DNA of 64,000 bases from Candidatus Eiseniibacteriota bacterium. GTDB lineage: Bacteria > Eisenbacteria > RBG-16-71-46. The notes beneath the pieces were generated by a model. That model worked only from the letters and a program-made list of their open reading frames with translations. It ran no database searches and was not told where the DNA came from. The stretch spans positions 1-64,000 of the forward strand of contig JANMQY010000107.1 of the NCBI GenBank assembly GCA_031370785.1. Reading direction: 5' to 3'. Below, piece by piece: positions 1 through 64,000 of the stretch (positions within the stretch are counted from its first letter, which is position 1; each line of letters starts with the position of its first letter). The position numbers and the translations under genes were made by a program.

Positions 1-1428
1 ACTGCTCATCGCGACGTAGAGATCAGGCGGCAGGACTCCCGCCTCGACCATCTGCTTCAGGCGCACTCCATCCGGGATCACCGACTCGAGGAACATGCGG
101 TGCTCCTCCTGGCGAATCGCGACGAACGTGCCGCTGAGGGCACGCAGGCGATCGCGGTGGGCGAGAGCGAGGTTCCGCAGGCCGGGCAGGCGATAGAGCG
201 GATCCCGATCGGGGTCGAGGAAGTCGTGCGCGACCTGGGTGCGCTCGATGGTCATGCCCGGGAAGCCCGATGAGTAGTCCTTCGTGTATTCCTGGTGCGA
301 CCGCCACGCCAGATCCCAGATTCCAAACGCGGAAGCGACGATCCACAACGCGACGACTACGGACGTGGCCCAACCGCGGGCGAGAAGGCGCGCGCCATCG
401 GCCGCCAGCAGGTAGAGGAACGGGAAGTAGAGATCGATAGGTCGGTACTCGAAATGGTCTCCACCGATCGAAGCGACGTAGATTGAATGCGGCACGATCA
501 GCGCCATGAACAGCAGAGGCACGAAACTGGTGCGCCTTCGCAGGTGCAGAACGATTCCCGCGATTACCAGCGGCGCCCACAGCCACACCGCGTATTCGAG
601 GAAGAACGCGGTGAAATAGGTGATGCCCGAACTCCACCACGTGCGCCCGTCCACCTTTGCGTAATAAGTGTTCGGCAACCATTCGCCATAGTAGATCCGG
701 CGGAACAGGTAGTGACCGCCGACCAGCACGACGAACGGGATGAGCGTGAGCAGGAAGCGCCCCAGTGCTCGAGGGGCGCGGATCGCGATGAATAGAGCGG
801 CGACGCCGAAGGCACTCACTGCCAGCAGCAGCCCGTCCGGTCGCGTGAGGCACGCCAGCGCGAACAGCAACGACGCGATGGGCCGGATGGGCGGGAACGA
901 CACTTCGAGCGCGCTCGAAGCCCACGCCTCGACCTCGACCACCAGGCGAAGCGCACCGCACACGATCAGTGCCTCGAAGAGGCGCGTCTCGAGCCCGCTG
1001 CTCGCCCAGACCGCGAAGCTGCGCGTGATCGCGAGCAGCACCGGCGGGACCAGGCACAGCCACATCGGCCCCCCGGCGTGCCGCCCGCGCCATGCGAACC
1101 CGGCGACCGAGGCCCAGAGCGCAAGGGTCGCGAGGAACGAGAGCGGGTTCGCGGCCTTCTCGGGTGCGATGCCGAGCCGGTCGAACGCGGACAGCAGGAT
1201 CACCCACAGAAAGTTGCTGTAGCCCTCGACCCGCTCCGCGATGCCGGCGTTGAAGACGAGGCCGTGGCCGTGGCTGAAGTTGACCGCGTAACGGAAGGAG
1301 ATGAATGCATCGTCGGTGAGGAAGCGGTAGATCCACGCGTGCCACTCCAGCGCGAACAGCGTGGCTGCGAGCGCAACGTACATGGCGATCCGGGTCGCGC
1401 GCGAAGGCGCCGCGGTCACCGCAGACAT
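1..1428 (-). CDS. GT-C fold polytopic membrane glycosyltransferase (AftB/arabinofuranosyltransferase-like), runs off left edge
   Basis: Not in ORF track (no stop in window). Manual translation from ATG 1428: [20 protein letters not shown]...[41 protein letters not shown]. The DDAxIxxRYAxN...G(L)VFN...ERVEG motif is typical of this family; many hydrophobic segments. Confidence 0.75.
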
Positions 1429-1606
1429 CGCAGCGCGGGCGGTGCTTCCTTCGCGCTTTCGTTCCTCTCTCGCCACTGCGCTTTCCTCCCTCGAGTTGCT
1501 GGGCCGGCGTTCCACCGCATGCCGGCATGACCACTGGACAGACGAACGCCCGGACCTCGACTGCCAGGGCCCGGGCGCGTGCGCGCGAAGGAGTCGGATC
1601 GCGCGC

Positions 1607-2863
1607 CTAGTGCCCGTGCCCTCCTGCGCCGTGTAACACGTCCACGACCTTGACGCACGGATACTTGGTGAGGAAGCCCTGCACCGCCCAGCCGAACAGT
1701 CCGAGGAATCCGATCCCCACCCCCACCTCGGCGAACCCGAGCCACACCGTGTCCGGGTTGAGCGAGGGCATCACCAGCAGGTGTCGTTCGATCCAGACTC
1801 CGCTCATGACCAGCAGCGTGAACAGCCCGAGCCAGAACGGGCTGCTCTTGGTGGTCTTGTTCATGAGCCCGAGGAACGGGATCAGAAAGATCATGCAGAA
1901 CACGGTGAATGCAAGCGGGCGCCACGGCTGCTCGAAGCGCAGGAACACCCACCAGGTCTCCTCGTGCATGTTCGCGTACCAGATCGGCAGGTACTGCGAC
2001 CAGAAAAGATAGACCCAGAAGATGCAGAAACTGAACATGACCTTGCCGATGTCCCAGAAATGATTGGGCGTGATGTAGGCCTCGAGCCGGTACTTGCTGC
2101 GCACCTGGGTGGCGATGAACGAGGTCATCGCGATTCCGGTCAGGAAGGCCGCGGCGTAGACGAACCACCCGAACAGCGCGCTCACCCACGTCGGGGTCAG
2201 CGCCATGATGAAGTCCCAGCCGATCACGCTGAAGAACGCGACGAACGTGAGCACGATCTGGGGCGACAGGTGCGCGACCTCGTGCCGCTGCCACGCCTCT
2301 TCGGCCGCATCGCCGCGCCAGCCTGCCGTGAGCTTTTCATACGCGGGCTTGAGCTCGGGCGCGACGTGGTCCTTGAGGAGCTGCGCGTCGGTCCGGAGCG
2401 AAATCTTCGTCAGCCGGTTCGCGAGAAACCAGAACAGCCCGATCCCGCCCAGCGTGCGCAGGTAGAGGAACGGAACGTTGAGGAACGGCGTCTGGCGCGG
2501 ATCCGGGTGCTTGATCCATGGCAGGTAGGTCCAGATCCCCGCGACCAGCAGCACGCTCATCAGCGCGAAGCCGAAAGGCAGGAACGACGTCATCGACTCG
2601 CCGATGCGCTGGATCGGGCCGCCCCAGCGCCCGTTGCACAGGCGGATCGCGGCGGCCAGCACCACTCCGCCCTCGGCGACGCCGAGCCAGAAGATGGTGT
2701 TCACCGCGAAACTGCCCCACGCGCGCAGCGGCTGGGTGAGCAGCAGATAGGCGAACGAGATCAGGCCGATGGCGAAGCACACCATCCAGATCCGGCGCTT
2801 GTTCGCGTTCGGATGGACCGGCAGCTTGCTGGCGATGTCCTGGAGGATTGCGGTGTGACTCAT
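1607..2863 (-). CDS. actF: Alternative complex III subunit F (NrfD-like polytopic membrane protein)
   Basis: ~10 TM helices, [22 protein letters not shown] motif; last gene of act cluster; ATGA overlap with actE. Confidence 0.85.
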
Positions 2864-3444
2864 CGTGGGCTGGCCTTCTGCCTGGAGCGGATGTAGTGGA
2901 TCAGATCCCACGCTTCCTCGGCAGTCACCTGCGCGCCGTATGCGGGCATGAGCGCGCCACCGTGGCGGATGTAGGAGAAGATGTATCCGTCCCTGCGCTG
3001 CCGCGTGGCCTCGGCGAGCAGGTCAGGCGGCGGGAGGAAGAACTGAACGACCGGACCGTCACCGGCCATGGTGACTCCGTGGCAAGGGACGCAGGTCTTC
3101 ATGAACTTGCGCTCGCCGCGCGCCACCGAAGAGTCGCTGGTGCCGGTGGTCGGGTCCGTGATCTTGCCGGCGAGCATGGTGGCCAGGTCGACGGCGTTCT
3201 TGTTGGGGTCGAGCAGCATGTCGGCGGCCACGTCGCGGCCCTCGACCGGCACGCTGTGCGGATCCGGCGCGCGGGTCGAGACCTTCTGTGGATTGAGCAC
3301 CACGGTCGCGCGCATGTCGCGGATCGGATAGTAGGAAAGATGGGTCCACGAACTCACGAGGTCCTTGCAGCCCTGCTGGGTGGACAGGGCGGCGAGCATC
3401 GCCACGACCGCGATCGCGGCAATCCCGAGCAGAGTCCTACCCAT
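2860..3444 (-). CDS. actE: Alternative complex III monoheme cytochrome c subunit E (probable lipoprotein)
   Basis: Single CVPCH, distal MPAYG Met ligand, N-terminal signal ending QQGC; position in operon. Confidence 0.85.
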   Translation of the reverse strand: MGRTLLGIAAIAVVAMLAALSTQQGCKDLVSSWTHLSYYPIRDMRATVVLNPQKVSTRAPDPHSVPVEGRDVAADMLLDPNKNAVDLATMLAGKITDPTTGTSDSSVARGERKFMKTCVPCHGVTMAGDGPVVQFFLPPPDLLAEATRQRRDGYIFSYIRHGGALMPAYGAQVTAEEAWDLIHYIRSRQKASPR

Positions 3445-3979
3445 GGACCTTGACCTCTTCCGCCTGATGTCCGCGCAGCATCTGCTCGACCCGCATCGCC
3501 TGTTCGCCGCCGCATGGCACCCAGATGCCGATCCGGTCTTCGCTGAAGCGCGGATCGTAGGGCGCGCGCAGCTTGACCTGCGGCAGCCGGCCGAGCGCGA
3601 GCATGCCGAGCAGGTTGGTGAGCCCGCCGAGCAGGATCATCGACTCGTAGGCCGGAATCATGAAAGGCGGGAGCGAGATCAGCTCCTTGCCGCCCACGAC
3701 CAGCGGATACGAGAGCACCGAGTAGATGCACAGCGACAACCCGCCGGTGAATCCGAGCACGCCGCCCACGAACGTCAGCCAGCGCACCAGGGATGGACCC
3801 TGATCGAGCGCCTGCTCGATCTCGTGGTGCGGGATTGGCGAGATCACGCTCAGGTTGTGGTGCCCGGCCTGGCGCAGCGTGCGCACCGCATCGGCGGCAT
3901 CGTCGACGAAGTAGAAGACCCCCATGACGCCGTGATACTTGCCGGGCGGAGGATTCGCGAGCTTGTCGAGCAGCTTCAT
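3437..3979 (-). CDS. actD: Alternative complex III subunit D (DUF3341)
   Basis: SPIPHH, YPLVVGGK, P-YDPRFSEDR motifs, two TM helices; start at MKLLDK (alternative GTG 3985). Confidence 0.85.
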   Translation of the reverse strand: MKLLDKLANPPPGKYHGVMGVFYFVDDAADAVRTLRQAGHHNLSVISPIPHHEIEQALDQGPSLVRWLTFVGGVLGFTGGLSLCIYSVLSYPLVVGGKELISLPPFMIPAYESMILLGGLTNLLGMLALGRLPQVKLRAPYDPRFSEDRIGIWVPCGGEQAMRVEQMLRGHQAEEVKVHG

Positions 3980-3981
3980 GA

Positions 3982-5364
3982 TCACGTGGGCTTCCTCCTC
4001 GTCGGCATCGGCAGCGTCTCCTTGAGCTCGGCGATCGAGAACGCCGGGAGCACGCGCACGAAGATGAGGAAGTACATGAAGAACCACGCGAACGCGCCGG
4101 CCGTGACCGCGGCCTCGGTCCACGACATGCGGTAATACACGGTCGGCGCCGGCTCCATCGGCCGGGACAGCGATGTGACGATGATCACGAAGCGCTCGAA
4201 CCACATGCCGACGTTTACAAAGAGGCACAGCACGAAAAGCACGCGCATGTTGCGGCGCACCTTCTTGAACCACAGCGACAGCGGGATGATGCAGTTGCAG
4301 GTGAACATGATCCAGAACGCCCACCAGTAATGCCCGGTCGCGCGATACCAGAAGATGTCGCGCTCGAACTTATTCGGCCCGTACCACGCCATGAAGAACT
4401 CGGTCAGGTACGAGTATGCGACCATGGTCGAGGTGAGCAGGACCAGCTTGGAGAGCTTCTCCATGTGATCGAGCGTCACGATGTGCTCGAGCCTGAAGGT
4501 CTTGCGGATCGGGATCAGCAGGTTGATCACCATCGCCACGCCCGAGAAGATCGCGCCGGCCACGAAGTAGGGCGCGAACAGCGTGCTGTGCCACCCCGGC
4601 ACCTGCGCCATCGCAAAATCCCACGACACCACGCTGTGCACCGAGAACACCAGCGGGGTGGCCATCGCCGCGAAGAAGATGTAGGCGCCGTAGTAGTGCT
4701 TCCAGTTGTTGTTGGTTCCGATCCAGCCGAACGACACCGCCTGATAGAGCAGCTTCATCGCAGGGTGCTTCGCGCGATCGCGCGCCGCCGCCGCATCGGG
4801 GATCAGGCCCACCAGGAAGAACACGCTCGAGATGATCAGGTAGGTGGTCACCGCGAACACGTCCCACTCGAGCGGGGAGCGGAAGTTGGGCCACAGGCCG
4901 CGCTGGTTGGGATACGGGATCAGCCAGTATCCGAACCACGGACGCCCGGTGTGGACCAGCGGGAACAGTCCCGCCGTGAGCACCGCGAAGATGGTCATCG
5001 CCTCGGCCACCCGGTAGACCGCGCGGCGGAAGTGCGAGCGGAACAGGTAGAGCACTGCCGAGACCAGCGTCCCGCAGTGGGCGATGCCGACCCAGAAGAC
5101 GAAGTTCGTGATATACGAAGCCCACATGATCGGCCGGGTCCACCCGCCGACTCCGAGTCCCATCACGATTTCGTTGCGGAGCGCGATGCCACCGATCACG
5201 AGGATCACCAGGTCGATGATGAAGACGGTCCACCATACGTGACCGGGCCAGCTGATCATCCTGAGCACGTCGTCGTTCAGCGACTTCTGCGTCATGGTCG
5301 CCGGCAGGTGCTCGCTCACCCCGACTTCTTCCGCTGCCTCGGCTCCGCCGTGCATGTCGCTCAT
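3982..5364 (-). CDS. actC: Alternative complex III quinol-binding subunit C (NrfD/PsrC family)
   Basis: YITNFVFWVGIAHCGTLVSA, HTGRPW, PNFRSPLEWDVFAV, SVHSVVSWDFA, GWHSTLFAPYFVAGAIFSG motifs. Confidence 0.92.
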   Translation of the reverse strand: MSDMHGGAEAAEEVGVSEHLPATMTQKSLNDDVLRMISWPGHVWWTVFIIDLVILVIGGIALRNEIVMGLGVGGWTRPIMWASYITNFVFWVGIAHCGTLVSAVLYLFRSHFRRAVYRVAEAMTIFAVLTAGLFPLVHTGRPWFGYWLIPYPNQRGLWPNFRSPLEWDVFAVTTYLIISSVFFLVGLIPDAAAARDRAKHPAMKLLYQAVSFGWIGTNNNWKHYYGAYIFFAAMATPLVFSVHSVVSWDFAMAQVPGWHSTLFAPYFVAGAIFSGVAMVINLLIPIRKTFRLEHIVTLDHMEKLSKLVLLTSTMVAYSYLTEFFMAWYGPNKFERDIFWYRATGHYWWAFWIMFTCNCIIPLSLWFKKVRRNMRVLFVLCLFVNVGMWFERFVIIVTSLSRPMEPAPTVYYRMSWTEAAVTAGAFAWFFMYFLIFVRVLPAFSIAELKETLPMPTRRKPT

Positions 5365-5377
5365 CGGGCCGCCCCGC

Positions 5378-8300
5378 TCATGCGTTCTCCCGCTGGAGCT
5401 TCTTCAGATACGTCACGCCCGGCTTGGTGTTCAGCTCCTCGAGCACCCAGTAGCGGCGCTCGCCGTACGACTTCTTGTGGACTTGGCTCTCGAGATCCAT
5501 CAGGTCGCCGAACACGATCGCCTGGGTCGGGCAGGACTGCGCGCACGCGGTCTGGATCTCGCCGTCGCGCAGCGGACGGTTCTGGTCCCTGGCGTTGCCC
5601 TTGCCCTCGAGGATGCGCTGCACGCACATGGTGCACTTCTCCATCACTCCCTTGGAGCGCACCGTCACGTCCGGATTGAGCTGCCAGTTGAGCGGCTCGG
5701 GGAACGCGAACGTCGCCTTCTCGGGCGCGGAGTAATCGAACCAGTTGAACGCGCGCACCTTGTACGGACAGTTGTTGGAACAGTAGCGCGTGCCGACGCA
5801 GCGGTTGTAGACCTGCGCGTTGAGCCCCTCGGGATTGTGATAGGTCGCGTAGACCGGGCACACCGTCTCGCACGGAGCGTCGCCGCAGTGCTGGCACATC
5901 ATCGGAACGTTGCGCACGTCGAGACGGCCGGGCGAAAGCTTCTCCTCGTAACGCTCGATGCGGATCCAGGTCATCTCGCGGCCGCGATGGATCAGCACCG
6001 GGCCGACCGTCGGCACGTTGTTTTCCGCCGAGCACGCCACCACGCATGCGCTGCAACCGGTGCAGGTGTTCAGGTCGATGGACATCGCCCAGCGGTGCGC
6101 GCCGTGCTTGTAGCTGCCTTCGGTGATCGGGATCGCGCGCGGCCCACGGCCGGCCTCTTCGGGAGTGAACGCGGTGATCGCGTGCGCCGGAGTCGGAGGA
6201 GCGTTGGCGAGCGGACTGGTCGCCACGCCGGGCTTGTTCGTGGCGCGCTCGAACTTCGGGCCGCCCGCGACTCCGTGCCCGGCGTGCTCGCCGCTCTCCC
6301 CGTGCGCCGCCTCTGCGCCTGCGCCCGGCGCCGCCTCTCCGGCGGCGGCGCCGAGCAGCGACGCGACCGGGATCACCTGCGCGATGTTGCGGTCGCGTTG
6401 CTGCTTGAACTGCTGGGTCAGGCTCAGATCGACGGGCTTCGTGCCGCGCGACAGGCGCGCCTTCGCGCTCAGGTAGGCGACCGCACCCGAGGCGCCGTCC
6501 TGCGCCGGCGAGAGCAGCGCCATCGCGTTCACACCGCGATCCTTCGCGTAGCGGCCGTAGGCGGTGTGGCCCTGCCCGAGCGGCATCGCGACCACGTCCT
6601 TGCGCATGCCCGCGTAGAGATAGGCCGGCGCCTCGAGGCTGCCCGCCTCGGTCTCGATGTGCAGCGCATCGCCCTGCTGGACCCCGAGCTTCGCCGCGGT
6701 CTCGGGATGGATCTCGGCCCACGAGCCCCACACCACCTTGGTCGTGGTGTCGGGCAGCTCCTGAAGCCACGACTTGTTCGCGCCGCGGCCGTCGTAGAGC
6801 GCACTGTGCGCGTAGAGGATCAGCGCCACATCGCCGCTGCCCTTGAGCTGCGGCGCGGCGAATGCCGGCGTTCCGGTCCAGCGCACCGCGGAGGCGGCCG
6901 GCTGTTCCCACACGCCGCCATTCTTGAGCGCATCGGCCCAGAACGTGTCGAAGTCACGGCCGGAGCCGAAACGAGCGTGCATTGGCCGCCACTGCGACTT
7001 GAGGTAGGCAGGCCAGTCGGCGCCGAGTCCCGCGCCAAGTCCCGCCCCCTTCGCGAGCGCGATCAGCGTCTCGCCGGCCGCTCGCGCGTCGAACATCGGC
7101 AGCCGCTGCATGCCGGGCTGGATCAGCGCGTGAATGCCGCGCGCGCTCTCGGCATCACCCAGCGACTCGAGCGAGTGGGTCGAGGGCAGCAGCAGATCGC
7201 AGCGCTCCGAGGTTTCGTCGAGCACGCCGGAGAGCGAGATCTTGAATGGCACCCGGTCCATGCCTGCAGCAAATCCTGCCCACGCCGGCGCGGCGTAGGC
7301 GGGATTGGCCTCGTGCACGAGCAGCACTTGCACGCGCCCCTCGCCCATCGACTGGATCAGCCGCTGCAGGTCGCTGAACGAGGCGACCGAGTCGTAGTTG
7401 AGCGTGCGATCGAAGCGGACCGTCTGCCCGATGTTGCCGGCGACGTAGTTGAGCAGGTTGACCGCCGCCAGCAGCGCCACCGACTGCTCGCTCTGCGTCG
7501 AAATCCCGCCCGCGACCGCGAGCGAGGGGCGGCTGCGCGCGAAGTGGCGCGCCATCTCCTGCACCTGCTCGGCGGAAACTTCGGTCTCCTTCTCGACCAT
7601 CTCGGGGGTGAATGCCGAGACCGCATCGAACAGCGCGCCGCGGTCCGATCCACTCCCCAGATTCTCGCTGAGGATCACGCGCGCCATCCCGAGCGCGAGC
7701 GCCATCTCGCCGCCTGGCCGGATCGCGACCCACTCGTCCGCATTCGCGCCGGTGAGCGAAAGGCGCGGCTCGACCGCGACGAAATGGCTGTCGCTGCGCG
7801 AGCGCATGGTGGCGAAATCGCGCGCATGCTCGACCGGCGAAACCCAGGTCTCGAGGAAATCCGCCCCGAAGCTCACCACCATGTTCGCCTTCGCGAAGTC
7901 GAGGGTGGGAACCGCGGCCTGCCCGAACGTGCGCCGGTTGGCCTCGCGCAGGCTCTCGTGCGCGAACGGCTCGTAGACGAGATGGGTCCCCGCAGCCGCG
8001 GTCGCCAGATCCGCGGCCAGCCGGTGGAGCGAACCGGTCGCGTTCGCGGTCACGATCGCGAGCTTCTGCCCGCCGCGTGCGGCGGCGAGCTTCTCGGCCG
8101 CGAGCTTGATTGCATCGTCCCATGCGATCTTCTGCCACGCGCCGTTCTGCTTGAGCATCGGGGTGCGGATGCGATCCGGATCGTAGAGTCCCTGGAGCCC
8201 CGCCTGACCGCGCGCGCACAGCCCGCCGCGATTGACGGGGTGAGCCGGGTTGCCCTCGACCTTGATCACGCGCCCCTCGCGCGCCTTCACGTGGATGCCG

Positions 8301-8491
8301 CAGCCGGCCGGGCACTCGCGGCAGGTGCTGGCGTACCAGTAGGGAACCCCGGGCAGGATGTCCTCGGGCGCGACCAGGTAAGGAATCAGTCTGTCGGCCG
8401 GGGCTTTCGCACAGCCGGCGGCAGTACCGGCCACGCCAATGCCCACCAGTTTCAGGAAGTCGCGGCGATTGAATACCACCCGATCCGACAT
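5378..8491 (-). CDS. actB: Alternative complex III subunit B (Mo-bisPGD-enzyme-like domain fused to Fe-S ferredoxin domain), Tat-exported lipoprotein
   Basis: Start MSDRVVFNRRDFLK (Tat motif) then AAGC lipobox. N-terminal CxxCxxxC..C motif. C-terminal CTGCSACVVAC, CQHCGDAPCETVC, CVGTRYCSNNC ([3Fe-4S]-type) and CTMC clusters. Confidence 0.9.
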   Translation of the reverse strand: MSDRVVFNRRDFLKLVGIGVAGTAAGCAKAPADRLIPYLVAPEDILPGVPYWYASTCRECPAGCGIHVKAREGRVIKVEGNPAHPVNRGGLCARGQAGLQGLYDPDRIRTPMLKQNGAWQKIAWDDAIKLAAEKLAAARGGQKLAIVTANATGSLHRLAADLATAAAGTHLVYEPFAHESLREANRRTFGQAAVPTLDFAKANMVVSFGADFLETWVSPVEHARDFATMRSRSDSHFVAVEPRLSLTGANADEWVAIRPGGEMALALGMARVILSENLGSGSDRGALFDAVSAFTPEMVEKETEVSAEQVQEMARHFARSRPSLAVAGGISTQSEQSVALLAAVNLLNYVAGNIGQTVRFDRTLNYDSVASFSDLQRLIQSMGEGRVQVLLVHEANPAYAAPAWAGFAAGMDRVPFKISLSGVLDETSERCDLLLPSTHSLESLGDAESARGIHALIQPGMQRLPMFDARAAGETLIALAKGAGLGAGLGADWPAYLKSQWRPMHARFGSGRDFDTFWADALKNGGVWEQPAASAVRWTGTPAFAAPQLKGSGDVALILYAHSALYDGRGANKSWLQELPDTTTKVVWGSWAEIHPETAAKLGVQQGDALHIETEAGSLEAPAYLYAGMRKDVVAMPLGQGHTAYGRYAKDRGVNAMALLSPAQDGASGAVAYLSAKARLSRGTKPVDLSLTQQFKQQRDRNIAQVIPVASLLGAAAGEAAPGAGAEAAHGESGEHAGHGVAGGPKFERATNKPGVATSPLANAPPTPAHAITAFTPEEAGRGPRAIPITEGSYKHGAHRWAMSIDLNTCTGCSACVVACSAENNVPTVGPVLIHRGREMTWIRIERYEEKLSPGRLDVRNVPMMCQHCGDAPCETVCPVYATYHNPEGLNAQVYNRCVGTRYCSNNCPYKVRAFNWFDYSAPEKATFAFPEPLNWQLNPDVTVRSKGVMEKCTMCVQRILEGKGNARDQNRPLRDGEIQTACAQSCPTQAIVFGDLMDLESQVHKKSYGERRYWVLEELNTKPGVTYLKKLQRENA

Positions 8492-8499
8492 CGCGTCCT

Positions 8500-9030
8500 C
8501 TAGTGGTGACACACCAGGCAGTCCAGCGTTGCCGGGTGTTCGGGATTGTCGAGATTCTGGCGGTGGCAGGTCACGCACCAGCCCATCTTGAGCGGCGGAT
8601 ACTGGTACACGACCGCCATCTCCTGCACCGGCCCGTGGCAGTTCTGGCACGCGAGCCCGGCCTTCACGTGACGCTTGTGATTGAACTTCACGTAGTCCGG
8701 CAGGTGGTAGACCTCGACCCACGGGATCGGTTCGCCGCGTTCGAAGTAGCCGGCGAGCTTCACGATCTCGGGCCGATCGCTGGCCGCGATCTTGTGGCAG
8801 CCCATGCAGGTGCTGACCGCCGGGATGTTCGCGATCGGCGACTTCTCCGCGGCGTAGTGGCAGTAGAGGCAGTCCATGCCGAGCTTGCCGGCGTGGAGTT
8901 GGTGGGAAAAATTGATCGGTTGACGCGGACCTTTGTGGTCGCCCATCCGGCCCGGAAAGGACTCGGTGAAGGCAACGGTCGCGGCCGTCAACGTGGAGGC
9001 GAGGATCAGAAGAGCAAGGGCTCTGTTCAT
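8500..9030 (-). CDS. actA: Alternative complex III pentaheme cytochrome c subunit A
   Basis: Five CxxCH motifs (CLYCH, CMGCH, CQNCH, CVTCH, CLVCH), QPINFSHQLHAG, MGWC; N-terminal hydrophobic anchor. Confidence 0.92.
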   Translation of the reverse strand: MNRALALLILASTLTAATVAFTESFPGRMGDHKGPRQPINFSHQLHAGKLGMDCLYCHYAAEKSPIANIPAVSTCMGCHKIAASDRPEIVKLAGYFERGEPIPWVEVYHLPDYVKFNHKRHVKAGLACQNCHGPVQEMAVVYQYPPLKMGWCVTCHRQNLDNPEHPATLDCLVCHH

Positions 9031-9044
9031 GGCTGGACCGGCGC

Positions 9045-9073
9045 AACCTAACCGCCTGTCCGAACCCTGTCAA
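9045..9073 (-). promoter_or_regulatory. Sigma70-type promoter of act operon
   Basis: Minus strand TTGACA-17 bp-TAGGTT, 14 nt upstream of actA ATG. Confidence 0.7.
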
Positions 9074-9078
9074 TCGGA

Positions 9079-9096
9079 TTGTGAAAGCAGGCACAA
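9079..9096. promoter_or_regulatory. Rex/CRP-like palindromic operator upstream of act promoter
   Basis: TTGTGAAAGCAGGCACAA vs Rex consensus TTGTGAAnnnnTTCACAA (also fits TGTGA-N6-TCACA); 5 bp upstream of -35. Confidence 0.55.
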
Positions 9097-9158
9097 AGTG
9101 GGCCCATCTCGCGGCACTTCGCGGGACTAGGCGCGAGAGCAGCGCGCAGGGCGGGGAC

Positions 9159-9202
9159 CAAAAAGCGACACGGACCCGCGTGATGAGCGCGAGTCCGTAT
9201 CG
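9159..9202 (-). terminator. Probable intrinsic terminator after 9222-9806 gene
   Basis: Imperfect hairpin cgacacggacccgcg...cgcgagtccgtatcg followed on minus strand by CTTTTT. Confidence 0.4.
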
Positions 9203-9221
9203 GTACTACAGCCCCCCGGGC

Positions 9222-9806
9222 TTACCAGCCGGCTTTGCCCTGGACGCCGTACGTCGAGAAGTGATAGAGCGGCGCGTAGACCGTAAGGCCGGTGACGTTG
9301 ACCGCGCTGCCGGGCACCGGACGCCACACCCCCGCCAGCTCGTCGAACCAGACCGTCTCCAGCTTCGAGATGAGCGGCGTATCTGCCCCAGCGACGTTCG
9401 AGCTGAGCACGACCGGAAGCCGGAAGTGGTTGGCCGAGGCCGGCGAGATGTTCAACTCGACCTTCATCTGCGACGCATCCGGCACGTTGATGCTGATGGT
9501 CGCCGATCCTGAGAACGCCAGAGGCGGCACGACCAGCGTGAAGCGTCCGACCTGGAGCGTTCCGCCGAGCAGACCGTTGATGAGTTTCGAGCCCGACGTC
9601 GGCCCCGGCAGTGCCGGCACATCGACGATCTTGACTTCAGCGAGCGCCGGATCGAGCGGGACAGTGGACGCCTCATCGTCGATCGAGACAACGCGCGTAT
9701 CCGCCGCGCTCACCGGCGGGGCACCGAGGGCGGCGGGGAGCAGCAGCGTCAGTATGAACGCCGCAGCCGCCGTGAACTGGCTGGAACTGAATGAGTCGCG
9801 CTTCAC
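9222..9806 (-). CDS. Hypothetical secreted protein (ZU5/GAIN-like beta domain)
   Basis: GTG start with GGAG RBS, signal peptide, GGTLQVGRFTLVVPPLAF and terminal LYHFSTYGV segments. Confidence 0.65.
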   Translation of the reverse strand: MKRDSFSSSQFTAAAAFILTLLLPAALGAPPVSAADTRVVSIDDEASTVPLDPALAEVKIVDVPALPGPTSGSKLINGLLGGTLQVGRFTLVVPPLAFSGSATISINVPDASQMKVELNISPASANHFRLPVVLSSNVAGADTPLISKLETVWFDELAGVWRPVPGSAVNVTGLTVYAPLYHFSTYGVQGKAGW

Positions 9807-9932
9807 TGGATATCTCCGATTTCTTCCGCCTGGAAGCGGAGTCGAGGGGGTCGATCGCACTCCGGTTCGCACGGGCGGCGCCGGGTGCCTCTGAGGTGCC
9901 GGGCTCCGCGCCGTCCTTCGCACATACCCAAC

Positions 9933-9947
9933 GCACGCCGCGTGCCC
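9933..9947 (-). promoter_or_regulatory. Possible sigma54 promoter
   Basis: Minus strand GGGCACGCGGCGTGC, GG-N10-GC, close to TGGCACGnnnnTTGC. Confidence 0.3.
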
Positions 9948-10100
9948 CTTCCGGCATCCCACTGTCCATTTCGGGCCACCCTTGCGCCGCAACGACCTGG
10001 CGGGGCGCTTGTGAACGCGCCGGCACAAGCATTGTGGGGCGCAATTCGCGCAACGGCGGTTTGCAATGGGCGGTTGGGGGTGTTCTCCCCGGCCCATGAG

Positions 10101-10134
10101 AAAAAACCCCCGACGCCACGGCTGGCGTCGGGGG
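10101..10134 (-). terminator. Intrinsic terminator of cysM-mec-moeZ-M48 operon
   Basis: 12-bp stem cccccgacgcca/tggcgtcggggg, 4-nt loop, T6 tract on minus strand. Confidence 0.8.
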
Positions 10135-10149
10135 CAGATTCCGGGAGGG

Positions 10150-11601
10150 CTAGCGGGTCCGCCCGGGCACCACGATCTTGAGGAGCTGCCCGCTCTGCAC
10201 GGTCTCATCCGGCTGAAGGTTGTTGAGCACCGAAGTCTCGGCAGGCGTGATGGCCTGGGCGCCGAAACCCGCGAGCACGCTCGGGAGCGGTCCCGACGTC
10301 TTCGCCGCGACCACGCGCACGCGCTCGGGCACCGGCGAGAGCCGCGTCCGATCGGTCAGCGCACTGAACGAGCGGGCGCTCGCGAGAATGGTGCGCTCGT
10401 CCGCGCTGCCGTTCGCGCCGACCTGGCCGAGGATCTGGAACATCTGATCCGGCGAGCGGCGAATCCACACCGCCACCAGTGTGACCGGCGTCGCGCCCTG
10501 CTGAGCCACGCTTACCCTGCCCACCCACGCTTCGAATCCGCCGATGTTCTCGCGCGCACCGGTCTGCGCGGAGATCTTGCCCGCGCGCAGCAGCTGATCG
10601 ACGTAGGCCGAGGGCGAGAGCGCACCGGCCGAAGCGAGCGTGAGCTGGATCGCCGCGCTCTGGTTGCTCGAGGCCGCCACCACCGAGGAGCGCGAGTTCT
10701 GATACTTCCAGCCCGCGGGGAAGCTCATCTGGAATCCGAGCGCGGGATGGTAGAAGCGTTCGCCCTCGAAGTAGCCCTGCCGCGGATCGTTTCCATACAC
10801 CACGCCCTCCAGGCGCTGCACGTAGGCGCGCGAACGGATCAGCAGTCCGCTCTTCCCCGCTGCCGCGGCGTTGGCGAGCGCGGTGGTGTGCGCTTCGCGG
10901 TCGCCCGGATCCGGGTGCGTCGAGAGGAATGAGGGAATGCTCTGCCCCGAGACCTCGCTGATGCGCTTGAGCACGGCGTAGGTGGACGGGATCTCGCGCG
11001 GGTCATAGCCCGCCTTGGTCGCGTACTCGACTCCCAGCTCATCCGCCTGATTCTCGTTGTCGCGGCTGTACTTGAGGAACAGGAGTCCGAGTCCCTGCTG
11101 GGCCACATCGCCGAGTCGCCGCACCTGATCCGAAAGTATCGAGGCCACGCCCAGCCCGAGTCCGTAGAGCTGCTGCTTGGTGATCTGCTCGGCGGTGTGG
11201 CGATGGGTCACGTGCCCGATCTCGTGGCCGAGCACTCCGGCGAGCTGCGACTCGGAGTTCAGGTACGCGAGGATGCCGCGCGTGATGTAGATGTAGCCGC
11301 CCGGCATCGCGAACGCGTTGACCGCGGGATCGTCGAGCACCGTGAAGTGCCAGGTGAGGCCGGGCAGGTGCGAGACGCGCGCGAGCTTCTGGCCGACGCT
11401 GTCGACGTACGCCTGAATCCCGTTCTCATCGTACGCGCCGTACTCGGCGATGACCGCGGGGTACGCATCGCGCCCGATCTGATCTTCCTGCGCGCTGCTG
11501 ACCAGCGAGATCTCCTGCCGTCCCGTGACTGGATTGGTGGCGCAGCCTGCCGCCAGCAATGCGCCCGCGCCGAGCAGCGCGAGTCTTCGCCGTCGTTGCA
11601 T
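10150..11601 (-). CDS. M48 family zinc metalloprotease lipoprotein (BepA/YfgC-like)
   Basis: LAAGC lipobox, VNAFAMPGG, HEIGH zincin motif, ENQADELG, STHP. Confidence 0.88.
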   Translation of the reverse strand: MQRRRRLALLGAGALLAAGCATNPVTGRQEISLVSSAQEDQIGRDAYPAVIAEYGAYDENGIQAYVDSVGQKLARVSHLPGLTWHFTVLDDPAVNAFAMPGGYIYITRGILAYLNSESQLAGVLGHEIGHVTHRHTAEQITKQQLYGLGLGVASILSDQVRRLGDVAQQGLGLLFLKYSRDNENQADELGVEYATKAGYDPREIPSTYAVLKRISEVSGQSIPSFLSTHPDPGDREAHTTALANAAAAGKSGLLIRSRAYVQRLEGVVYGNDPRQGYFEGERFYHPALGFQMSFPAGWKYQNSRSSVVAASSNQSAAIQLTLASAGALSPSAYVDQLLRAGKISAQTGARENIGGFEAWVGRVSVAQQGATPVTLVAVWIRRSPDQMFQILGQVGANGSADERTILASARSFSALTDRTRLSPVPERVRVVAAKTSGPLPSVLAGFGAQAITPAETSVLNNLQPDETVQSGQLLKIVVPGRTR

Positions 11602-11619
11602 GGTCGATTCCTCCCTGGG

Positions 11620-13194
11620 TCAGTAGCGGGGGACCAATGGATCCACGTCGCGCGACCATGAATCGATGCCGCCGCGCAGGTTCCGGAGCTTGCGAAATCC
11701 AGATGAGTAAAGGTACTCGAGCGCGCGCATGCTGCGCTGGCCGTGGTGGCAGTGCAGCACGATCTCGCGGCTGCTGTCGAGCTCCGAGAGCCGCGCCGGA
11801 AGCGAGTTCAGCGGAATCAGTCTGGCGCCCTCGATGTGCGCGATCTCGAATTCGTGCGGCTCGCGGACGTCCACCAGATCGAAGTCCTCGCCGCGCGCCC
11901 GCCGCGCCTGGACCTCGCGCGCATCGACCTCCCAGCGCGCGGCCGACTCGGTCGCGGCCTCGACCGGCGTGATCCCGCAGAACTGTTCGTAGTCGATCAG
12001 CTCCTTGATGGTGGGGTTCTCGCCGCAGATCGGGCAGGCGGGATCCTTGCGCAGCTTGAGCTCGCGGAAGCGCATCGCCAGCGCGTCGAACAGCAGCAGC
12101 CGTCCGACCAGCGTCTCGCCGACGCCGAGGATCAGCTTGAGCGTCTCGATGCCCTGGATCACGCCGATCACGCCCGGCAGCACGCCGAGCACGCCGCCCT
12201 CGGCGCACGAGGGCACGAGCCCGGGCGGCGGCGGATCCGGATACAGGCAGCGGTAGCAGGGACCGACCCGGGCATCGAACACGCTGGCCTGTCCTTCGAA
12301 ACGGAAGATGCTCCCGTAGACGTTGGGCTTTCCGAGCAGCACGCACGCGTCGTTCACCAGGTAGCGCGTCGGGAAGTTGTCGGTGCCATCCACCACCACG
12401 TCGTAGGCCCGCATCAGGTCGAGCGCGTTCTCGCTGGAGATGCGCGTCTCGTGCCTGTCCACCCGCACGTTCGGGTTGAGATCCGTAAGGCGCGCGACCG
12501 CCGACTCGAGCTTCGACTTGCCGACGCTCGAAGTGCCGTGCAGGACCTGGCGCTGCAGGTTGCTCTCGTCCACCACATCGAAGTCGACGATGCCGATTCT
12601 CCCGACTCCGGCCGCGGCCAGGTAGAGCGCGAGCGGAGAGCCGAGTCCGCCGGCGCCGATGACCAGCACGCTCGCGGCCTTGATCCGGCGCTGCCCGGCG
12701 AGCCCGACTTCGGGCAGGATCAGGTGGCGGCTGTAGCGCAGCAGCTCTTCCTGCGAGAGCGGCGGCAGACCATCGGCGCCGGTCGCCCACGCGGGCTGGG
12801 TGCGCGTGGGCGCGGCGGACGCAGCTCGCGGCAGTCCTGCCGGCGGCGCCGACGCGGCGGATGGCGAGGACGCGGCGGAAGTCGCCGCTCTCCCGGAGCC
12901 GACCCGCGCGTCGTTGCCGCCCGCGATGCTGGGCACGATGCTCAGCGTGTCGTTGGCGGAAAGCGGCGTGGCCTCGCGCTCGAGGTGGCGCACGTCTTCG
13001 TCGTTGCGATACACGTTCACGAACCCGCGCAGCCGGCCCGAATCGTCATAGAGATGGCGCTTGAGTCCCGCGTGGCGCTCGACCAGACGACTCAGAGCCT
13101 CGCCGACCGTCGAGGCCTCGACTTCGACCACCGACTGCTGAGCGGCGTAGGGACGCAAAGGCGTGGGAATCCGAATCCGGGTGACGATGCTCAT
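11620..13194 (-). CDS. moeB: Fusion of ubiquitin-like sulfur carrier (MoaD/CysO-like), MoeB/ThiF adenylyltransferase and rhodanese (MoeZ-like)
   Basis: N-terminal beta-grasp IRIPTPLR...VNVYRNDED...SIVPSIAGG; Ala/Ser/Pro linker; RYSRH, GAGGLG, SNLQRQ, CYRC and CPIC zinc motifs; C-terminal rhodanese DVREPHE...CHHGQRS. Confidence 0.9.
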   Translation of the reverse strand: MSIVTRIRIPTPLRPYAAQQSVVEVEASTVGEALSRLVERHAGLKRHLYDDSGRLRGFVNVYRNDEDVRHLEREATPLSANDTLSIVPSIAGGNDARVGSGRAATSAASSPSAASAPPAGLPRAASAAPTRTQPAWATGADGLPPLSQEELLRYSRHLILPEVGLAGQRRIKAASVLVIGAGGLGSPLALYLAAAGVGRIGIVDFDVVDESNLQRQVLHGTSSVGKSKLESAVARLTDLNPNVRVDRHETRISSENALDLMRAYDVVVDGTDNFPTRYLVNDACVLLGKPNVYGSIFRFEGQASVFDARVGPCYRCLYPDPPPPGLVPSCAEGGVLGVLPGVIGVIQGIETLKLILGVGETLVGRLLLFDALAMRFRELKLRKDPACPICGENPTIKELIDYEQFCGITPVEAATESAARWEVDAREVQARRARGEDFDLVDVREPHEFEIAHIEGARLIPLNSLPARLSELDSSREIVLHCHHGQRSMRALEYLYSSGFRKLRNLRGGIDSWSRDVDPLVPRY

Positions 13195-13652
13195 CCACTG
13201 GCTCCATCCGGTTCGCGCGCCGCCTCAGGCGCGGTCAATTCGAGAGGTTCGGGGTCGAATCGGGAGCGATCTTCGGCGAGGCGCCAGGACTGCGTGTCGT
13301 AGGGCTGTCCCTGGCGCACGCTCACGATCAGATAGGAATAGTAGGGCCATGCGTGCTCGACGTCGAATGCCGAAGGGAGCGCGGGATGATCGGGATGCGA
13401 ATGGAAGAATCCGACCACGTCGAGTCCGCGCGCACGCGCCTCCTTCTCGGCCGCGAGGAACTGCTCGGGCGCGATCACGTAACGATTCTGGCGCGAGTCG
13501 GTGCGCTGGTTCTCGATGGTCACGACCGCCTCGACTTCGCGATGCGCGCCGACATCGCGGCCCAGCAGCACGCCGCACCCTTCCTCGGGATAGGCGGCGC
13601 CCAGGTGAGCGTGCACCTTCTCCGTCTCCGCCGCGCGCAGCCTCAGCGTCAC
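13191..13652 (-). CDS. mec: JAB/MPN+ (Mec-like) metalloprotease
   Basis: YPEEGCG...FFHSHPDHPALPSAFD JAMM motif; GTGA/ATGA overlaps with neighbours. Confidence 0.88.
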   Translation of the reverse strand: MTLRLRAAETEKVHAHLGAAYPEEGCGVLLGRDVGAHREVEAVVTIENQRTDSRQNRYVIAPEQFLAAEKEARARGLDVVGFFHSHPDHPALPSAFDVEHAWPYYSYLIVSVRQGQPYDTQSWRLAEDRSRFDPEPLELTAPEAAREPDGASG

Positions 13653-14578
13653 GCCTCCTCCCACATCGGCTCGCTCATGTAGCGCTCGGCGCCATCCGGC
13701 AGGATCGCGACGATCACGCCGCGCGTGAGCCCACGCGCCACGCGTTCGGCCGCAACCAGCGCAGCTCCCGCCGACCAGCCGAGCAGCAGGCCTCGCCGCG
13801 CCTGACGCCTGACCATGGCGATCGCCTCCTCGCTCGCGACTTCCACGGTGCGTTGGTGCGTGGCGGGATCGTAAATCGACGGCACCATGGCGCTCGCCAG
13901 ATGCTTGAGTCCTTCGAGCGCGTGATAGGGCGAGTCGGGCTGGACCGCGATCGCCTCGATCGAGGAATCGTGCTCGTGCAATCCCCGGGCGGTTCCGACC
14001 AGCGTGCCCGACGTGCCGATGCCAGCGACCAGATGCGTCACCCGGCCCGCGGTATCGGACCAGATCTCCTCGGCGGTGGTGCGATGGTGCGCGCGCCAGT
14101 TTTCCGGATTCGAATACTGGTCCGGATAGAACCACCGCGGGGGGTCTTCCGCCACGAGCCGGCGCGCTTCGATGATTGCGCCATCGGCTCCGTCCATCGA
14201 ATCGGTGAGCGTCACTTGGGCGCCGAGCGCGGCGAGCAGACGCTGGCGCTCCGCATTCGCGTTCGCGGGCACGCACAGATGCACGCGGTGTCCGCGGGTC
14301 GCGCCGATCCAGGCGTACGCAATCCCGGTGTTCCCCGAGGTCGCATCGATCAGGGTTCGGCCGGGCCTGAGCCCGCCCGAGATCTCCCCCGCGCGAACCA
14401 TCGCCCATGCCGCCCGGTCCTTGACCGAGCCGCCGGGGTTGAACCACTCGGCCTTGCCCAGCACCGAGACCTCGTCCGGCAGGCCCTCGAGCCCTGAGAT
14501 CGGCACCAACGGCGTATGGCCGATGAGGTCGACCAGCCCCGAGTAGCCGGCGGCGCGGATGAGATCAGAGACGTTCAT
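13649..14578 (-). CDS. cysM: PLP-dependent cysteine synthase (CysM-type)
   Basis: IGHTPLV, NPGGSVKDR (PLP Lys), ATSGNTG, GIGTSGT, PDGAERYMS; start approximate. Confidence 0.88.
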   Translation of the reverse strand: MNVSDLIRAAGYSGLVDLIGHTPLVPISGLEGLPDEVSVLGKAEWFNPGGSVKDRAAWAMVRAGEISGGLRPGRTLIDATSGNTGIAYAWIGATRGHRVHLCVPANANAERQRLLAALGAQVTLTDSMDGADGAIIEARRLVAEDPPRWFYPDQYSNPENWRAHHRTTAEEIWSDTAGRVTHLVAGIGTSGTLVGTARGLHEHDSSIEAIAVQPDSPYHALEGLKHLASAMVPSIYDPATHQRTVEVASEEAIAMVRRQARRGLLLGWSAGAALVAAERVARGLTRGVIVAILPDGAERYMSEPMWEEA

Positions 14579-14712
14579 GGGAGACCGATTCGATGCGCGG
14601 CCGATGCTTTGGGTCCCGCTGATTTCCTGAAGCGGCCCGGCAGTCGCCGATTCCGGACGTGTTTGCCCCCCGGTCATTGGCAATCGCCGCAGGCCACGGC
14701 TACGATGCCGCG

Positions 14713-15711
14713 GTGATCCTCGCCGGTGACGTCGGTGGCACCAAGACCCATCTCGCTCTCTACGCGCCCGAGGCGACTCCGCGCCGGCCCGCGTTCGACC
14801 GGATCTACGCGAGCCACGAGCACCCGTCACTCGACTCGCTGATCAAGGCCTTTCTGGTCGAGGCGGGGGGCGCACGAATCGAGCGAGCGGTGTTCGGAAT
14901 CGCAGGCGTCGTGGTCGGGAATCGCGGTGAGACCACCAACCTGCCGTGGCACGTGGACGGCCTTTCGATCGCAAAGATGCTCGGCGGCGCGGCCGTGACC
15001 CTGATCAACGACCTCGCCGCCACCGCACACGGACTGGACCTCTTGGGCGAGGCCGAGCTGGAGACGCTTCAGCCGGGCAGCATCCCGGAGCTGGTCGAGC
15101 GCGCGCACGGGTCGCGCGCAGTGATCGCGGCGGGCACCGGGCTCGGCATGGTCGCCACGTTGCGTGACGGAACGCACACGGTCGTTGCGCCCTCGGAGGG
15201 CGGTCACGCCGATTTCGCGCCGCGCACCGACGAGGAGATCGCATTGCATGGCTGGTTGCGCGTGCGCTACGGAAGGGTGAGCGCCGAGCGCGTGCTCTCC
15301 GGCCGCGGGCTCGCCGACATCCATCGCTTTCTCGGAGAGCGAAAGCGCGGCGCAGAGAGTGCAGAATTCGCGGCGCGCTTCGCGGCAGCCGACGATCCGG
15401 CGGCGGTCGTGACCGCGGGCGCGCTCGCTGGGAGCTGCGAGCGCGCGGTGCTGGCGCTCGGACTTTTCGTCGAGGCGTATGGCGGTGAAGCTGGAAATCT
15501 GGCGCTGCGCGCGCTGCCGATCGAGGGCCTGTTCCTCGGCGGCGGAATCGCGCCGCGCATCCGTTCCGCGTTTCGCGACGGGCGCTTTCTGAACGCGTTT
15601 CGGGACAAGCCACCGATGACCGAGCTGCTGGAGCGCATTCCAGTGCATCTGATCCTCGAGCCAAAGACCGCGCTGTGGGGCGCCGCCGCACTGGCGCTCG
15701 CACGCGACTGA
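14713..15711 (+). CDS. glk: Glucokinase (Glk family)
   Basis: GTG start, LAGDVGGTKT, INDL, AGTGLG, SEGGHADF, GGGIAP. Confidence 0.92.
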   Translation: MILAGDVGGTKTHLALYAPEATPRRPAFDRIYASHEHPSLDSLIKAFLVEAGGARIERAVFGIAGVVVGNRGETTNLPWHVDGLSIAKMLGGAAVTLINDLAATAHGLDLLGEAELETLQPGSIPELVERAHGSRAVIAAGTGLGMVATLRDGTHTVVAPSEGGHADFAPRTDEEIALHGWLRVRYGRVSAERVLSGRGLADIHRFLGERKRGAESAEFAARFAAADDPAAVVTAGALAGSCERAVLALGLFVEAYGGEAGNLALRALPIEGLFLGGGIAPRIRSAFRDGRFLNAFRDKPPMTELLERIPVHLILEPKTALWGAAALALARD

Positions 15712-15723
15712 AGGAGAATCATC

Positions 15724-17748
15724 ATGTCGGTCACCCCTTCTTCCACCGGGCGCGCGACGCTCGAGCAGCTCGCGGTGAACACCATCCGCTTCCTCGCGGT
15801 GGATGCGGTCGAGAAAGCGAAGAGCGGGCATCCCGGCATGCCGATGGGCATGGCCGACGTCGGCTACGTGCTCTGGACTCGTTTCCTGCGCCACGATCCG
15901 CGCGATCCGGACTGGCCGGGGCGCGACCGATTCGTGCTCTCGGCCGGGCACGGCTCGATGCTGCTCTACGCATTGCTCCATCTGAGCGGCTACGACCTGC
16001 CGATGGACGAGCTCGAGCGCTTCCGCCAGCTCGGCAGCCGCACCCCCGGACATCCCGAGCACGGACACACGGCGGGCGTCGAGACCACGACCGGCCCGCT
16101 CGGCCAGGGCTTTGGCAACGGAGTGGGCATGGCGGTGGCCGCGAAGATGCTGGACGCGCGATTCGGTGATGCGAAGTTCTCGCCGGGCGCATGGCGGGTG
16201 TGGGGCATCGTGAGTGACGGCGACATGATGGAGGGCGTGGCTTCCGAAGCCGCATCGCTCGCCGGCCACTGGGGCCTCGGCAACCTGACCTGCATCTACG
16301 ACGACAACCACATCTCGATCGAAGGGGACACCGCGCTCGCGTTTACCGAGGACGTGGCGAAGCGCTTCGACGCGTACGGCTGGCACGTGCAGCGCGCCGA
16401 TCCCTACGATCGCGAAGCCATTGCCACCGCGCTCGAGCGCGCCGCGGCCGAAATCGCGCGTCCGAGCCTGGTGATCTGCCGCAGCCACATCGCCTACGGT
16501 GCGCCGAACAAGCACGACTCCGCCTCCGCCCACGGCGAGCCGCTCGGCGCCGAAGAAGTCGCGGCTACCAGGCGCGCTCTCGGCTGGCCCGAGTCGCCCA
16601 CCTTTTTCGTTCCCGACGATGTTCGCGCGCATTTCGCGGATCGCGCCTCCGAGCTCGCCCGCGATCACGCGGCGTGGAACCAGCAGCTGGCGGAGTGGCG
16701 CACGCGCAATCCCGAGCGCGCGGCGGCGTGGGATGCGCTGATCGCGCGCCGCGTCCCGGCCGATCTCTATCCGCGCCTGATCTCGACCGCACCCGCCGGC
16801 GCTGCTGCGACGCGCGCGCACGGCAACGCGGTGCTCCAGCAGGCCGCGGCGCTGGTGCCGCAGCTGGTCGGGGGCAGCGCCGACCTCGAGCCGTCGACCA
16901 AGACCTGGATCAAGGGCTCCGAGGCGATCGCCCGCGGCAAATTCGAAGGGCGCAATTTCCACTTCGGCGTGCGCGAGCACGGCATGGCGTCGATCGCGAA
17001 CGGTCTCGCGCTCTCCGGGTTCATTCCCTACGGCGCCTCGTTCCTGATCTTCACCGACTACTGCCGCCCGTCGATCCGGCTGAGTGCGCTGATGAAGCAG
17101 CAGGTGATCTGGGTGTTCACCCACGACAGCGTGTTCCTCGGCGAGGACGGGCCGACCCACGAGCCGATCGAGCACCTGACCGCGCTGCGCGCGATCCCTG
17201 ACCTGCTGGTGATCCGTCCCGCGGACGGGCTCGAGACCGCCGCGGCGTGGGCGCTCGCGCTCGAGCGGCGCGATGGCCCGACGCTGATCGTGCTCACCCG
17301 CCAGACTCTTCCCGCGATCGAGCGCCCCGCGGACTTCGATGCCGCGGTGCTGCGTCGCGGCGGCCACGTGCTGCGCGAATCGAAGACAGCGGGCGCGCCC
17401 ACCCTGATCGCGACCGGCTCCGAGGTGGGGCTCGCGATCGAAGCGGCGAAGAAGCTGGAGTCGGACGGCGTGGCGGTGCGCGTGGTGAGCATGCCCGCTC
17501 CGCAGAGCTTCCTGGCCGAAGACTCCGCCTGGCGCGAGCGCGTGCTGCCCGCGGCATCGCGACGCGTCTCGCTCGAGGCCGGCAGCACCGACTACTGGCA
17601 CCGGTTCATCGGCGAGCGCGGACTCGCGATCGGCATCGACCGCTACGGCGTGTCCGCACCGCTCAAGGACGTGCAGGAATACTTTGGCTTCACGCCGGAC
17701 AAGGTGGCGGCCCGCATCCGAGAATGGCTCGCGGGGTCCGGGGGGTGA
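15724..17748 (+). CDS. tkt: Transketolase
   Basis: SGHPGMPMG, DRFVLSAGHGS, GDMMEG ThDP motif, FGVREHGM, THDSVFLGEDGPTHEP. Confidence 0.96.
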   Translation: MSVTPSSTGRATLEQLAVNTIRFLAVDAVEKAKSGHPGMPMGMADVGYVLWTRFLRHDPRDPDWPGRDRFVLSAGHGSMLLYALLHLSGYDLPMDELERFRQLGSRTPGHPEHGHTAGVETTTGPLGQGFGNGVGMAVAAKMLDARFGDAKFSPGAWRVWGIVSDGDMMEGVASEAASLAGHWGLGNLTCIYDDNHISIEGDTALAFTEDVAKRFDAYGWHVQRADPYDREAIATALERAAAEIARPSLVICRSHIAYGAPNKHDSASAHGEPLGAEEVAATRRALGWPESPTFFVPDDVRAHFADRASELARDHAAWNQQLAEWRTRNPERAAAWDALIARRVPADLYPRLISTAPAGAAATRAHGNAVLQQAAALVPQLVGGSADLEPSTKTWIKGSEAIARGKFEGRNFHFGVREHGMASIANGLALSGFIPYGASFLIFTDYCRPSIRLSALMKQQVIWVFTHDSVFLGEDGPTHEPIEHLTALRAIPDLLVIRPADGLETAAAWALALERRDGPTLIVLTRQTLPAIERPADFDAAVLRRGGHVLRESKTAGAPTLIATGSEVGLAIEAAKKLESDGVAVRVVSMPAPQSFLAEDSAWRERVLPAASRRVSLEAGSTDYWHRFIGERGLAIGIDRYGVSAPLKDVQEYFGFTPDKVAARIREWLAGSGG

Positions 17749-18635
17749 GCGCACCGGCCGCAGCGCCCTCCAGCACCCGGCCCTGGCTCGCGTTCGGGAC
17801 CTGCGGCGTGATCTGGGGCAGCACGTTCCTCGTCATCTCGATCGGCAACGACACGCTCGCCCCGGTATGGGCCGCTGCGCTGCGCCTGCTGCTGGCCGCG
17901 ATCCTGCTCACCGCCTGGACGATGCTTCGCCGGGTCGCGCTGCCGAAAGGCGCCGCGCTGCGAACCGCCCTCATCTATGGCGTGTGCCAGTTCGGCATCA
18001 ACCTCCCGCTCCTCTACTGGGGCGAGAAGCTGGTGCCCTCGGGACTCTCGGCGGTGTTCTACGCGACCATTCCGCTGTCGAGCGCGCTCATGACCCGCGC
18101 GCTCGGAATGGAATCGCTCAATGCCTTCAAGATCGTCGGCGCGCTCACCGCGTTCGGCGGGGTGGCGGTGCTGTTCTCTTCCAGCTATCACGGCGAGATC
18201 GCGCCCATCGGCATGCTCGCGATCTTCGCTGCCGCCACGATCGCGGGGTTCGGCGTCATTCTCCTCAAGCGGGGCCCGCGCCAGGACCCGATCGCGGCCA
18301 ACGCGGTCGCCACCGCGGTCGGCGGGGTGATGTCGCTCGCGATCAGCTTCGGGATGCGCGAGGCGCACATGCTCCCGGTCACCCTGGCTTCGGCGCTGCC
18401 GCTCCTCTACCTCACGCTCGCGGGATCACTCGGCGCGTTCGTGATCATGTCGTGGCTCGTCAATTACTGGCCGGCGACCCGCGTGAGCTACATCTCGGTG
18501 ATCGTGCCGGTGATCGCGCTGGTGCTGGGGAGCGTGGTGCGCCACGAGCGGCTGACCCTGGTCAGCCTCGCCGGTTCCGCGCTGGTGCTGGTCGGATTGC
18601 TGATCGGCATGCGCGGATCAACGGGCGGACACTGA
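17745..18635 (+). CDS. EamA/DMT family transporter
   Basis: GTG overlapping tkt stop; IWGSTF, ~10 TM helices, two EamA halves. Confidence 0.85.
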   Translation: MSAPAAAPSSTRPWLAFGTCGVIWGSTFLVISIGNDTLAPVWAAALRLLLAAILLTAWTMLRRVALPKGAALRTALIYGVCQFGINLPLLYWGEKLVPSGLSAVFYATIPLSSALMTRALGMESLNAFKIVGALTAFGGVAVLFSSSYHGEIAPIGMLAIFAAATIAGFGVILLKRGPRQDPIAANAVATAVGGVMSLAISFGMREAHMLPVTLASALPLLYLTLAGSLGAFVIMSWLVNYWPATRVSYISVIVPVIALVLGSVVRHERLTLVSLAGSALVLVGLLIGMRGSTGGH

Positions 18636-18666
18636 GGAACGAAGTCCAGCGGCGAACCTGCCGACC

Positions 18667-18975
18667 TCACTTCAGAAACCATTGCCGTTCGTGCCATGCC
18701 AGCACCAGCAACGACGTGGTCGCGATCAGCCAGCCGAGTGCCCACGGAGGGCGGCGGTGGATGAAACGGCCGATCGCCATTCCGGACAGGCCGCCCACGG
18801 CCGCGTACAGAAGCCAGCCGTACCATCGGACTGCCGGCTCTCCCGGAACGGCCAGGAATCCCCACGAGTCGAGCCCGGGAAAGAAGTAGATCGCCGGCCA
18901 GGGCAGGAGAACAGCCACCGTGTAGGCCAGCACCGCGCCAACCGTGGCGCCCCACCACGCCGCGGGCCTTCTCAC
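18667..18975 (-). CDS. Small hypothetical membrane protein (3 TM, Trp-rich)
   Basis: GTGA overlap with upstream gene; [13 protein letters not shown]...WHERQWFLK. Confidence 0.6.
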   Translation of the reverse strand: MRRPAAWWGATVGAVLAYTVAVLLPWPAIYFFPGLDSWGFLAVPGEPAVRWYGWLLYAAVGGLSGMAIGRFIHRRPPWALGWLIATTSLLVLAWHERQWFLK

Positions 18976-19430
18976 AGGCCTCGGATGTTGTTGACGATGT
19001 GGCCGACCAGAAAATTCCACCACACCACGGCCGCCAGGAATGTCGTGAACGCTCGCCGCGCGGCCGTTTCCGTCGGCTGACGCCAGACCGCCCAATAGGC
19101 CGGAAGCAACGCGAGCCCGATTGCCGCTGCGTGTTCCTTCACTTCGAAGAGCCCGGTCGCCCAAGGCACGTGCGCGTCCAGGTACTGGGCGCGGGCGAAC
19201 AGGCGGAACGGGAGGTAGTCGATCGCGCCCAGAAGCACCGTGAGGCAGAACAGGAAGACGATTGCTCGCACGTAGCGTTCCGGGTGGACCGCGCGCAGCG
19301 AGTGCCACCACGCGGCGTGTAGTCCTGACGCCGGCCACCAGAGCGCCAGCGCCTGGTGCGTGACCGCCCCGAGCAGCAGCATGGCGCTCAACCCGTGCAG
19401 CACCAGGAACAGCACCTTGAGGAAGTTCAC
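18972..19430 (-). CDS. Hypothetical 4-TM membrane protein with possible heme-b ligand histidines
   Basis: GTG overlapping pckG stop; [31 protein letters not shown]. Confidence 0.7.
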
Positions 19431-21235
19431 CGCCGCGCCGAGACTCCGTCCGCCTGGAGTCGCTGCTCCAGCCCGTGCAGCTCTTGCTTCAGGCCCTCGG
19501 GCAGCTTCTTGCCGAACTTGGCGTAGTGCTTCTTGATGCCGGCCAGCTCCTTCGACCAGCCCTCCGAGTCGACGCGCAGCAGCTCGGCGACGTTCGACTC
19601 GGCGAGGTCCAGCCCGGACAGGTCGAGGGCGCCGGGCGCCGGCACGCGGCCGATCGCGGTGTCCACTGCCTTGCCCGTGCCGGCCACGCGCTCGAACACC
19701 CACTTGAGTACCCGGCTGTTCTCTCCGTAACCCGGCCACAGGAACTTGCCGTCCGCGCCTTTGCGGAACCAGTTCACGTGGAAGATGCGCGGAAGCTTCG
19801 CCGGATCGGCGCTCGCGCCCATCTTCAGCCAGTGCGCGAAATAGTCGCCCATGTGGTAGCCGCAGAACGGCAGCATCGCGAACGGATCGTGGCGCACCGT
19901 ACCGACCGCGCCGGTCGCGGCGGCGGTGGTCTCGCTGCTCATGATCGAGCCGAGGAACGTGCCGTGCCGCCACGAGAGCGCCTCGTTCACCAGCGGGATC
20001 ACCGAAGCGCGCCGGCCGCCGAACAGGATCGCCGAGATCGGAACGCCGGCCGGGCTCTCCCAGTCGGGCGAGAGCACCGGGCACTGCTTCGCGGGAACCG
20101 TGAAGCGAGCGTTGGGATGTGCAGCCATGCGGCCGCTCTTCGGGGTCCACGGACGGCGCAGCCAGTCGTTCAGCTCGGGCGGCGGCGCGTCGCTCATCTC
20201 CTCCCACCACACGTCGTTCTCGGGCGTGAGCGCGCAATTGGTGAAGATCGAGTTGGCGCGCGCGGTCTGGATCGCGTTCGGATTGCTCTTCATGCTGGTG
20301 CCGGGTGCCACGCCGAAGAATCCCGCCTCCGGATTGATCGCGTGCAGGCGGCCGTCGCTGCCGAACTTCATCCACGCGATGTCGTCGCCGACGGTTTCGA
20401 TCTTCCAGCCGCGAAGCGTCGGATTCAGCATCGCGAGGTTGGTCTTGCCGCAGGCGGAAGGGAACGCTCCCGCGATGAAGATCCTCTTCCCCTCGGGGCT
20501 GGTGAGCCCGAGGATCAGCATGTGCTCGGCCATCCAGCCCTCGTCGTGCGCCTGCACCGAGGCGATGCGCAGTGCGTGGCACTTCTTGCCGAGCAGCGCG
20601 TTTCCGCCGTAACCCGACCCGTACGACCAGATCTCGCGAGTCTCGGGAAAATGGCAGATGAGCTTGGTGCTCGGGTTGCACGGCCACGGCGAATCCGGGG
20701 CGTTGCTCTCGAGCGGTGCACCCACCGAGTGCAGGCCGCGCACGAACTCGCCATCCGCGCCCAGTATTTCCAGCACCTGCTTCCCGACCCGCGCCATCAG
20801 GTGCATGTTGGCGGCGACATAGGGCGAGTCGCTCAGCTCCACCCCGATCCTGGCGATGGGCGAGCCGATCGGCCCCATGCTGTACGGAATCACGAACATC
20901 ACCCGGCCCTTCATCGAGCCGGCGAAGTGTCCGGCGAGCGTGGCCTTCATCTCGGACGGCTCGCGCCAGTTGTTGGTCGGGCCGGCGTCGTCCTCGCTCT
21001 TCGAGCAGATGAAGGTGAAATCCTCGACGCGCGCGACGTCGGCCGGGTCCGAGCGCACGAACACGCTGTTGGGACGCAGGGCTTCCTCCAGGCGGATCGC
21101 GGTGCCCGACTGAACCATGAGGTGCAGCATGCTCTGATATTCCTGAGCCGAGCCGTCACACCAGACCACCCGATCCGGCCGGCACAGGGTGGCCATTTCC
21201 GAGACCCACGCCTCGAGCTTCTTGTGCTTCGTCAT
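19427..21235 (-). CDS. pckG: Phosphoenolpyruvate carboxykinase (GTP)
   Basis: [68 protein letters not shown]. Confidence 0.96.
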
Positions 21236-21333
21236 CGGGATCTGCCTTCGCTTTCCCAGTAGCGGCGTAACGCCGTTCGCGCGATTCCGGAAGGAAACCG
21301 CCGAGTTTTCGAGCGGACCCAATTGGCGGGCGG

Positions 21334-21361
21334 ATACTAGCGGATTGTCACGCGCCGGCAA
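21334..21361 (-). promoter_or_regulatory. Candidate sigma70 promoter of pckG
   Basis: TTGCCG-16 bp-TAGTAT on minus strand. Confidence 0.4.
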
Positions 21362-21438
21362 AAAAGGTGGCGCGACTCGGGCGATCAGGCCAGGAGGGAT
21401 GGCGCTGCGCAGGTCGAGGCGGTGGTCGAGGCGAAGCT

Positions 21439-21957
21439 TCAGGCGGCTTCGCGCCGACTGGTGATCTCGCGCATCTCGACCGCATAGCTCAGCGCGCTGG
21501 CCAGCAGCTTGTCGACGTCGAGATCGAGGCGGATCTCCTCGTCCTCGACCCGCTCGTCCGGACGGAACGCGAACTTGCCTTCCTGCCACAGTAGCAGACC
21601 CAGCACGATGTGACGCTGAACGGCGAGCACCGCCTCGCGGATCTGATCCTCGGTGAGCGCGCCGCTCTCCACCAGCATGTGCCCGATACGCAGGCCCGGG
21701 CGGTCCTGCTGGATCGCGAGCACGAACTCGATCGCCTCCGGCCTCACTTCACCGCGGCGCACCAGCACGTCACCCACTCGCAGCGTCGCTCCGGTCGAGG
21801 TTGCGAACAGCGTGCGGCCGTCCTCGACGTACAGGTTGATCTTTTCCCTGGCGCGCTCGAACTTGAGGCACCCGGTGACCCGGGCAGCCTGGAGCAGGCG
21901 CAGCAGATGCCCGGCGTTGAAGTGGGACAGTGAGCCGCTGAGGAACAGCGCAGCCAT
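21439..21957 (-). CDS. DUF4388 (PatA N-terminal-like) domain protein
   Basis: [13 protein letters not shown]...[35 protein letters not shown]. Confidence 0.75.
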
Positions 21958-22144
21958 GAGGTTCTCCCCCGAGGAACGTTTCGCGTCTCATCGCGGGCTA
22001 TCGGCTGGATTGGCCGCGAACTGAAGCGACTTGTCGGGCGGCGTTTCCGCACCCGCCACCCCCCTTGCGTCGCCCTTGGGAGAGGCGCATCTTTTGTGCG
22101 TCAACCTATCATCACCCCCTCAGGCGAGTTCCAGGAGGTCCCGC

Positions 22145-22741
22145 ATGGCGGCCCGCAAGCGCGCGCGTCCATCCCGCAAGCCCAAGACAGCGAGCCGCCG
22201 CCCGGCCAGACCCGCAAAGAAGCGCAAGGCGGGCGGCTCGAGGCGTACTCCGGCGAAGAAGCGTGTGGCGCGCAAGACGCGTCCAGCGGCGAAGTCGTCA
22301 CGCGCGTCGTCACGGCGGAGCAGCGCTTCCGCGCGGCCCAGGGCATCCGGGATGGTTCCGAGCGGGATCGGTCTCGTCAACCACCACCTCGACTACACCA
22401 CCCACGACCTGGCCGCGGTGCGCCGGTTCTACGTGGAGGTGCTGGGCTTCACTCAGGTCGAGGAGATGCCGGACCTCGAATACATCTCGATTCAGACCGG
22501 ACCCAGCTCCAGCCTCGGCTTCTCGCCGCCCATGCCCGGACCGCCCGAGCAATGGCGGCCGCCGCGCGAGCCGGCGCTCTATTTCCGGGTCGAGAACGTG
22601 GACCGGGCGCATCAGCGGCTGGCCGCAAAGGGTGTAACGTTCGAGCAGTCCCCCACCGACATGCCGTGGGGCCACCGCGTGGCGATCCTGCGAGATCCCG
22701 AGGGGCGTGCCGTGTATCTGGCGCACGACCTCCAGCGCTGA
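22145..22741 (+). CDS. VOC/glyoxalase family protein with long basic N-terminal extension
   Basis: GGAGG RBS; K/R/A/S-rich N-terminus; RRFYVEVLGF, LYFRVENVD, DMPWGHR, RDPEG. Confidence 0.8.
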   Translation: MAARKRARPSRKPKTASRRPARPAKKRKAGGSRRTPAKKRVARKTRPAAKSSRASSRRSSASARPRASGMVPSGIGLVNHHLDYTTHDLAAVRRFYVEVLGFTQVEEMPDLEYISIQTGPSSSLGFSPPMPGPPEQWRPPREPALYFRVENVDRAHQRLAAKGVTFEQSPTDMPWGHRVAILRDPEGRAVYLAHDLQR

Positions 22742-22763
22742 TCCCTTAGGGCGAGGAACTGAC

Positions 22764-23906
22764 ATGGCGATTCGTGCCGAAAAACTCCGCGCGCTCGGGC
22801 AGAGCGTGTGGCTCGACTTCATCCGCCGCCGATATCTTGTCTCCGGCGAGTTCGATCGCGTGGTGCGCGAGCAGGGCGTGGTCGGCGTGACCTCGAACCC
22901 CACCATCTTCCAGCAGGCGATCGCGACCAGTGACGACTACGACGGAGGAATCGCGACCCGCTCCGCAGAAGGCCTTTCCGGCACGGCGCTGTTCGAGGCG
23001 CTCGCGGTCGAGGACATCCAGAACGCGTGCGACCGGCTGCGCACGGTGTTCGAGCATACGCACGGCCTCGATGGGCGGGTGAGCATCGAGGTCAATCCCA
23101 AGCTCGCGCACGACACCGCCGGCAGCATCGAAGAGGGCCGCCGCCTGCGCCGCGTGGTCGGCCGCGACAACGTCATGATCAAGGTGCCCGCCACGCCAGA
23201 AGGCCTGCCCGCGATCACCGAGCTGACCGCCGAAGGCGTGAGCGTGAACGTGACCCTGATCTTCTCGATCGCGCGCTACGAGGAGGTCATGGATGCCTAC
23301 CTGCTCGGGCTCGAGCGCCGGAGCGCCAAGGGCCTCGCGCTCGAATCGATCTACTCGGTGGCCTCGTTCTTCGTCTCGCGGGTCGACACCAAGGTGGACG
23401 CGGCCATCGATGCCGCAGTCGCGACCCTGCCCGCGGGCGCCGGCGAGCGGAAGGAACTGGCCACGCTCAAGGGCAGGGCCGCGATCGCAAACGCGCGGCT
23501 GGCCTACGCGCGCTTCCGCAGCGTGTTCACATCGGCGCGCTTCAAGCCGCTCGCGACGCGGGGAGGCCACCTGCAGCGGCCGCTGTGGGCCTCGACCAGC
23601 ACCAAGAACCCGGCCTACCCGGACACAATGTACGTGGACGAGCTGATCGGGCCGGACACGGTGAACACCATGCCGCCCGCGACGCTGCTCGCCTACAACG
23701 ACCACGGCTCGCTCGAGCCGCGGATCGAACACGATCTCGAAGGCGCGCGCGCGCTGTTCGCGCGCCTGCCAGCGCTGGGTGTGCCGATCGAGCGCCTCAT
23801 CGACCAGCTCGAGGGCGAGGGCGTCGCGGCGTTCGCGAAGTCCTTCGATCAGCTGCTCGACGCGCTGAACCAAAAGCGCGCGGCGCTGATCGCACGCGCT
23901 CGATGA
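22764..23906 (+). CDS. tal: Transaldolase (type found with Pgi)
   Basis: GQSVWLD, GVTSNPTIF, VSIEV, NVMIKVPAT (Schiff-base Lys), SFFVSRVD, QRPLWAST. Confidence 0.95.
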   Translation: MAIRAEKLRALGQSVWLDFIRRRYLVSGEFDRVVREQGVVGVTSNPTIFQQAIATSDDYDGGIATRSAEGLSGTALFEALAVEDIQNACDRLRTVFEHTHGLDGRVSIEVNPKLAHDTAGSIEEGRRLRRVVGRDNVMIKVPATPEGLPAITELTAEGVSVNVTLIFSIARYEEVMDAYLLGLERRSAKGLALESIYSVASFFVSRVDTKVDAAIDAAVATLPAGAGERKELATLKGRAAIANARLAYARFRSVFTSARFKPLATRGGHLQRPLWASTSTKNPAYPDTMYVDELIGPDTVNTMPPATLLAYNDHGSLEPRIEHDLEGARALFARLPALGVPIERLIDQLEGEGVAAFAKSFDQLLDALNQKRAALIARAR

Positions 23907-25642
23907 CCGCGGTTCCCACCGGACTACGCATGGCCGGGGGCCTCGATTCCGCCGCACTCGAGCGCAGGCTCACCACACTCGGCATCCAGCACTTCGCCGC
24001 CCGCCTGTGGGCACACGACGACGCACTGTGGGGCGACGATCCGGTGCACCGCGCGGTGGCCGCGAACCGACTGGGCTGGATCGACTCGCCCGGGAAGATG
24101 CGCGACTCGATCGACGACCTGCGCGCATTCGCCGCGGAAGTGGTCGAGTTCGGCTTCACCCACGTCGTGCTGCTCGGTATGGGTGGCTCGAGCCTCGCGC
24201 CCGAGGTGCTGCGCCGCACGTTCGGAGTCGCGACCGACGGGCTCGAGCTGACCGTGCTCGACAACACCTCGCCCGCTGCGGTGCGCGCGATCGACCGATC
24301 GCACGATCCGAAGCGCACGCTGTTCGTGGTCTCGAGCAAATCGGGCGGCACCATCGAAGTGAGCTCGTTCGAGAAGCACTTCTTCGAATGGGTCGGCGCG
24401 GTGCGAGGCGCCTCCGCCGGGCAGTCGTTCGTCGCGATCACGGATCCGCACACCTCGCTAGAGGTGCTGGCCGGGAATCGCGCATACCGCCGCACGTTCC
24501 TGAATCCGCCCGACATCGGCGGACGCTACAGCGCGCTCTCCTACTTCGGCATGGTTCCGGCCGCGCTGATCGGCGCCGATCTCGACGCCCTGCTCGCCGG
24601 CGCGCTCGACGAGGCGGAGCGAAGCGGTCCAAAGGTTCCGGCGCGCTCCAGCCCCGGCATCGCGCTCGGCGCCGCGCTCGGCGAGCTGGCGCTGGCGGGG
24701 CGCGACAAGCTCACTCTGGTGCTCGGCGGCGGGCTCGAGCCCTTGGGCGTGTGGATCGAGCAGCTGGTCGCCGAGAGCACGGGCAAGAACGGACGCGGCA
24801 TCGTGCCGATAGCCGATGAGCCGCTGGCCGGGCCCCAGGCCTACGGCGACGATCGCGTGTTCGTGTCGATTCATGCCGGCGCGCGAAACCCCGCGATCGA
24901 TTCGAAGCTCGACGCGCTCGAGCGGGCCGGACATCCGGTCCTGCGCGCGACCCGCGCCACGGTCGAGGAGCTGGGCGGCGAGTTCCTGCGCTGGGAGATC
25001 GCGACCGCCACCGCGGGCGCGGTGCTGCAGGTGGACCCGTTCGACGAGCCGAACGTGAGCGAGGCCAAGCAGACGACCCAGGCGCAGCTCAAGTATTTCC
25101 TCGATCGCGGAGCATTCGTCGAGCCCACCCCGGTGTCGACCGGGAACCCGGTCGCGTACGCACCGGCCGCGATCGCCGAGATGCTGATCCCGCGGCTCGA
25201 GGGCAACACCAGCGCCACGGCATGGGTCGCCGCGTTGCTGAGCCTGGCAAAGCCCGGCGACTACTTCGCGGTTCTGGCCTTCCTGCATCGCACTCCCGAG
25301 CGACACGAAAAGCTCGAGAGGCTGCGCCTCGCGGTGCGATCCGCGACCCGCCTCGCCACCACCCTCGGCTACGGCCCGCGCTACCTGCACTCGACCGGCC
25401 AGCTGCACAAGGGCGGCCCCAACACCGGAATCTTCCTGCAGATCACCGGCGAGGAAGGCGAGGACCTGCCGATTCCGGGCGAGCGCTACGGGTTCGCGGC
25501 GCTGCGTCACGCCCAGGCGAACGGCGACTACGAGGTGCTCGAGCGCCGCGGGCGCCGCCTGATGCGCGTGCACCTGGGGACCGATCTGGATCGCGGGCTC
25601 GACGATCTGATCGCCGCGCTCGAGAGTCACGCACGCGCCTGA
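23903..25642 (+). CDS. pgi: Glucose-6-phosphate isomerase (Pgi half of Tal-Pgi type)
   Basis: GMGGSSL, SSKSGGT, IGGRYSALS, EQLVAESTGK, PFDEPNV, GPRYLHSTGQLHKGG; ATGA overlap with tal. Confidence 0.92.
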   Translation: MTAVPTGLRMAGGLDSAALERRLTTLGIQHFAARLWAHDDALWGDDPVHRAVAANRLGWIDSPGKMRDSIDDLRAFAAEVVEFGFTHVVLLGMGGSSLAPEVLRRTFGVATDGLELTVLDNTSPAAVRAIDRSHDPKRTLFVVSSKSGGTIEVSSFEKHFFEWVGAVRGASAGQSFVAITDPHTSLEVLAGNRAYRRTFLNPPDIGGRYSALSYFGMVPAALIGADLDALLAGALDEAERSGPKVPARSSPGIALGAALGELALAGRDKLTLVLGGGLEPLGVWIEQLVAESTGKNGRGIVPIADEPLAGPQAYGDDRVFVSIHAGARNPAIDSKLDALERAGHPVLRATRATVEELGGEFLRWEIATATAGAVLQVDPFDEPNVSEAKQTTQAQLKYFLDRGAFVEPTPVSTGNPVAYAPAAIAEMLIPRLEGNTSATAWVAALLSLAKPGDYFAVLAFLHRTPERHEKLERLRLAVRSATRLATTLGYGPRYLHSTGQLHKGGPNTGIFLQITGEEGEDLPIPGERYGFAALRHAQANGDYEVLERRGRRLMRVHLGTDLDRGLDDLIAALESHARA

Positions 25643-25661
25643 GGGAGGCGTGCGGCAGACG

Positions 25662-26690
25662 TCACTCGCCTGAGGCCGTGCCGCGCATCAGCTCGAGCGC
25701 CGCGGACAGGTCCACGTTTCCGCCCGAGAGAATGACGCCGACCCTGCTGCCGCGCGCTTCGATCGCGCCACTCATGAGCGCCGCGAGCCCGAGCACCCCG
25801 GTCGGCTCGACGATCAGCTTCATCCGCTCCCACACGAAGCGCATGGCGTCGACCAGCGCCGCATCGGGCACGCTGATCACGTCGCTCACGTGACGGCGGA
25901 TGATCCCGAAGGTCAGCGGCCCGAGCGAAGGCGTGCGGGCCCCGTCCGCGATGGTCTCGGGGTGCTCGACCCGCTCGAGGCGCCCGCTGCGGAACGACCG
26001 CACCCCGTCGTCCCCTGCGGCGGGCTCGACTCCGATCACGCGGCACGATGGGCTCGCGTGCTGCGCGGCGAGCGCCGAGCCGGACAGCAATCCTCCGCCT
26101 CCGAGCGGCACCAGCAGCAGATCAAGCGTCCCTAAATCCTCGAACAGCTCGAGCGCGGCGGTGCCCTGACCGGTCAGGATGTCGATGTGGTTGAAGGGCG
26201 GCACCAGCGTTCGCCCGCTCTCGCGCGCGAGACGCCCGGCGAGCCCGTCACGCGCCTCCCCGACCTGATCGTAGAAGACGACTTCGGCGCCATAGCCGCG
26301 CGTCGCCGCGAGCTTCGCGGCCGGCGCCCAGCTCGGCATCACGATGGTCGCCGGGACGCCGAACTCGCGCGCGACCAGCGCCACCGCCTGCGCGTGGTTG
26401 CCGGACGAGAACGCCACCACCCCGCGTGCGCGCACTTCGGGCGCGAGACGCGAGATCATGTGGTACGCGCCGCGGAACTTGAAGGCGCCCATGCGCTGCA
26501 GGTTCTCGCACTTGAGCGCGACCAACGCTCCCAGGCGTGCATCCAGGTTCCGCGAGCGCGCGATCGGGGTGCGATGCGCGACGCCGTGCAGGCGCTCGCG
26601 CGCTTCGAGTAGACGCTCGATCAGCGCCCGGGTCTCTGGCATCGGATCGAACGGCGCGTCGGCCGCGGCGCTGTTCGCGGGATCGCTCAT
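25662..26690 (-). CDS. PLP-dependent serine/threonine dehydratase family (threo-3-hydroxyaspartate ammonia-lyase-like)
   Basis: KCENLQRMGAFKFRGA, SSGNHAQ, GGGGLLSG, SGGNVD; no ACT domain. Confidence 0.85.
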   Translation of the reverse strand: MSDPANSAAADAPFDPMPETRALIERLLEARERLHGVAHRTPIARSRNLDARLGALVALKCENLQRMGAFKFRGAYHMISRLAPEVRARGVVAFSSGNHAQAVALVAREFGVPATIVMPSWAPAAKLAATRGYGAEVVFYDQVGEARDGLAGRLARESGRTLVPPFNHIDILTGQGTAALELFEDLGTLDLLLVPLGGGGLLSGSALAAQHASPSCRVIGVEPAAGDDGVRSFRSGRLERVEHPETIADGARTPSLGPLTFGIIRRHVSDVISVPDAALVDAMRFVWERMKLIVEPTGVLGLAALMSGAIEARGSRVGVILSGGNVDLSAALELMRGTASGE

Positions 26691-26697
26691 CTTAGGT

Positions 26698-28095
26698 TCA
26701 GCCGCCCGCGCTGCCGCCGGGCTCCAGGCCCGGACGGGTCTGGCGCGCCGGATCGAGCGCTTCGTCGATCTCCTCTGGCGAGAGTTTGGTCATCTCGCGT
26801 GCCAGCTCGCGCACCTGGCGTTTCTCCTTGAAAGCGCGCTTGGCGATTTCGGCCGCCTTGTCGTAGCCGATCAGCGGGTTCAGTGCGGTCGCCATGCTCG
26901 GCGAGATCTCGACGTAGCTGCGGCAGGTCTCGGCATTCGCCACCATGCCAGCCAGCGACTTGTCGGCAAAGGCGCGCGACGCGTTGGCGAGCAGACGGAT
27001 GCTCTCGAGCAGGTTGCGGGTCATCACCGGCAGCATGGTGTTGAGCTCGAGCTGGCCCCACTGCGCGCCGACCGTGATCGCGACGTGGTTGCCCATCACC
27101 TGCGCGCCCACCTGGATCACCGCCTCGCAGATCACCGGGTTGACCTTGCCGGGCATGATGCTCGAGCCGGGCTGGATCGCGGGCAGCGTCACTTCGCCGA
27201 GGCCGCAGCGCGGTCCGCTGTTCAACAGCCGCACGTCGTTTGCGATCTTCATCAGGCTCGCCGCCACCGAGTTGAGCGCGGCGCTCGCCCACAGCGCGCC
27301 GTCCTGCGCTCCCTGCGCCTCGAAGTGGTTGCGCGCCTCGCGGAACGGGAGCCGGGTGCGGCTCGCGATCTCGGCGGCCATGCGCGCGCCGAATTCGGGA
27401 TGGGTGTTGAGTCCGGTGCCCACCGCGGTGCCACCGATCGCCAGCTCGCACAGATCGGGCAGGGTCGCGCGCACACGCTCGATCGAGTGCTCGACCTGCG
27501 AGGCGTAGCCCGAGAACTCCTGCCCGAGCCGGATCGGAGTCGCGTCCATCAGGTGGGTGCGCCCGGTCTTGATGACCTCGTGAAAGTCGCGGGAGCGGGC
27601 CTCGAGCACGCCTTTCAGGTGCTCGAGCGCCGGTAGGAGCTGCTTGTCGAGCGCGATCGCCGCCGAAAGGTGCAGCGCCGCCGGGATCACGTCGTTGCTG
27701 CTCTGGCCGAAGTTGACGTGATCGTTCGGGTGGACGCTGCGACCCAGGATCTCCGAGGCGCGATTCGCGATCACCTCGTTCGCGTTCATGTTCGTGCTGG
27801 TGCCGCTGCCGGTCTGAAAGACATCGATCGGGAACTCGGCGTCCCATTTTCCTTCGGCCACTTCGCCGGCGGCCTGCTCGATCGCCTTTGCGACATCCTT
27901 CTCGATCAGCCCGAGCGATGCGTTGACCCGCGCCGCGGTCTGCTTGATGAGCCCAAGCGCGTGGATGAACTCCGCCGGCATCGGCTGCCCCGAAATCGGG
28001 AAGTTGTCGATCGCGCGCTGAGTCTGCGGACCGTAGCGTGCGCGCGCCGAAACTTTCATCTCTCCGAGGCTGTCCTTCTCGATGCGATAGTCCAT
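26698..28095 (-). CDS. fumC: Class II fumarate hydratase
   Basis: RIEKDSLG, QTGSGTSTNMN, GRTHLMDATP, GSSIMPGKVNP. Confidence 0.93.
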   Translation of the reverse strand: MDYRIEKDSLGEMKVSARARYGPQTQRAIDNFPISGQPMPAEFIHALGLIKQTAARVNASLGLIEKDVAKAIEQAAGEVAEGKWDAEFPIDVFQTGSGTSTNMNANEVIANRASEILGRSVHPNDHVNFGQSSNDVIPAALHLSAAIALDKQLLPALEHLKGVLEARSRDFHEVIKTGRTHLMDATPIRLGQEFSGYASQVEHSIERVRATLPDLCELAIGGTAVGTGLNTHPEFGARMAAEIASRTRLPFREARNHFEAQGAQDGALWASAALNSVAASLMKIANDVRLLNSGPRCGLGEVTLPAIQPGSSIMPGKVNPVICEAVIQVGAQVMGNHVAITVGAQWGQLELNTMLPVMTRNLLESIRLLANASRAFADKSLAGMVANAETCRSYVEISPSMATALNPLIGYDKAAEIAKRAFKEKRQVRELAREMTKLSPEEIDEALDPARQTRPGLEPGGSAGG

Positions 28096-28505
28096 CAGCT
28101 TCTCCTCTGCGAACGATTGAGCCACTCGAAGCCACAAAGCTCGACCCGATGATCGTCGGGGTCGCTGAAATAGATCGAGTCGGCGGCCCAGCCCTCGAAC
28201 GTGATCGGCCCCTCGACGGCGAGCCCGAGCGATTCGAGCCGCGACTTTTCGCCAGGCACGTCCTCGCGCGCGATCGCGATCGCAAAGTGCGCCGGCCCGC
28301 CGCAGTGCGCCGCTCCGTACGAGAGAGGCTTTGCGGTGAGTCCGAGCCGCGGCGGTTGCCCGGGCGCCCCGGTCCACAGCCAGGTCCACGTCCCGCTCGG
28401 CCGGCTCTCGATCGCGAGACCGACGACGTCGTGATAGAACGCGGTCGAGCGCTCGACGTCGGCGACGCGCAGGATCAGCTCGGAGAGGCCGTGCCGGCCG
28501 GTCAT
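28095..28505 (-). CDS. VOC/glyoxalase family protein
   Basis: LRVADVERSTAFYHDVVGL, HFAIAI, SIYFSDPDDHRVE. Confidence 0.85.
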   Translation of the reverse strand: MTGRHGLSELILRVADVERSTAFYHDVVGLAIESRPSGTWTWLWTGAPGQPPRLGLTAKPLSYGAAHCGGPAHFAIAIAREDVPGEKSRLESLGLAVEGPITFEGWAADSIYFSDPDDHRVELCGFEWLNRSQRRS

Positions 28506-28942
28506 GGAGCCACTTCCGGCCCGGGTGTCGCCGGCAGGATCTCCCAGCGGCTGACGATCGGGATGTCGGTGCGCAGCGAATGATGGACCGAGCAGTACTT
28601 GGTCTCGCTCAGACGGATCGCCTCCTCGAGCGCGAGTGCGGTCACGTTGCCGCGCACCCGGTGCAGGATCTCGATCTTCTTGAACGAGCGCGGATGCTCG
28701 GCATGCCGCTCGCCGGTGAGGCTCACTTCGTAGCCGGTCACCTGCAGGCGCTTCTTCCTCAAGATGCCGATCACGTCCATGCCCTCGCACGCTCCGAGCG
28801 CGGCAAGAACGGTCTCGACCGGGTCCGGTCCGGTCATGCCGGCGCCGCTGTCGAAGATCAACTGCTGCCCGCTCCCGCAGCGTGCGAGAAAGCGCAAGCC
28901 CGTCGGGCCGCCGTCATGGATCAGGACCGCAGTGGTGCTCAT
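28502..28942 (-). CDS. OsmC/YhfA family protein
   Basis: GPDPVETVLAALGACEGMDV...KYCSV two-Cys pattern. Confidence 0.88.
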   Translation of the reverse strand: MSTTAVLIHDGGPTGLRFLARCGSGQQLIFDSGAGMTGPDPVETVLAALGACEGMDVIGILRKKRLQVTGYEVSLTGERHAEHPRSFKKIEILHRVRGNVTALALEEAIRLSETKYCSVHHSLRTDIPIVSRWEILPATPGPEVAP

Positions 28943-30363
28943 GCGTTCTCCGCTCCGACGCGCGCCGGAATCGCCCCGAGCGCGCGCAGTTTGTTGTAGC
29001 CGTCGAGCGCCGCGACCTTGTAGCACTCGGCGAGTGTCGGATAGTTGAACACGTTGTTGATGAAGTAGTCGAGCGTCCCCGAGAGCGCCATCACCGCCTG
29101 GCCGATGTGCACCAGCTCGGTCGCCTGGGTGCCCACCACCCAGACTCCGAGGATGAACCGCGTCTCGAGATGGATGATCAGCTTGAGCATGCCCTGCGAG
29201 TCGCCGAGGATCTGTCCGCGCGCGATCTCGCGGTAGCGCGCCACTCCGGTCTCGTAGGGCACGCCCTTCGCGGTCAGCTCCTCCTCGGTGCGGCCGACCC
29301 ACGCGATCTCGGGAATCGAGTAGATGCCGAACGGGAACAGCTCGGGCACGCTGGTGGTGGGCACGCCGAACGCATGACAGGCAGCGATCCGGCCCTGCTC
29401 CATGCTGGTCGCGGCCAGTGCCGGGAAGCCGATCACGTCGCCGACCGCGTAGAGGTGCGGCACCACGGTCTGGTAGTGCTCGTTGACCGCGATTCGCCCG
29501 CGCGCATCCGCGGCGAGCCCCGCCTTCTCGAGCGCGAGCTTCGCGGTATTGCCCACGCGTCCGGCCGAGATCAGAGCCATGTCGGTGGCCATGCGCTTGC
29601 CGCTCTTCAGCGCCACCACCACGTGCGCGGTGCCGCCGAACTCGAGGTGATCCACCTCTTCGCCCAGACGCAGCGTCAGGTTCATCTCGCGCGCCTCGTG
29701 GATCATCGCATCCACGATCTCGCGATCGACCATGTCGAGCAGGGAATCGCGCTTGTCGAGCAGCGTCACCTCGATGCCGAGCGTCGCGAAGATGGTTGCG
29801 TACTCGACGCCGATCACGCCCGCGCCCACCACGGTGAGCGTGCGCGGCAGCTTGACGAGCGACAGGATGTCGTCGCTGGTGAGCACGGTGTGATGGTCCA
29901 CCTCGATCCCGGGTGGCAGGCTGGGCGCGGAGCCGGTCGCGATCACGATCACCTCGCCCGAGAGCAACTCGCCGCGATCGCCGTCGTCCACCGCCACGCG
30001 ATGCGGGTCCTCGAAGCGTGCCGTGCCCGAGATCAGCTGGATGCCGTTGCGCCGCAGCTGCGCCTCCACGACGTCGCGCTCGCGCTGCATGACGATCCCG
30101 GTCCGCAACAGCAGATCCTGCGCGGTGATATCGGTTTTGTTCCGGTAGGCTTCGCCATACAGCGAACGCTGGCGCAGGCCCGACAGGTCGATCACCGCCT
30201 CGCGCAGCGTCTTGCTCGGAATGGTGCCGGTGTTGATGCAGTCGCCGCCGACGACCTTCATGCGCTCGATCACCGCCACCCGCTTGCCCAGCTTGGCAGC
30301 CGCCACCGCCGCGCGCTGGCCACCCGGGCCGCTGCCGATTACGACGAGATCGTAGGTCTGCAT
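28939..30363 (-). CDS. sthA: Soluble pyridine nucleotide transhydrogenase
   Basis: GSGPGG, GGDCINTGTIPSKTLRE (second redox Cys absent, as in SthA), GAGVIG, GFPALAATSMEQGR, FNYPTLAECYKVAALD. Confidence 0.92.
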   Translation of the reverse strand: MQTYDLVVIGSGPGGQRAAVAAAKLGKRVAVIERMKVVGGDCINTGTIPSKTLREAVIDLSGLRQRSLYGEAYRNKTDITAQDLLLRTGIVMQRERDVVEAQLRRNGIQLISGTARFEDPHRVAVDDGDRGELLSGEVIVIATGSAPSLPPGIEVDHHTVLTSDDILSLVKLPRTLTVVGAGVIGVEYATIFATLGIEVTLLDKRDSLLDMVDREIVDAMIHEAREMNLTLRLGEEVDHLEFGGTAHVVVALKSGKRMATDMALISAGRVGNTAKLALEKAGLAADARGRIAVNEHYQTVVPHLYAVGDVIGFPALAATSMEQGRIAACHAFGVPTTSVPELFPFGIYSIPEIAWVGRTEEELTAKGVPYETGVARYREIARGQILGDSQGMLKLIIHLETRFILGVWVVGTQATELVHIGQAVMALSGTLDYFINNVFNYPTLAECYKVAALDGYNKLRALGAIPARVGAENA

Positions 30364-31733
30364 GCGTCCTGCTCCGTCTTCGGCACCGGCCGTCCGCCGG
30401 ACTCGGACGGAGTCGCATCGGGCGCGGCCAGCGACAGGTTGAGCTCGTCGTCGCTCAGGATCTGGCGGCGGTTCATGATCTGCGACGTGTCGTGCTCGAA
30501 GAAGAAATGGGTGATGTGATCGATGCCGACTTCGATCTGCTTGCGCAGTCCGACCATCTTGACGAGATAAGCGCCTGCCCACAGCAGCCACGCCAGCTTG
30601 CCCGAGAGCGGCACTCCGAACAACTCGAGGACCGAGCTGTGCATGCCGAGCGAGATGATGTAGCCGACATGCTGGAATTCGAACGTGGGAACGGTGCGGC
30701 CCTCGGCCCGCGCGACCAGCGTCTTGCCGACGTACGAGCCCATTGCGATCGCGGTCTGCGAGAGCTGAGGCTGGAGAGTTCCCTCCTCGCGGAGCGATGC
30801 CGCACAGTCGCCGATCACGAACACGTCTTCGACGCCGCGCCCGTCGAAGTCGAGTGGACGGAGCCGCTCATCGACGCGGATTCGCCCATCCGGAGCGTGC
30901 TGCAGTGGCAATTCGGTGACCAGCGGCGGCGGGCACACGCCCGCGGTCCAGATCAGGGTGAAGCCATCGATCGCGCGCCCGTCGGCCAGCAGGACGCTGC
31001 GCGGCTCGACCCGCGCCGCGCGGGCGTTGAGATGGATCAGGATCCCACGCCGCTCGAGGAATGCCTGCACGTATGCCGAATGCTGCGGCAGCGCGCTCGG
31101 AACCACGCGCGGGCCGCCCTCGAGAATGGTGATCGACAGATGGGATGCGCTCAGATTGGGATAGCGCGGCAGCAGCGTGTCGCGCGCCATGTCCATGAGC
31201 TCGGCCGCGACCTCGACGCCGGTGACGCCACCGCCCACGATCACGAACGAGAGCAGCCTTCGGCGCTGTGCATCGCTCTCGGCCTGCTCGGCCATCTCGA
31301 ACAGCTCGACGACGCGGGCGCGCAGGGTCATGGCGTCGACCAGCGTCTTGAACGGGCGCGTGTTCTCGGCCGCCCCGGGCACTCCATAGTAGTTGGTGAC
31401 GCTCCCGACCCCGATCACCAGCGCGCCGTATGGCGCGACCCGATCGTTGTGCAGGCGGACCTCGCGCCGGGCGAGGTCGATGGCAAGCGCCTTGTTCTTG
31501 TAGAAGCGGACATGGCGGTGGCGCGCCATCTCGCGCAGCGGGTATACGATATGCCGGGTTTCGACCGCCCCAACGGCGACCGCGGGGAGCAGCGGGTTGA
31601 ACTGGAAGAAATTCTCCTTGTCGATGAGAACGGTGTCCCAGTACTCACGCGCCGCGCGCGATCGACCGATCGCCCGCGCGACGTCCAGACCGCCGAACCC
31701 ACCACCGAGTATCACCAGGCGCTTGCCGGCCAT
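30339..31733 (-). CDS. ndh: Type II NADH dehydrogenase (NDH-2)
   Basis: LGGGFGG, FNPLLP, VGGGVTGVEVAAEL, WTAGV, FVIGDCA, PQLSQTA. Confidence 0.85.
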   Translation of the reverse strand: MAGKRLVILGGGFGGLDVARAIGRSRAAREYWDTVLIDKENFFQFNPLLPAVAVGAVETRHIVYPLREMARHRHVRFYKNKALAIDLARREVRLHNDRVAPYGALVIGVGSVTNYYGVPGAAENTRPFKTLVDAMTLRARVVELFEMAEQAESDAQRRRLLSFVIVGGGVTGVEVAAELMDMARDTLLPRYPNLSASHLSITILEGGPRVVPSALPQHSAYVQAFLERRGILIHLNARAARVEPRSVLLADGRAIDGFTLIWTAGVCPPPLVTELPLQHAPDGRIRVDERLRPLDFDGRGVEDVFVIGDCAASLREEGTLQPQLSQTAIAMGSYVGKTLVARAEGRTVPTFEFQHVGYIISLGMHSSVLELFGVPLSGKLAWLLWAGAYLVKMVGLRKQIEVGIDHITHFFFEHDTSQIMNRRQILSDDELNLSLAAPDATPSESGGRPVPKTEQDACRPTISS

Positions 31734-32073
31734 TTGCGGGGCAGGATAGCACGAGTGCTCGCAACCGAGGCGGCATGGCCGCGCGACCGCGTTGGTCGGC
31801 CTCACTCCCACGCTGGTGCGGATGCCGGGGCGTACGCAGGCGCCGGGACGAGACGCGAGCGCCGCGCGAGACCGCGCATCGCACTTCCGATGTCGCCGCG
31901 GGCGAGCCGAGCGACTTCGTATTCATTGCGTGCATTTCATGCGGCATACCAATCGCGCGAATCTTTTTGCAAATCATGAATGACTCGAGCGCGATCCACA
32001 TTGACTGGTCGCACTGAATCGAGCGACATTATGCGTCGAGACGTCCCCTTACACCCTCCGGAGGTCCCACCCC

Positions 32074-32415
32074 ATGGCGAAAACGCGCAAGAAGCGCACG
32101 GTATACACGTCCTCACAGCGCACGCAGATCCTTTCGACCGCACAGAAGGAAGGTCTCACGGCGTCCCAGGTGCAGAAGAAGTTCGGAGTGACCCCGGTGA
32201 CGTACTACTCGTGGCGCAAGAAGACCGGCGTGGCCGGACGGCGCGGACGCGGTGCGACCTTGCGCGCCGGTGGCCGCACCGACCTCACCGGTCAACTGCG
32301 GGCCGAAGTGCAGGCCAAGGTTCGCCAGATCCTTCCCGAGATCGTACGCGGCGAAGTGAGCAGCTATCTCAACCAGCTGTTCGGATCCAGGCGAGGGCGC
32401 AAGTACTCGACCTGA
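32074..32415 (+). CDS. Small basic helix-turn-helix DNA-binding protein (transposase-HTH-like, standalone)
   Basis: GGAGG RBS; RTVYTSSQRTQIL...LTASQVQKKFGVTPVTYYSWRKK; very basic. Confidence 0.75.
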   Translation: MAKTRKKRTVYTSSQRTQILSTAQKEGLTASQVQKKFGVTPVTYYSWRKKTGVAGRRGRGATLRAGGRTDLTGQLRAEVQAKVRQILPEIVRGEVSSYLNQLFGSRRGRKYST

Positions 32416-32517
32416 GACTCGACCTTGGGTAGTGTCCCGGCGCGCGGTTCGGAAATCTCGGACCGCGCGTTCGGCTTCAGGCGACGGACGACACCGATCC
32501 AGGGAGGGAAGGTCCGC

Positions 32518-33405
32518 ATGAAGGTGATCACGTTCCTGGTCCGAGCCCTGGGCGTGCTGGTGGCCGCCATCGTCGTTCTGACCGCGGCGCTGCTCGCACA
32601 CGGATATGGCCTCGCGAACAAGACCATGAGCAATCCGCTGCCGGCTCTGGTCGTCGAGCCCGACTCCTCGCTGATCCCTCGCGGCGCGCACCTCTCACGG
32701 GTGCTCTGCGCGGGCTGTCACGCGCCCGGCCTGACGGGCGGCGATACGCTTTCGGGCGGCACCACGAATTTCTTCGTGATCCCGAAAGGTCCGACCCTGG
32801 GCGTGCTCTACGCGCCGAATCTCACTCCCGCCGGCGCGACCGCACATGCCGACAACGGCGAGTTGTCGCGTGCCATCCGCGAGGGCGTCGGATTCACTCG
32901 CAAGCCGCTGATCGTCATGCCCTCGAACGACCTTCGCAATCTCTCGGATCAGGATCTGGCCGCGATCATTGCCTTCGTGCGCGCGCAGCCCGCCGTTCCG
33001 CACGAGGTGCCGAAGCGTAAGCTCAATCCGCTCGCCTACCTGATCCTCGGCCTGCACCAGGCCGAGACCAGCGCGCAGCTTCCCGTGCCGCGCCCGATTC
33101 CCGACGTGCGAGAGGCTCCGACCGCGGAGTACGCCGCGTACTTCGCGAGCATCGTCGGCTGTGCCGACTGCCACGGTCGCGACCTCAAGGGAGCGCCCAG
33201 CGGCCAGCTCGGACCTCGCGGGCCGAACCTGGTCCAGCTCGCCCACGAGAAGCCGTTCGACATCTTCGAGCTGGCGCTGAGGCACGGAGTCAAGCCGGCA
33301 GGCGGCGCGCTCGATCCGTTCGAGATGCCGTGGACCATCTACGCGCACATGAACGACACCGAGGTGCGCGCGATCTACGAGTATCTGAAGAGCCGGGCGC
33401 TCTAG
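32518..33405 (+). CDS. Membrane-anchored diheme cytochrome c
   Basis: CAGCH and CADCH, APNLTP, two MP ligand motifs, N-terminal TM. Confidence 0.88.
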   Translation: MKVITFLVRALGVLVAAIVVLTAALLAHGYGLANKTMSNPLPALVVEPDSSLIPRGAHLSRVLCAGCHAPGLTGGDTLSGGTTNFFVIPKGPTLGVLYAPNLTPAGATAHADNGELSRAIREGVGFTRKPLIVMPSNDLRNLSDQDLAAIIAFVRAQPAVPHEVPKRKLNPLAYLILGLHQAETSAQLPVPRPIPDVREAPTAEYAAYFASIVGCADCHGRDLKGAPSGQLGPRGPNLVQLAHEKPFDIFELALRHGVKPAGGALDPFEMPWTIYAHMNDTEVRAIYEYLKSRAL

Positions 33406-34109
33406 CCCGAACGCGCGCTCAGCAGCGCGGCCGCGGCGCGATCCACCAGCCACTCGCGGTTCCGCACCAGCCGCGCCGGAGTCGCGGCGCCATCTCCCTC
33501 CTCCGCCAGCGCACGCGCCACGGCTTCGGCCTTGTCGGCCCCGATGCCGAGCACCAGCACCGATCGCGCCTCATCCAGCGCGCGCGGAGTGAGCGTGAGC
33601 CGCCGCGGCGGGGGCTTTGGGCTGTCGAGCACCGCGGCGACGCGGCGCGTGCGCTCGCCGAGCAATGGGCTTCCCGGGAACAGCGAAGCGATGTGCCCGT
33701 CGGGACCGACGCCCAGGATCACCAGGTCCAGCGCTTCGGAGAGGTGCGCCTCGTACTCTTCGACCGCCACCTCGAGATCCGGGTACTCGCCTTTCATGCG
33801 GTGCACGTTGCGCGGCGGGACGTGCGCCGGATCGATCAGAGTCTCACGCGCCATGCGAAAGTTGCTCTCCGGGTCGGTCGGCGGCACCGCCCGCTCGTCG
33901 GCGAAGAACACCCGCACCCGCGACCAGTCGACCTGCGACACGCGCGGCGGCGAAGCGAGGCGCTGGTAGAGCCCGCGCGGGCTGCGCCCTCCCGAGAGTG
34001 CGAGGGTCGCGCGGCCGCGCGCGGCGAATCCCTCGCCGAGGCGCAGGACCACGAGATCCGCCCCCGCATCGGCGAGGGAATCGGCGTCGGAGAAGATCCG
34101 GACGCTCAA
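33402..34109 (-). CDS. pgl: 6-phosphogluconolactonase
   Basis: ALSGGRSP, FADERAVPP, SNFRM, GVGPDGHIASLFP, PKPPPRRLTLT; TTG start inferred. Confidence 0.93.
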   Translation of the reverse strand: MSVRIFSDADSLADAGADLVVLRLGEGFAARGRATLALSGGRSPRGLYQRLASPPRVSQVDWSRVRVFFADERAVPPTDPESNFRMARETLIDPAHVPPRNVHRMKGEYPDLEVAVEEYEAHLSEALDLVILGVGPDGHIASLFPGSPLLGERTRRVAAVLDSPKPPPRRLTLTPRALDEARSVLVLGIGADKAEAVARALAEEGDGAATPARLVRNREWLVDRAAAALLSARSG

Positions 34110-34131
34110 GCGGCCCTTCTTCGCGTCGTGG

Positions 34132-35643
34132 CTAGAGCGGGTGCCACGAGCGCCGGTCACGGCGGATCAGATCGTCGGCACACCTGGGGCCCCAGCTACC
34201 GGGCTCGTAGTTCGGGAAGTCGCGGGGCGGATGCTCTTCGAAGTAGCGAAGAATCGGCGTAATCCATTCCCACGATGCTTCGACCGCATCGCGCCGCGAG
34301 AACAGCGTGGGGTCGCCCCGCATCGCATCCAGCAGCAGGCGTTCGTACGCCTCGGGCGGCTCGCCGCCGAACGCCTCCAGGTACTTCATGTCCATCGAGA
34401 CCTGCCCGACCGCCAGATCGTGGCCGGGGATCTTGGACGAGAATGTGAGCGCGATGCCCTCGTCGGGCTGGATGCGCAGGGTCAGCACGTTGGGCTCGCA
34501 CGCCTCGCCGCGCCCGAACAGGCACAGCGGGATCTTCTGCATGAACAGCGACACTTCGGTCGCGCGCTTGGCCAGCTTCTTCCCCGTCCGCAGGTAGAAC
34601 GGCACGCCCTGCCAGCGCCAGTTGTCGACGAACACGCGCTGCGCCGCGAAGGTCGGCGTCAGCGAGGCGGGCGCGACGTCGGGCTCCTGTCGGTAACCGC
34701 GATACTGCCCGAGCACGACGTCCTGCTCGATCGTCTCGGGGTTCGGCTCGCGCAGCGCGCGCAGCACCTTCAGCTTCTCGGTGCGAACGTCGTCCGCATC
34801 GTTGCTGTTGGGCGGTTCCATCCCGACCAGGCTCAGGACCTCGAGCAGGTGGTTCTGCACGATGTCGCGCAGCACGCCGGTCTGCTCGTAGAACTTGCCG
34901 CGAGTCCCGATCCCGACTGTCTCAGCGGCGGTGATCTGAACGTGGTCGATGTACTTCCGGTTCCAAAGCGGTTCGAAGAAGCTGTTCGCAAACCGGAACA
35001 CCATGATGTTCTGCACCGTCTCCTTGCCGAGATAGTGATCGATGCGGAACGTCTGCGACTCATCGAGCACCTTCGCGACCAGTCCATTCAGGGCCTGCGC
35101 CGAAGCCAGATCACGGCCGAACGGCTTCTCGAGGATCACGCGCGTGAACCCCGGATCGGCGGGCGTGTGGATCAGGCCCGCGGCCTTGAGCCGGTGCAGG
35201 ATCACCGAAAACACATCGGGCGGCGTCGCGAGGTAGAACAGCCGGCTGCCTTCCAGTCCGTGCTCGCGGTCCAGCTGCTCGAGCCGCGCGGCCAGCCGCT
35301 TGTAGGTTGCGGGGTCTTCGAACTCGCCCTGCACGTAGTCGATGCGGCTCGCGAACTCCGACCAGACCTTGGGGTCGACCGGCTTGAGGCGCGAGAACTC
35401 GTTCACACCGGCGCGCAGCTCTTCACGAAAGGCGTTGACCTCGACCTCGCGTCGCGACACGCCGACGATCGCGACGTGTTCGCCGAGCAATCCGCCTGCG
35501 GTGATGTTGTAGAGCGCGGGAATCAGCTTACGCCGCGTGAGATCTCCGGTCGCCCCGAAGATCACCAGAGCGCACGGCGGAGCGAGCTTTGCCGGGCGCG
35601 GTGGCAGATTGGGCGGGGCGATCGCTTCGATGCGCGCGGCCAT
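34132..35643 (-). CDS. zwf: Glucose-6-phosphate 1-dehydrogenase
   Basis: FGATGDLTRRKL, EKPFGRD, RIDHYLGKETVQN, WRWQGVPFYLRTGK. Confidence 0.96.
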   Translation of the reverse strand: MAARIEAIAPPNLPPRPAKLAPPCALVIFGATGDLTRRKLIPALYNITAGGLLGEHVAIVGVSRREVEVNAFREELRAGVNEFSRLKPVDPKVWSEFASRIDYVQGEFEDPATYKRLAARLEQLDREHGLEGSRLFYLATPPDVFSVILHRLKAAGLIHTPADPGFTRVILEKPFGRDLASAQALNGLVAKVLDESQTFRIDHYLGKETVQNIMVFRFANSFFEPLWNRKYIDHVQITAAETVGIGTRGKFYEQTGVLRDIVQNHLLEVLSLVGMEPPNSNDADDVRTEKLKVLRALREPNPETIEQDVVLGQYRGYRQEPDVAPASLTPTFAAQRVFVDNWRWQGVPFYLRTGKKLAKRATEVSLFMQKIPLCLFGRGEACEPNVLTLRIQPDEGIALTFSSKIPGHDLAVGQVSMDMKYLEAFGGEPPEAYERLLLDAMRGDPTLFSRRDAVEASWEWITPILRYFEEHPPRDFPNYEPGSWGPRCADDLIRRDRRSWHPL

Positions 35644-35644
35644 C

Positions 35645-36541
35645 TCAGCGCTCCTTTACCGCGTGGCCGCCGAACTCGGCGCGCAGCGCGGCGACCACCT
35701 TGTCGCGGAACGAGTCGTCCTGGCGCGAACGGAACCGGCTCATCAGGGCCAGGGTGAGGACCTCGGCCGGCACGCTGCGATCGATCGCCTCCTGAATGGT
35801 CCAGCGTCCTTCGCCCGAGTCCTCGACGTAGCCGCGGATCTTCGCGAGCCCAGGGTCCTTGGCGAACGCGCGCTCGGCCAGCTCGAGCAGCCACGAGCGC
35901 ACCACGCTGCCCTGATTCCACAGGTGTGCAAGCTTCGAGAGGTCGTAGCGGAAGTCGCTCGCGTTGAGGATCTCGAAGCCCTCGGCGTACGACTGCATCA
36001 TTCCGTATTCAATCCCGTTGTGGATCATCTTGGAGTAGTGTCCGGCCCCGACCCTGCCGACGTGAAGCCAACCGTCCTTTGGTGCAAGCGAATCGAGCAC
36101 GGGCTCGAGCCGCGCGATGGATGCGGCCTCGCCACCAACCATCATGCAGTAGCCGAGCTCCAGTCCCCAGATGCCCCCCGAGACGCCGCAGTCGGTGAAG
36201 AACATCCCGGCCGCCGCGAGCCGCTCGCCCCGGCGCTGCGACTCCTTCCAGTTCGAGTTGCCGCCGTCCACCACCAGGTCGCCCTTCGAGAGCAGCGGAA
36301 CCAGCTCATCCAGCGTTTCGTCGACCGGCTTGCCGGCAGGGATCATGAGCCACACCACGCGCGGCGCGCTCAACGTCTTGACCATCTCGGCCAGGGTCTT
36401 CGCCGAAGTGGCACCGGCCTTTGCTGCTTCCGCGATCTTCTCGGCGTTGCGATCGAACGCGGCGACCTCGTGCTTCGCGCGCAGCAGGCGCAGCGTCATG
36501 TTCAGACCCATGCGGCCCAACCCGACGAATCCGAGCTTCAT
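35645..36541 (-). CDS. gnd: Decarboxylating 6-phosphogluconate dehydrogenase, short form
   Basis: GLGRMG, DGGNS, GAGHYSKMIHNGIEYG, DSGEGRW, FGGHAV. Confidence 0.95.
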   Translation of the reverse strand: MKLGFVGLGRMGLNMTLRLLRAKHEVAAFDRNAEKIAEAAKAGATSAKTLAEMVKTLSAPRVVWLMIPAGKPVDETLDELVPLLSKGDLVVDGGNSNWKESQRRGERLAAAGMFFTDCGVSGGIWGLELGYCMMVGGEAASIARLEPVLDSLAPKDGWLHVGRVGAGHYSKMIHNGIEYGMMQSYAEGFEILNASDFRYDLSKLAHLWNQGSVVRSWLLELAERAFAKDPGLAKIRGYVEDSGEGRWTIQEAIDRSVPAEVLTLALMSRFRSRQDDSFRDKVVAALRAEFGGHAVKER

Positions 36542-36689
36542 GCCCGCTCCCTTGCGATGAACTCATCCCGGCTTGACGCCGGCCGCATGCCCGATATGCG
36601 TGGAATGAAAGCGCGTGATCGGCCGGGACGCAAGCAGGCGGAGCCTGCTTCGGGCGAAGCCTGCGTCAGCCCGGTGGTGCGGCCGCGGA

Positions 36690-37877
36690 CTACTCGGTCG
36701 CGGCGAGCGGCGAGTTGAGATCCGTCGCGATCTTGGCCCGGGCGGGCGAGGGCAGCGCGATGGCGCAGCCGAGCCCGACCAGAAGCAGCGAGGTCAGGCA
36801 GGTCAGCGCCCACTCGAGGCCGTGGCGGTCCGCGAGCGCGCCGATCGGGCCGATCAGCAGCGCGCCCACTCCCCATGCCGCGCCCATCAGCAGGCTCGAG
36901 ATGGTGGAGGAGTGGCGCGGCGAAAGCTCCTGCCCGAGCACCACGTTGACCGGCAACGAAGCCTGCAGCACGAACGCGCCGAGGATCAACGCGACCATTC
37001 CGATGACCGGTGGCAACATCAGGAACGCGAAGAACAGCGGAGTCGCGCCCACGAACGAGAGCACGACCACGCGCCGTCCACCCCACCGGTCGGCGAGCCA
37101 GCCGCCGAGGAATCCGCCGCACGCGCCGAGCGCAAGGTAGGCGGTGAGCAGCGTTCCTCCCGCCGCGACGCTGAAGCCATGGCGGTGAAGGTAGATCGGA
37201 AGGAAGGTCATGAATCCGTACGAGACCGCCGAGCGGCACACCACCACGAAGTAGAGCAGCGTGAGCGGCCGCAGCACCGGCCTGAGCTCGCGCAACGCCG
37301 GGCGCGAACCGGCATGATGCGCGAGCGGGCGCACGCGACGCGACCAGATCAGCAGCAGCACGCCCATGATCACGCCCGGGAACACCGCGACCCAGGTGCG
37401 CTCGATCCCGAACGCGCCGACCACCGAGACCGCGAGCAGCGGGCCGAGCGAGAAGCCGAGCGTGCCGCCGGTGACGAAGAACGACATCGCGAGCGAGCGG
37501 CTCTTCGAGCCCTCCCCCGCCAGCACCGCCGCCTGCGGATGGAATGCCGCGACGCCCATGCCGCCCAGCATCAGCAGCGCGACCAGTGCCGCGTAGCTGG
37601 GCGAGAGTCCGATCGCCGACATGAACACCGCCGCGGTCGGGGGCCCGAGCGCCACGAACCAGGGCCTGGAAAGGCGGTCCGAGACCCAGCCGTAGACCGG
37701 CTGCGCGAGCGAGGAGGAGAGCGACGCCAGCGCCACGAGCGTGCCGACTTCGGTGAGATTGAGATGGAGCCGCAGCATCATCAGCGGCAGCAGCGGCGAG
37801 AAGAAGCTCGAGTAGGCGTCGATCGTGAAATGCGCCGAGGCGAGCAGAAAGAGACGAGGGGTGAGAAAGCTTCGCAT
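36690..37877 (-). CDS. MFS transporter (Fsr fosmidomycin-resistance-like)
   Basis: HFTIDAY, QPVYGWVSDR, AFHPQA, GGWLADRWGGRR; 12 TM. Confidence 0.88.
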   Translation of the reverse strand: MRSFLTPRLFLLASAHFTIDAYSSFFSPLLPLMMLRLHLNLTEVGTLVALASLSSSLAQPVYGWVSDRLSRPWFVALGPPTAAVFMSAIGLSPSYAALVALLMLGGMGVAAFHPQAAVLAGEGSKSRSLAMSFFVTGGTLGFSLGPLLAVSVVGAFGIERTWVAVFPGVIMGVLLLIWSRRVRPLAHHAGSRPALRELRPVLRPLTLLYFVVVCRSAVSYGFMTFLPIYLHRHGFSVAAGGTLLTAYLALGACGGFLGGWLADRWGGRRVVVLSFVGATPLFFAFLMLPPVIGMVALILGAFVLQASLPVNVVLGQELSPRHSSTISSLLMGAAWGVGALLIGPIGALADRHGLEWALTCLTSLLLVGLGCAIALPSPARAKIATDLNSPLAATE

Positions 37878-38030
37878 GGGAAGAGCAATGCTAGCACAGC
37901 CGAATCGTGCGTACCGCCATCAGCGCGATCCGCAGAGACCGCAGCCGCATTGCCTGGTGAAGCGGTGCGCACCAAGCGAAGCGCCCGGCATCGCAAAGGA
38001 CGCCGGACGCTCGCCACTGCAAATCGGGTG

Positions 38031-40670
38031 CTACGCAGCGCGGTTGAGGATCTCCTCGAGACGCTTGATGTGCGCTTCGGCACGTTCGACCGCACCCTGC
38101 GCGACTTCGAGCGCATGCGAGGCGGTCTTGAGGTTCTCCTCGCGACCGGCGCGCTCGATCTCTCCGAAGGCGACGACGCACTCGCTCGCGCCGATCGTGG
38201 CCGACATGCCCTTGAGGCCGTGGGACTCGAACTCGACCAGTCGCGCATCTCCGGTGCTGATCGCCTCGGCGAGGCGCACCATGCGCTGGCCAACGTCGGC
38301 AAGGAAGGTCTGGAGCAGCGCATCGCGCAACGCCGGAATTCCCATGCACGACTCTTCCAGGCGCACGTTGTCGATCGGCACCACTGGCGCCGGCGGGGCA
38401 TCGGTGCCAGCCTCGTCGGCTGCGCCCTTGGCCACCACGGTCACATCGGCGGCGGTCAGCGCACGCGGACCCGCGGGCTTGGCGACCCCGGCAGTCTTCG
38501 CGGGTGCGGCCTTCGCGGCGGCGGCGGCCTTTGCGGCTGCGGGCTTCGCTGCGGCGGTCGCCTGCGTCTCGGGCCGCTCGGCGGGCTCCTTGCTGCCAAA
38601 GGTCACGAAGCGCTCGACCGCGGCGCACAGCTCGCCCAGGTCGATCGGCTTCTTGAGGACGTCGTCCATGCCACCCGCGATGCAGCGCTCACGTTCGCCC
38701 GGCTGGAGCTTGTCGCTCAGGCCGATGATCGGCGTCCGCGTCTTGCCGCGCTCGCGCGCACGCAGCGCCGCGGCGGCGGTGAGTCCGTCCTTGCCGCTCA
38801 GCTGCATGTCCATGAGCACGACGTCGTATTTCTGGCGCTCGCAGCACTGGAGCATCGCCCTGGCATCGTTGACCACTTCGATGGTGTAGCCGAGGCGCTG
38901 CAGCGCCCAGTCGGCGACCATCTGGTTGACCTTGTTATCCTCGACCACCAGCACGCGCACCCGACCGCGGCGCGCCTCGGCGACCGAGTGGCGCGTCACC
39001 AGCTTGTGCTCCGTCCCGGATCGCGGGCTCAACACCTCGATGAGCGCGTCGTAGAGCTCGGACCACTGGACCGGCTTGAGCATGTAGGCCGAGAAGCCGA
39101 GCTGCTGCGCGCGCTGCGCGTCACCCTTGCGTCCGAGCACGGTGAGCAGCACCGTGCGCGTCGCCGCGTAGCGCTCGTCGGAATGAATCGTGGCTCCCAG
39201 CTGCTCCCCTTCCATGCCGGCCAGGTTCATCTCGATCAGGGCAACCCGATACGGGTCCGGGGTGGAGGCGGCTCTGCGCAGCATGCTCATCGCCTCTTCC
39301 CCGTTTTCCACCTCGTCGGTGCGACAGCCCCACGCATTCAGCATCTCGCACAGCGCCTCGCGGGCCGTCTTCGACGGATCCACCACCAGGGCGCGTACAC
39401 CGCGCAGCTGCACGTTCGAAGGATCGCCGGCTTGCGGCTGATCGGTCTGCTTGGCCAGCGGAAGCGCGAACCAGAACGTGTTGCCGTGCCCGGATCGGGT
39501 GTTGACCCCGACCATGCCACCCATCAGCGTGACCAGCTGGCGCGAGACCGCAAGGCCGAGTCCCACGCCGCCGAAGCGGCGCCAGCCATCGGCATCGGGG
39601 CCTGCGAAGGAGCTGGCGAGGCGCGCGGCATTGTCCTCGGACATCGCGGTCGCCGCGTCGGTGAGCGCGAATCGGACGCTGACCTTCTGGTTGTCCTCCT
39701 CGAGCCGCTCGATGTCGAGCGTGACCCTGCCTCCCTCGCTGAACTTGACCGCGTTCTGCCCCAGGTTCAGCAGCACCTGGCGCAGGCGCGCCGGGTCGCC
39801 GATCACGCGCGAGGGCACCTCGTGGTGCACGCGACAGTCGAACACCAGATCCTTGTCGAGCGCAACAGGCGCGAGCAGCGAGACCACTTCTTCGACCGTG
39901 ACCCGCAGGTCGAAGCTGATCATCTCCTGCCGCATCGTGCCGCTGTCCAGGCGCGAGAAGTCGAGCGTGTCGTTGATCAGGTTGAGCAGGGCGCGGCTCT
40001 GGTTGCGAATGACCTCGACCATGGTGCGCTGCTCGGTCTCGAGTTCGCTTTCGAGCAGGAGCTGAGTCGTGCCCATGATGCCGTTCATCGGCGAGCGGAT
40101 TTCCTCGCTCATGTTGGCGAGGAACTCGCCCTTGAGCTGGAGCTGCGCCTTGAGATCGTCCACCTCGGCCGAGCCCGCGCGCGGGTTCGCGTCGCGGTTG
40201 CGGGGCGTGGTCGATGGCGATGAGAGCGGCGTGGCGACGACCGAACGCGGAGCGTCAACGGCCGCCGGGGGATTCCACGCCGCCAGCGGACGCGCCACAC
40301 CGACGAACGAGAGTTCGCCGTCCTGGCGCTCGAAGCAGCGGACACGTGCCAGCACCTGCAGCTCTCCGCCGTCGCGACCGACCAGCATGAGAGTGCGGCG
40401 CAGTTCGGAAGCGCGACTGCGACCCTGCCTCATGAACGCGCGCAGTGCGGAGACGCGGCCGTTCGCGGAGAGGATCGCGGTGAAAGGTTTGTTGAGCAGC
40501 TCGGAGGCGCGGTGGCCGGTGAGCGACTCGAGCGCAGGATTGAGCCACTGGAATCGGCCGAGAGCGTCGCAGGCGAAGAGCAGATCGGGCGTGGCGTCGA
40601 GCAGCTCACGCAATCCGATCGGGGACGATGCGGGAAGCGGCACGCGGGAACCGTCCTTGTGTTCGCTCAT
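38031..40670 (-). CDS. PAS-HisKA-HATPase-REC-REC-Hpt hybrid sensor, catalytically degenerate (H-box His replaced by Glu)
   Basis: FLANMSEEIRSPMNG, N-box LNLGQNAVKF, degenerate G1 (DAATAM), REC1 IEMNL, REC2 LMDMQL, Hpt SHGLKG. Confidence 0.88.
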   Translation of the reverse strand: MSEHKDGSRVPLPASSPIGLRELLDATPDLLFACDALGRFQWLNPALESLTGHRASELLNKPFTAILSANGRVSALRAFMRQGRSRASELRRTLMLVGRDGGELQVLARVRCFERQDGELSFVGVARPLAAWNPPAAVDAPRSVVATPLSSPSTTPRNRDANPRAGSAEVDDLKAQLQLKGEFLANMSEEIRSPMNGIMGTTQLLLESELETEQRTMVEVIRNQSRALLNLINDTLDFSRLDSGTMRQEMISFDLRVTVEEVVSLLAPVALDKDLVFDCRVHHEVPSRVIGDPARLRQVLLNLGQNAVKFSEGGRVTLDIERLEEDNQKVSVRFALTDAATAMSEDNAARLASSFAGPDADGWRRFGGVGLGLAVSRQLVTLMGGMVGVNTRSGHGNTFWFALPLAKQTDQPQAGDPSNVQLRGVRALVVDPSKTAREALCEMLNAWGCRTDEVENGEEAMSMLRRAASTPDPYRVALIEMNLAGMEGEQLGATIHSDERYAATRTVLLTVLGRKGDAQRAQQLGFSAYMLKPVQWSELYDALIEVLSPRSGTEHKLVTRHSVAEARRGRVRVLVVEDNKVNQMVADWALQRLGYTIEVVNDARAMLQCCERQKYDVVLMDMQLSGKDGLTAAAALRARERGKTRTPIIGLSDKLQPGERERCIAGGMDDVLKKPIDLGELCAAVERFVTFGSKEPAERPETQATAAAKPAAAKAAAAAKAAPAKTAGVAKPAGPRALTAADVTVVAKGAADEAGTDAPPAPVVPIDNVRLEESCMGIPALRDALLQTFLADVGQRMVRLAEAISTGDARLVEFESHGLKGMSATIGASECVVAFGEIERAGREENLKTASHALEVAQGAVERAEAHIKRLEEILNRAA

Positions 40671-40987
40671 GGTGCCTCGGATCAATCGTAGGGTTGGTCG
40701 TGGCGATCCTGGCCCGACCGGGGTCAATGGCCTGTCAGTAAGGGTTTTCGGCGACTTGCCATCCGGACTTGAGCGCCGGCTGGTCCTCGTGATCGGGATG
40801 CGGGTCGAGCAGGAGCCCTGACCGGGAGTTCCGACCATCGGGGCGGAGCCCAGCCGGCGCGCCCCTTCGTGGTCGCATGTTAAGAACCAGCGCCAATCTG
40901 CCGAAGCACAGGCAGCGAGGGGAGCTGGGCGATCCCCCTTGGCAGCGGCGTGGACCCGACGCAAACCAGAACCAACCGAGCCACTAC

Positions 40988-41440
40988 ATGAGCGAAACCA
41001 ACAAGGTAGTCGCACACTTCCTCGACGGCAGTGTGCTCAAGGGCACGACCTGGGATTTTTCGCTCGGCCGCCCGGCCTTCCACGTGTCTCAGCCTGGATC
41101 GGACGACCTCCAGATCGTCCGCTTCGAGCTGTTGAAGGCGGTGTTCTTCGTCAAGGAGCTCGCCGGACACCGCGAGCGCCGCGACTTCCCGCGATTCGAG
41201 CGTGGCAACACCGAGAAGACCAAGGGCACCAAGGTCTCGGTTCTCTTCAGGGACGGCGAGCTGCTTTGCGGCTACGCTCCCGCCTTCGCGCCCGCGCCGG
41301 CCGGCTTCATCCTGTCGATCGCGGATCCGCGCAGCAACAATCTGCGCGTGTACGTTCTGTTCCATGCGACGAAGGAGATTGGCGTCGGCCCCGAAGCCGA
41401 AGCGCTCGTGCGCCGGTTGCGACGCACCAAGGCGGCATAG
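40988..41440 (+). CDS. DUF6982-like hypothetical protein
   Basis: NKVVAHFLDGSVLKGTTWDF, LKAVFFVKEL, VLFRDGELLCG, ADPRSNNLRVYV. Confidence 0.7.
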   Translation: MSETNKVVAHFLDGSVLKGTTWDFSLGRPAFHVSQPGSDDLQIVRFELLKAVFFVKELAGHRERRDFPRFERGNTEKTKGTKVSVLFRDGELLCGYAPAFAPAPAGFILSIADPRSNNLRVYVLFHATKEIGVGPEAEALVRRLRRTKAA

Positions 41441-41473
41441 GCGCGCCGTTCGCGCACTGCGGCTTCGAGCGCA

Positions 41474-41513
41474 GAAACAAAAGGGCTCCGGTTCGGCTTC
41501 GAACCGGAGCCCT
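41474..41513 (-). terminator. Strong intrinsic terminator
   Basis: Perfect 14-bp stem agggctccggttcg/cgaaccggagccct, 4-nt loop, followed by TTTGTTT on minus strand. Confidence 0.85.
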
Positions 41514-41590
41514 GAGACTTTCGGTTTTGGCGACGCTGGGTTACCCCGCTTCGGGGCACTTCCCGGTTCGTCACTGCAGCCGGAGATCCC

Positions 41591-41635
41591 CTACGAGGAC
41601 GTCACCTCCACCGAACCCAACAAATTCTTGTCCAA
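41591..41635 (-). CDS. Putative 14-aa micropeptide MDKNLLGSVEVTSS
   Basis: TTG start directly after AAGGAGGTGATCCA; TAG stop. Confidence 0.4.
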   Translation of the reverse strand: MDKNLLGSVEVTSS

Positions 41636-41773
41636 TGGATCACCTCCTTCTCGGGGCCTACCTGCCACGGAGGGACCCAACCCTCCCGATCCCGTTGGCC
41701 GCCCGAGCCTTCAGGACCGCGCGCGATTCTTTCGCGCGAGCGAACTGCGCGGAGTTTCTGCGGAGCCGGACGA

Positions 41774-41788
41774 GTTGTCAATGACAAC
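41774..41788. promoter_or_regulatory. Perfect palindrome GTTGTCA-A-TGACAAC overlapping a minus-strand TTGACA -35
   Basis: 7-1-7 inverted repeat; TTGACA at 41776-41781 (minus), 17 bp from GAAACT. Confidence 0.55.
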
Positions 41789-41832
41789 CTGGTTGTGGCA
41801 ACCGTCCCCGGGGCCAGTTGCACGAAGGTCAG

Positions 41833-42357
41833 CTAGTGCGTGTCGCCCGCCGTCTTCACGTTCGCGAGATCGGCGCTGTTCAGGAACAGCCCGCGCGAAC
41901 CGCGCACCATGGTCGCGGTCCCGTTCAGCGTCACGGTCTTTCCCATCAGCGGGATCATCGCGGTCTTGATCTCGACCTGTCCGTCACGCCGCGGATGGTG
42001 CTCTTCAGGAAACAGGAAATAGACCATCTTTGCGCTGGTCAGAAGTCCAATCGGCTGGCCGTTTCCGGCGCACTTGGCTGCGCACGCCTCGTGTCCCGCA
42101 CCGTGCTTGCCGAGCTCGAGGTAACACGACACGTCGATGACTTCGCCCGTGAGGCTCACGCGCTTTCCGCTCGCGAGCACCTTGCGATGTTCCGCCGTGG
42201 TTGCGGCCTCGTAGGTGGTCGCGGACCACTTCGAGCTGTCGTTCGCCTTGCCCGCCTGTTCCTTGGCCCACGCCGACCGCGTCGCGCTGAAAGCCAGCGC
42301 CCCGAGCAGCGTCACGCCGACGACGAGCGCGCTCACCATCTCTCGCTTGATTCTCAT
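41833..42357 (-). CDS. Secreted hypothetical protein with Cys/His motif
   Basis: GGAGG RBS, signal peptide, LTGEVIDVSCYL...HEACAAKCAGNGQP. Confidence 0.75.
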   Translation of the reverse strand: MRIKREMVSALVVGVTLLGALAFSATRSAWAKEQAGKANDSSKWSATTYEAATTAEHRKVLASGKRVSLTGEVIDVSCYLELGKHGAGHEACAAKCAGNGQPIGLLTSAKMVYFLFPEEHHPRRDGQVEIKTAMIPLMGKTVTLNGTATMVRGSRGLFLNSADLANVKTAGDTH

Positions 42358-42619
42358 TTCCGATTCCTCCTGGATCCGCCGGCAGAATCGCCGGCGCATT
42401 GGCGGGCACGGTAGCGCGTCGGGCGACCCAAGGCGAGGAGGGGGAAACGGGCGTTGGGCGGTCGGTGCGGGCGGTTTGGGTGCGAAAGCCGGGGAAAGTT
42501 GGCGCCCGGAGGAGGAATCCGGAGCAGCCGGCAGGTTCGGGCAACCCTTGTCGGGCCGCCGCCGTAGTGATGCTCGTGCCTACCGCTTCATCTTCCGGAA
42601 CCCATTGTGGGGTGTACCC

Positions 42620-43162
42620 ATGAAAACCTTCATTCCTGCTCTCGCCATTCTCGCCGCTCTCGCGGCTCCCGGCGCGCCAGAGGCATCGTGTCGGGGCCCG
42701 GCCTGCTCGAACCTCTCGCTAGGCGATCCGCCGGCGCGTCTCGCGTCGCGCTACGACACGCGCGATGCGCGAATTGCCATCACTCCCGAGACCGGTGAGG
42801 CGGTTCTCCTTCTCACGGATGACGTCGTTGCGCTGCAGCTCTCGGACCGCACGCTTCACAGGATCTGGCGCAAGATGAAGGATGAGGAGAAGGAAGGCCC
42901 GGACGCGGTCCTCGCCCATGTCTTCAAGGTCGCGGTGTTCAGCAGCGTCCGCGCGCTTCTCAGCAGCAGCGCGGAGATTCCGGTCCGCGACCTGCGCGAT
43001 GTCGAGTATCGGAACGGGCGGCTGGTCTTCACGACGAAGAATGGCGAGCGGGTCTTCGGGCACGTACGCGTGAATGATCGCGACATGATGGCGGGATTCG
43101 CGGAGTCGGACGCACGCCTGTTCGTGAACGAGTTCCACCGCGTGCAGGCCCGCACGCGCTGA
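42620..43162 (+). CDS. Secreted hypothetical protein
   Basis: Signal peptide MKTFIPALAILAALAAPG; coding-like composition. Confidence 0.65.
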   Translation: MKTFIPALAILAALAAPGAPEASCRGPACSNLSLGDPPARLASRYDTRDARIAITPETGEAVLLLTDDVVALQLSDRTLHRIWRKMKDEEKEGPDAVLAHVFKVAVFSSVRALLSSSAEIPVRDLRDVEYRNGRLVFTTKNGERVFGHVRVNDRDMMAGFAESDARLFVNEFHRVQARTR

Positions 43163-43181
43163 AGCGAATCGCTCCCGATCG

Positions 43182-44579
43182 CTATGTGCTCGCGACGCCG
43201 GCTTCTGCCCCGCTCGGCTGGCCGCTCACGACGGGCCCCGCGCCGAAGTTCAGCCGCAGGCGGAACTCGCGCCGCAGCAGCAGCAGGCTCAGCGCCATCT
43301 GCATCGCGACCGCGGCGACCGAGAGATACCAGATCCAGCGGAGCTGAAATCCCGGAAGCCGCGCGAGAAAGAAGGCCGGCACCGCGACCAGCACGATGCG
43401 CATGAACGAGGCGACCAGCGATGGCACGGTGTTCCCCATCGCCTGGAAGGTGCTCGAGGCGACGAAGATGATCCCGGAGGCGACGTAGTTCCACGAGATG
43501 ATCCGCAGATACTCGCTTCCGACCGCGACCACGTGCGGATCTGACGAGAAGACGCGGATCATCGCCTCGGTCGCGATGTGGCACAGCACCGTGAACACCA
43601 ACATCAGCACGGAGGCGCCCAGCGCCGCGCTGCGAAACGTCTCGCGCACTCGATCGGCGTGGCGCGCGCCGAAGTTCTGGCCCGCGACCGGCGCTACCGC
43701 GAACCCCAGCGCCACCACCGGCATGAATCCCGCCTGCACGATGCGCATACCGATGCCGAACCCCGCCTGCGCCGCCGAACCGAATGGGCGTGCGATCGCG
43801 TACACGATGAGGACGTAGATCCCGATGAGCGCGAACTCGGCTCCCGAGGGCAGCCCGATCGCGAGGATCTTTCCCCACAGCGCGGTCTGCGGGCGCCAGT
43901 CGGCGGGCCGGAACTTGAGGAATACGTCCTTCGGCAGGAAATAAAGTACGAGCCACACCGAGCCCACGAGTATCGCGATGAGCGACGCGATTGCGGCGCC
44001 CGCCACCCCGAGCGGGCGATGCGTGACCCAGCCGAAGATCAGAAATGGCGCAAGCACGATGTTGATGATCACCGTGGTGCTCTGAATGACCATCCCCGGC
44101 TTGAAATTTCCGGTGCCGCGCAGCGCGGCAGCCATCGCGACCATCGCGAACTGCAGCGCGGTCGCCGGGATGAACCACAGGAGATAATCGCTCGCGAGCC
44201 GCGCCGTGGTGGCATCTGCGCTCAGCATGCGCACGTAACCCGGGCGGAGCGCCATCGCGATCGCCAGGTAGACCACGCCCGCCAGGGTCGAGAGCACGAG
44301 CGCCTGATTGAAGACGAGGAGCGCACGCTCGTGATCGGCGCGGCCCGCCGCATGCGAGATCAGTGCGGTGGTGCCGATGCCGAGCATCATCGTGGCCGCG
44401 AGCACGATGAACATGACGTTGCCGGCGATCCCGACCGCCGCAACCGCCTCCTTGCCGAGCCGCCCCACCCAGTAGAGGTCGACCAGGAAATAGAGCGTCT
44501 GGAAGACCATGGTGACCAGCATGAAGCTGGTGGTCTTGATGAGATGGCGGGAAACCGGGCCGGTCGTGAGGTCCTGCAT
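43182..44579 (-). CDS. MATE family efflux transporter
   Basis: MQDLTTG, QTLYFLVDLYWVGRLG, LRGTGN, NIVLAPFLIFG, GVAGAAIAS, GQNFGA. Confidence 0.92.
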   Translation of the reverse strand: MQDLTTGPVSRHLIKTTSFMLVTMVFQTLYFLVDLYWVGRLGKEAVAAVGIAGNVMFIVLAATMMLGIGTTALISHAAGRADHERALLVFNQALVLSTLAGVVYLAIAMALRPGYVRMLSADATTARLASDYLLWFIPATALQFAMVAMAAALRGTGNFKPGMVIQSTTVIINIVLAPFLIFGWVTHRPLGVAGAAIASLIAILVGSVWLVLYFLPKDVFLKFRPADWRPQTALWGKILAIGLPSGAEFALIGIYVLIVYAIARPFGSAAQAGFGIGMRIVQAGFMPVVALGFAVAPVAGQNFGARHADRVRETFRSAALGASVLMLVFTVLCHIATEAMIRVFSSDPHVVAVGSEYLRIISWNYVASGIIFVASSTFQAMGNTVPSLVASFMRIVLVAVPAFFLARLPGFQLRWIWYLSVAAVAMQMALSLLLLRREFRLRLNFGAGPVVSGQPSGAEAGVAST

Positions 44580-44695
44580 GTTCCCAATCTACACCACGCT
44601 CGAGATCGAAGCTTGTGGCGTTCCCGGCTCTCCTCTAGATTTGCCGATCCATTGGCGGCGGATGATCGAACCGTTCAACGAACGGAGGCACCAGG

Positions 44696-45340
44696 ATGCG
44701 CAGCGTATTTCTTGGAATGTTCCTGCTGATGTTGATCGCGCCCGCGGCAATGGCTCAGACCGGAAAACACTTCGCCCTGGGTGGGGCGGTAGGTCTCACG
44801 CACTACATCGACGAGGATTTCAGCTCCAAGAACCCGGGTTTCTCGATCGCCTACCGATTCCGGCTCAATCCCGAATCGAAGGAGGGTTGGAGCTGGGCTC
44901 CGAAGAGTGGGTTTGGGTGGTCGAATCGCAAGACATCGACGGACATCGGCGGCACCCGCACGCAGCTCGGCAAGCTACAGACGATCCTGATCATGGCTGG
45001 CGTCCAGCGAAAGCTCCGCCAGGGCCCGTGGCAGCTCGGCATGGGCGTCGTGGCTGGAGGCTCGATCAATCACTTCGAGGTGGACAGGGCCGCCCGCGAC
45101 GCATATCAGAGCCGCCTTGGCCTCGACCTCACCGAATTGAAGGTCAAGAACTCGATCGCGATTCGGCCCGAAGTCGGCGCGTGGTACGACCTGAGCGATT
45201 GGTTCGCACTGCACGGCTCGGTTTCCTACCTGTTCAATCGCCCCAAGGCGGAAACCACCCTGGGAGGCGTGACGACCTCTTCCACGTGGAAGACCGATCA
45301 CGCCAGCGTGAGCGTCGGCCTGGTGGTGGGAGTCTTCTGA
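44696..45340 (+). CDS. Outer-membrane beta-barrel protein (OmpW/OmpA-like)
   Basis: Signal peptide, alternating amphipathic strands, C-terminal Phe. Confidence 0.7.
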   Translation: MRSVFLGMFLLMLIAPAAMAQTGKHFALGGAVGLTHYIDEDFSSKNPGFSIAYRFRLNPESKEGWSWAPKSGFGWSNRKTSTDIGGTRTQLGKLQTILIMAGVQRKLRQGPWQLGMGVVAGGSINHFEVDRAARDAYQSRLGLDLTELKVKNSIAIRPEVGAWYDLSDWFALHGSVSYLFNRPKAETTLGGVTTSSTWKTDHASVSVGLVVGVF

Positions 45341-45344
45341 GGCT

Positions 45345-46880
45345 CTAGATGTAGGACTTGAGCTTCGGCCATGCCTGGCGAAGGTTCACGCGGGGCTTGC
45401 GCGCGATCGAGACATCGAGCCCGTTCTCGTACGGCATCGCGTAGCGCGAGTTCGTCTGGCCCACGATCTCGATCTCCTCGAAGAACTGCGCGTTGTCCGA
45501 GCGGCCCCCGCCGATGATGATCAACACCGAGCCGTCGAAATCCCCGGGCCCCCACAGCCAGTAGCTGTTGTGCGAGCTCATCGCATGGGGCAGACCTATT
45601 TTCCGTCCCAGCACATCCACCGCCCCCGCCTCGCCGTAGTTCTGTCCGAACACCCGGCACCTTGCGCGTTCCTCAGGGGTCAGGCGCGCGTACGCCTTCG
45701 CGACCAGCGCGACCATGTCGTCCCACCCGTGCATGTCGGCGTACTGTTGCGGCAGGCTGCCCATCTCTTGCCGCTCATCGGTGTGCGGCTGCATCCCCAG
45801 CGCCGCCTGATATCGAATGAAGGTCTCGACCGGAAGGATTGGGAGAGCGAACGGAATCGTCGGCGCACCGAGCAGGACGATGAACGCGATGCTCACCGGC
45901 CGGAGCCAGCCGCGCCGGGAGCGGCCCATGAAGCGCTCGAACGCGATCGCCCCGAGTGCGAACAGCATCGGGTAGGCGACCGCGAGGTATGAGGCTCGGC
46001 TCCTCCCACCCACCGCGAGGAGCACGGACACCGCAAGATAGATGAGTGCGAGAATCCGCCCGCGCTTCTTCCAGTCGGTGAGCAGGCCGAAGAAGATCCC
46101 ACTCACCCAGATCAGCGCGTTCCCCGGCCCCATGCTGAGCACCTGCTCGAGCACGAACTTCGCGAACGGCACCGCGACCATCTTTCGCGCGGTGGCGTTG
46201 TGCATGAACTCGAGCGTGGGCCAGCCGTTCTGAACCTGCCACACGACGTGCGGAAGGAAGATCAGCCCGGCGATCGCGGCGGAGACCCATGGCCACGGGG
46301 TTGCGAGCCGACGGCGATGCCCGGTCAGGATGAGGCCGAGCATCAGCGCGCCGGCGAACCACGACATGCTGATCTTGTTGAGGAGCCCGATCCCGACCAC
46401 GACTCCGAGCACGATCCAATCGCGAGGAGACTCCGAGCCCAGCGCCCGGATCAGGACCGAGATCGCGATCGTCCACAGGAGAATGTCGAAACAGTTCATC
46501 GAATAGTAGTGGTCGATGCCGAGGAATGTCGGCGAGAGAAGCGCCACCAGGGCCGCCAGCACCTGTGCGTAGCGCCCGCCTCCGAGCTGGCGCGCAATCG
46601 TGCCGGTGAGGAACACGGTCGCGGCGCCGCAGAGCGCCGGCACCATGCGCAGCGCCGGAAGCGAGTCGCCGAAGAGCCGACGCACGAGCGCGAGCACCGC
46701 GATCGAGAACGGCGGATGCTCGACGTATCCCCAGCTCAGATGATTCGTGCTCGCGAGGTAGTACAGTTCGTCACGAAAATAGCCGTACTGGGACATCGCC
46801 CAGATCTGGAGCAGGAGCTGTACGAGCGCGATCGCGGCCAGGACCAGCAGATCGCCGCGGCGATCGTTTCTCGCTTCCAT
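45345..46880 (-). CDS. Glycosyltransferase family 39 (ArnT/PMT-like)
   Basis: YGYFRDELYY, WGYVEHPP, GLLNK, PHVVWQVQNGWP, NYGEAGA, HNSYWLWGP. Confidence 0.88.
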   Translation of the reverse strand: MEARNDRRGDLLVLAAIALVQLLLQIWAMSQYGYFRDELYYLASTNHLSWGYVEHPPFSIAVLALVRRLFGDSLPALRMVPALCGAATVFLTGTIARQLGGGRYAQVLAALVALLSPTFLGIDHYYSMNCFDILLWTIAISVLIRALGSESPRDWIVLGVVVGIGLLNKISMSWFAGALMLGLILTGHRRRLATPWPWVSAAIAGLIFLPHVVWQVQNGWPTLEFMHNATARKMVAVPFAKFVLEQVLSMGPGNALIWVSGIFFGLLTDWKKRGRILALIYLAVSVLLAVGGRSRASYLAVAYPMLFALGAIAFERFMGRSRRGWLRPVSIAFIVLLGAPTIPFALPILPVETFIRYQAALGMQPHTDERQEMGSLPQQYADMHGWDDMVALVAKAYARLTPEERARCRVFGQNYGEAGAVDVLGRKIGLPHAMSSHNSYWLWGPGDFDGSVLIIIGGGRSDNAQFFEEIEIVGQTNSRYAMPYENGLDVSIARKPRVNLRQAWPKLKSYI

Positions 46881-47044
46881 GCGAAATCTCCTCGGACATG
46901 CGCCACCGGCGGACGCTCGCGCCAGGAATCAGGCGAGCAGGGCGAGACGTTAGCGCATGCGAGGAGATCGGGGAATCCGAGGCCGCACGGCACCTCGGCG
47001 TCGGCGGGCAACCCCGCCGACGCCATTCGAGGCGCTACGGAGTG

Positions 47045-47134
47045 TTACGGAGTGGGCAGGACCACGCTGTTGCTCGCCATCGTGCACGCGCCGACCCGCG
47101 CGAGCGCTCTACCCGTCAGCGTTGCTCCGGTATG
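47045..47134 (-). pseudogene. C-terminal remnant of ice-binding-like (DUF3494) protein
   Basis: HTGATLTGRALARVGACTMASNSVVLPTP* resembles the DUF3494 C-terminus; no upstream body. Confidence 0.5.
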
Positions 47135-47250
47135 CCCGCGGTGGCCGCGACGTTCCGCGCAACTCTTCCCTAACCGCAGCGCAGGCGGAAGATCCAGCTC
47201 GGTTTCATCCACGCCGACGATCGATCGCTCGGCGCGGGATCCGGCATCGC

Positions 47251-47358
47251 TGGAGCGATGCGGCGCAGGACAAGGCGTGCATCGGCTGAGCGCGGGAGGC
47301 GAAGTACGACCCGCAAAACCTGTTCCGGATGAATCAGAAAATCGCGCCCGCGAAGTAG
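47251..47358 (+). pseudogene. Remnant of FAD-linked oxidase BBE domain
   Basis: WSDAAQDKACIG*ARE AKYDPQNLFRMNQKIAPAK*: in-frame TGA at a usual Trp position and an internal deletion. Confidence 0.65.
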
Positions 47359-47424
47359 TCGGCGAGGGGCTTCGGCGCGCAGGCGTCGAGGCCCCTCCGT
47401 CGGGACGCCCTCGAGGCAATCGGG

Positions 47425-49710
47425 CTATGAACCTGCCTCCACCCGCGACACGCTCATCTCAAAGATGATGCCCTTCAGGATGTCGGGAGCCACCGGCTTC
47501 ACGAGGTGAGCATCGAATCCCGCTTCGGTGGCGCGCTGCCGGTCTTCGCTGTTCCCCCATCCCGTCAGTGCGATCAGGAACATCCCTCGGCCCCAGGGCT
47601 GCGTGCGAATCTGGCGAGCGACTTCGTAGCCATTCATCCTGGGCATTCCGATGTCGAGCAGCACGAGCGCAGGCAGCAGCCGCTCGGCGGCCGCGAGCGC
47701 CGTTTCACCGTCGTAGGCGACTTCGACCTCATGGCCCTCGATCCGCAGGAGCATGGCAAGGCTGTCCGCCGCATCGCGAAGGTCATCCGCGATCAGGATT
47801 CGCGGCTTCGCGGCGACTTCCTTCGCGGCACGGTCGTGGATGAGTTCGTGGCCTCGAACCGGGTCGTCGGAAACGCCGAGCGGAAGGCGAACGGTGAACT
47901 GGCTGCCGCGTCCCAGCCCCTCGCTGTACACCCCGATGCTCCCGTCGTGAAGCTCGATCAGTGCCCTGGCCAGTGAAAGGCCGATCCCAAGTCCGCTCTG
48001 CGACTCCTCGAGGGATACCGCTCCCTGCGAAAACATCTCGAAGAGCCCCGGCAGCATCTCGGGCGCGATGCCTGCTCCGTTGTCGGTAACGGTCAAGAGG
48101 AGCGACCCTACCTCCCGCTCCGCGACCAGCGAGATCCGGCCACCGCTCTTCGTATACCTGGCGGCGTTGTTGAGCAGGTTGGAGAGAACCTGCGAGAGTC
48201 GGATCGGGTCGGCCTCGAGGCGGATGGGTTCGGCGGGGAGCGAAACCGTCAGTTGATGATCACCCGCCTCGATGTGCGGCCGGCTGGTCTCGACGGCGCT
48301 CTCGACGACCCCTGCCAGATCCACCAGCTCCTTTCGGAGCAGGAGCTTGTTCGCGGAGATACGGGAGGCATCCAGAAGATCGTCGACGAGCCGGGTCATG
48401 TGGTGAAGCTGCCGGTCGATGATCTCTCGGGTCCGGATCCAGTCCGCCGGCGTGGCTCCTTCGGATTTCTGAACCTCGATCGCGTTGCGCACCGGGGCGA
48501 GTGGGTTCCGGAGTTCGTGCGAGAGGGTCGCCAGAAACACATCCTTGCGCCGGTCGGCCTCTTTCAGCGCTTCTTCCGCCCGTTTCCGCTCGGTGATGTC
48601 GATTCCAAGCCCATGCAGCATGCGCGGACTGCCATCGTCCGCGTAGACGGCGCGGCCTCGTCCCTCCATCCACCGCCATTCGCCTGAGGAATGGCGGAAT
48701 CGGAACTCCATGATGTAGTCGGTGCGTGATCGGATCGCAGCCTCGACCGATTTCATCACCTGCGGACGGTCGTCGTCGTGAATGAAAGCAAAGTAGCCCG
48801 CATGGGTGCCCTCGAAGCCTCCTGGTTCCAGGCCGAAGATCTCTTCGAGCTCCCGGCTCCACCACACGGCGTCGGTGGCAAGGTCGCGAGACCACGCGCC
48901 CATCCGCCCTCCGCGCATCGCGAGCGACAGCACGTCGCGGCTCTCCTGCAACGACGCTTCGGTCCGCAAATGCTCCGTGACATCCCGCGTCAAGCAGCGC
49001 GTATGGATGAATCGGCCTTTTTCCCACAGGACGTTGGAGTTGATCAGCACGTGCCTGATCGAGCCATCCTTGCATCGCAGCCGCGCTGGGTATTCGTGCA
49101 GGGCCTCGCCGCGCGTCAGGCGGGCAAGGATGTTTTCGATCACAGGCGGATCGACATGAAACTCCGCGATATTGCGGCCGAGGTACTCTTCACGCTGATA
49201 GCCGAGCAGATCCAGCTCGGTCCGATTCACCCTCAGAATGGTTCCATCGGGGCCGACCCAGTGCAGCCCGACTGCGACGTTCTCGAAGAAGTCGCGGAAC
49301 TCCTCTTCGCTGCGCCGCAGAGCCTGCTCCGAGCGATGCAGCAGTTCGAACTGCTCTCTTGCCCGGCGTTGAGCAGCCCGCATTCGTTCGGTCAGCGCGA
49401 TGATGATCCCGCAGGTGAGAAGAAAAAGAACCAGATCCAGGTAGATGGGAGGATGACTGAAGGTGCCACGTGGTTCGATGAAGAAGTAGTCCGCCGCCAA
49501 AAAGCAGAGACCTGTGGCGACGAGCGCGGGACCGTAACCGCCGAAGAATGCTGCGACTGCGACGGCAGCGAAGAGCGTGACGAACGGAAGGGTATTGCCG
49601 AGCCACGGGTCGAGGAGCCAGCGGAGCATTGCAGCAATCGCCGTGGCCAGGACGGCCACGACATAGCCTGCGATTGCGTTGGAGCTCCACCTGGCGTCTG
49701 GAGTGGTCAC
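47425..49710 (-). CDS. Hybrid histidine kinase (DUF4118 membrane domain-PAS-PAS-HisKA-HATPase-REC)
   Basis: FLATLSHELRNPL, NLLNNAARY, DNGAGI, GLGIGL, REC IADD...LLDIGMP...KP; start approximate. Confidence 0.9.
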   Translation of the reverse strand: MTTPDARWSSNAIAGYVVAVLATAIAAMLRWLLDPWLGNTLPFVTLFAAVAVAAFFGGYGPALVATGLCFLAADYFFIEPRGTFSHPPIYLDLVLFLLTCGIIIALTERMRAAQRRAREQFELLHRSEQALRRSEEEFRDFFENVAVGLHWVGPDGTILRVNRTELDLLGYQREEYLGRNIAEFHVDPPVIENILARLTRGEALHEYPARLRCKDGSIRHVLINSNVLWEKGRFIHTRCLTRDVTEHLRTEASLQESRDVLSLAMRGGRMGAWSRDLATDAVWWSRELEEIFGLEPGGFEGTHAGYFAFIHDDDRPQVMKSVEAAIRSRTDYIMEFRFRHSSGEWRWMEGRGRAVYADDGSPRMLHGLGIDITERKRAEEALKEADRRKDVFLATLSHELRNPLAPVRNAIEVQKSEGATPADWIRTREIIDRQLHHMTRLVDDLLDASRISANKLLLRKELVDLAGVVESAVETSRPHIEAGDHQLTVSLPAEPIRLEADPIRLSQVLSNLLNNAARYTKSGGRISLVAEREVGSLLLTVTDNGAGIAPEMLPGLFEMFSQGAVSLEESQSGLGIGLSLARALIELHDGSIGVYSEGLGRGSQFTVRLPLGVSDDPVRGHELIHDRAAKEVAAKPRILIADDLRDAADSLAMLLRIEGHEVEVAYDGETALAAAERLLPALVLLDIGMPRMNGYEVARQIRTQPWGRGMFLIALTGWGNSEDRQRATEAGFDAHLVKPVAPDILKGIIFEMSVSRVEAGS

Positions 49711-49876
49711 AGGATTCCTTCGATTCACTGAATGATTGCGTTGGGTTGGGTCGGACGGACCTGCCCAGGCGGCCGAGGCACAAGGTTGCGGCGGAAAGCG
49801 TAGAGCACCCGGCTCACGGAAGATAGAAGCAAGGCATCGTTCCTGCGTCGGGGCCACAGGGAGTGGGCTGCCGTGG

Positions 49877-50002
49877 TGCCACATCGCGACCGAGCCTCAC
49901 ATCGCGCGCGCTACAGATCTCGCCCATGCCGCCCGCACCCAGCGGCGCCAGGATCTCAAAATGCGAGATGAGCTTTCCGATCCGTGGGTTCGAGGAGGTC
50001 AA
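49877..50002 (-). pseudogene. N-terminal remnant of Ser/Thr protein kinase
   Basis: IGKLISHFEILAPLGAGGMGEICSARDVRLGRDVA, ending just before the catalytic Lys. Confidence 0.7.
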
Positions 50003-50150
50003 CGGCGGCCCCGGGGAGTCGGTTCCGGGCGGGAGCCCTAGCTAAGAGACGGTTTCACGCTACAGCTGATGACAGGATGCGCTCGTCGGGTTTCACCAGC
50101 AGCACGCAGTTGATGCGCATTCTTCGGTCGAGGGACAGAAAACTGAGGAT

Positions 50151-50225
50151 TGGAGGCGGCACCCGGATTCGAACCGGGGAATAAGGGATTTGCAGTCCCT
50201 CGCCTTACCACTTGGCCATGCCGCC
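50151..50225 (-). tRNA. tRNA-Cys(GCA)
   Basis: GGCGGCATGGCCAAGTGGTAAGGCGAGGGACTGCAAATCCCTTATTCCCCGGTTCGAATCCGGGTGCCGCCTCCA: cloverleaf, anticodon GCA, U73 discriminator, encoded CCA. Confidence 0.97.
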
Positions 50226-50245
50226 TCACGCGTTGTCGGCCGGCG

Positions 50246-50275
50246 AGACTATCACCCGGTGCGCGCGCGCGGCAA
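50246..50275 (-). promoter_or_regulatory. tRNA-Cys promoter
   Basis: TTGCCG-18 bp-TAGTCT with TGn extension. Confidence 0.55.
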
Positions 50276-50649
50276 GATCTCGACGGCTTTCGGCCGGAAT
50301 GCGTACCTTCGCTGGGCGAGAGAGGCACGGACCGACAGAAGATTCTCATGTCCCAACGACATCGCCCGGGCGAGACCGGCTCATCGCGGGTCGACGTGTC
50401 GCGCTTGCCTGTGGCTTGCGCCAGTTGGCAAGCTTCCTCTTTGGTTACAGCGCGATGACATACACTTCGATCGCGGCGCGGCGCCATGCCGGAGTGACGG
50501 TCTCGACGGACCGGTCCACTCGACCGGCGCGGGGAAAACTACCATCGCCGCCGCGCGATCACGAGCGTGAAGCGGACGCCATGCGGCGAGCGCGGTTGTT
50601 ACAGGTCCTTGCATGCCTCGCGGCCGCCCTGCGTGGCTGCTCCCTCGCC

Positions 50650-51471
50650 TTACGCGCCCGTCAGCAGGCGCATGGTATCCACGATCGCGCGCGGATCGTT
50701 GGTCACGCCGTTCGGAAGTCCCGAGTGCGACGTGTCCCGGTAGGCGACGTATTCGTGGTAGCGCGGCCTGAGCGCGGGCTCGAAGTCCGGCGGATCGCCG
50801 AATGAAGCGCTGTCGTGCGTCACTTCGAGCACCCCGTCGTAGTTGTCCGCGCCGCGCGCGTAGAACGCCTCGAGTTTGCGAAGGAAATCGTTGCGCGCAT
50901 TCCACACCGCGCTGATTCGCTTGGAGTCCTTCTCCATCGCGCCGAGCTGCAGTAGAACCCATGGATCCTTGCGGGTCTTCTTCACGAAATCCTGAAAGAC
51001 CTTGCTCCTCGCAGAGCCAAACCCGCGGAACGGAGTATCGAACGTGATCACGGTGCGCGCATTGGTCAGCACCGGCGTCGTCAGAGCCGGCTCGGTCCCG
51101 ATCAGCGTGAGCGCGGCGAACACGTCCAGACCTCCCATGCTGTGGCAGACGAAGTCGACGGGCTGCCCGGTCGCGTCGGTGTCCGCATGAACCATCTGCG
51201 CGACATCGTCGGCGAAGTCGAGGAAGTCCTCCCACTGCGGCGGATCGGCGCTGCCGACCGCATGGAACTGGAGGAAGTGCGCATGGGTCGTCGCGTTCGC
51301 GCACACGGCGCGGACCCAGGCTTCCATGCGCGTCCAGCACGCGCCATCCTCGTCGCGCCACCCGGGCACGAAATAGGTCGGGCGTTGGAGGGTGAGCGGG
51401 TTCGCGATCCAGGCGGTGAGCTGCTTCACGGCAGTGGTCTGGTCAGCGATCGTCTTGGCCGAGACAGCCAT
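50650..51471 (-). CDS. Alpha/beta hydrolase (lipase/esterase-like)
   Basis: FVPGW oxyanion, CHSMGG nucleophile elbow, FDTPFRG, YDGV Asp, SHSG His. Confidence 0.8.
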   Translation of the reverse strand: MAVSAKTIADQTTAVKQLTAWIANPLTLQRPTYFVPGWRDEDGACWTRMEAWVRAVCANATTHAHFLQFHAVGSADPPQWEDFLDFADDVAQMVHADTDATGQPVDFVCHSMGGLDVFAALTLIGTEPALTTPVLTNARTVITFDTPFRGFGSARSKVFQDFVKKTRKDPWVLLQLGAMEKDSKRISAVWNARNDFLRKLEAFYARGADNYDGVLEVTHDSASFGDPPDFEPALRPRYHEYVAYRDTSHSGLPNGVTNDPRAIVDTMRLLTGA

Positions 51472-51477
51472 GGGACC

Positions 51478-52383
51478 TCACCAGGGTGTGTTGAAACGCA
51501 GGCCCGCCTGCGCTGCCAGCCGGGCAATGTCGCGCGAGTCGAGCGGAAACTCGTAACCGAGATGCGCGAACCAGTTCCATTGCACGCTCGAAGGAGGCTT
51601 CTCTCCGGGGCCCGGTGGCATGAGCGGATCGCGGGCCCCACCGGACACCGGGCGCGACCGCGTGGACCAGCCGAGCTGAAACAGCCCAGTGGACACAGGC
51701 AATCGCTGCGATGACAGATCCGATCGCACCGAGAGTGCGATCTCCGCTTGTGAGCCGACCACGACCGCGTGCTGGATCGCGAACCCGATCGCAGGAGAGA
51801 CGATCGCCTGCCCGGTTCGCGGCCATCGCGACCGAATCCACGGCCATACCCGCAGCGCGATGTCGGTGCTGGTGTGCGTGAGAGTCCATCGCAACGGTGC
51901 ACCTTCCGCTTCGAGATCGAAACCCTGGCGCTCGCCGTGGCCGAAGCCGGCGGCCCCGAGCAGCGACACACGCGCTTCGGGCAGATGGACTCCCAGTCCC
52001 AGGCGCTGGGGATACTCGCGAGGGTCTGCGTCGTTCCGGCCGTCGTTGATCGCTTCAGCGAGAGCGGTCCAGCGACGCCGCGTGGCCAGGATCTCGGCGC
52101 GTCCACCGGGGCCACGGCCGAGATCGTGGAACGGATTCGGCGTGCCCGCGCTCGAGCCGCCGATGAACTCGCCGCCCTCGAAATACGCCTCGAAATAGGA
52201 TCGGGCGAGAATGCCGGGGAGTTCGGCCGGAGATCTCGGGAAGTCCTCGGTCATGAGCGGCCGCGACAGCGCGGGGATTTCGGCGCGCCCTGTCGCCGGA
52301 GACAGCAGGAGCATCAGCCCGGCCAGGATGATGCGCGAGACGCGGTTGGCATGGCGGCGCCCGACATTGCGAGGGAATCTCAT
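51478..52383 (-). CDS. Hypothetical exported protein, possibly outer-membrane beta-strand protein
   Basis: Signal peptide, C-terminal AQAGLRFNTPW; lies between ferritin-like and hydrolase genes. Confidence 0.55.
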   Translation of the reverse strand: MRFPRNVGRRHANRVSRIILAGLMLLLSPATGRAEIPALSRPLMTEDFPRSPAELPGILARSYFEAYFEGGEFIGGSSAGTPNPFHDLGRGPGGRAEILATRRRWTALAEAINDGRNDADPREYPQRLGLGVHLPEARVSLLGAAGFGHGERQGFDLEAEGAPLRWTLTHTSTDIALRVWPWIRSRWPRTGQAIVSPAIGFAIQHAVVVGSQAEIALSVRSDLSSQRLPVSTGLFQLGWSTRSRPVSGGARDPLMPPGPGEKPPSSVQWNWFAHLGYEFPLDSRDIARLAAQAGLRFNTPW

Positions 52384-52406
52384 GCGGCCCTCTTCAACAC
52401 CCGCGA

Positions 52407-52877
52407 CTACCCCTTGGACGCGTCCGGAACTTCGATCCCGAGCGCGGTCGCGAGATCGATCTGGTGCTCCTGCTCCTGCACGAGGATCTGCCGGATCTGC
52501 TCGGCCATCGCATACTCCTCGAGCTCTTCGCACTGGCGCACGCGCTCCCGATAGTTGCGAATAGTCTCGGTCTCGTTGTCGAGGTCGAAGTGAAGCATCT
52601 TCTTCGCATCCTCCGAAACCTTGACCGGCTTCGGGTGCACCGCCGGCATTCCACCGAGATAGTCGATCTGCTTGGCGAGGATCAGCGCGTGCTGCAGCTC
52701 CTCTCCCGCATGCACCTCGAGCTCGGCCGCGATGTTCATGTACGCTGCGCCCTTGAGCACCTGCGAGTAGACGACGTAGGCAATGATCGCCTGATATTCG
52801 CGCGCGAGATCCTCGTTCAGCGAATCGACCAGCTGCTTTCGAGTCAACTTTGCCGAACCACTCTTCTTCGCCGCCAT
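52407..52877 (-). CDS. Ferritin-like/bacterioferritin family protein
   Basis: LNEDLAREYQAIIAY, EELQHA, ETETIRNY, EQEH diiron ligands. Confidence 0.88.
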   Translation of the reverse strand: MAAKKSGSAKLTRKQLVDSLNEDLAREYQAIIAYVVYSQVLKGAAYMNIAAELEVHAGEELQHALILAKQIDYLGGMPAVHPKPVKVSEDAKKMLHFDLDNETETIRNYRERVRQCEELEEYAMAEQIRQILVQEQEHQIDLATALGIEVPDASKG

Positions 52878-53116
52878 CGGGTGCCCTTCCTCGTTCGTGT
52901 TTGGGTGCATGAGACGCAACTGCGACGATCGCGATCTGGCGGGATACTAGAACTTCGCGCGGACGCACGCGAGACGCACGCCGACCCGCGGTGATTGCCT
53001 CGAGCGCCCGCGTCCGCCCGCCTCCGCTTGGCCAATCGCGAGACCGGCTCTAGGATTTGCGCGGGTGTTCGCCGACCCACCGGAGACTTCACTTGCGCCG
53101 AACTGCCGCACTCATC

Positions 53117-54658
53117 ATGGCCGTCGCTGTCGCGCTGTCGTGCGCGTCGCAGGCGCGCACGCGCGTACCGCGTGAGCTCTGGCTCTACCAGGGCGCCAAT
53201 CTCGCGGACAGTGTCTCGGTGGCGCGCGCCGAGTCGGTGTGGCGCCGCGCCTCCGCCGCCGGCTGCGCGAAAGTGGTGCTGGTCGATCCCAAGTTCGCGC
53301 GCCTCGCGGAGCAGGATCCGGCGTATTTCGATCGCGTGCGCCGGTTGCGCGCGCTTGCCGCCGAGTTGCACCTCGAGATCGTCCCCGGGGTCTGCCTCGT
53401 GGGCCGCGGCAATGGCGCCATGCTGGCGATGGACCCGAACCTCGCGGAGTCGCTGCCGGTGCGCGATGCGGCGTTCGAGGTCCGCGGCGGCATCGCACGC
53501 ATCGTCCCCGATCCGCCGGTGGCCCTCGCCGCCCGACCCGATCGCGTCGACGCCGGAGTGCAGCTGAGCGAGGGCGACGCGGTGATTCCCTCCGACTCCA
53601 GGTCGCGCGTCGCGTTCGAGGTCGACGTCGCACCGTACCGCTGCTATCACGTTTCGGTCCGGCTGCGTGGCGAGGGATTTCGCGGCGAGCCGCGCCTGCG
53701 CGTGACCGGTGGCGGGCGCGAGCTGGCGTTCGCGAGCATCGCGGCACCCACCGGCAGCAAGGAAGAGACGCGCGACGCGGTCTTCAATTCGCTCGAGAAC
53801 CGGCACGTCACCGTGTCCTTCTCGGTCGCGCGCGGGGCCAGCAGCACGCTTCACTGGTCAGGCTGGCGGATCGACGAGGCGGGGCCCGTCAATGTGGTGC
53901 GACGACCCGGCATGGCATTCTCGTTCGATGGGCTGGCCGAGGGACACGCCTTCGATCCGGTTCAGGATCCCCTTCTCGGCAACGTCCCCTGGAAGGGCCA
54001 GTTCGATGTCTGGCACGAGCCGCCGGCCATCCACGTGCGTCGGCCCGACGGCACGAAGCTTCGAGCGTCGTGGTATCACGCCGCGGTGCTGCTGCGCGGG
54101 CAGGTGGCGTGCTGCCTGTCGGACACTGCGGTGCTTGCACGACAGCGGGCCGAGATCATGCGGGTGCGCGAGCTGTTCGGCGCGCGCACCCTGCTTCTCA
54201 TGCACGACGAAATTCGTGCGATCGGCTGGGACGCGTCCTGCCAGGCCGGCGGGAAGAGCGCAGGCGCGATTCTCGCCGCAAACGTCCGCGCGTGCCGTGC
54301 ATTCGCCGGCGATGCGGCGGTGTGCGTGTGGAACGATATGTTCGATCCGCAGCACAACGCCGTGCCCGGCTACTACCTCGCCCGCGGCGATCTCGCCGGC
54401 TCGTGGGAGGGGCTCGATCGCGACGTGGTCGTGGTCAACTGGAATCCCGATCGCCTCGATGCCTCGCTGAAATTCTTCGCGGGCCGTGGGCATCGCCAGG
54501 TGTATGCGGGCTACTACGACGGAAACGTCGAGGACATCCACGGCGTGCTGCCGCGGCTCGATGCGGTCGAGGGCGTCACGGCGGTGATGTACACGACATG
54601 GCGGGAGCGCTACGACGACCTCGAGCGCTTCGCCGCCATCTGCCGCGGCGAGCGGTAG
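53117..54658 (+). CDS. Secreted glycoside hydrolase, GH20-like TIM barrel with CBM-like insert
   Basis: MHDEIR catalytic pair, VWNDMFDP, VVNW, MYTTW; start uncertain (53057-53117). Confidence 0.65.
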   Translation: MAVAVALSCASQARTRVPRELWLYQGANLADSVSVARAESVWRRASAAGCAKVVLVDPKFARLAEQDPAYFDRVRRLRALAAELHLEIVPGVCLVGRGNGAMLAMDPNLAESLPVRDAAFEVRGGIARIVPDPPVALAARPDRVDAGVQLSEGDAVIPSDSRSRVAFEVDVAPYRCYHVSVRLRGEGFRGEPRLRVTGGGRELAFASIAAPTGSKEETRDAVFNSLENRHVTVSFSVARGASSTLHWSGWRIDEAGPVNVVRRPGMAFSFDGLAEGHAFDPVQDPLLGNVPWKGQFDVWHEPPAIHVRRPDGTKLRASWYHAAVLLRGQVACCLSDTAVLARQRAEIMRVRELFGARTLLLMHDEIRAIGWDASCQAGGKSAGAILAANVRACRAFAGDAAVCVWNDMFDPQHNAVPGYYLARGDLAGSWEGLDRDVVVVNWNPDRLDASLKFFAGRGHRQVYAGYYDGNVEDIHGVLPRLDAVEGVTAVMYTTWRERYDDLERFAAICRGER

Positions 54659-54667
54659 CGGCTGCCA

Positions 54668-54709
54668 AATAGACGAACGGCCGGAGCCTCTGATGGCTCA
54701 GGCCGTTCG
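54668..54709. terminator. Hairpin between convergent genes
   Basis: cgaacggcc-g-gagcc / ggctc-a-ggccgttcg stem. Confidence 0.55.
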
Positions 54710-54738
54710 CATGCCGTTGCGCATCGGTGCTGCAACGC

Positions 54739-56238
54739 TCAGGGCAGCAGGACCAGCCGCCCGCGGGCGACGTTGCCGCCGCCGATCGCACGGTAGTAGT
54801 AGGTGCCGGCCTTCACCTTCGCGCCGCGGATGTCGAAGATGTCCCAACGGGCGACGATCGTCCCCGATACCGCGACATCACGCACCGGCTCGGCGACCAG
54901 CCTGCCGGTCGCATCGTAGATCTGCAGCCGGACGTTCATCGGTGCCTCACTGCTCACGCTGAAATCGACCCCCGCAGGGTCATTCAGCCGCGCCGGGTTC
55001 GCGCGAAGGGTGACGACTCGCAGCGCGTCGCGCTTGTGCTTACCCTTGCCATTGTGATCGCCACCTCGCAGCGGTCGCAGGGTTCCCATGAGCCCGTGTT
55101 CCTCATCGTCGATGCCCGCCGCGAAGTAGAGGGTGGGACGTCCTTCGGAATCCGGCGCACCGCTTTGTCCAAGGACACCGAGCACGCCTTGATCGCCATG
55201 GCCACCGTCATCGCCGTTGTCGTCGTCATCGTCGTCATCGCCGTGCTCACCGTCCTCGTCGTCGCCGTTCTCTCCCGATCCCTTCGAGAACGCCAGGCCC
55301 CACAGGCCCTCGATCTCGATCGGGAATCCGTTCGCGTCTTCGACTGTTCCGAGAAAGTTGCCCGACGTCGCGGAGTAGGCATTGATCCGGCCATCGCCGA
55401 AGTTCCCTACGAGCAGGGCGTTTCCGAAGTCTCCGAAGCCTCCGGGCGCGATCACCATCCCCCACGGCGCGTTCAGGGCGCCGCCGGAGATCGCCCGGTG
55501 CAGGAAATGACCCTCCGTGTCGAACACACTGACATAGCCAAATCCAGCCCCAACCTCCTCGTCCTCCCTGTCGACGTCCTGCTTCGCATAGGCGACGTAA
55601 AGCTGCCCGCCGAGATTCGCGATGTTGAACGGCGCGTAGTCATCGGGGAGATCCGGATCTTCGAACGCTCCGGACCAGGACACCGGCGCAAAGTTGCTGT
55701 CAAAAACGTCGATCGTGCCCGCATGGAAATTCGCCGCAAACAGAAACGCCCCCGACTGCTTGTGTCCGAGGGCGAGGCCCATGTAGATCGCGTCCGTTGT
55801 CGCCGCGACCTGGATCGCCGCGTTGGCATCGACCTCGGGACTCCATGCCGAGATCGATCCGTTCTGACTCGCGAAGATGAATCGGCTCTTCGCCGTCACG
55901 CCTGCCACCGAGATCTTGAAGCTCGATTCGGTATCGTTCGCCACGATGCCGGTGGGACTTCCGCTGCCACCCGGCGGAATGACGATATTGGGCGTCTTCG
56001 GAACTCCCCCGGGCGAATACGCAGTCGACAGGCCCGTGAGGTTGTTGGCGACTCTGATCCGGCCGCTCCAGACGGTGATTCCCCAGGGATTGACAAGGCT
56101 CGCGTCGAGATGGGCGCCACGGCCAGCGACATCGGAAACGAGATCTCGCTCTTCGAAGGACTGTCCCGCAGAAGTCTGGGGCGCATTCGCGACTGCGAGC
56201 GTGATCGCAAGCGCCGTCGCTACGAGGGGTCGATTCAT
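54739..56238 (-). CDS. TIGR03118-family secreted protein with C-terminal FlgD-Ig domain
   Basis: LVNPWGI, SPTGIVAN, YAPFNI, LNAPWG, LLVGNFGDGRINAY, GLWGLAF, LYFAAGIDDEEHGL; C-terminal IYDATGRLV...WD...GTYYYR. Confidence 0.85.
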   Translation of the reverse strand: MNRPLVATALAITLAVANAPQTSAGQSFEERDLVSDVAGRGAHLDASLVNPWGITVWSGRIRVANNLTGLSTAYSPGGVPKTPNIVIPPGGSGSPTGIVANDTESSFKISVAGVTAKSRFIFASQNGSISAWSPEVDANAAIQVAATTDAIYMGLALGHKQSGAFLFAANFHAGTIDVFDSNFAPVSWSGAFEDPDLPDDYAPFNIANLGGQLYVAYAKQDVDREDEEVGAGFGYVSVFDTEGHFLHRAISGGALNAPWGMVIAPGGFGDFGNALLVGNFGDGRINAYSATSGNFLGTVEDANGFPIEIEGLWGLAFSKGSGENGDDEDGEHGDDDDDDDNGDDGGHGDQGVLGVLGQSGAPDSEGRPTLYFAAGIDDEEHGLMGTLRPLRGGDHNGKGKHKRDALRVVTLRANPARLNDPAGVDFSVSSEAPMNVRLQIYDATGRLVAEPVRDVAVSGTIVARWDIFDIRGAKVKAGTYYYRAIGGGNVARGRLVLLP

Positions 56239-56429
56239 TTCGCGGTCCTCCGATCCGGGGTGCACAGCGCGGCCGGAACGACCTGGATGGTACTTCTTCC
56301 GCCCGCAATGCGAATGCTCTTTTTGCATTCGACGCGACTATCTCGTCGAGTTGCACAGCGGTAAACGCGGCGGCGTGTGCAACGACTGGATTGCCTCACC
56401 CCGCTGCGGCCCTTGGACTCCCGCGAGGT

Positions 56430-56468
56430 TTCGGCCTCACTCCATCCCGGATCGCGGGTGACGGCGTC
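56430..56468 (+). repeat. Direct repeat copy A (39-bp core)
   Basis: ttcggcctcactccatcccggatcgcgggtgacggcgtc, 37/39 identical to 57426-57464. Confidence 0.85.
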
Positions 56469-56529
56469 CATCGCGGGAACGCTTCGACGACCTCGAGCGA
56501 TTCGCCGCGATCTGTGCGGCGCCGCTGAA

Positions 56530-57339
56530 CTAGCGCTTCAGGAACTCGGTCACCCGCCTGTTGATCAGTTCCGGCTGCTCGAGCATGACGCTGTGCGACG
56601 CCCTGGGAACGATCCAGAGTTTCGAGCCCGGGATCGAACGCGCCAGTTCTTCGGTGTGATCGCGACGCACGACGTCGTGCTCGCCGGCGATCACGAGCAC
56701 GCGCACGCGGATCGAACCCAGCTCGGCCCTGGTGAAATGCGGCTCGTTTCGCCACAGCGCGATCGTCTTTCCCATCGCCACGCGGTAGTGCGAGGGATCC
56801 GGCGCCAGCTCCTCGTACGCCTTACGAGAGCCTTCGCCGAAACTGTCCGCGGTCGCGGTCTGGTTCCACGCGACGTCAGGCGGATTGAGGCCGTCCGGCG
56901 CGAAGTTCGCGCCCAGCGTGACGAGGCGTCTCACCAGATCCGGGTGATGGATCGCAAGGTCGAGCCCGACGACTCCCCCGTCGCTCCAGCCCATGAAGTC
57001 GGCCCGACGCACGCCGAGTTTCGCGAGCAGCTCCGCGACGTCTTCGGCCATCAGGTGATAATCGAGCGGGCCCAGGCCGTCGCTCGTCCGCCCCTGGGCG
57101 CGAAGATCAGGCACGATCACGCGGAAGGACTTCGCAAAGGCAGGGACCTGCTTGTCGAATTGCCTGCCATTGCCGACGCCGCCATGGAGGAGCACCAGTG
57201 CGGGACCCCTGCCATGCAGCTCGACATACATGCGAATGCCGTTGACGTCGAGCATGCGGGTTGTCGTGCCCGGCGAGGCCGCGACGACAACGAGCCCTGC
57301 GATCCAGACCCAGGCGATTCGCTTGATTTCGTAGCTCAC
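56530..57339 (-). CDS. Alpha/beta hydrolase
   Basis: LLHGG, PDLRAQGRT, GWSDGG, GEHD, SHS. Confidence 0.88.
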   Translation of the reverse strand: MSYEIKRIAWVWIAGLVVVAASPGTTTRMLDVNGIRMYVELHGRGPALVLLHGGVGNGRQFDKQVPAFAKSFRVIVPDLRAQGRTSDGLGPLDYHLMAEDVAELLAKLGVRRADFMGWSDGGVVGLDLAIHHPDLVRRLVTLGANFAPDGLNPPDVAWNQTATADSFGEGSRKAYEELAPDPSHYRVAMGKTIALWRNEPHFTRAELGSIRVRVLVIAGEHDVVRRDHTEELARSIPGSKLWIVPRASHSVMLEQPELINRRVTEFLKR

Positions 57340-57425
57340 CGCGAAACTCCCTGCTTGCGTCCGCACCGCGACTCGCAGAACGGGATTGCCCGCCCCTGTC
57401 GCCGCGCTTAGACTCCGCGCAGTGC

Positions 57426-57464
57426 TTCGACCTCACTCCATCCCGGACCGCGGGTGACGGCGTC
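57426..57464 (+). repeat. Direct repeat copy B (39-bp core)
   Basis: ttcgacctcactccatcccggaccgcgggtgacggcgtc. Confidence 0.85.
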
Positions 57465-57506
57465 GATAGCCGCTGCTCGTTCGAGCCTCGAGAAAGGGAC
57501 TTTCTC

Positions 57507-58121
57507 ATGAACGAAGCGTCGAGCGGCACACCTTCCGAAATCATTGCACCCGAAACCTGCGCCCAGTGCGGGAAGACCCTCAGCCCCGACGATCGCATCT
57601 CCGCAGGCGATCGCGTCTTCTGTCGCTCGTGCTATGCGTCGCTTCGAGCGGAGCTCGAGCAGGCCGTCACCGCCATGTCCACCAACATCAACTATGTGAA
57701 CGCCACCGTTGGTGCGGTGCTCGGTGGGATCGTGGGCGTGATGGTGTGGTGGGGATTCACGGTCGTCACCCACATCGCGTTCGGATTGATCGCGGTCGCG
57801 ATCGGGTTCCTCGTGGGCCAGGGGGCGGTGCGATTCGCGGGCGGCAAACACTCGCGGGGACTCCAGATCCTCTCCGTGCTCGTCGCGCTGGGGAGCTACC
57901 TCTGCGCGACGTACCTCGTGAACATGAGTTTCATCAACAAGGCGTTCGCCGAGAAGGGCGATGCGTTCCGAGTCGGCTTTCCTCCTCAGAATCTGGATCT
58001 CTTCATCAAGGTACTCAAGGTCGGCTTCGGACTCATGGACTTCGTCTTCCTCGCGATCGTCATCTATCAGGCGTGGAAGATTCCGAGCCCGCCCAGGCTC
58101 CCTCCAGAGCACGCGGCATGA
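57507..58121 (+). CDS. Membrane protein with N-terminal Cys4 zinc finger
   Basis: CAQC...CRSC followed by four TM helices. Confidence 0.75.
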   Translation: MNEASSGTPSEIIAPETCAQCGKTLSPDDRISAGDRVFCRSCYASLRAELEQAVTAMSTNINYVNATVGAVLGGIVGVMVWWGFTVVTHIAFGLIAVAIGFLVGQGAVRFAGGKHSRGLQILSVLVALGSYLCATYLVNMSFINKAFAEKGDAFRVGFPPQNLDLFIKVLKVGFGLMDFVFLAIVIYQAWKIPSPPRLPPEHAA

Positions 58122-59020
58122 ACGAGCCGCGTTCCGAACAAGAAGAGCGGAAACACATCGAGAACCTGCGCGCGATCCTCGCCGGGCCGACGCCGTCCGG
58201 CACCGCGCGTGCCGCAGCCGGAAGTGACAGGGCGAGCGGGACAGCCATCGGCGACTCCGCGCACCCCTCCCACCGCGCGCGCAACGGGATTCTCGGCGGC
58301 CTGGGCGCGTCAATCGTGTTCCTCGTCGGCAAGCTCAAGTTGCTGGGACTCCTCGTCGGCGTGCTCAAGCTCAAGACGCTCGGAACGATGCTGCTCAGCA
58401 TCGTGCTCTACGCCACCCAGTGGGGCGCGCCGTTCGCGATTGGTTTTGTTCTGCTCATTTTCGTGCACGAGATGGGGCACGTGGTCGTGCTTCGTCACGA
58501 GGGCATTCCCGCCGGTGCGCCGGTGTTCATCCCATTCCTCGGCGCGTTCATCGCGATGAAAGGCCGGCCGCGCGATGCCTACGTCGAAGCCAAGGTCGCG
58601 ATCGGAGGGCCGGTGACAGGCTCGATCGCCGCGTGGGCCGTGCTCGCGGCGGGACTCGCTCTGCAGCGTCCCATGCTCATCACGCTCGGGCACGCGGGCA
58701 TTCTCCTCAACCTCTTCAATCTGATTCCGGTCTCGCCGCTCGACGGCGGTCGCATCGCGGGCGCATTCAGCCGCGAGTTCTGGATCATCGGCTACCTGCT
58801 GGGCATCGGGGCGCTGGTGCTCACCCGGTCGCCCCTGCTGCTCATCGTTCTTCTGGTCGGACTGTTCACGATGTGGCAGCGATGGCGCCACCCGGTGGCG
58901 GGCTATCACGACATCCCGCGCGCCAAGCGCCTGATGGTGGGCCTGGGCTATGCGGCTCTCGTGATCGCGCTCACGCTGACGCTTCCGATCGGGCTCACAA
59001 TCCATCCCGCGACGCAATAG
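58118..59020 (+). CDS. Site-2 protease (M50)
   Basis: HEMGH, GGP, NLFNLIPVSPLDGGR; ATGA overlap. Confidence 0.9.
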   Translation: MNEPRSEQEERKHIENLRAILAGPTPSGTARAAAGSDRASGTAIGDSAHPSHRARNGILGGLGASIVFLVGKLKLLGLLVGVLKLKTLGTMLLSIVLYATQWGAPFAIGFVLLIFVHEMGHVVVLRHEGIPAGAPVFIPFLGAFIAMKGRPRDAYVEAKVAIGGPVTGSIAAWAVLAAGLALQRPMLITLGHAGILLNLFNLIPVSPLDGGRIAGAFSREFWIIGYLLGIGALVLTRSPLLLIVLLVGLFTMWQRWRHPVAGYHDIPRAKRLMVGLGYAALVIALTLTLPIGLTIHPATQ

Positions 59021-59314
59021 CACACGTCTCGCTCTTTCGCCCGAGCGTCTTTGGCGCGCACGCCGGCCGTCGATGATTCCGGGCGATATTGCACATCACT
59101 CGCAATTCGGGGCGTCGCGCTCTAGCATTCGCATCCGTGCGCAGCCCCGCCGATGAGCAGAAGGAATTCAACGAGCATCTGAAGAAGAGGCTCGCCGGGG
59201 TGCTGACGGCGGATGAGGCTCGAACCAGAAGGACGCCCGAGGCCGGACGACGACCCGGGCGTCCTTCGCATGCGGCGGCCACGCGATCGGCGTCGCTCGC
59301 CCCCTAGGATTCTC

Positions 59315-59896
59315 ATGGCGATCACGGAGCGCGAACCCAGGGTCCCTCGTCACCGCAAGGTGGGCGCTCTGTACCGCCGTTATTTCCGGGAGACTCGCCG
59401 CGAGCGCCTGTTCCTCGCCTCGCTCTCGTTCTTCGTCAGCTTCGCGATCACTCGTCTCATCACCCATTCCATTCACGGCGGGTCGGACCTGTTCGGCAAT
59501 CTGTCGTTCGGCGGGCGGCACGTCCATCACCTGGTGTGGGGAATCCTGCTGCTGCTGGGCGTGGGCTATGGCTGGCTGATTCAGATCGGTACCGGCGAGA
59601 AGCACTCTTCTGTGATCGCCGGCCGGATCATGGCGGTGCTCTACGGGCTCGGCGCCGCGCTGACGCTGGATGAATTCGCGCTGTGGCTGAACCTGCGCGA
59701 TGTCTACTGGGAACGCGAGGGACGTGCCAGCATCGACGTGGTCGCGATGTTCGGCGCCCTGGTCTCGGCAGGACTGTGGGGCGGGCGATTCCTTCGAGCC
59801 GTCTGGCGCGAAGCCGTGCGAGTATTTCGTCTGTCGTGGCGCGGCGTGTCGCGGCGCAGGCTCAAGCGCCGTCCGGGTACGCCTCGCGATCGATGA
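59315..59896 (+). CDS. Conserved membrane protein
   Basis: HVHHLVWGILLL, LTLDEFALWLNLRDVYW. Confidence 0.75.
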   Translation: MAITEREPRVPRHRKVGALYRRYFRETRRERLFLASLSFFVSFAITRLITHSIHGGSDLFGNLSFGGRHVHHLVWGILLLLGVGYGWLIQIGTGEKHSSVIAGRIMAVLYGLGAALTLDEFALWLNLRDVYWEREGRASIDVVAMFGALVSAGLWGGRFLRAVWREAVRVFRLSWRGVSRRRLKRRPGTPRDR

Positions 59897-59927
59897 TCCC
59901 CCTCAACAACTGATCAGGAGGAAGAGC

Positions 59928-60491
59928 ATGGCCGAAGGAACTCGCCCGCGCACTCCTTCCGCGAATGAGAGCTCGGCGGCCGATGCGCTGCCGGGATTCC
60001 GCCGCGGCGTCGAGAACCTCGAGACGATGAAACGCGAGGCGCATCGCGCCGAAAAGGCGAGCGAGAAGCTCGCGGACTTCTTCACCAGCTTCAGCGGCAG
60101 CATGGTATTCGTCTATCTGCATGCCGTGTGGTTCCTGGTGTGGGTGGCATGGAACACGAAACTGATCCCCGGGCTCGAGCCCTTCGACCCGTTTCCGTTC
60201 GGGCTCCTGACCCTGGTCGTGTCGCTCGAGGCGATCTTCCTGTCGACCTTCGTGCTGATCTCGCAGAACCGGGAGAAGGTCCTCAGCGCGATGCGCGACG
60301 AGATCGAAACCCAGGTCAACCTGTATCAGGAACAGGAACTCACGCACGTCCTGCGCATCGTCCATCGAATCGAGAAACATCTCGGAATCGAGGACGAGGA
60401 TGAGGAGACGGTCGCGGCGATGGAATGCTTCGTCGATTCCGACGGACTGTTCCGTCAGATTGAGAGCAAGGTGCTCAAGAAGTCTGAATGA
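59928..60491 (+). CDS. DUF1003 membrane protein
   Basis: FSGSMVF, FDPFPFGLLTLVVSLEAIFLSTFVLISQNR. Confidence 0.88.
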   Translation: MAEGTRPRTPSANESSAADALPGFRRGVENLETMKREAHRAEKASEKLADFFTSFSGSMVFVYLHAVWFLVWVAWNTKLIPGLEPFDPFPFGLLTLVVSLEAIFLSTFVLISQNREKVLSAMRDEIETQVNLYQEQELTHVLRIVHRIEKHLGIEDEDEETVAAMECFVDSDGLFRQIESKVLKKSE

Positions 60492-60515
60492 GCGACCTGC
60501 CAGCGAACGACTCGC

Positions 60516-62120
60516 CTAATTCAGGTGCACAAAGCGCGCGGCCAGGCTCCTGCCACCCGAGGTGAGCCGCACGAAGTAGAGACCCGACAGCGACGCCTTG
60601 CCACGGTCGTCGCGGCCGTCCCACGAGAGCTGGTGCGCGCCGGGTTCGAGCCAGTTCTGCTGCGTCCCCCACACGCGACGCCCGGTCACATCGAGCACGT
60701 CGATTCGTGTCTGAGCCGCGGCAGCCAGCGAGAAGTGGAAAGCCACGCGGCCACCGGAAGGGTTGGGGTGCGGCGTCGCGAGCGCGAACCGAAGCGGCCC
60801 GTCTCCAACGCTCAAAGGCGATTGCGTCACCTGGAACAGATTGTCGCTGGGATCGGATGCCTGATTGAGCGCGGCGTCGAACGCGGTCAGCCGGACCAGC
60901 ACGCTGTCCGAGGCGGTTGCATCCACGGTCCAGCCGTAGCTGCCCGAGTTGGCGAGCCCATGCTGAAGCGTGGTCCACGGCCCCGCGCTGCCATGCACCG
61001 AGTAGTCGAGATCGACCGAGGTCACGCCGACGTTGTCGCTGGCATTCCAGGTCACGGACTGCGCGGAGCCGGAGGGCCAGCTCTCGCCGCCGTTGGGCGA
61101 AACGACGGCCACGCTCGGGGCGGTCGCATCTACCGCGGTGCCGCTGTTGGTGAAGGTGTCCGCGTACGCGGCGGCGTAGATCGAGTCCACGCCCCCGGGC
61201 TGCCAGGTCGCGACGATCCGGATCGGACCGTTGGCCACCTTGTCCCACGTCGGATCCGGTGTCGCACCAGCGCCCAGCTGGGACCAGTACGTGCGCACTC
61301 CGTGGTTATGGAGGCGGGTCAAAGTCTCAATTCTCGGATGCCCGTAGGTGTTGCCGTTTCCTGCCGTGACGATGCCGATCTTGGGCTGGATGGCGTTGAG
61401 CCAGTTCTCGTTGGTGGAATAGAAGGAAGCATGATGATGCACGAGCGACACCTCCACCTTTCCGACCAGAGGTCCCACGCCCGTCTCGACATCCACATTG
61501 CTGCCAGAGTTCATGCCTTCCAGGTCGCCGCCGATCTCTTCGTCGAACTCGCCGTAGGTGACCTTCATCACCACGCTCAACGAATTCTCATCGGTGGTGG
61601 CGATGCCGTTGCCTGCGAGCGCAACGCACTTGATGATCACCGGGTGCGCCGAGAGTGAATCCAGCACGAAGATCTGGCCCTTGGTGAGCGTGCGGCGCTT
61701 CGCGCCCAGATAGCTCACGTAGTTGTTGTAGGTGGCAGTGGTGTAGCTGCCTCCCCGGTCCCAGCCCTGCTCGATGGTGATGCCAGGCAGCGCATTGATG
61801 CAGCCGATGTGGTCGCCGTGGTAATGGCTGGCGAAATGAAGTTTCACATTCGTGACGCCGAGGGCTTGCAGCTGCGAGAGCACGGAGGCACAGCTCGGGC
61901 AGTTGGTGCATAAGGTGGTGTTCGAACCGTCGTCGAACATCGCCACCTGACCCTCGGGCGAGATCAGGACCGCGGCATTCCCCTGCGCGGCGTTCAGATG
62001 GATGATCTGCAGCTTGCCATTGCCGGGCGGCACGGCGAGGGCGGGAACGGCGGCAGAGAGCAGGAATGAAGCGAACAACAGGGTTACGGCACTGCGTGTG
62101 GCCTTCGGGGGCCTTCGCAT
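60516..62120 (-). CDS. Secreted ComEC/Rec2-type metallo-beta-lactamase-fold hydrolase with Ig-like and FlgD-Ig domains
   Basis: SHYHGDHIG, ENSLSVV, GGDL, HHAS, YGHP; SPNGGE Ig domain; PNPS...DVTGRRV...WDGRDDRG...SGLYF. Confidence 0.85.
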   Translation of the reverse strand: MRRPPKATRSAVTLLFASFLLSAAVPALAVPPGNGKLQIIHLNAAQGNAAVLISPEGQVAMFDDGSNTTLCTNCPSCASVLSQLQALGVTNVKLHFASHYHGDHIGCINALPGITIEQGWDRGGSYTTATYNNYVSYLGAKRRTLTKGQIFVLDSLSAHPVIIKCVALAGNGIATTDENSLSVVMKVTYGEFDEEIGGDLEGMNSGSNVDVETGVGPLVGKVEVSLVHHHASFYSTNENWLNAIQPKIGIVTAGNGNTYGHPRIETLTRLHNHGVRTYWSQLGAGATPDPTWDKVANGPIRIVATWQPGGVDSIYAAAYADTFTNSGTAVDATAPSVAVVSPNGGESWPSGSAQSVTWNASDNVGVTSVDLDYSVHGSAGPWTTLQHGLANSGSYGWTVDATASDSVLVRLTAFDAALNQASDPSDNLFQVTQSPLSVGDGPLRFALATPHPNPSGGRVAFHFSLAAAAQTRIDVLDVTGRRVWGTQQNWLEPGAHQLSWDGRDDRGKASLSGLYFVRLTSGGRSLAARFVHLN

Positions 62121-62322
62121 GATGTCTCCGGCTGGCGGTCTCAATGAAGGGGCGATGGCCCCGTTGTTTGGGATGGGGGAAGTCTAGCAGGTATTGCCGC
62201 TCGGCAGCGAAGCCTTGCCGCGGTGGGTCCCGCGAGAGCAGAGCGAAGGGGCACCTCGAGCGGCTCCGAACCTGTGGTAAGGCGTGCGCCCGGGCGGACA
62301 TGCTAGGCTAGGTCGCTCACGT

Positions 62323-64000
62323 ATGGATCCGGTTGACTCCGCTGACCGCGTGGAGGAGTCCATTACGCCCTCGACTATCTTGCGACACCCCGATGCGCCG
62401 ATCGGAAGCCGTGGCGTCGAGCGTGAGTTTCTGACCTTTTTCGAGCACTCGCCGGACCCGATGCTGGGTTTCGATCGCGCGGGCCGCATCCGCATGATCA
62501 ACGCTCGGGCCGAAGAGCTGCTCGGCTACCGGAGCTTTGAACTGCTCGGAGAGTCGATCGACCGCCTCCTCCCGGGGCTGGATCTCGCTCAGCTCGAGGA
62601 ACAGCTCACTCCGGCGTCTCCCACCGCCTCCTGGGCTGGCCTCCGCAGGGAGCAGGCTGCGCGCCGGGCCGACGGGACTCCGCTCTACGTCGAGATGAGC
62701 GTGACGCCGATTCCGGCGAGCTCCGAGCTTCTGATCGCCGCCCGCATTCGTGAGGTCACCGAACGCACGCGCGAAGATGGAAACACCGATCTGCTCGAGC
62801 GCGAACGGGCCGCTCGCACGAGCCTGGAGCGGATCAACCGGATCAAGGACGAGTTCCTGATCACGCTCTCGCACGAACTGAGAACGCCACTCAACTCCAT
62901 GCTCGGCTGGACCCAGCTGCTGGCCTCGGGAAAGCTCGACGAACCGACCAGTGCCCGGGCGCTGGGCACCATCGAGCGCAACATCCGCCTTCAGTCGCAG
63001 CTCATCGATGATCTGCTCGACATGTCGCGCATCCTGTCTGGCAAGATGCGCATCGAGGCCAGGCCGATCGCGATCGGGCCGATCATCGATGCGGCTCTCG
63101 AGATCGTTTCCCCCGCCGCGGAGAATCGTGGAATCCGACTGCGCAGGCAGCTCGATCGCGAGAGCATCGAGATCTTCGGCGATCCCGCCCGGCTTCAGCA
63201 GGTCATCTGGAATCTGCTTTCCAACGCGATCAAGTTCACTCCAGGGGGCGGCGAAGTCGAAGTACGCGTGCAGCGCGTCGATTCGTGGCTCCAGATCGTG
63301 GTGCGCGATACCGGACAGGGAATCGACCCTTCATTCCTCCCGCACGTCTTCGATCGATTCCGCCAGGACGATGGCTCGACGACGCGCTCTCACGGCGGCA
63401 TGGGACTCGGCCTGTCGCTCGTGCGCAGCCTCGTGGAAATGCACGGCGGACTCGTGCGGGCGGAGAGCGACGGGCTCGACAGGGGATCGACCTTCATCGT
63501 CTCCCTGCCGCTCTCGGGTGCATCCGCGCCGGTGCAGTCGGAAGAGCTCCCGAGGGTGGGACCCGGCGTCGCGCCTTTCAGAACGTTTGCTGCACTCGGC
63601 GAGCAACGCCTGGACGGCCTGCGCGTGCTGGTGGTGGACGATGAACACGACGCGCGGGAATACATGAGGAGACTGCTGGAAGCGTGCGGCGCAGAGGTGG
63701 TGACCGCCGGATCCGCACCGGAAGCGCTGCGAGCCGTCACGAAAGTTCGTCCGGCAGTGATGGTCTGCGACATCGGCATGCCCAACGAGGATGGCTACGA
63801 TCTCATCCGGAAAGTGAGGCTGCTCGCGACCGAACAGGGAGGCTTGACGCCTGCCGCCGCTCTCACCGCCTACTCGCGCGAAGAAGACCAGCGGAAATCG
63901 CTCGAGCTGGGGTACCAGTTTCACCTGTCGAAGCCGGTGGAGCCGGCCCATCTCATCAGCGTCGTCGCAGAACTCGCAAAGGGACGCACCCAGAGCGGGG
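62323..64000 (+). CDS. PAS hybrid histidine kinase, runs off right edge
   Basis: Not in ORF track. Manual translation: FFEHSPDPML (PAS), FLITLSHELRTPL, NLLSNAIKF, DTGQGI, GMGLGL, REC VVDD...CDIGMP...KP. Confidence 0.88.
   Translation, partial: MDPVDSADRVEESITPSTILRHPDAPIGSRGVEREFLTFFEHSPDPMLGFDRAGRIRMINARAEELLGYRSFELLGESIDRLLPGLDLAQLEEQLTPASPTASWAGLRREQAARRADGTPLYVEMSVTPIPASSELLIAARIREVTERTREDGNTDLLERERAARTSLERINRIKDEFLITLSHELRTPLNSMLGWTQLLASGKLDEPTSARALGTIERNIRLQSQLIDDLLDMSRILSGKMRIEARPIAIGPIIDAALEIVSPAAENRGIRLRRQLDRESIEIFGDPARLQQVIWNLLSNAIKFTPGGGEVEVRVQRVDSWLQIVVRDTGQGIDPSFLPHVFDRFRQDDGSTTRSHGGMGLGLSLVRSLVEMHGGLVRAESDGLDRGSTFIVSLPLSGASAPVQSEELPRVGPGVAPFRTFAALGEQRLDGLRVLVVDDEHDAREYMRRLLEACGAEVVTAGSAPEALRAVTKVRPAVMVCDIGMPNEDGYDLIRKVRLLATEQGGLTPAAALTAYSREEDQRKSLELGYQFHLSKPVEPAHLISVVAELAKGRTQSG

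What the first reader, a model, noticed from the sequence alone, without database searches (positions are those of the whole stretch)
41474..41803. Self-contained small transcription unit with a 16S-tail-complementary super Shine-Dalgarno, a 14-codon ORF and a second SD
Seen on the minus strand, in order: TTGACA inside a perfect 7-1-7 palindrome (second palindrome ggttg-tgg-caacc at 41791-41803); a hairpin-rich leader (cgcgcga/tcgcgcg, ggaggg/ccctcc, and ctcggg..ggcc/ggcc..cccgag closing right before the SD); AGAAGGAGGTGATCCA (41636-41651); TTG-started MDKNLLGSVEVTSS* whose VEVT codons carry a second GGAGGTGA; more hairpins; a 14-bp stem U-tract terminator. Established: the plus-strand TGGATCACCTCCTTCT matches the canonical bacterial 16S 3' end almost exactly, far longer than an ordinary RBS. 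Inference: a regulated sRNA or micropeptide module, such as a 30S-sequestering RNA, a leader or stalling peptide, or a type I toxin mRNA. It is too short for the ORF track.
Basis: partly seen in the sequence, partly recalled or inferred. Interest (0 to 1): 0.8.

Follow-up and report, generated by a model that had tools for sequence, protein, structure and literature searches.

The report
Ribosome-docking mini-mRNA with two Shine-Dalgarnos
This gap holds a conserved, folded small RNA gene that can grip the tail of 16S ribosomal RNA once at the start and again at the stop of a 14-codon reading frame, a new and more elaborate form of a known but unexplained kind of ribosome-binding mini-mRNA.

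Summary
Real and conserved. A ~270-nt stand-alone RNA gene (41746-41474, minus strand) has a 15-bp match to the family's 16S tail (SD1), a UUG start, 14 codons, a second SD (SD2) 11 nt before the stop, and a terminator. The SD1-SD2 pattern occurs in 134 of 201 genomes of the host phylum (nearly always once, some by chance), beside unrelated genes. A metatranscriptome contig fits its predicted span. Start, stop and frame are kept, but the peptide is not: pN is about pS, and SD2 is read in three frames. Covariation supports a helix sealing SD2 and a long-range pseudoknot around the ORF. It works like rreB/rreR (Hahn 2016; 30S-bound, weakly translated), which lacks SD2. It shares SD1, ORF, SD2 and the sealing helix with Rfam Ms_IGR-5 but misses that family's threshold. 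Best reading: a mini-mRNA whose job is to be loaded, translated and held by ribosomes, so that its fold and lifetime report translation state. The purpose is inferred, not shown. The promoter palindromes are not conserved. Toxin, cis-leader and rRNA-fragment readings fail.

The parts
41776..41781 (-). -35 hexamer TTGACA
   Evidence: TTGAC 130-137 nt before SD1 in 15 of 20 family loci by script, a 16th by the alignment
41753..41758 (-). weak -10-like hexamer, 17 nt after the -35
   Evidence: A and T kept at about this place in most homologs; consensus scan does not call it; inferred
41474..41746 (-). predicted ~273-nt transcript
   Evidence: promoter and terminator geometry; 240-nt RNA-library contig at 41509-41748; strand and exact ends not shown by contigs
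41720..41738 (-). P1 hairpin
   Evidence: 6 of 6 pairs with changes on both sides, 80.5% paired
41687..41719 (-). P2 hairpin; its loop (41701-41704) can pair with 41654-41657 just before SD1 (pseudoknot PK1)
   Evidence: outer stem 73% paired; PK1 74%, register shifts between lineages; swap test 24 of 1000, but one control gave 20 of 1000: modest
41669..41686 (-). P3 hairpin; its loop (41675-41680) pairs with 41536-41541 beyond the stop (long-range pseudoknot PK2)
   Evidence: stem 99.6% paired, 6 of 6 pairs covary; PK2 swap test 0 of 1000 in 41 sequences and 0 of 1000 in 18 further Acidobacteriota loci
41636..41650 (-). SD1, 15-bp complement of the 16S rRNA 3' tail, ending at the start codon
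   Evidence: the varying middle base is A or G, both pairing with a 16S U
41591..41635 (-). 14-codon ORF, TTG start, TAG stop (MDKNLLGSVEVTSS)
   Evidence: 14 codons in 19 of 20 family loci, 13 in one; pS 0.384 / pN 0.33 in codons 2-7, pS 0 / pN 0.038 in codons 8-14
41602..41609 (-). SD2, 8-bp complement of the 16S tail; its GGAGG ends 11 nt before the stop
   Evidence: GAGGTG invariant in 41 of 41 aligned sequences; duplex -15.0 kcal/mol; spacing
41520..41615 (-). 3' domain: P5 (41610-41615 with 41520-41525) and P6 (41600-41606 with 41529-41535) seal the ORF's 3' half; inner hairpins
   Evidence: P6 98.3% paired, P5 81.3%; swap tests; neither helix forms in the pseudoknot-free fold of this copy
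41475..41513 (-). intrinsic terminator
   Evidence: 11 of 12 pairs with changes on both sides, 94.5% paired
   Evidence: 7-1-7 form in 1 of 20 family loci; region unconserved in the alignment

Best explanation
A stand-alone, rre-like mini-mRNA whose working part is the RNA and the act of translating it, not the peptide.

(1) It is transcribed on its own (shown indirectly). (2) SD1 pairs with the whole free 16S tail and loads a 30S subunit tightly; the weak UUG start makes 70S formation and escape slow (inferred; shown for rreB). (3) The ribosomes that do elongate must open P5 and P6, and probably PK2, because these helices seal codons 8-12 (inferred from covariation). (4) With the stop codon in the A site, the freed SD2 lies 8 nt from the P-site codon, against 7 nt for SD1 at initiation, so it can pair with 16S again and slow release of the post-termination complex (geometry shown; effect inferred from in vitro work). 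(5) The RNA therefore spends its life ribosome-bound, and its fold and half-life depend on initiation stringency and recycling capacity. I take it to be a translation-state sensor or timer rather than a bulk sink. The downstream target of that signal is not identified.
For: Frame kept, peptide free: family lengths differ only by whole codons; pN about pS; SD2 is read as GAG-GTG, GGA-GGT or AGG-TGC in different families, yet an in-frame stop follows at 11, 10 or 12 nt. Stop exactly 11 nt after SD2 in 106 of 120 pattern loci (the pattern allowed a range), in 24 of the 25 scored Ms_IGR-5 loci found by Rfam, and in 17 of 19 Acidobacteriota loci found by my model (the model was trained on this spacing). 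Controls: 4 of 1851 long ORFs of this genome have GAGGTG 10-12 nt before the stop; 0 of 29 viral pattern matches at 11 nt, 2 at 10 nt. Non-AUG starts in 93 of 120 loci. Nearly always one copy; neighbours unrelated. rreB co-sediments with 30S, is weakly translated, its peptide is unstructured, and loss of its start codon lengthens its half-life from 10 to 37 min (PMC5711450). An SD 9-14 nt before a stop slows mRNA release 50-fold in vitro (PMC5737721, passages).
Against: No ribosome binding or translation is shown for this RNA. SD2 is also one strand of P6, so part of its constraint may be structural; the GAG outside the helix argues for more. The in vitro SD sat 3 nt closer to the stop than SD2 does. 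The pseudoknot-free fold of this copy gives P5 and P6 probability about 0 and buries most of SD1. rreB has no SD2, and only 2 of 18 CC2171-type loci have GAGG 11 nt before the stop, so step 4 is not universal. One of four RNA runs held the region in a 48-kb DNA-like contig, and the runs were chosen by this sequence. No effector or phenotype is known.
Confidence: 0.55

Rival explanations
1. Ribosome parking or 16S-tail shield: the RNA holds 30S subunits, or two ribosomes at SD1 and SD2 about 40 nt apart, and protects the 16S 3' end in slow growth.
For: SD1 covers the whole free tail and is the strongest site in the genome; weak starts; SD1-SD2 distance 38-43 nt in 101 of 120 loci; one copy per genome across the phylum.
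Against: Twenty-fold overproduction of rreB did not affect growth, and ribosomes far outnumber it. The host has an HPF-family gene and bS21. A pure sink would not need a frame-conserved ORF.
Confidence: 0.2
2. A trans-acting structured sRNA or protein-binding RNA; the bound ribosome only shields and matures it, as with 5' stabilising SDs (recalled).
For: Complex covarying folds; Ms_IGR-5 and CC2171 are detected as discrete sRNAs; rreB gives a 60-nt processing product.
Against: The invariant bases are SD1, the start, SD2 and helix partners, with no conserved free seed. A shield needs no in-frame stop at a fixed distance from SD2.
Confidence: 0.12
3. An mRNA for a functional 14-residue peptide, kept at low level by its RBS.
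For: ORF always intact; D/S-rich start and an EV(A/T) end recur; Hahn et al. describe RreB and RreR as conserved within their clades.
Against: pN about pS in codons 2-7; no synonymous change in codons 8-14; C-terminal residues change wholly when SD2 shifts frame.
Confidence: 0.08
4. A cis leader or attenuator of the next gene, or a type I toxin mRNA.
For: Short ORF, hairpins, terminator, a partly buried RBS; SD-like sequences occur near stops of attenuator leader peptides.
Against: The downstream gene here is convergent; in 41 loci it was opposite in 21, same-strand in 17, not found in 3, with unrelated families. The peptide is polar, short and unselected; single chromosomal copy; no antitoxin sought or noticed.
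Confidence: 0.04
5. A degraded rRNA-operon fragment or a chance match.
For: 14-nt identity with the 16S 3' end on the plus strand; the assembly has no 16S gene.
Against: The bases beyond the match are unlike 16S; no rRNA hit; promoter, ORF and terminator lie on the other strand and are conserved.
Confidence: 0.01

Closest known systems
rreB / rreR small mRNAs of Alphaproteobacteria (Hahn et al., RNA Biol 2016, PMC5711450)
   Same: Stand-alone small structured transcript; near-identical extended SD running up to a non-AUG start; 14 codons as in rreB; neighbours not conserved between lineages; function unknown.
   Different: 15 bp here against 16-17; TTG not GTG; about 270 nt against 165; a ~95-nt folded 5' domain; SD2 before the stop (absent from the rreB ORF oligonucleotide); peptide unlike RreB; other phylum.
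Rfam RF02471 Ms_IGR-5 (Actinobacteria sRNA; validated but uncharacterised in M. smegmatis)
   Same: SD1, 12-14-codon ORF, GAGGTG 11 nt before the stop and a covarying P6 helix. A same-family genome carries a short, Ms_IGR-5-like form instead (L155, E 6e-4).
   Different: This copy gives no Rfam hit; it has the 5' domain and PK2, and a different 3' interior. My core model scores Ms_IGR-5 members 12.8-30.7 bits against at most 17.7 for decoys, which overlaps.
Rfam RF01867 CC2171 (Caulobacter sRNA)
   Same: Same SD1 with a start 7 nt after GGAGG and a short ORF in 18 of 19 loci examined; its consensus 5' end is nearly that of rreB, so it looks like the rre type.
   Different: ORFs of 21-32 codons, no fixed SD2, other fold; no hit at this locus.
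Leader-peptide attenuators with SD-like sequences near the stop (cited in PMC5737721)
   Same: Short ORF whose translation remodels RNA; SD-like element that can hold the terminating ribosome.
   Different: No regulated downstream gene, no regulatory codon run, fixed terminator.

Membership tests
rre small mRNAs (Hahn 2016) | At least 16 nt complementary to the 16S 3' end, reaching the start codon | tested here: not met
   15 bp including one G.U; falls one short. GTG-starting relatives can reach further (by inspection).
rre small mRNAs (Hahn 2016) | Short ORF directly after the extended SD, usually with a non-AUG start | tested here: met
   TTG, 14 codons, conserved
rre small mRNAs (Hahn 2016) | Stand-alone small transcript with own promoter and terminator | tested here: inconclusive
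   Conserved -35 and terminator; RNA-library contigs confined to the element in 3 of 4 runs, without strand or ends
rre small mRNAs (Hahn 2016) | Co-sedimentation with 30S, weak translation, start-codon-dependent decay | not testable with these tools
   needs bench work
rre small mRNAs (Hahn 2016) | Sequence homology to rreB or rreR beyond the RBS | tested here: inconclusive
   rreB ORF as printed in the supplement is unlike this ORF and lacks SD2 (by eye); full alignments are images and were not seen; rreR-like loci L067 and L148 (18 codons) carry an SD2-like GGAGGTG 7 nt before the stop and score 20-26 bits
Rfam RF02471 Ms_IGR-5 | Score at or above 45 bits | tested here: not met
   No hit at E up to 10 on 41300-41950; none in G000 at E up to 0.1
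Rfam RF02471 Ms_IGR-5 | Shared core: SD1, short ORF, GAGGTG 11 nt before the stop, P6 helix | tested here: met
   (P6 swap test 0 of 200 in long, short and Ms_IGR-5 sets; decoys 41 of 200)
Rfam RF01867 CC2171 | Score at or above 75 bits | tested here: not met
tmRNA / 6S RNA | Family model match; would replace a missing housekeeping RNA | tested here: not met
   tmRNA, SmpB and 6S lie elsewhere in 5 of 5 genomes checked
Type I toxin mRNA | Hydrophobic conserved toxin peptide with an antisense antitoxin (recalled) | tested here: not met
   polar peptide without protein-level selection; antitoxin not searched specifically
Leader-peptide attenuator | Conserved same-strand downstream gene | tested here: not met

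The most novel reading that the evidence does not exclude
This RNA, Ms_IGR-5, CC2171 and the rre genes are branches of one multi-phylum class of single-copy housekeeping 'ribosome-handling' RNAs. In the two-SD branch the RNA anchors a ribosome at both start and stop, with the ORF held inside a pseudoknotted ring, and serves as a dedicated sensor, test substrate or parking template for ribosomes, alongside tmRNA and HPF.
Probability: 0.3. Interest if true: 0.88.

Novelty: new variant of a known kind. Interest (0 to 1): 0.62.

Why it matters
The rre genes were described only in Alphaproteobacteria and left without a function; Ms_IGR-5 is catalogued as a non-coding sRNA. The data here show the same RBS hallmark on a conserved micro-ORF in Ca. 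Eisenbacteria and kin, Acidobacteriota and Actinomycetota. They add a precise, testable feature: a second SD at a fixed distance from the stop, kept even when the reading frame across it changes. That turns an orphan sRNA of M. smegmatis and Streptomyces into a testable ribosome-binding mini-mRNA, and points to termination and recycling as part of its mechanism.

Tried and rejected
Rfam on the window: only a tRNA at gathering level, two chance hits at E up to 10. ARAGORN found no tmRNA in G000, which suggested a tmRNA substitute; Rfam then found tmRNA, so rejected. Internal anti-SD after the stop: 984 of 1000 swaps were as good; rejected, it reads better as a local hairpin. Alternative helix that would compete with P6: 82% paired, 2 of 500 shuffles on covariation but weaker than P6 and confounded by relatedness; left open. 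Link to loss of bS21 or HPF: the host has both. P5 was not supported in the own-phylum short forms (196 of 200). Deinococcota: 27 of 81 genomes match the pattern, but apart from the seed genome they look like coding chance with equal control counts. Acidobacteriota pattern 15 of 121, about half chance by eye; the model found 19 of 121 at E below 1e-8. Planctomycetota 17 of 61 at E up to 0.1, all weak. Alphaproteobacteria two-SD pattern 5 of 251. Viral matches are not this element. Flanking genes are uncovered in three RNA runs, but the runs were chosen by this sequence and contigs show presence only. No passage on this RNA was found in the TRIC-seq preprint (12 of 28 places shown), the Shell 2015 supplements (file 13 not searched) or Sawyer 2021. 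Searches of earlier findings by sequence and by place were empty.

Full report
OBSERVATION. The stretch folds far better than shuffles (z -5.7) and occurs once in the genome. It lies between an ORF of no known family on the same strand upstream and a convergent DUF6982 gene. The assembly has no 16S gene, so the tail was read from same-family genomes. SD1 pairs with it over 15 bp and is the best of 6481 GGAGG sites against the free tail. The palindromes at the promoter are not conserved.

CONSERVATION. A DNA search hit 20 of 36 same-family genomes and none of 24 more distant ones; one hit (L020) is to a hairpin upstream of the element, leaving 19. All 19 keep SD1, a TTG start and a closed ORF: 14 codons in 18, 13 in one. 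The SD1-SD2 pattern occurs in 134 of 201 genomes of the phylum, once in 131. The reversed-pattern control gave 21 hits in 18 genomes, and five of 30 fetched loci were chance, so the true count is somewhat lower. The unpublished G038 is one of the 134. The nearest named records are labelled Ca. Eisenbacteria, so I infer that host group. Neighbouring genes differ from genome to genome and face either way (60 of 78 candidate proteins scanned). tmRNA, SmpB and 6S lie elsewhere.

TRANSCRIPTION. Twenty of 22 listed runs hold part of the stretch, 18 on record as RNA, from 11 studies. Of four laid, X3 gave a 240-nt contig at 41509-41748, matching the predicted start near 41746; X7 and X6 gave pieces inside 41512-41709; X1 gave a 48-kb DNA-like contig. 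These are relatives' contigs without strand, from runs chosen by this sequence, so this is a hint, not proof.

THE ORF. In 21 close homologs, codons 2-7 show pS 0.384 and pN 0.33; codons 8-14 show no synonymous change. The constraint is on RNA, not on protein. Yet the frame is kept. Length variants differ by whole codons, and families that read SD2 in another frame still end at an in-frame stop 10 or 12 nt after it. A collection scan stopped at 120 loci, mostly Acidimicrobiia and Thermoleophilia, also Acidobacteriota, Krumholzibacteriia, Planctomycetota and others. There the first stop lies exactly 11 nt after SD2 in 106, the frame is open in 117, and starts are CTG 28, ATG 26, GTG 25, ACG 17, ATT 10, TTG 10, ATC 3. 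That pattern demanded both SDs and a nearby stop, so less circular sets matter. Of 27 Rfam-found Ms_IGR-5 loci analysed (30 fetched, 3 unpublished left out), 25 were scored and 24 show the 11-nt spacing; all 27 have a stop at 10-12 nt. Controls: 4 of 1851 ordinary ORFs and 0 of 29 viral matches at 11 nt.

STRUCTURE. On 41 long-form sequences my 63-pair structure is 87.6% paired, 38 pairs change on both sides, and slid controls reach at most 56%. The structure was drawn from these sequences and kin are not independent. P3, P6 and the terminator are firm. PK2, from the P3 loop to a strand beyond the stop, passed a partner-swap test in the 41 and again in 18 further Acidobacteriota loci (loops picked by script, four of them wrongly); within the 22 closest sequences alone it had no power. 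PK1 is weaker. P6 covaries in long forms, short forms and Ms_IGR-5 members but not decoys. The pseudoknot-free fold of this copy does not form P5 or P6: either pseudoknots stabilise them or two folds exist.

KNOWN RELATIVES. Rfam misses this copy. Among 20 distant loci, one passes the Ms_IGR-5 threshold and several hit CC2171 below threshold. A same-family genome carries a short Ms_IGR-5-like form in place of the long one. Ms_IGR-5 matched 35 of 121 Actinomycetota genomes (16 over cut-off; four unpublished genomes are in this tally) and CC2171 19 of 121 Alphaproteobacteria. Passages read describe both as detected but uncharacterised (10.1101/2022.01.24.477521, 10.1101/2021.12.14.472595, PMC8079986, PMC10454040). 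rreB has almost the same RBS, binds 30S, is weakly translated and decays in a start-codon-dependent way; its ORF has no SD2. Homology of the long form to Ms_IGR-5 rests on shared geometry, P6 and the either-or occurrence in one phylum; model scores alone overlap with decoys.

MECHANISM. SD1 loads 30S tightly at a weak start. Elongation must open the helices that seal codons 8-12. At the stop, SD2 stands 8 nt from the P-site codon, close to the 7 nt of initiation. An SD just before a stop slowed mRNA release 50-fold in vitro (PMC5737721, passages), at a spacing 3 nt shorter than here. I infer an RNA whose fold and lifetime depend on initiation and recycling (0.55). Parking or tail protection comes next (0.2); the lack of a growth effect on rreB overproduction counts against it.

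NOVELTY. A new variant of a known kind. Ten full-text searches found no paper that links rre, CC2171 and Ms_IGR-5 or describes SD2 at the stop. Eight searches before one search also missed the rre paper, so absence is weak. The original Ms_IGR-5 and CC2171 papers were not read, and bioRxiv supplements could not be seen; either could mention the ORF. Earlier notes of this scan reached similar readings in other genomes; they are not independent support.

Noticed in passing
family and relatives; The element prefers TAG or TAA stops (TGA in 8 of 91 loci across four overlapping sets not selected for the stop) while 1149 of 1851 long ORFs of this genome end in TGA; possibly a release-factor-1 preference, possibly structure.
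   Followed up: partly
window 41797-41822: G+C-rich hairpin just after the upstream gene's stop; one similar copy on contig C24 and a similar one in G010 (L020).
   Followed up: partly
window 41833-42357 (-): 174-aa ORF with a hydrophobic N-terminal stretch and several Cys and His residues; no Pfam or NCBIfam hit.
   Followed up: no
G000:C129:426-779: tmRNA scores 181.7 bits with Rfam but ARAGORN reported none in the genome.
   Followed up: no
L196, L197, L202, L205, L207 (Alphaproteobacteria): CC2171-like ORFs end in E-Q-P plus four residues before the stop, a second fixed element in place of SD2.
   Followed up: no
L044, L045 (SAR86 records): AT-rich version with an ATT start, 14 codons and a stop 7 nt after SD2.
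   Followed up: no
L299, L303, L312, L313, L315, L318, L321 (viral contigs): A family of viral contigs conserves a 16S-tail complement in an AT-rich stretch; not this element.
   Followed up: no
Translation-related neighbours are not general.
   Followed up: no
window 50154-50225 (-): tRNA gene, anticodon GCA (Cys) by the alignment.
   Followed up: no
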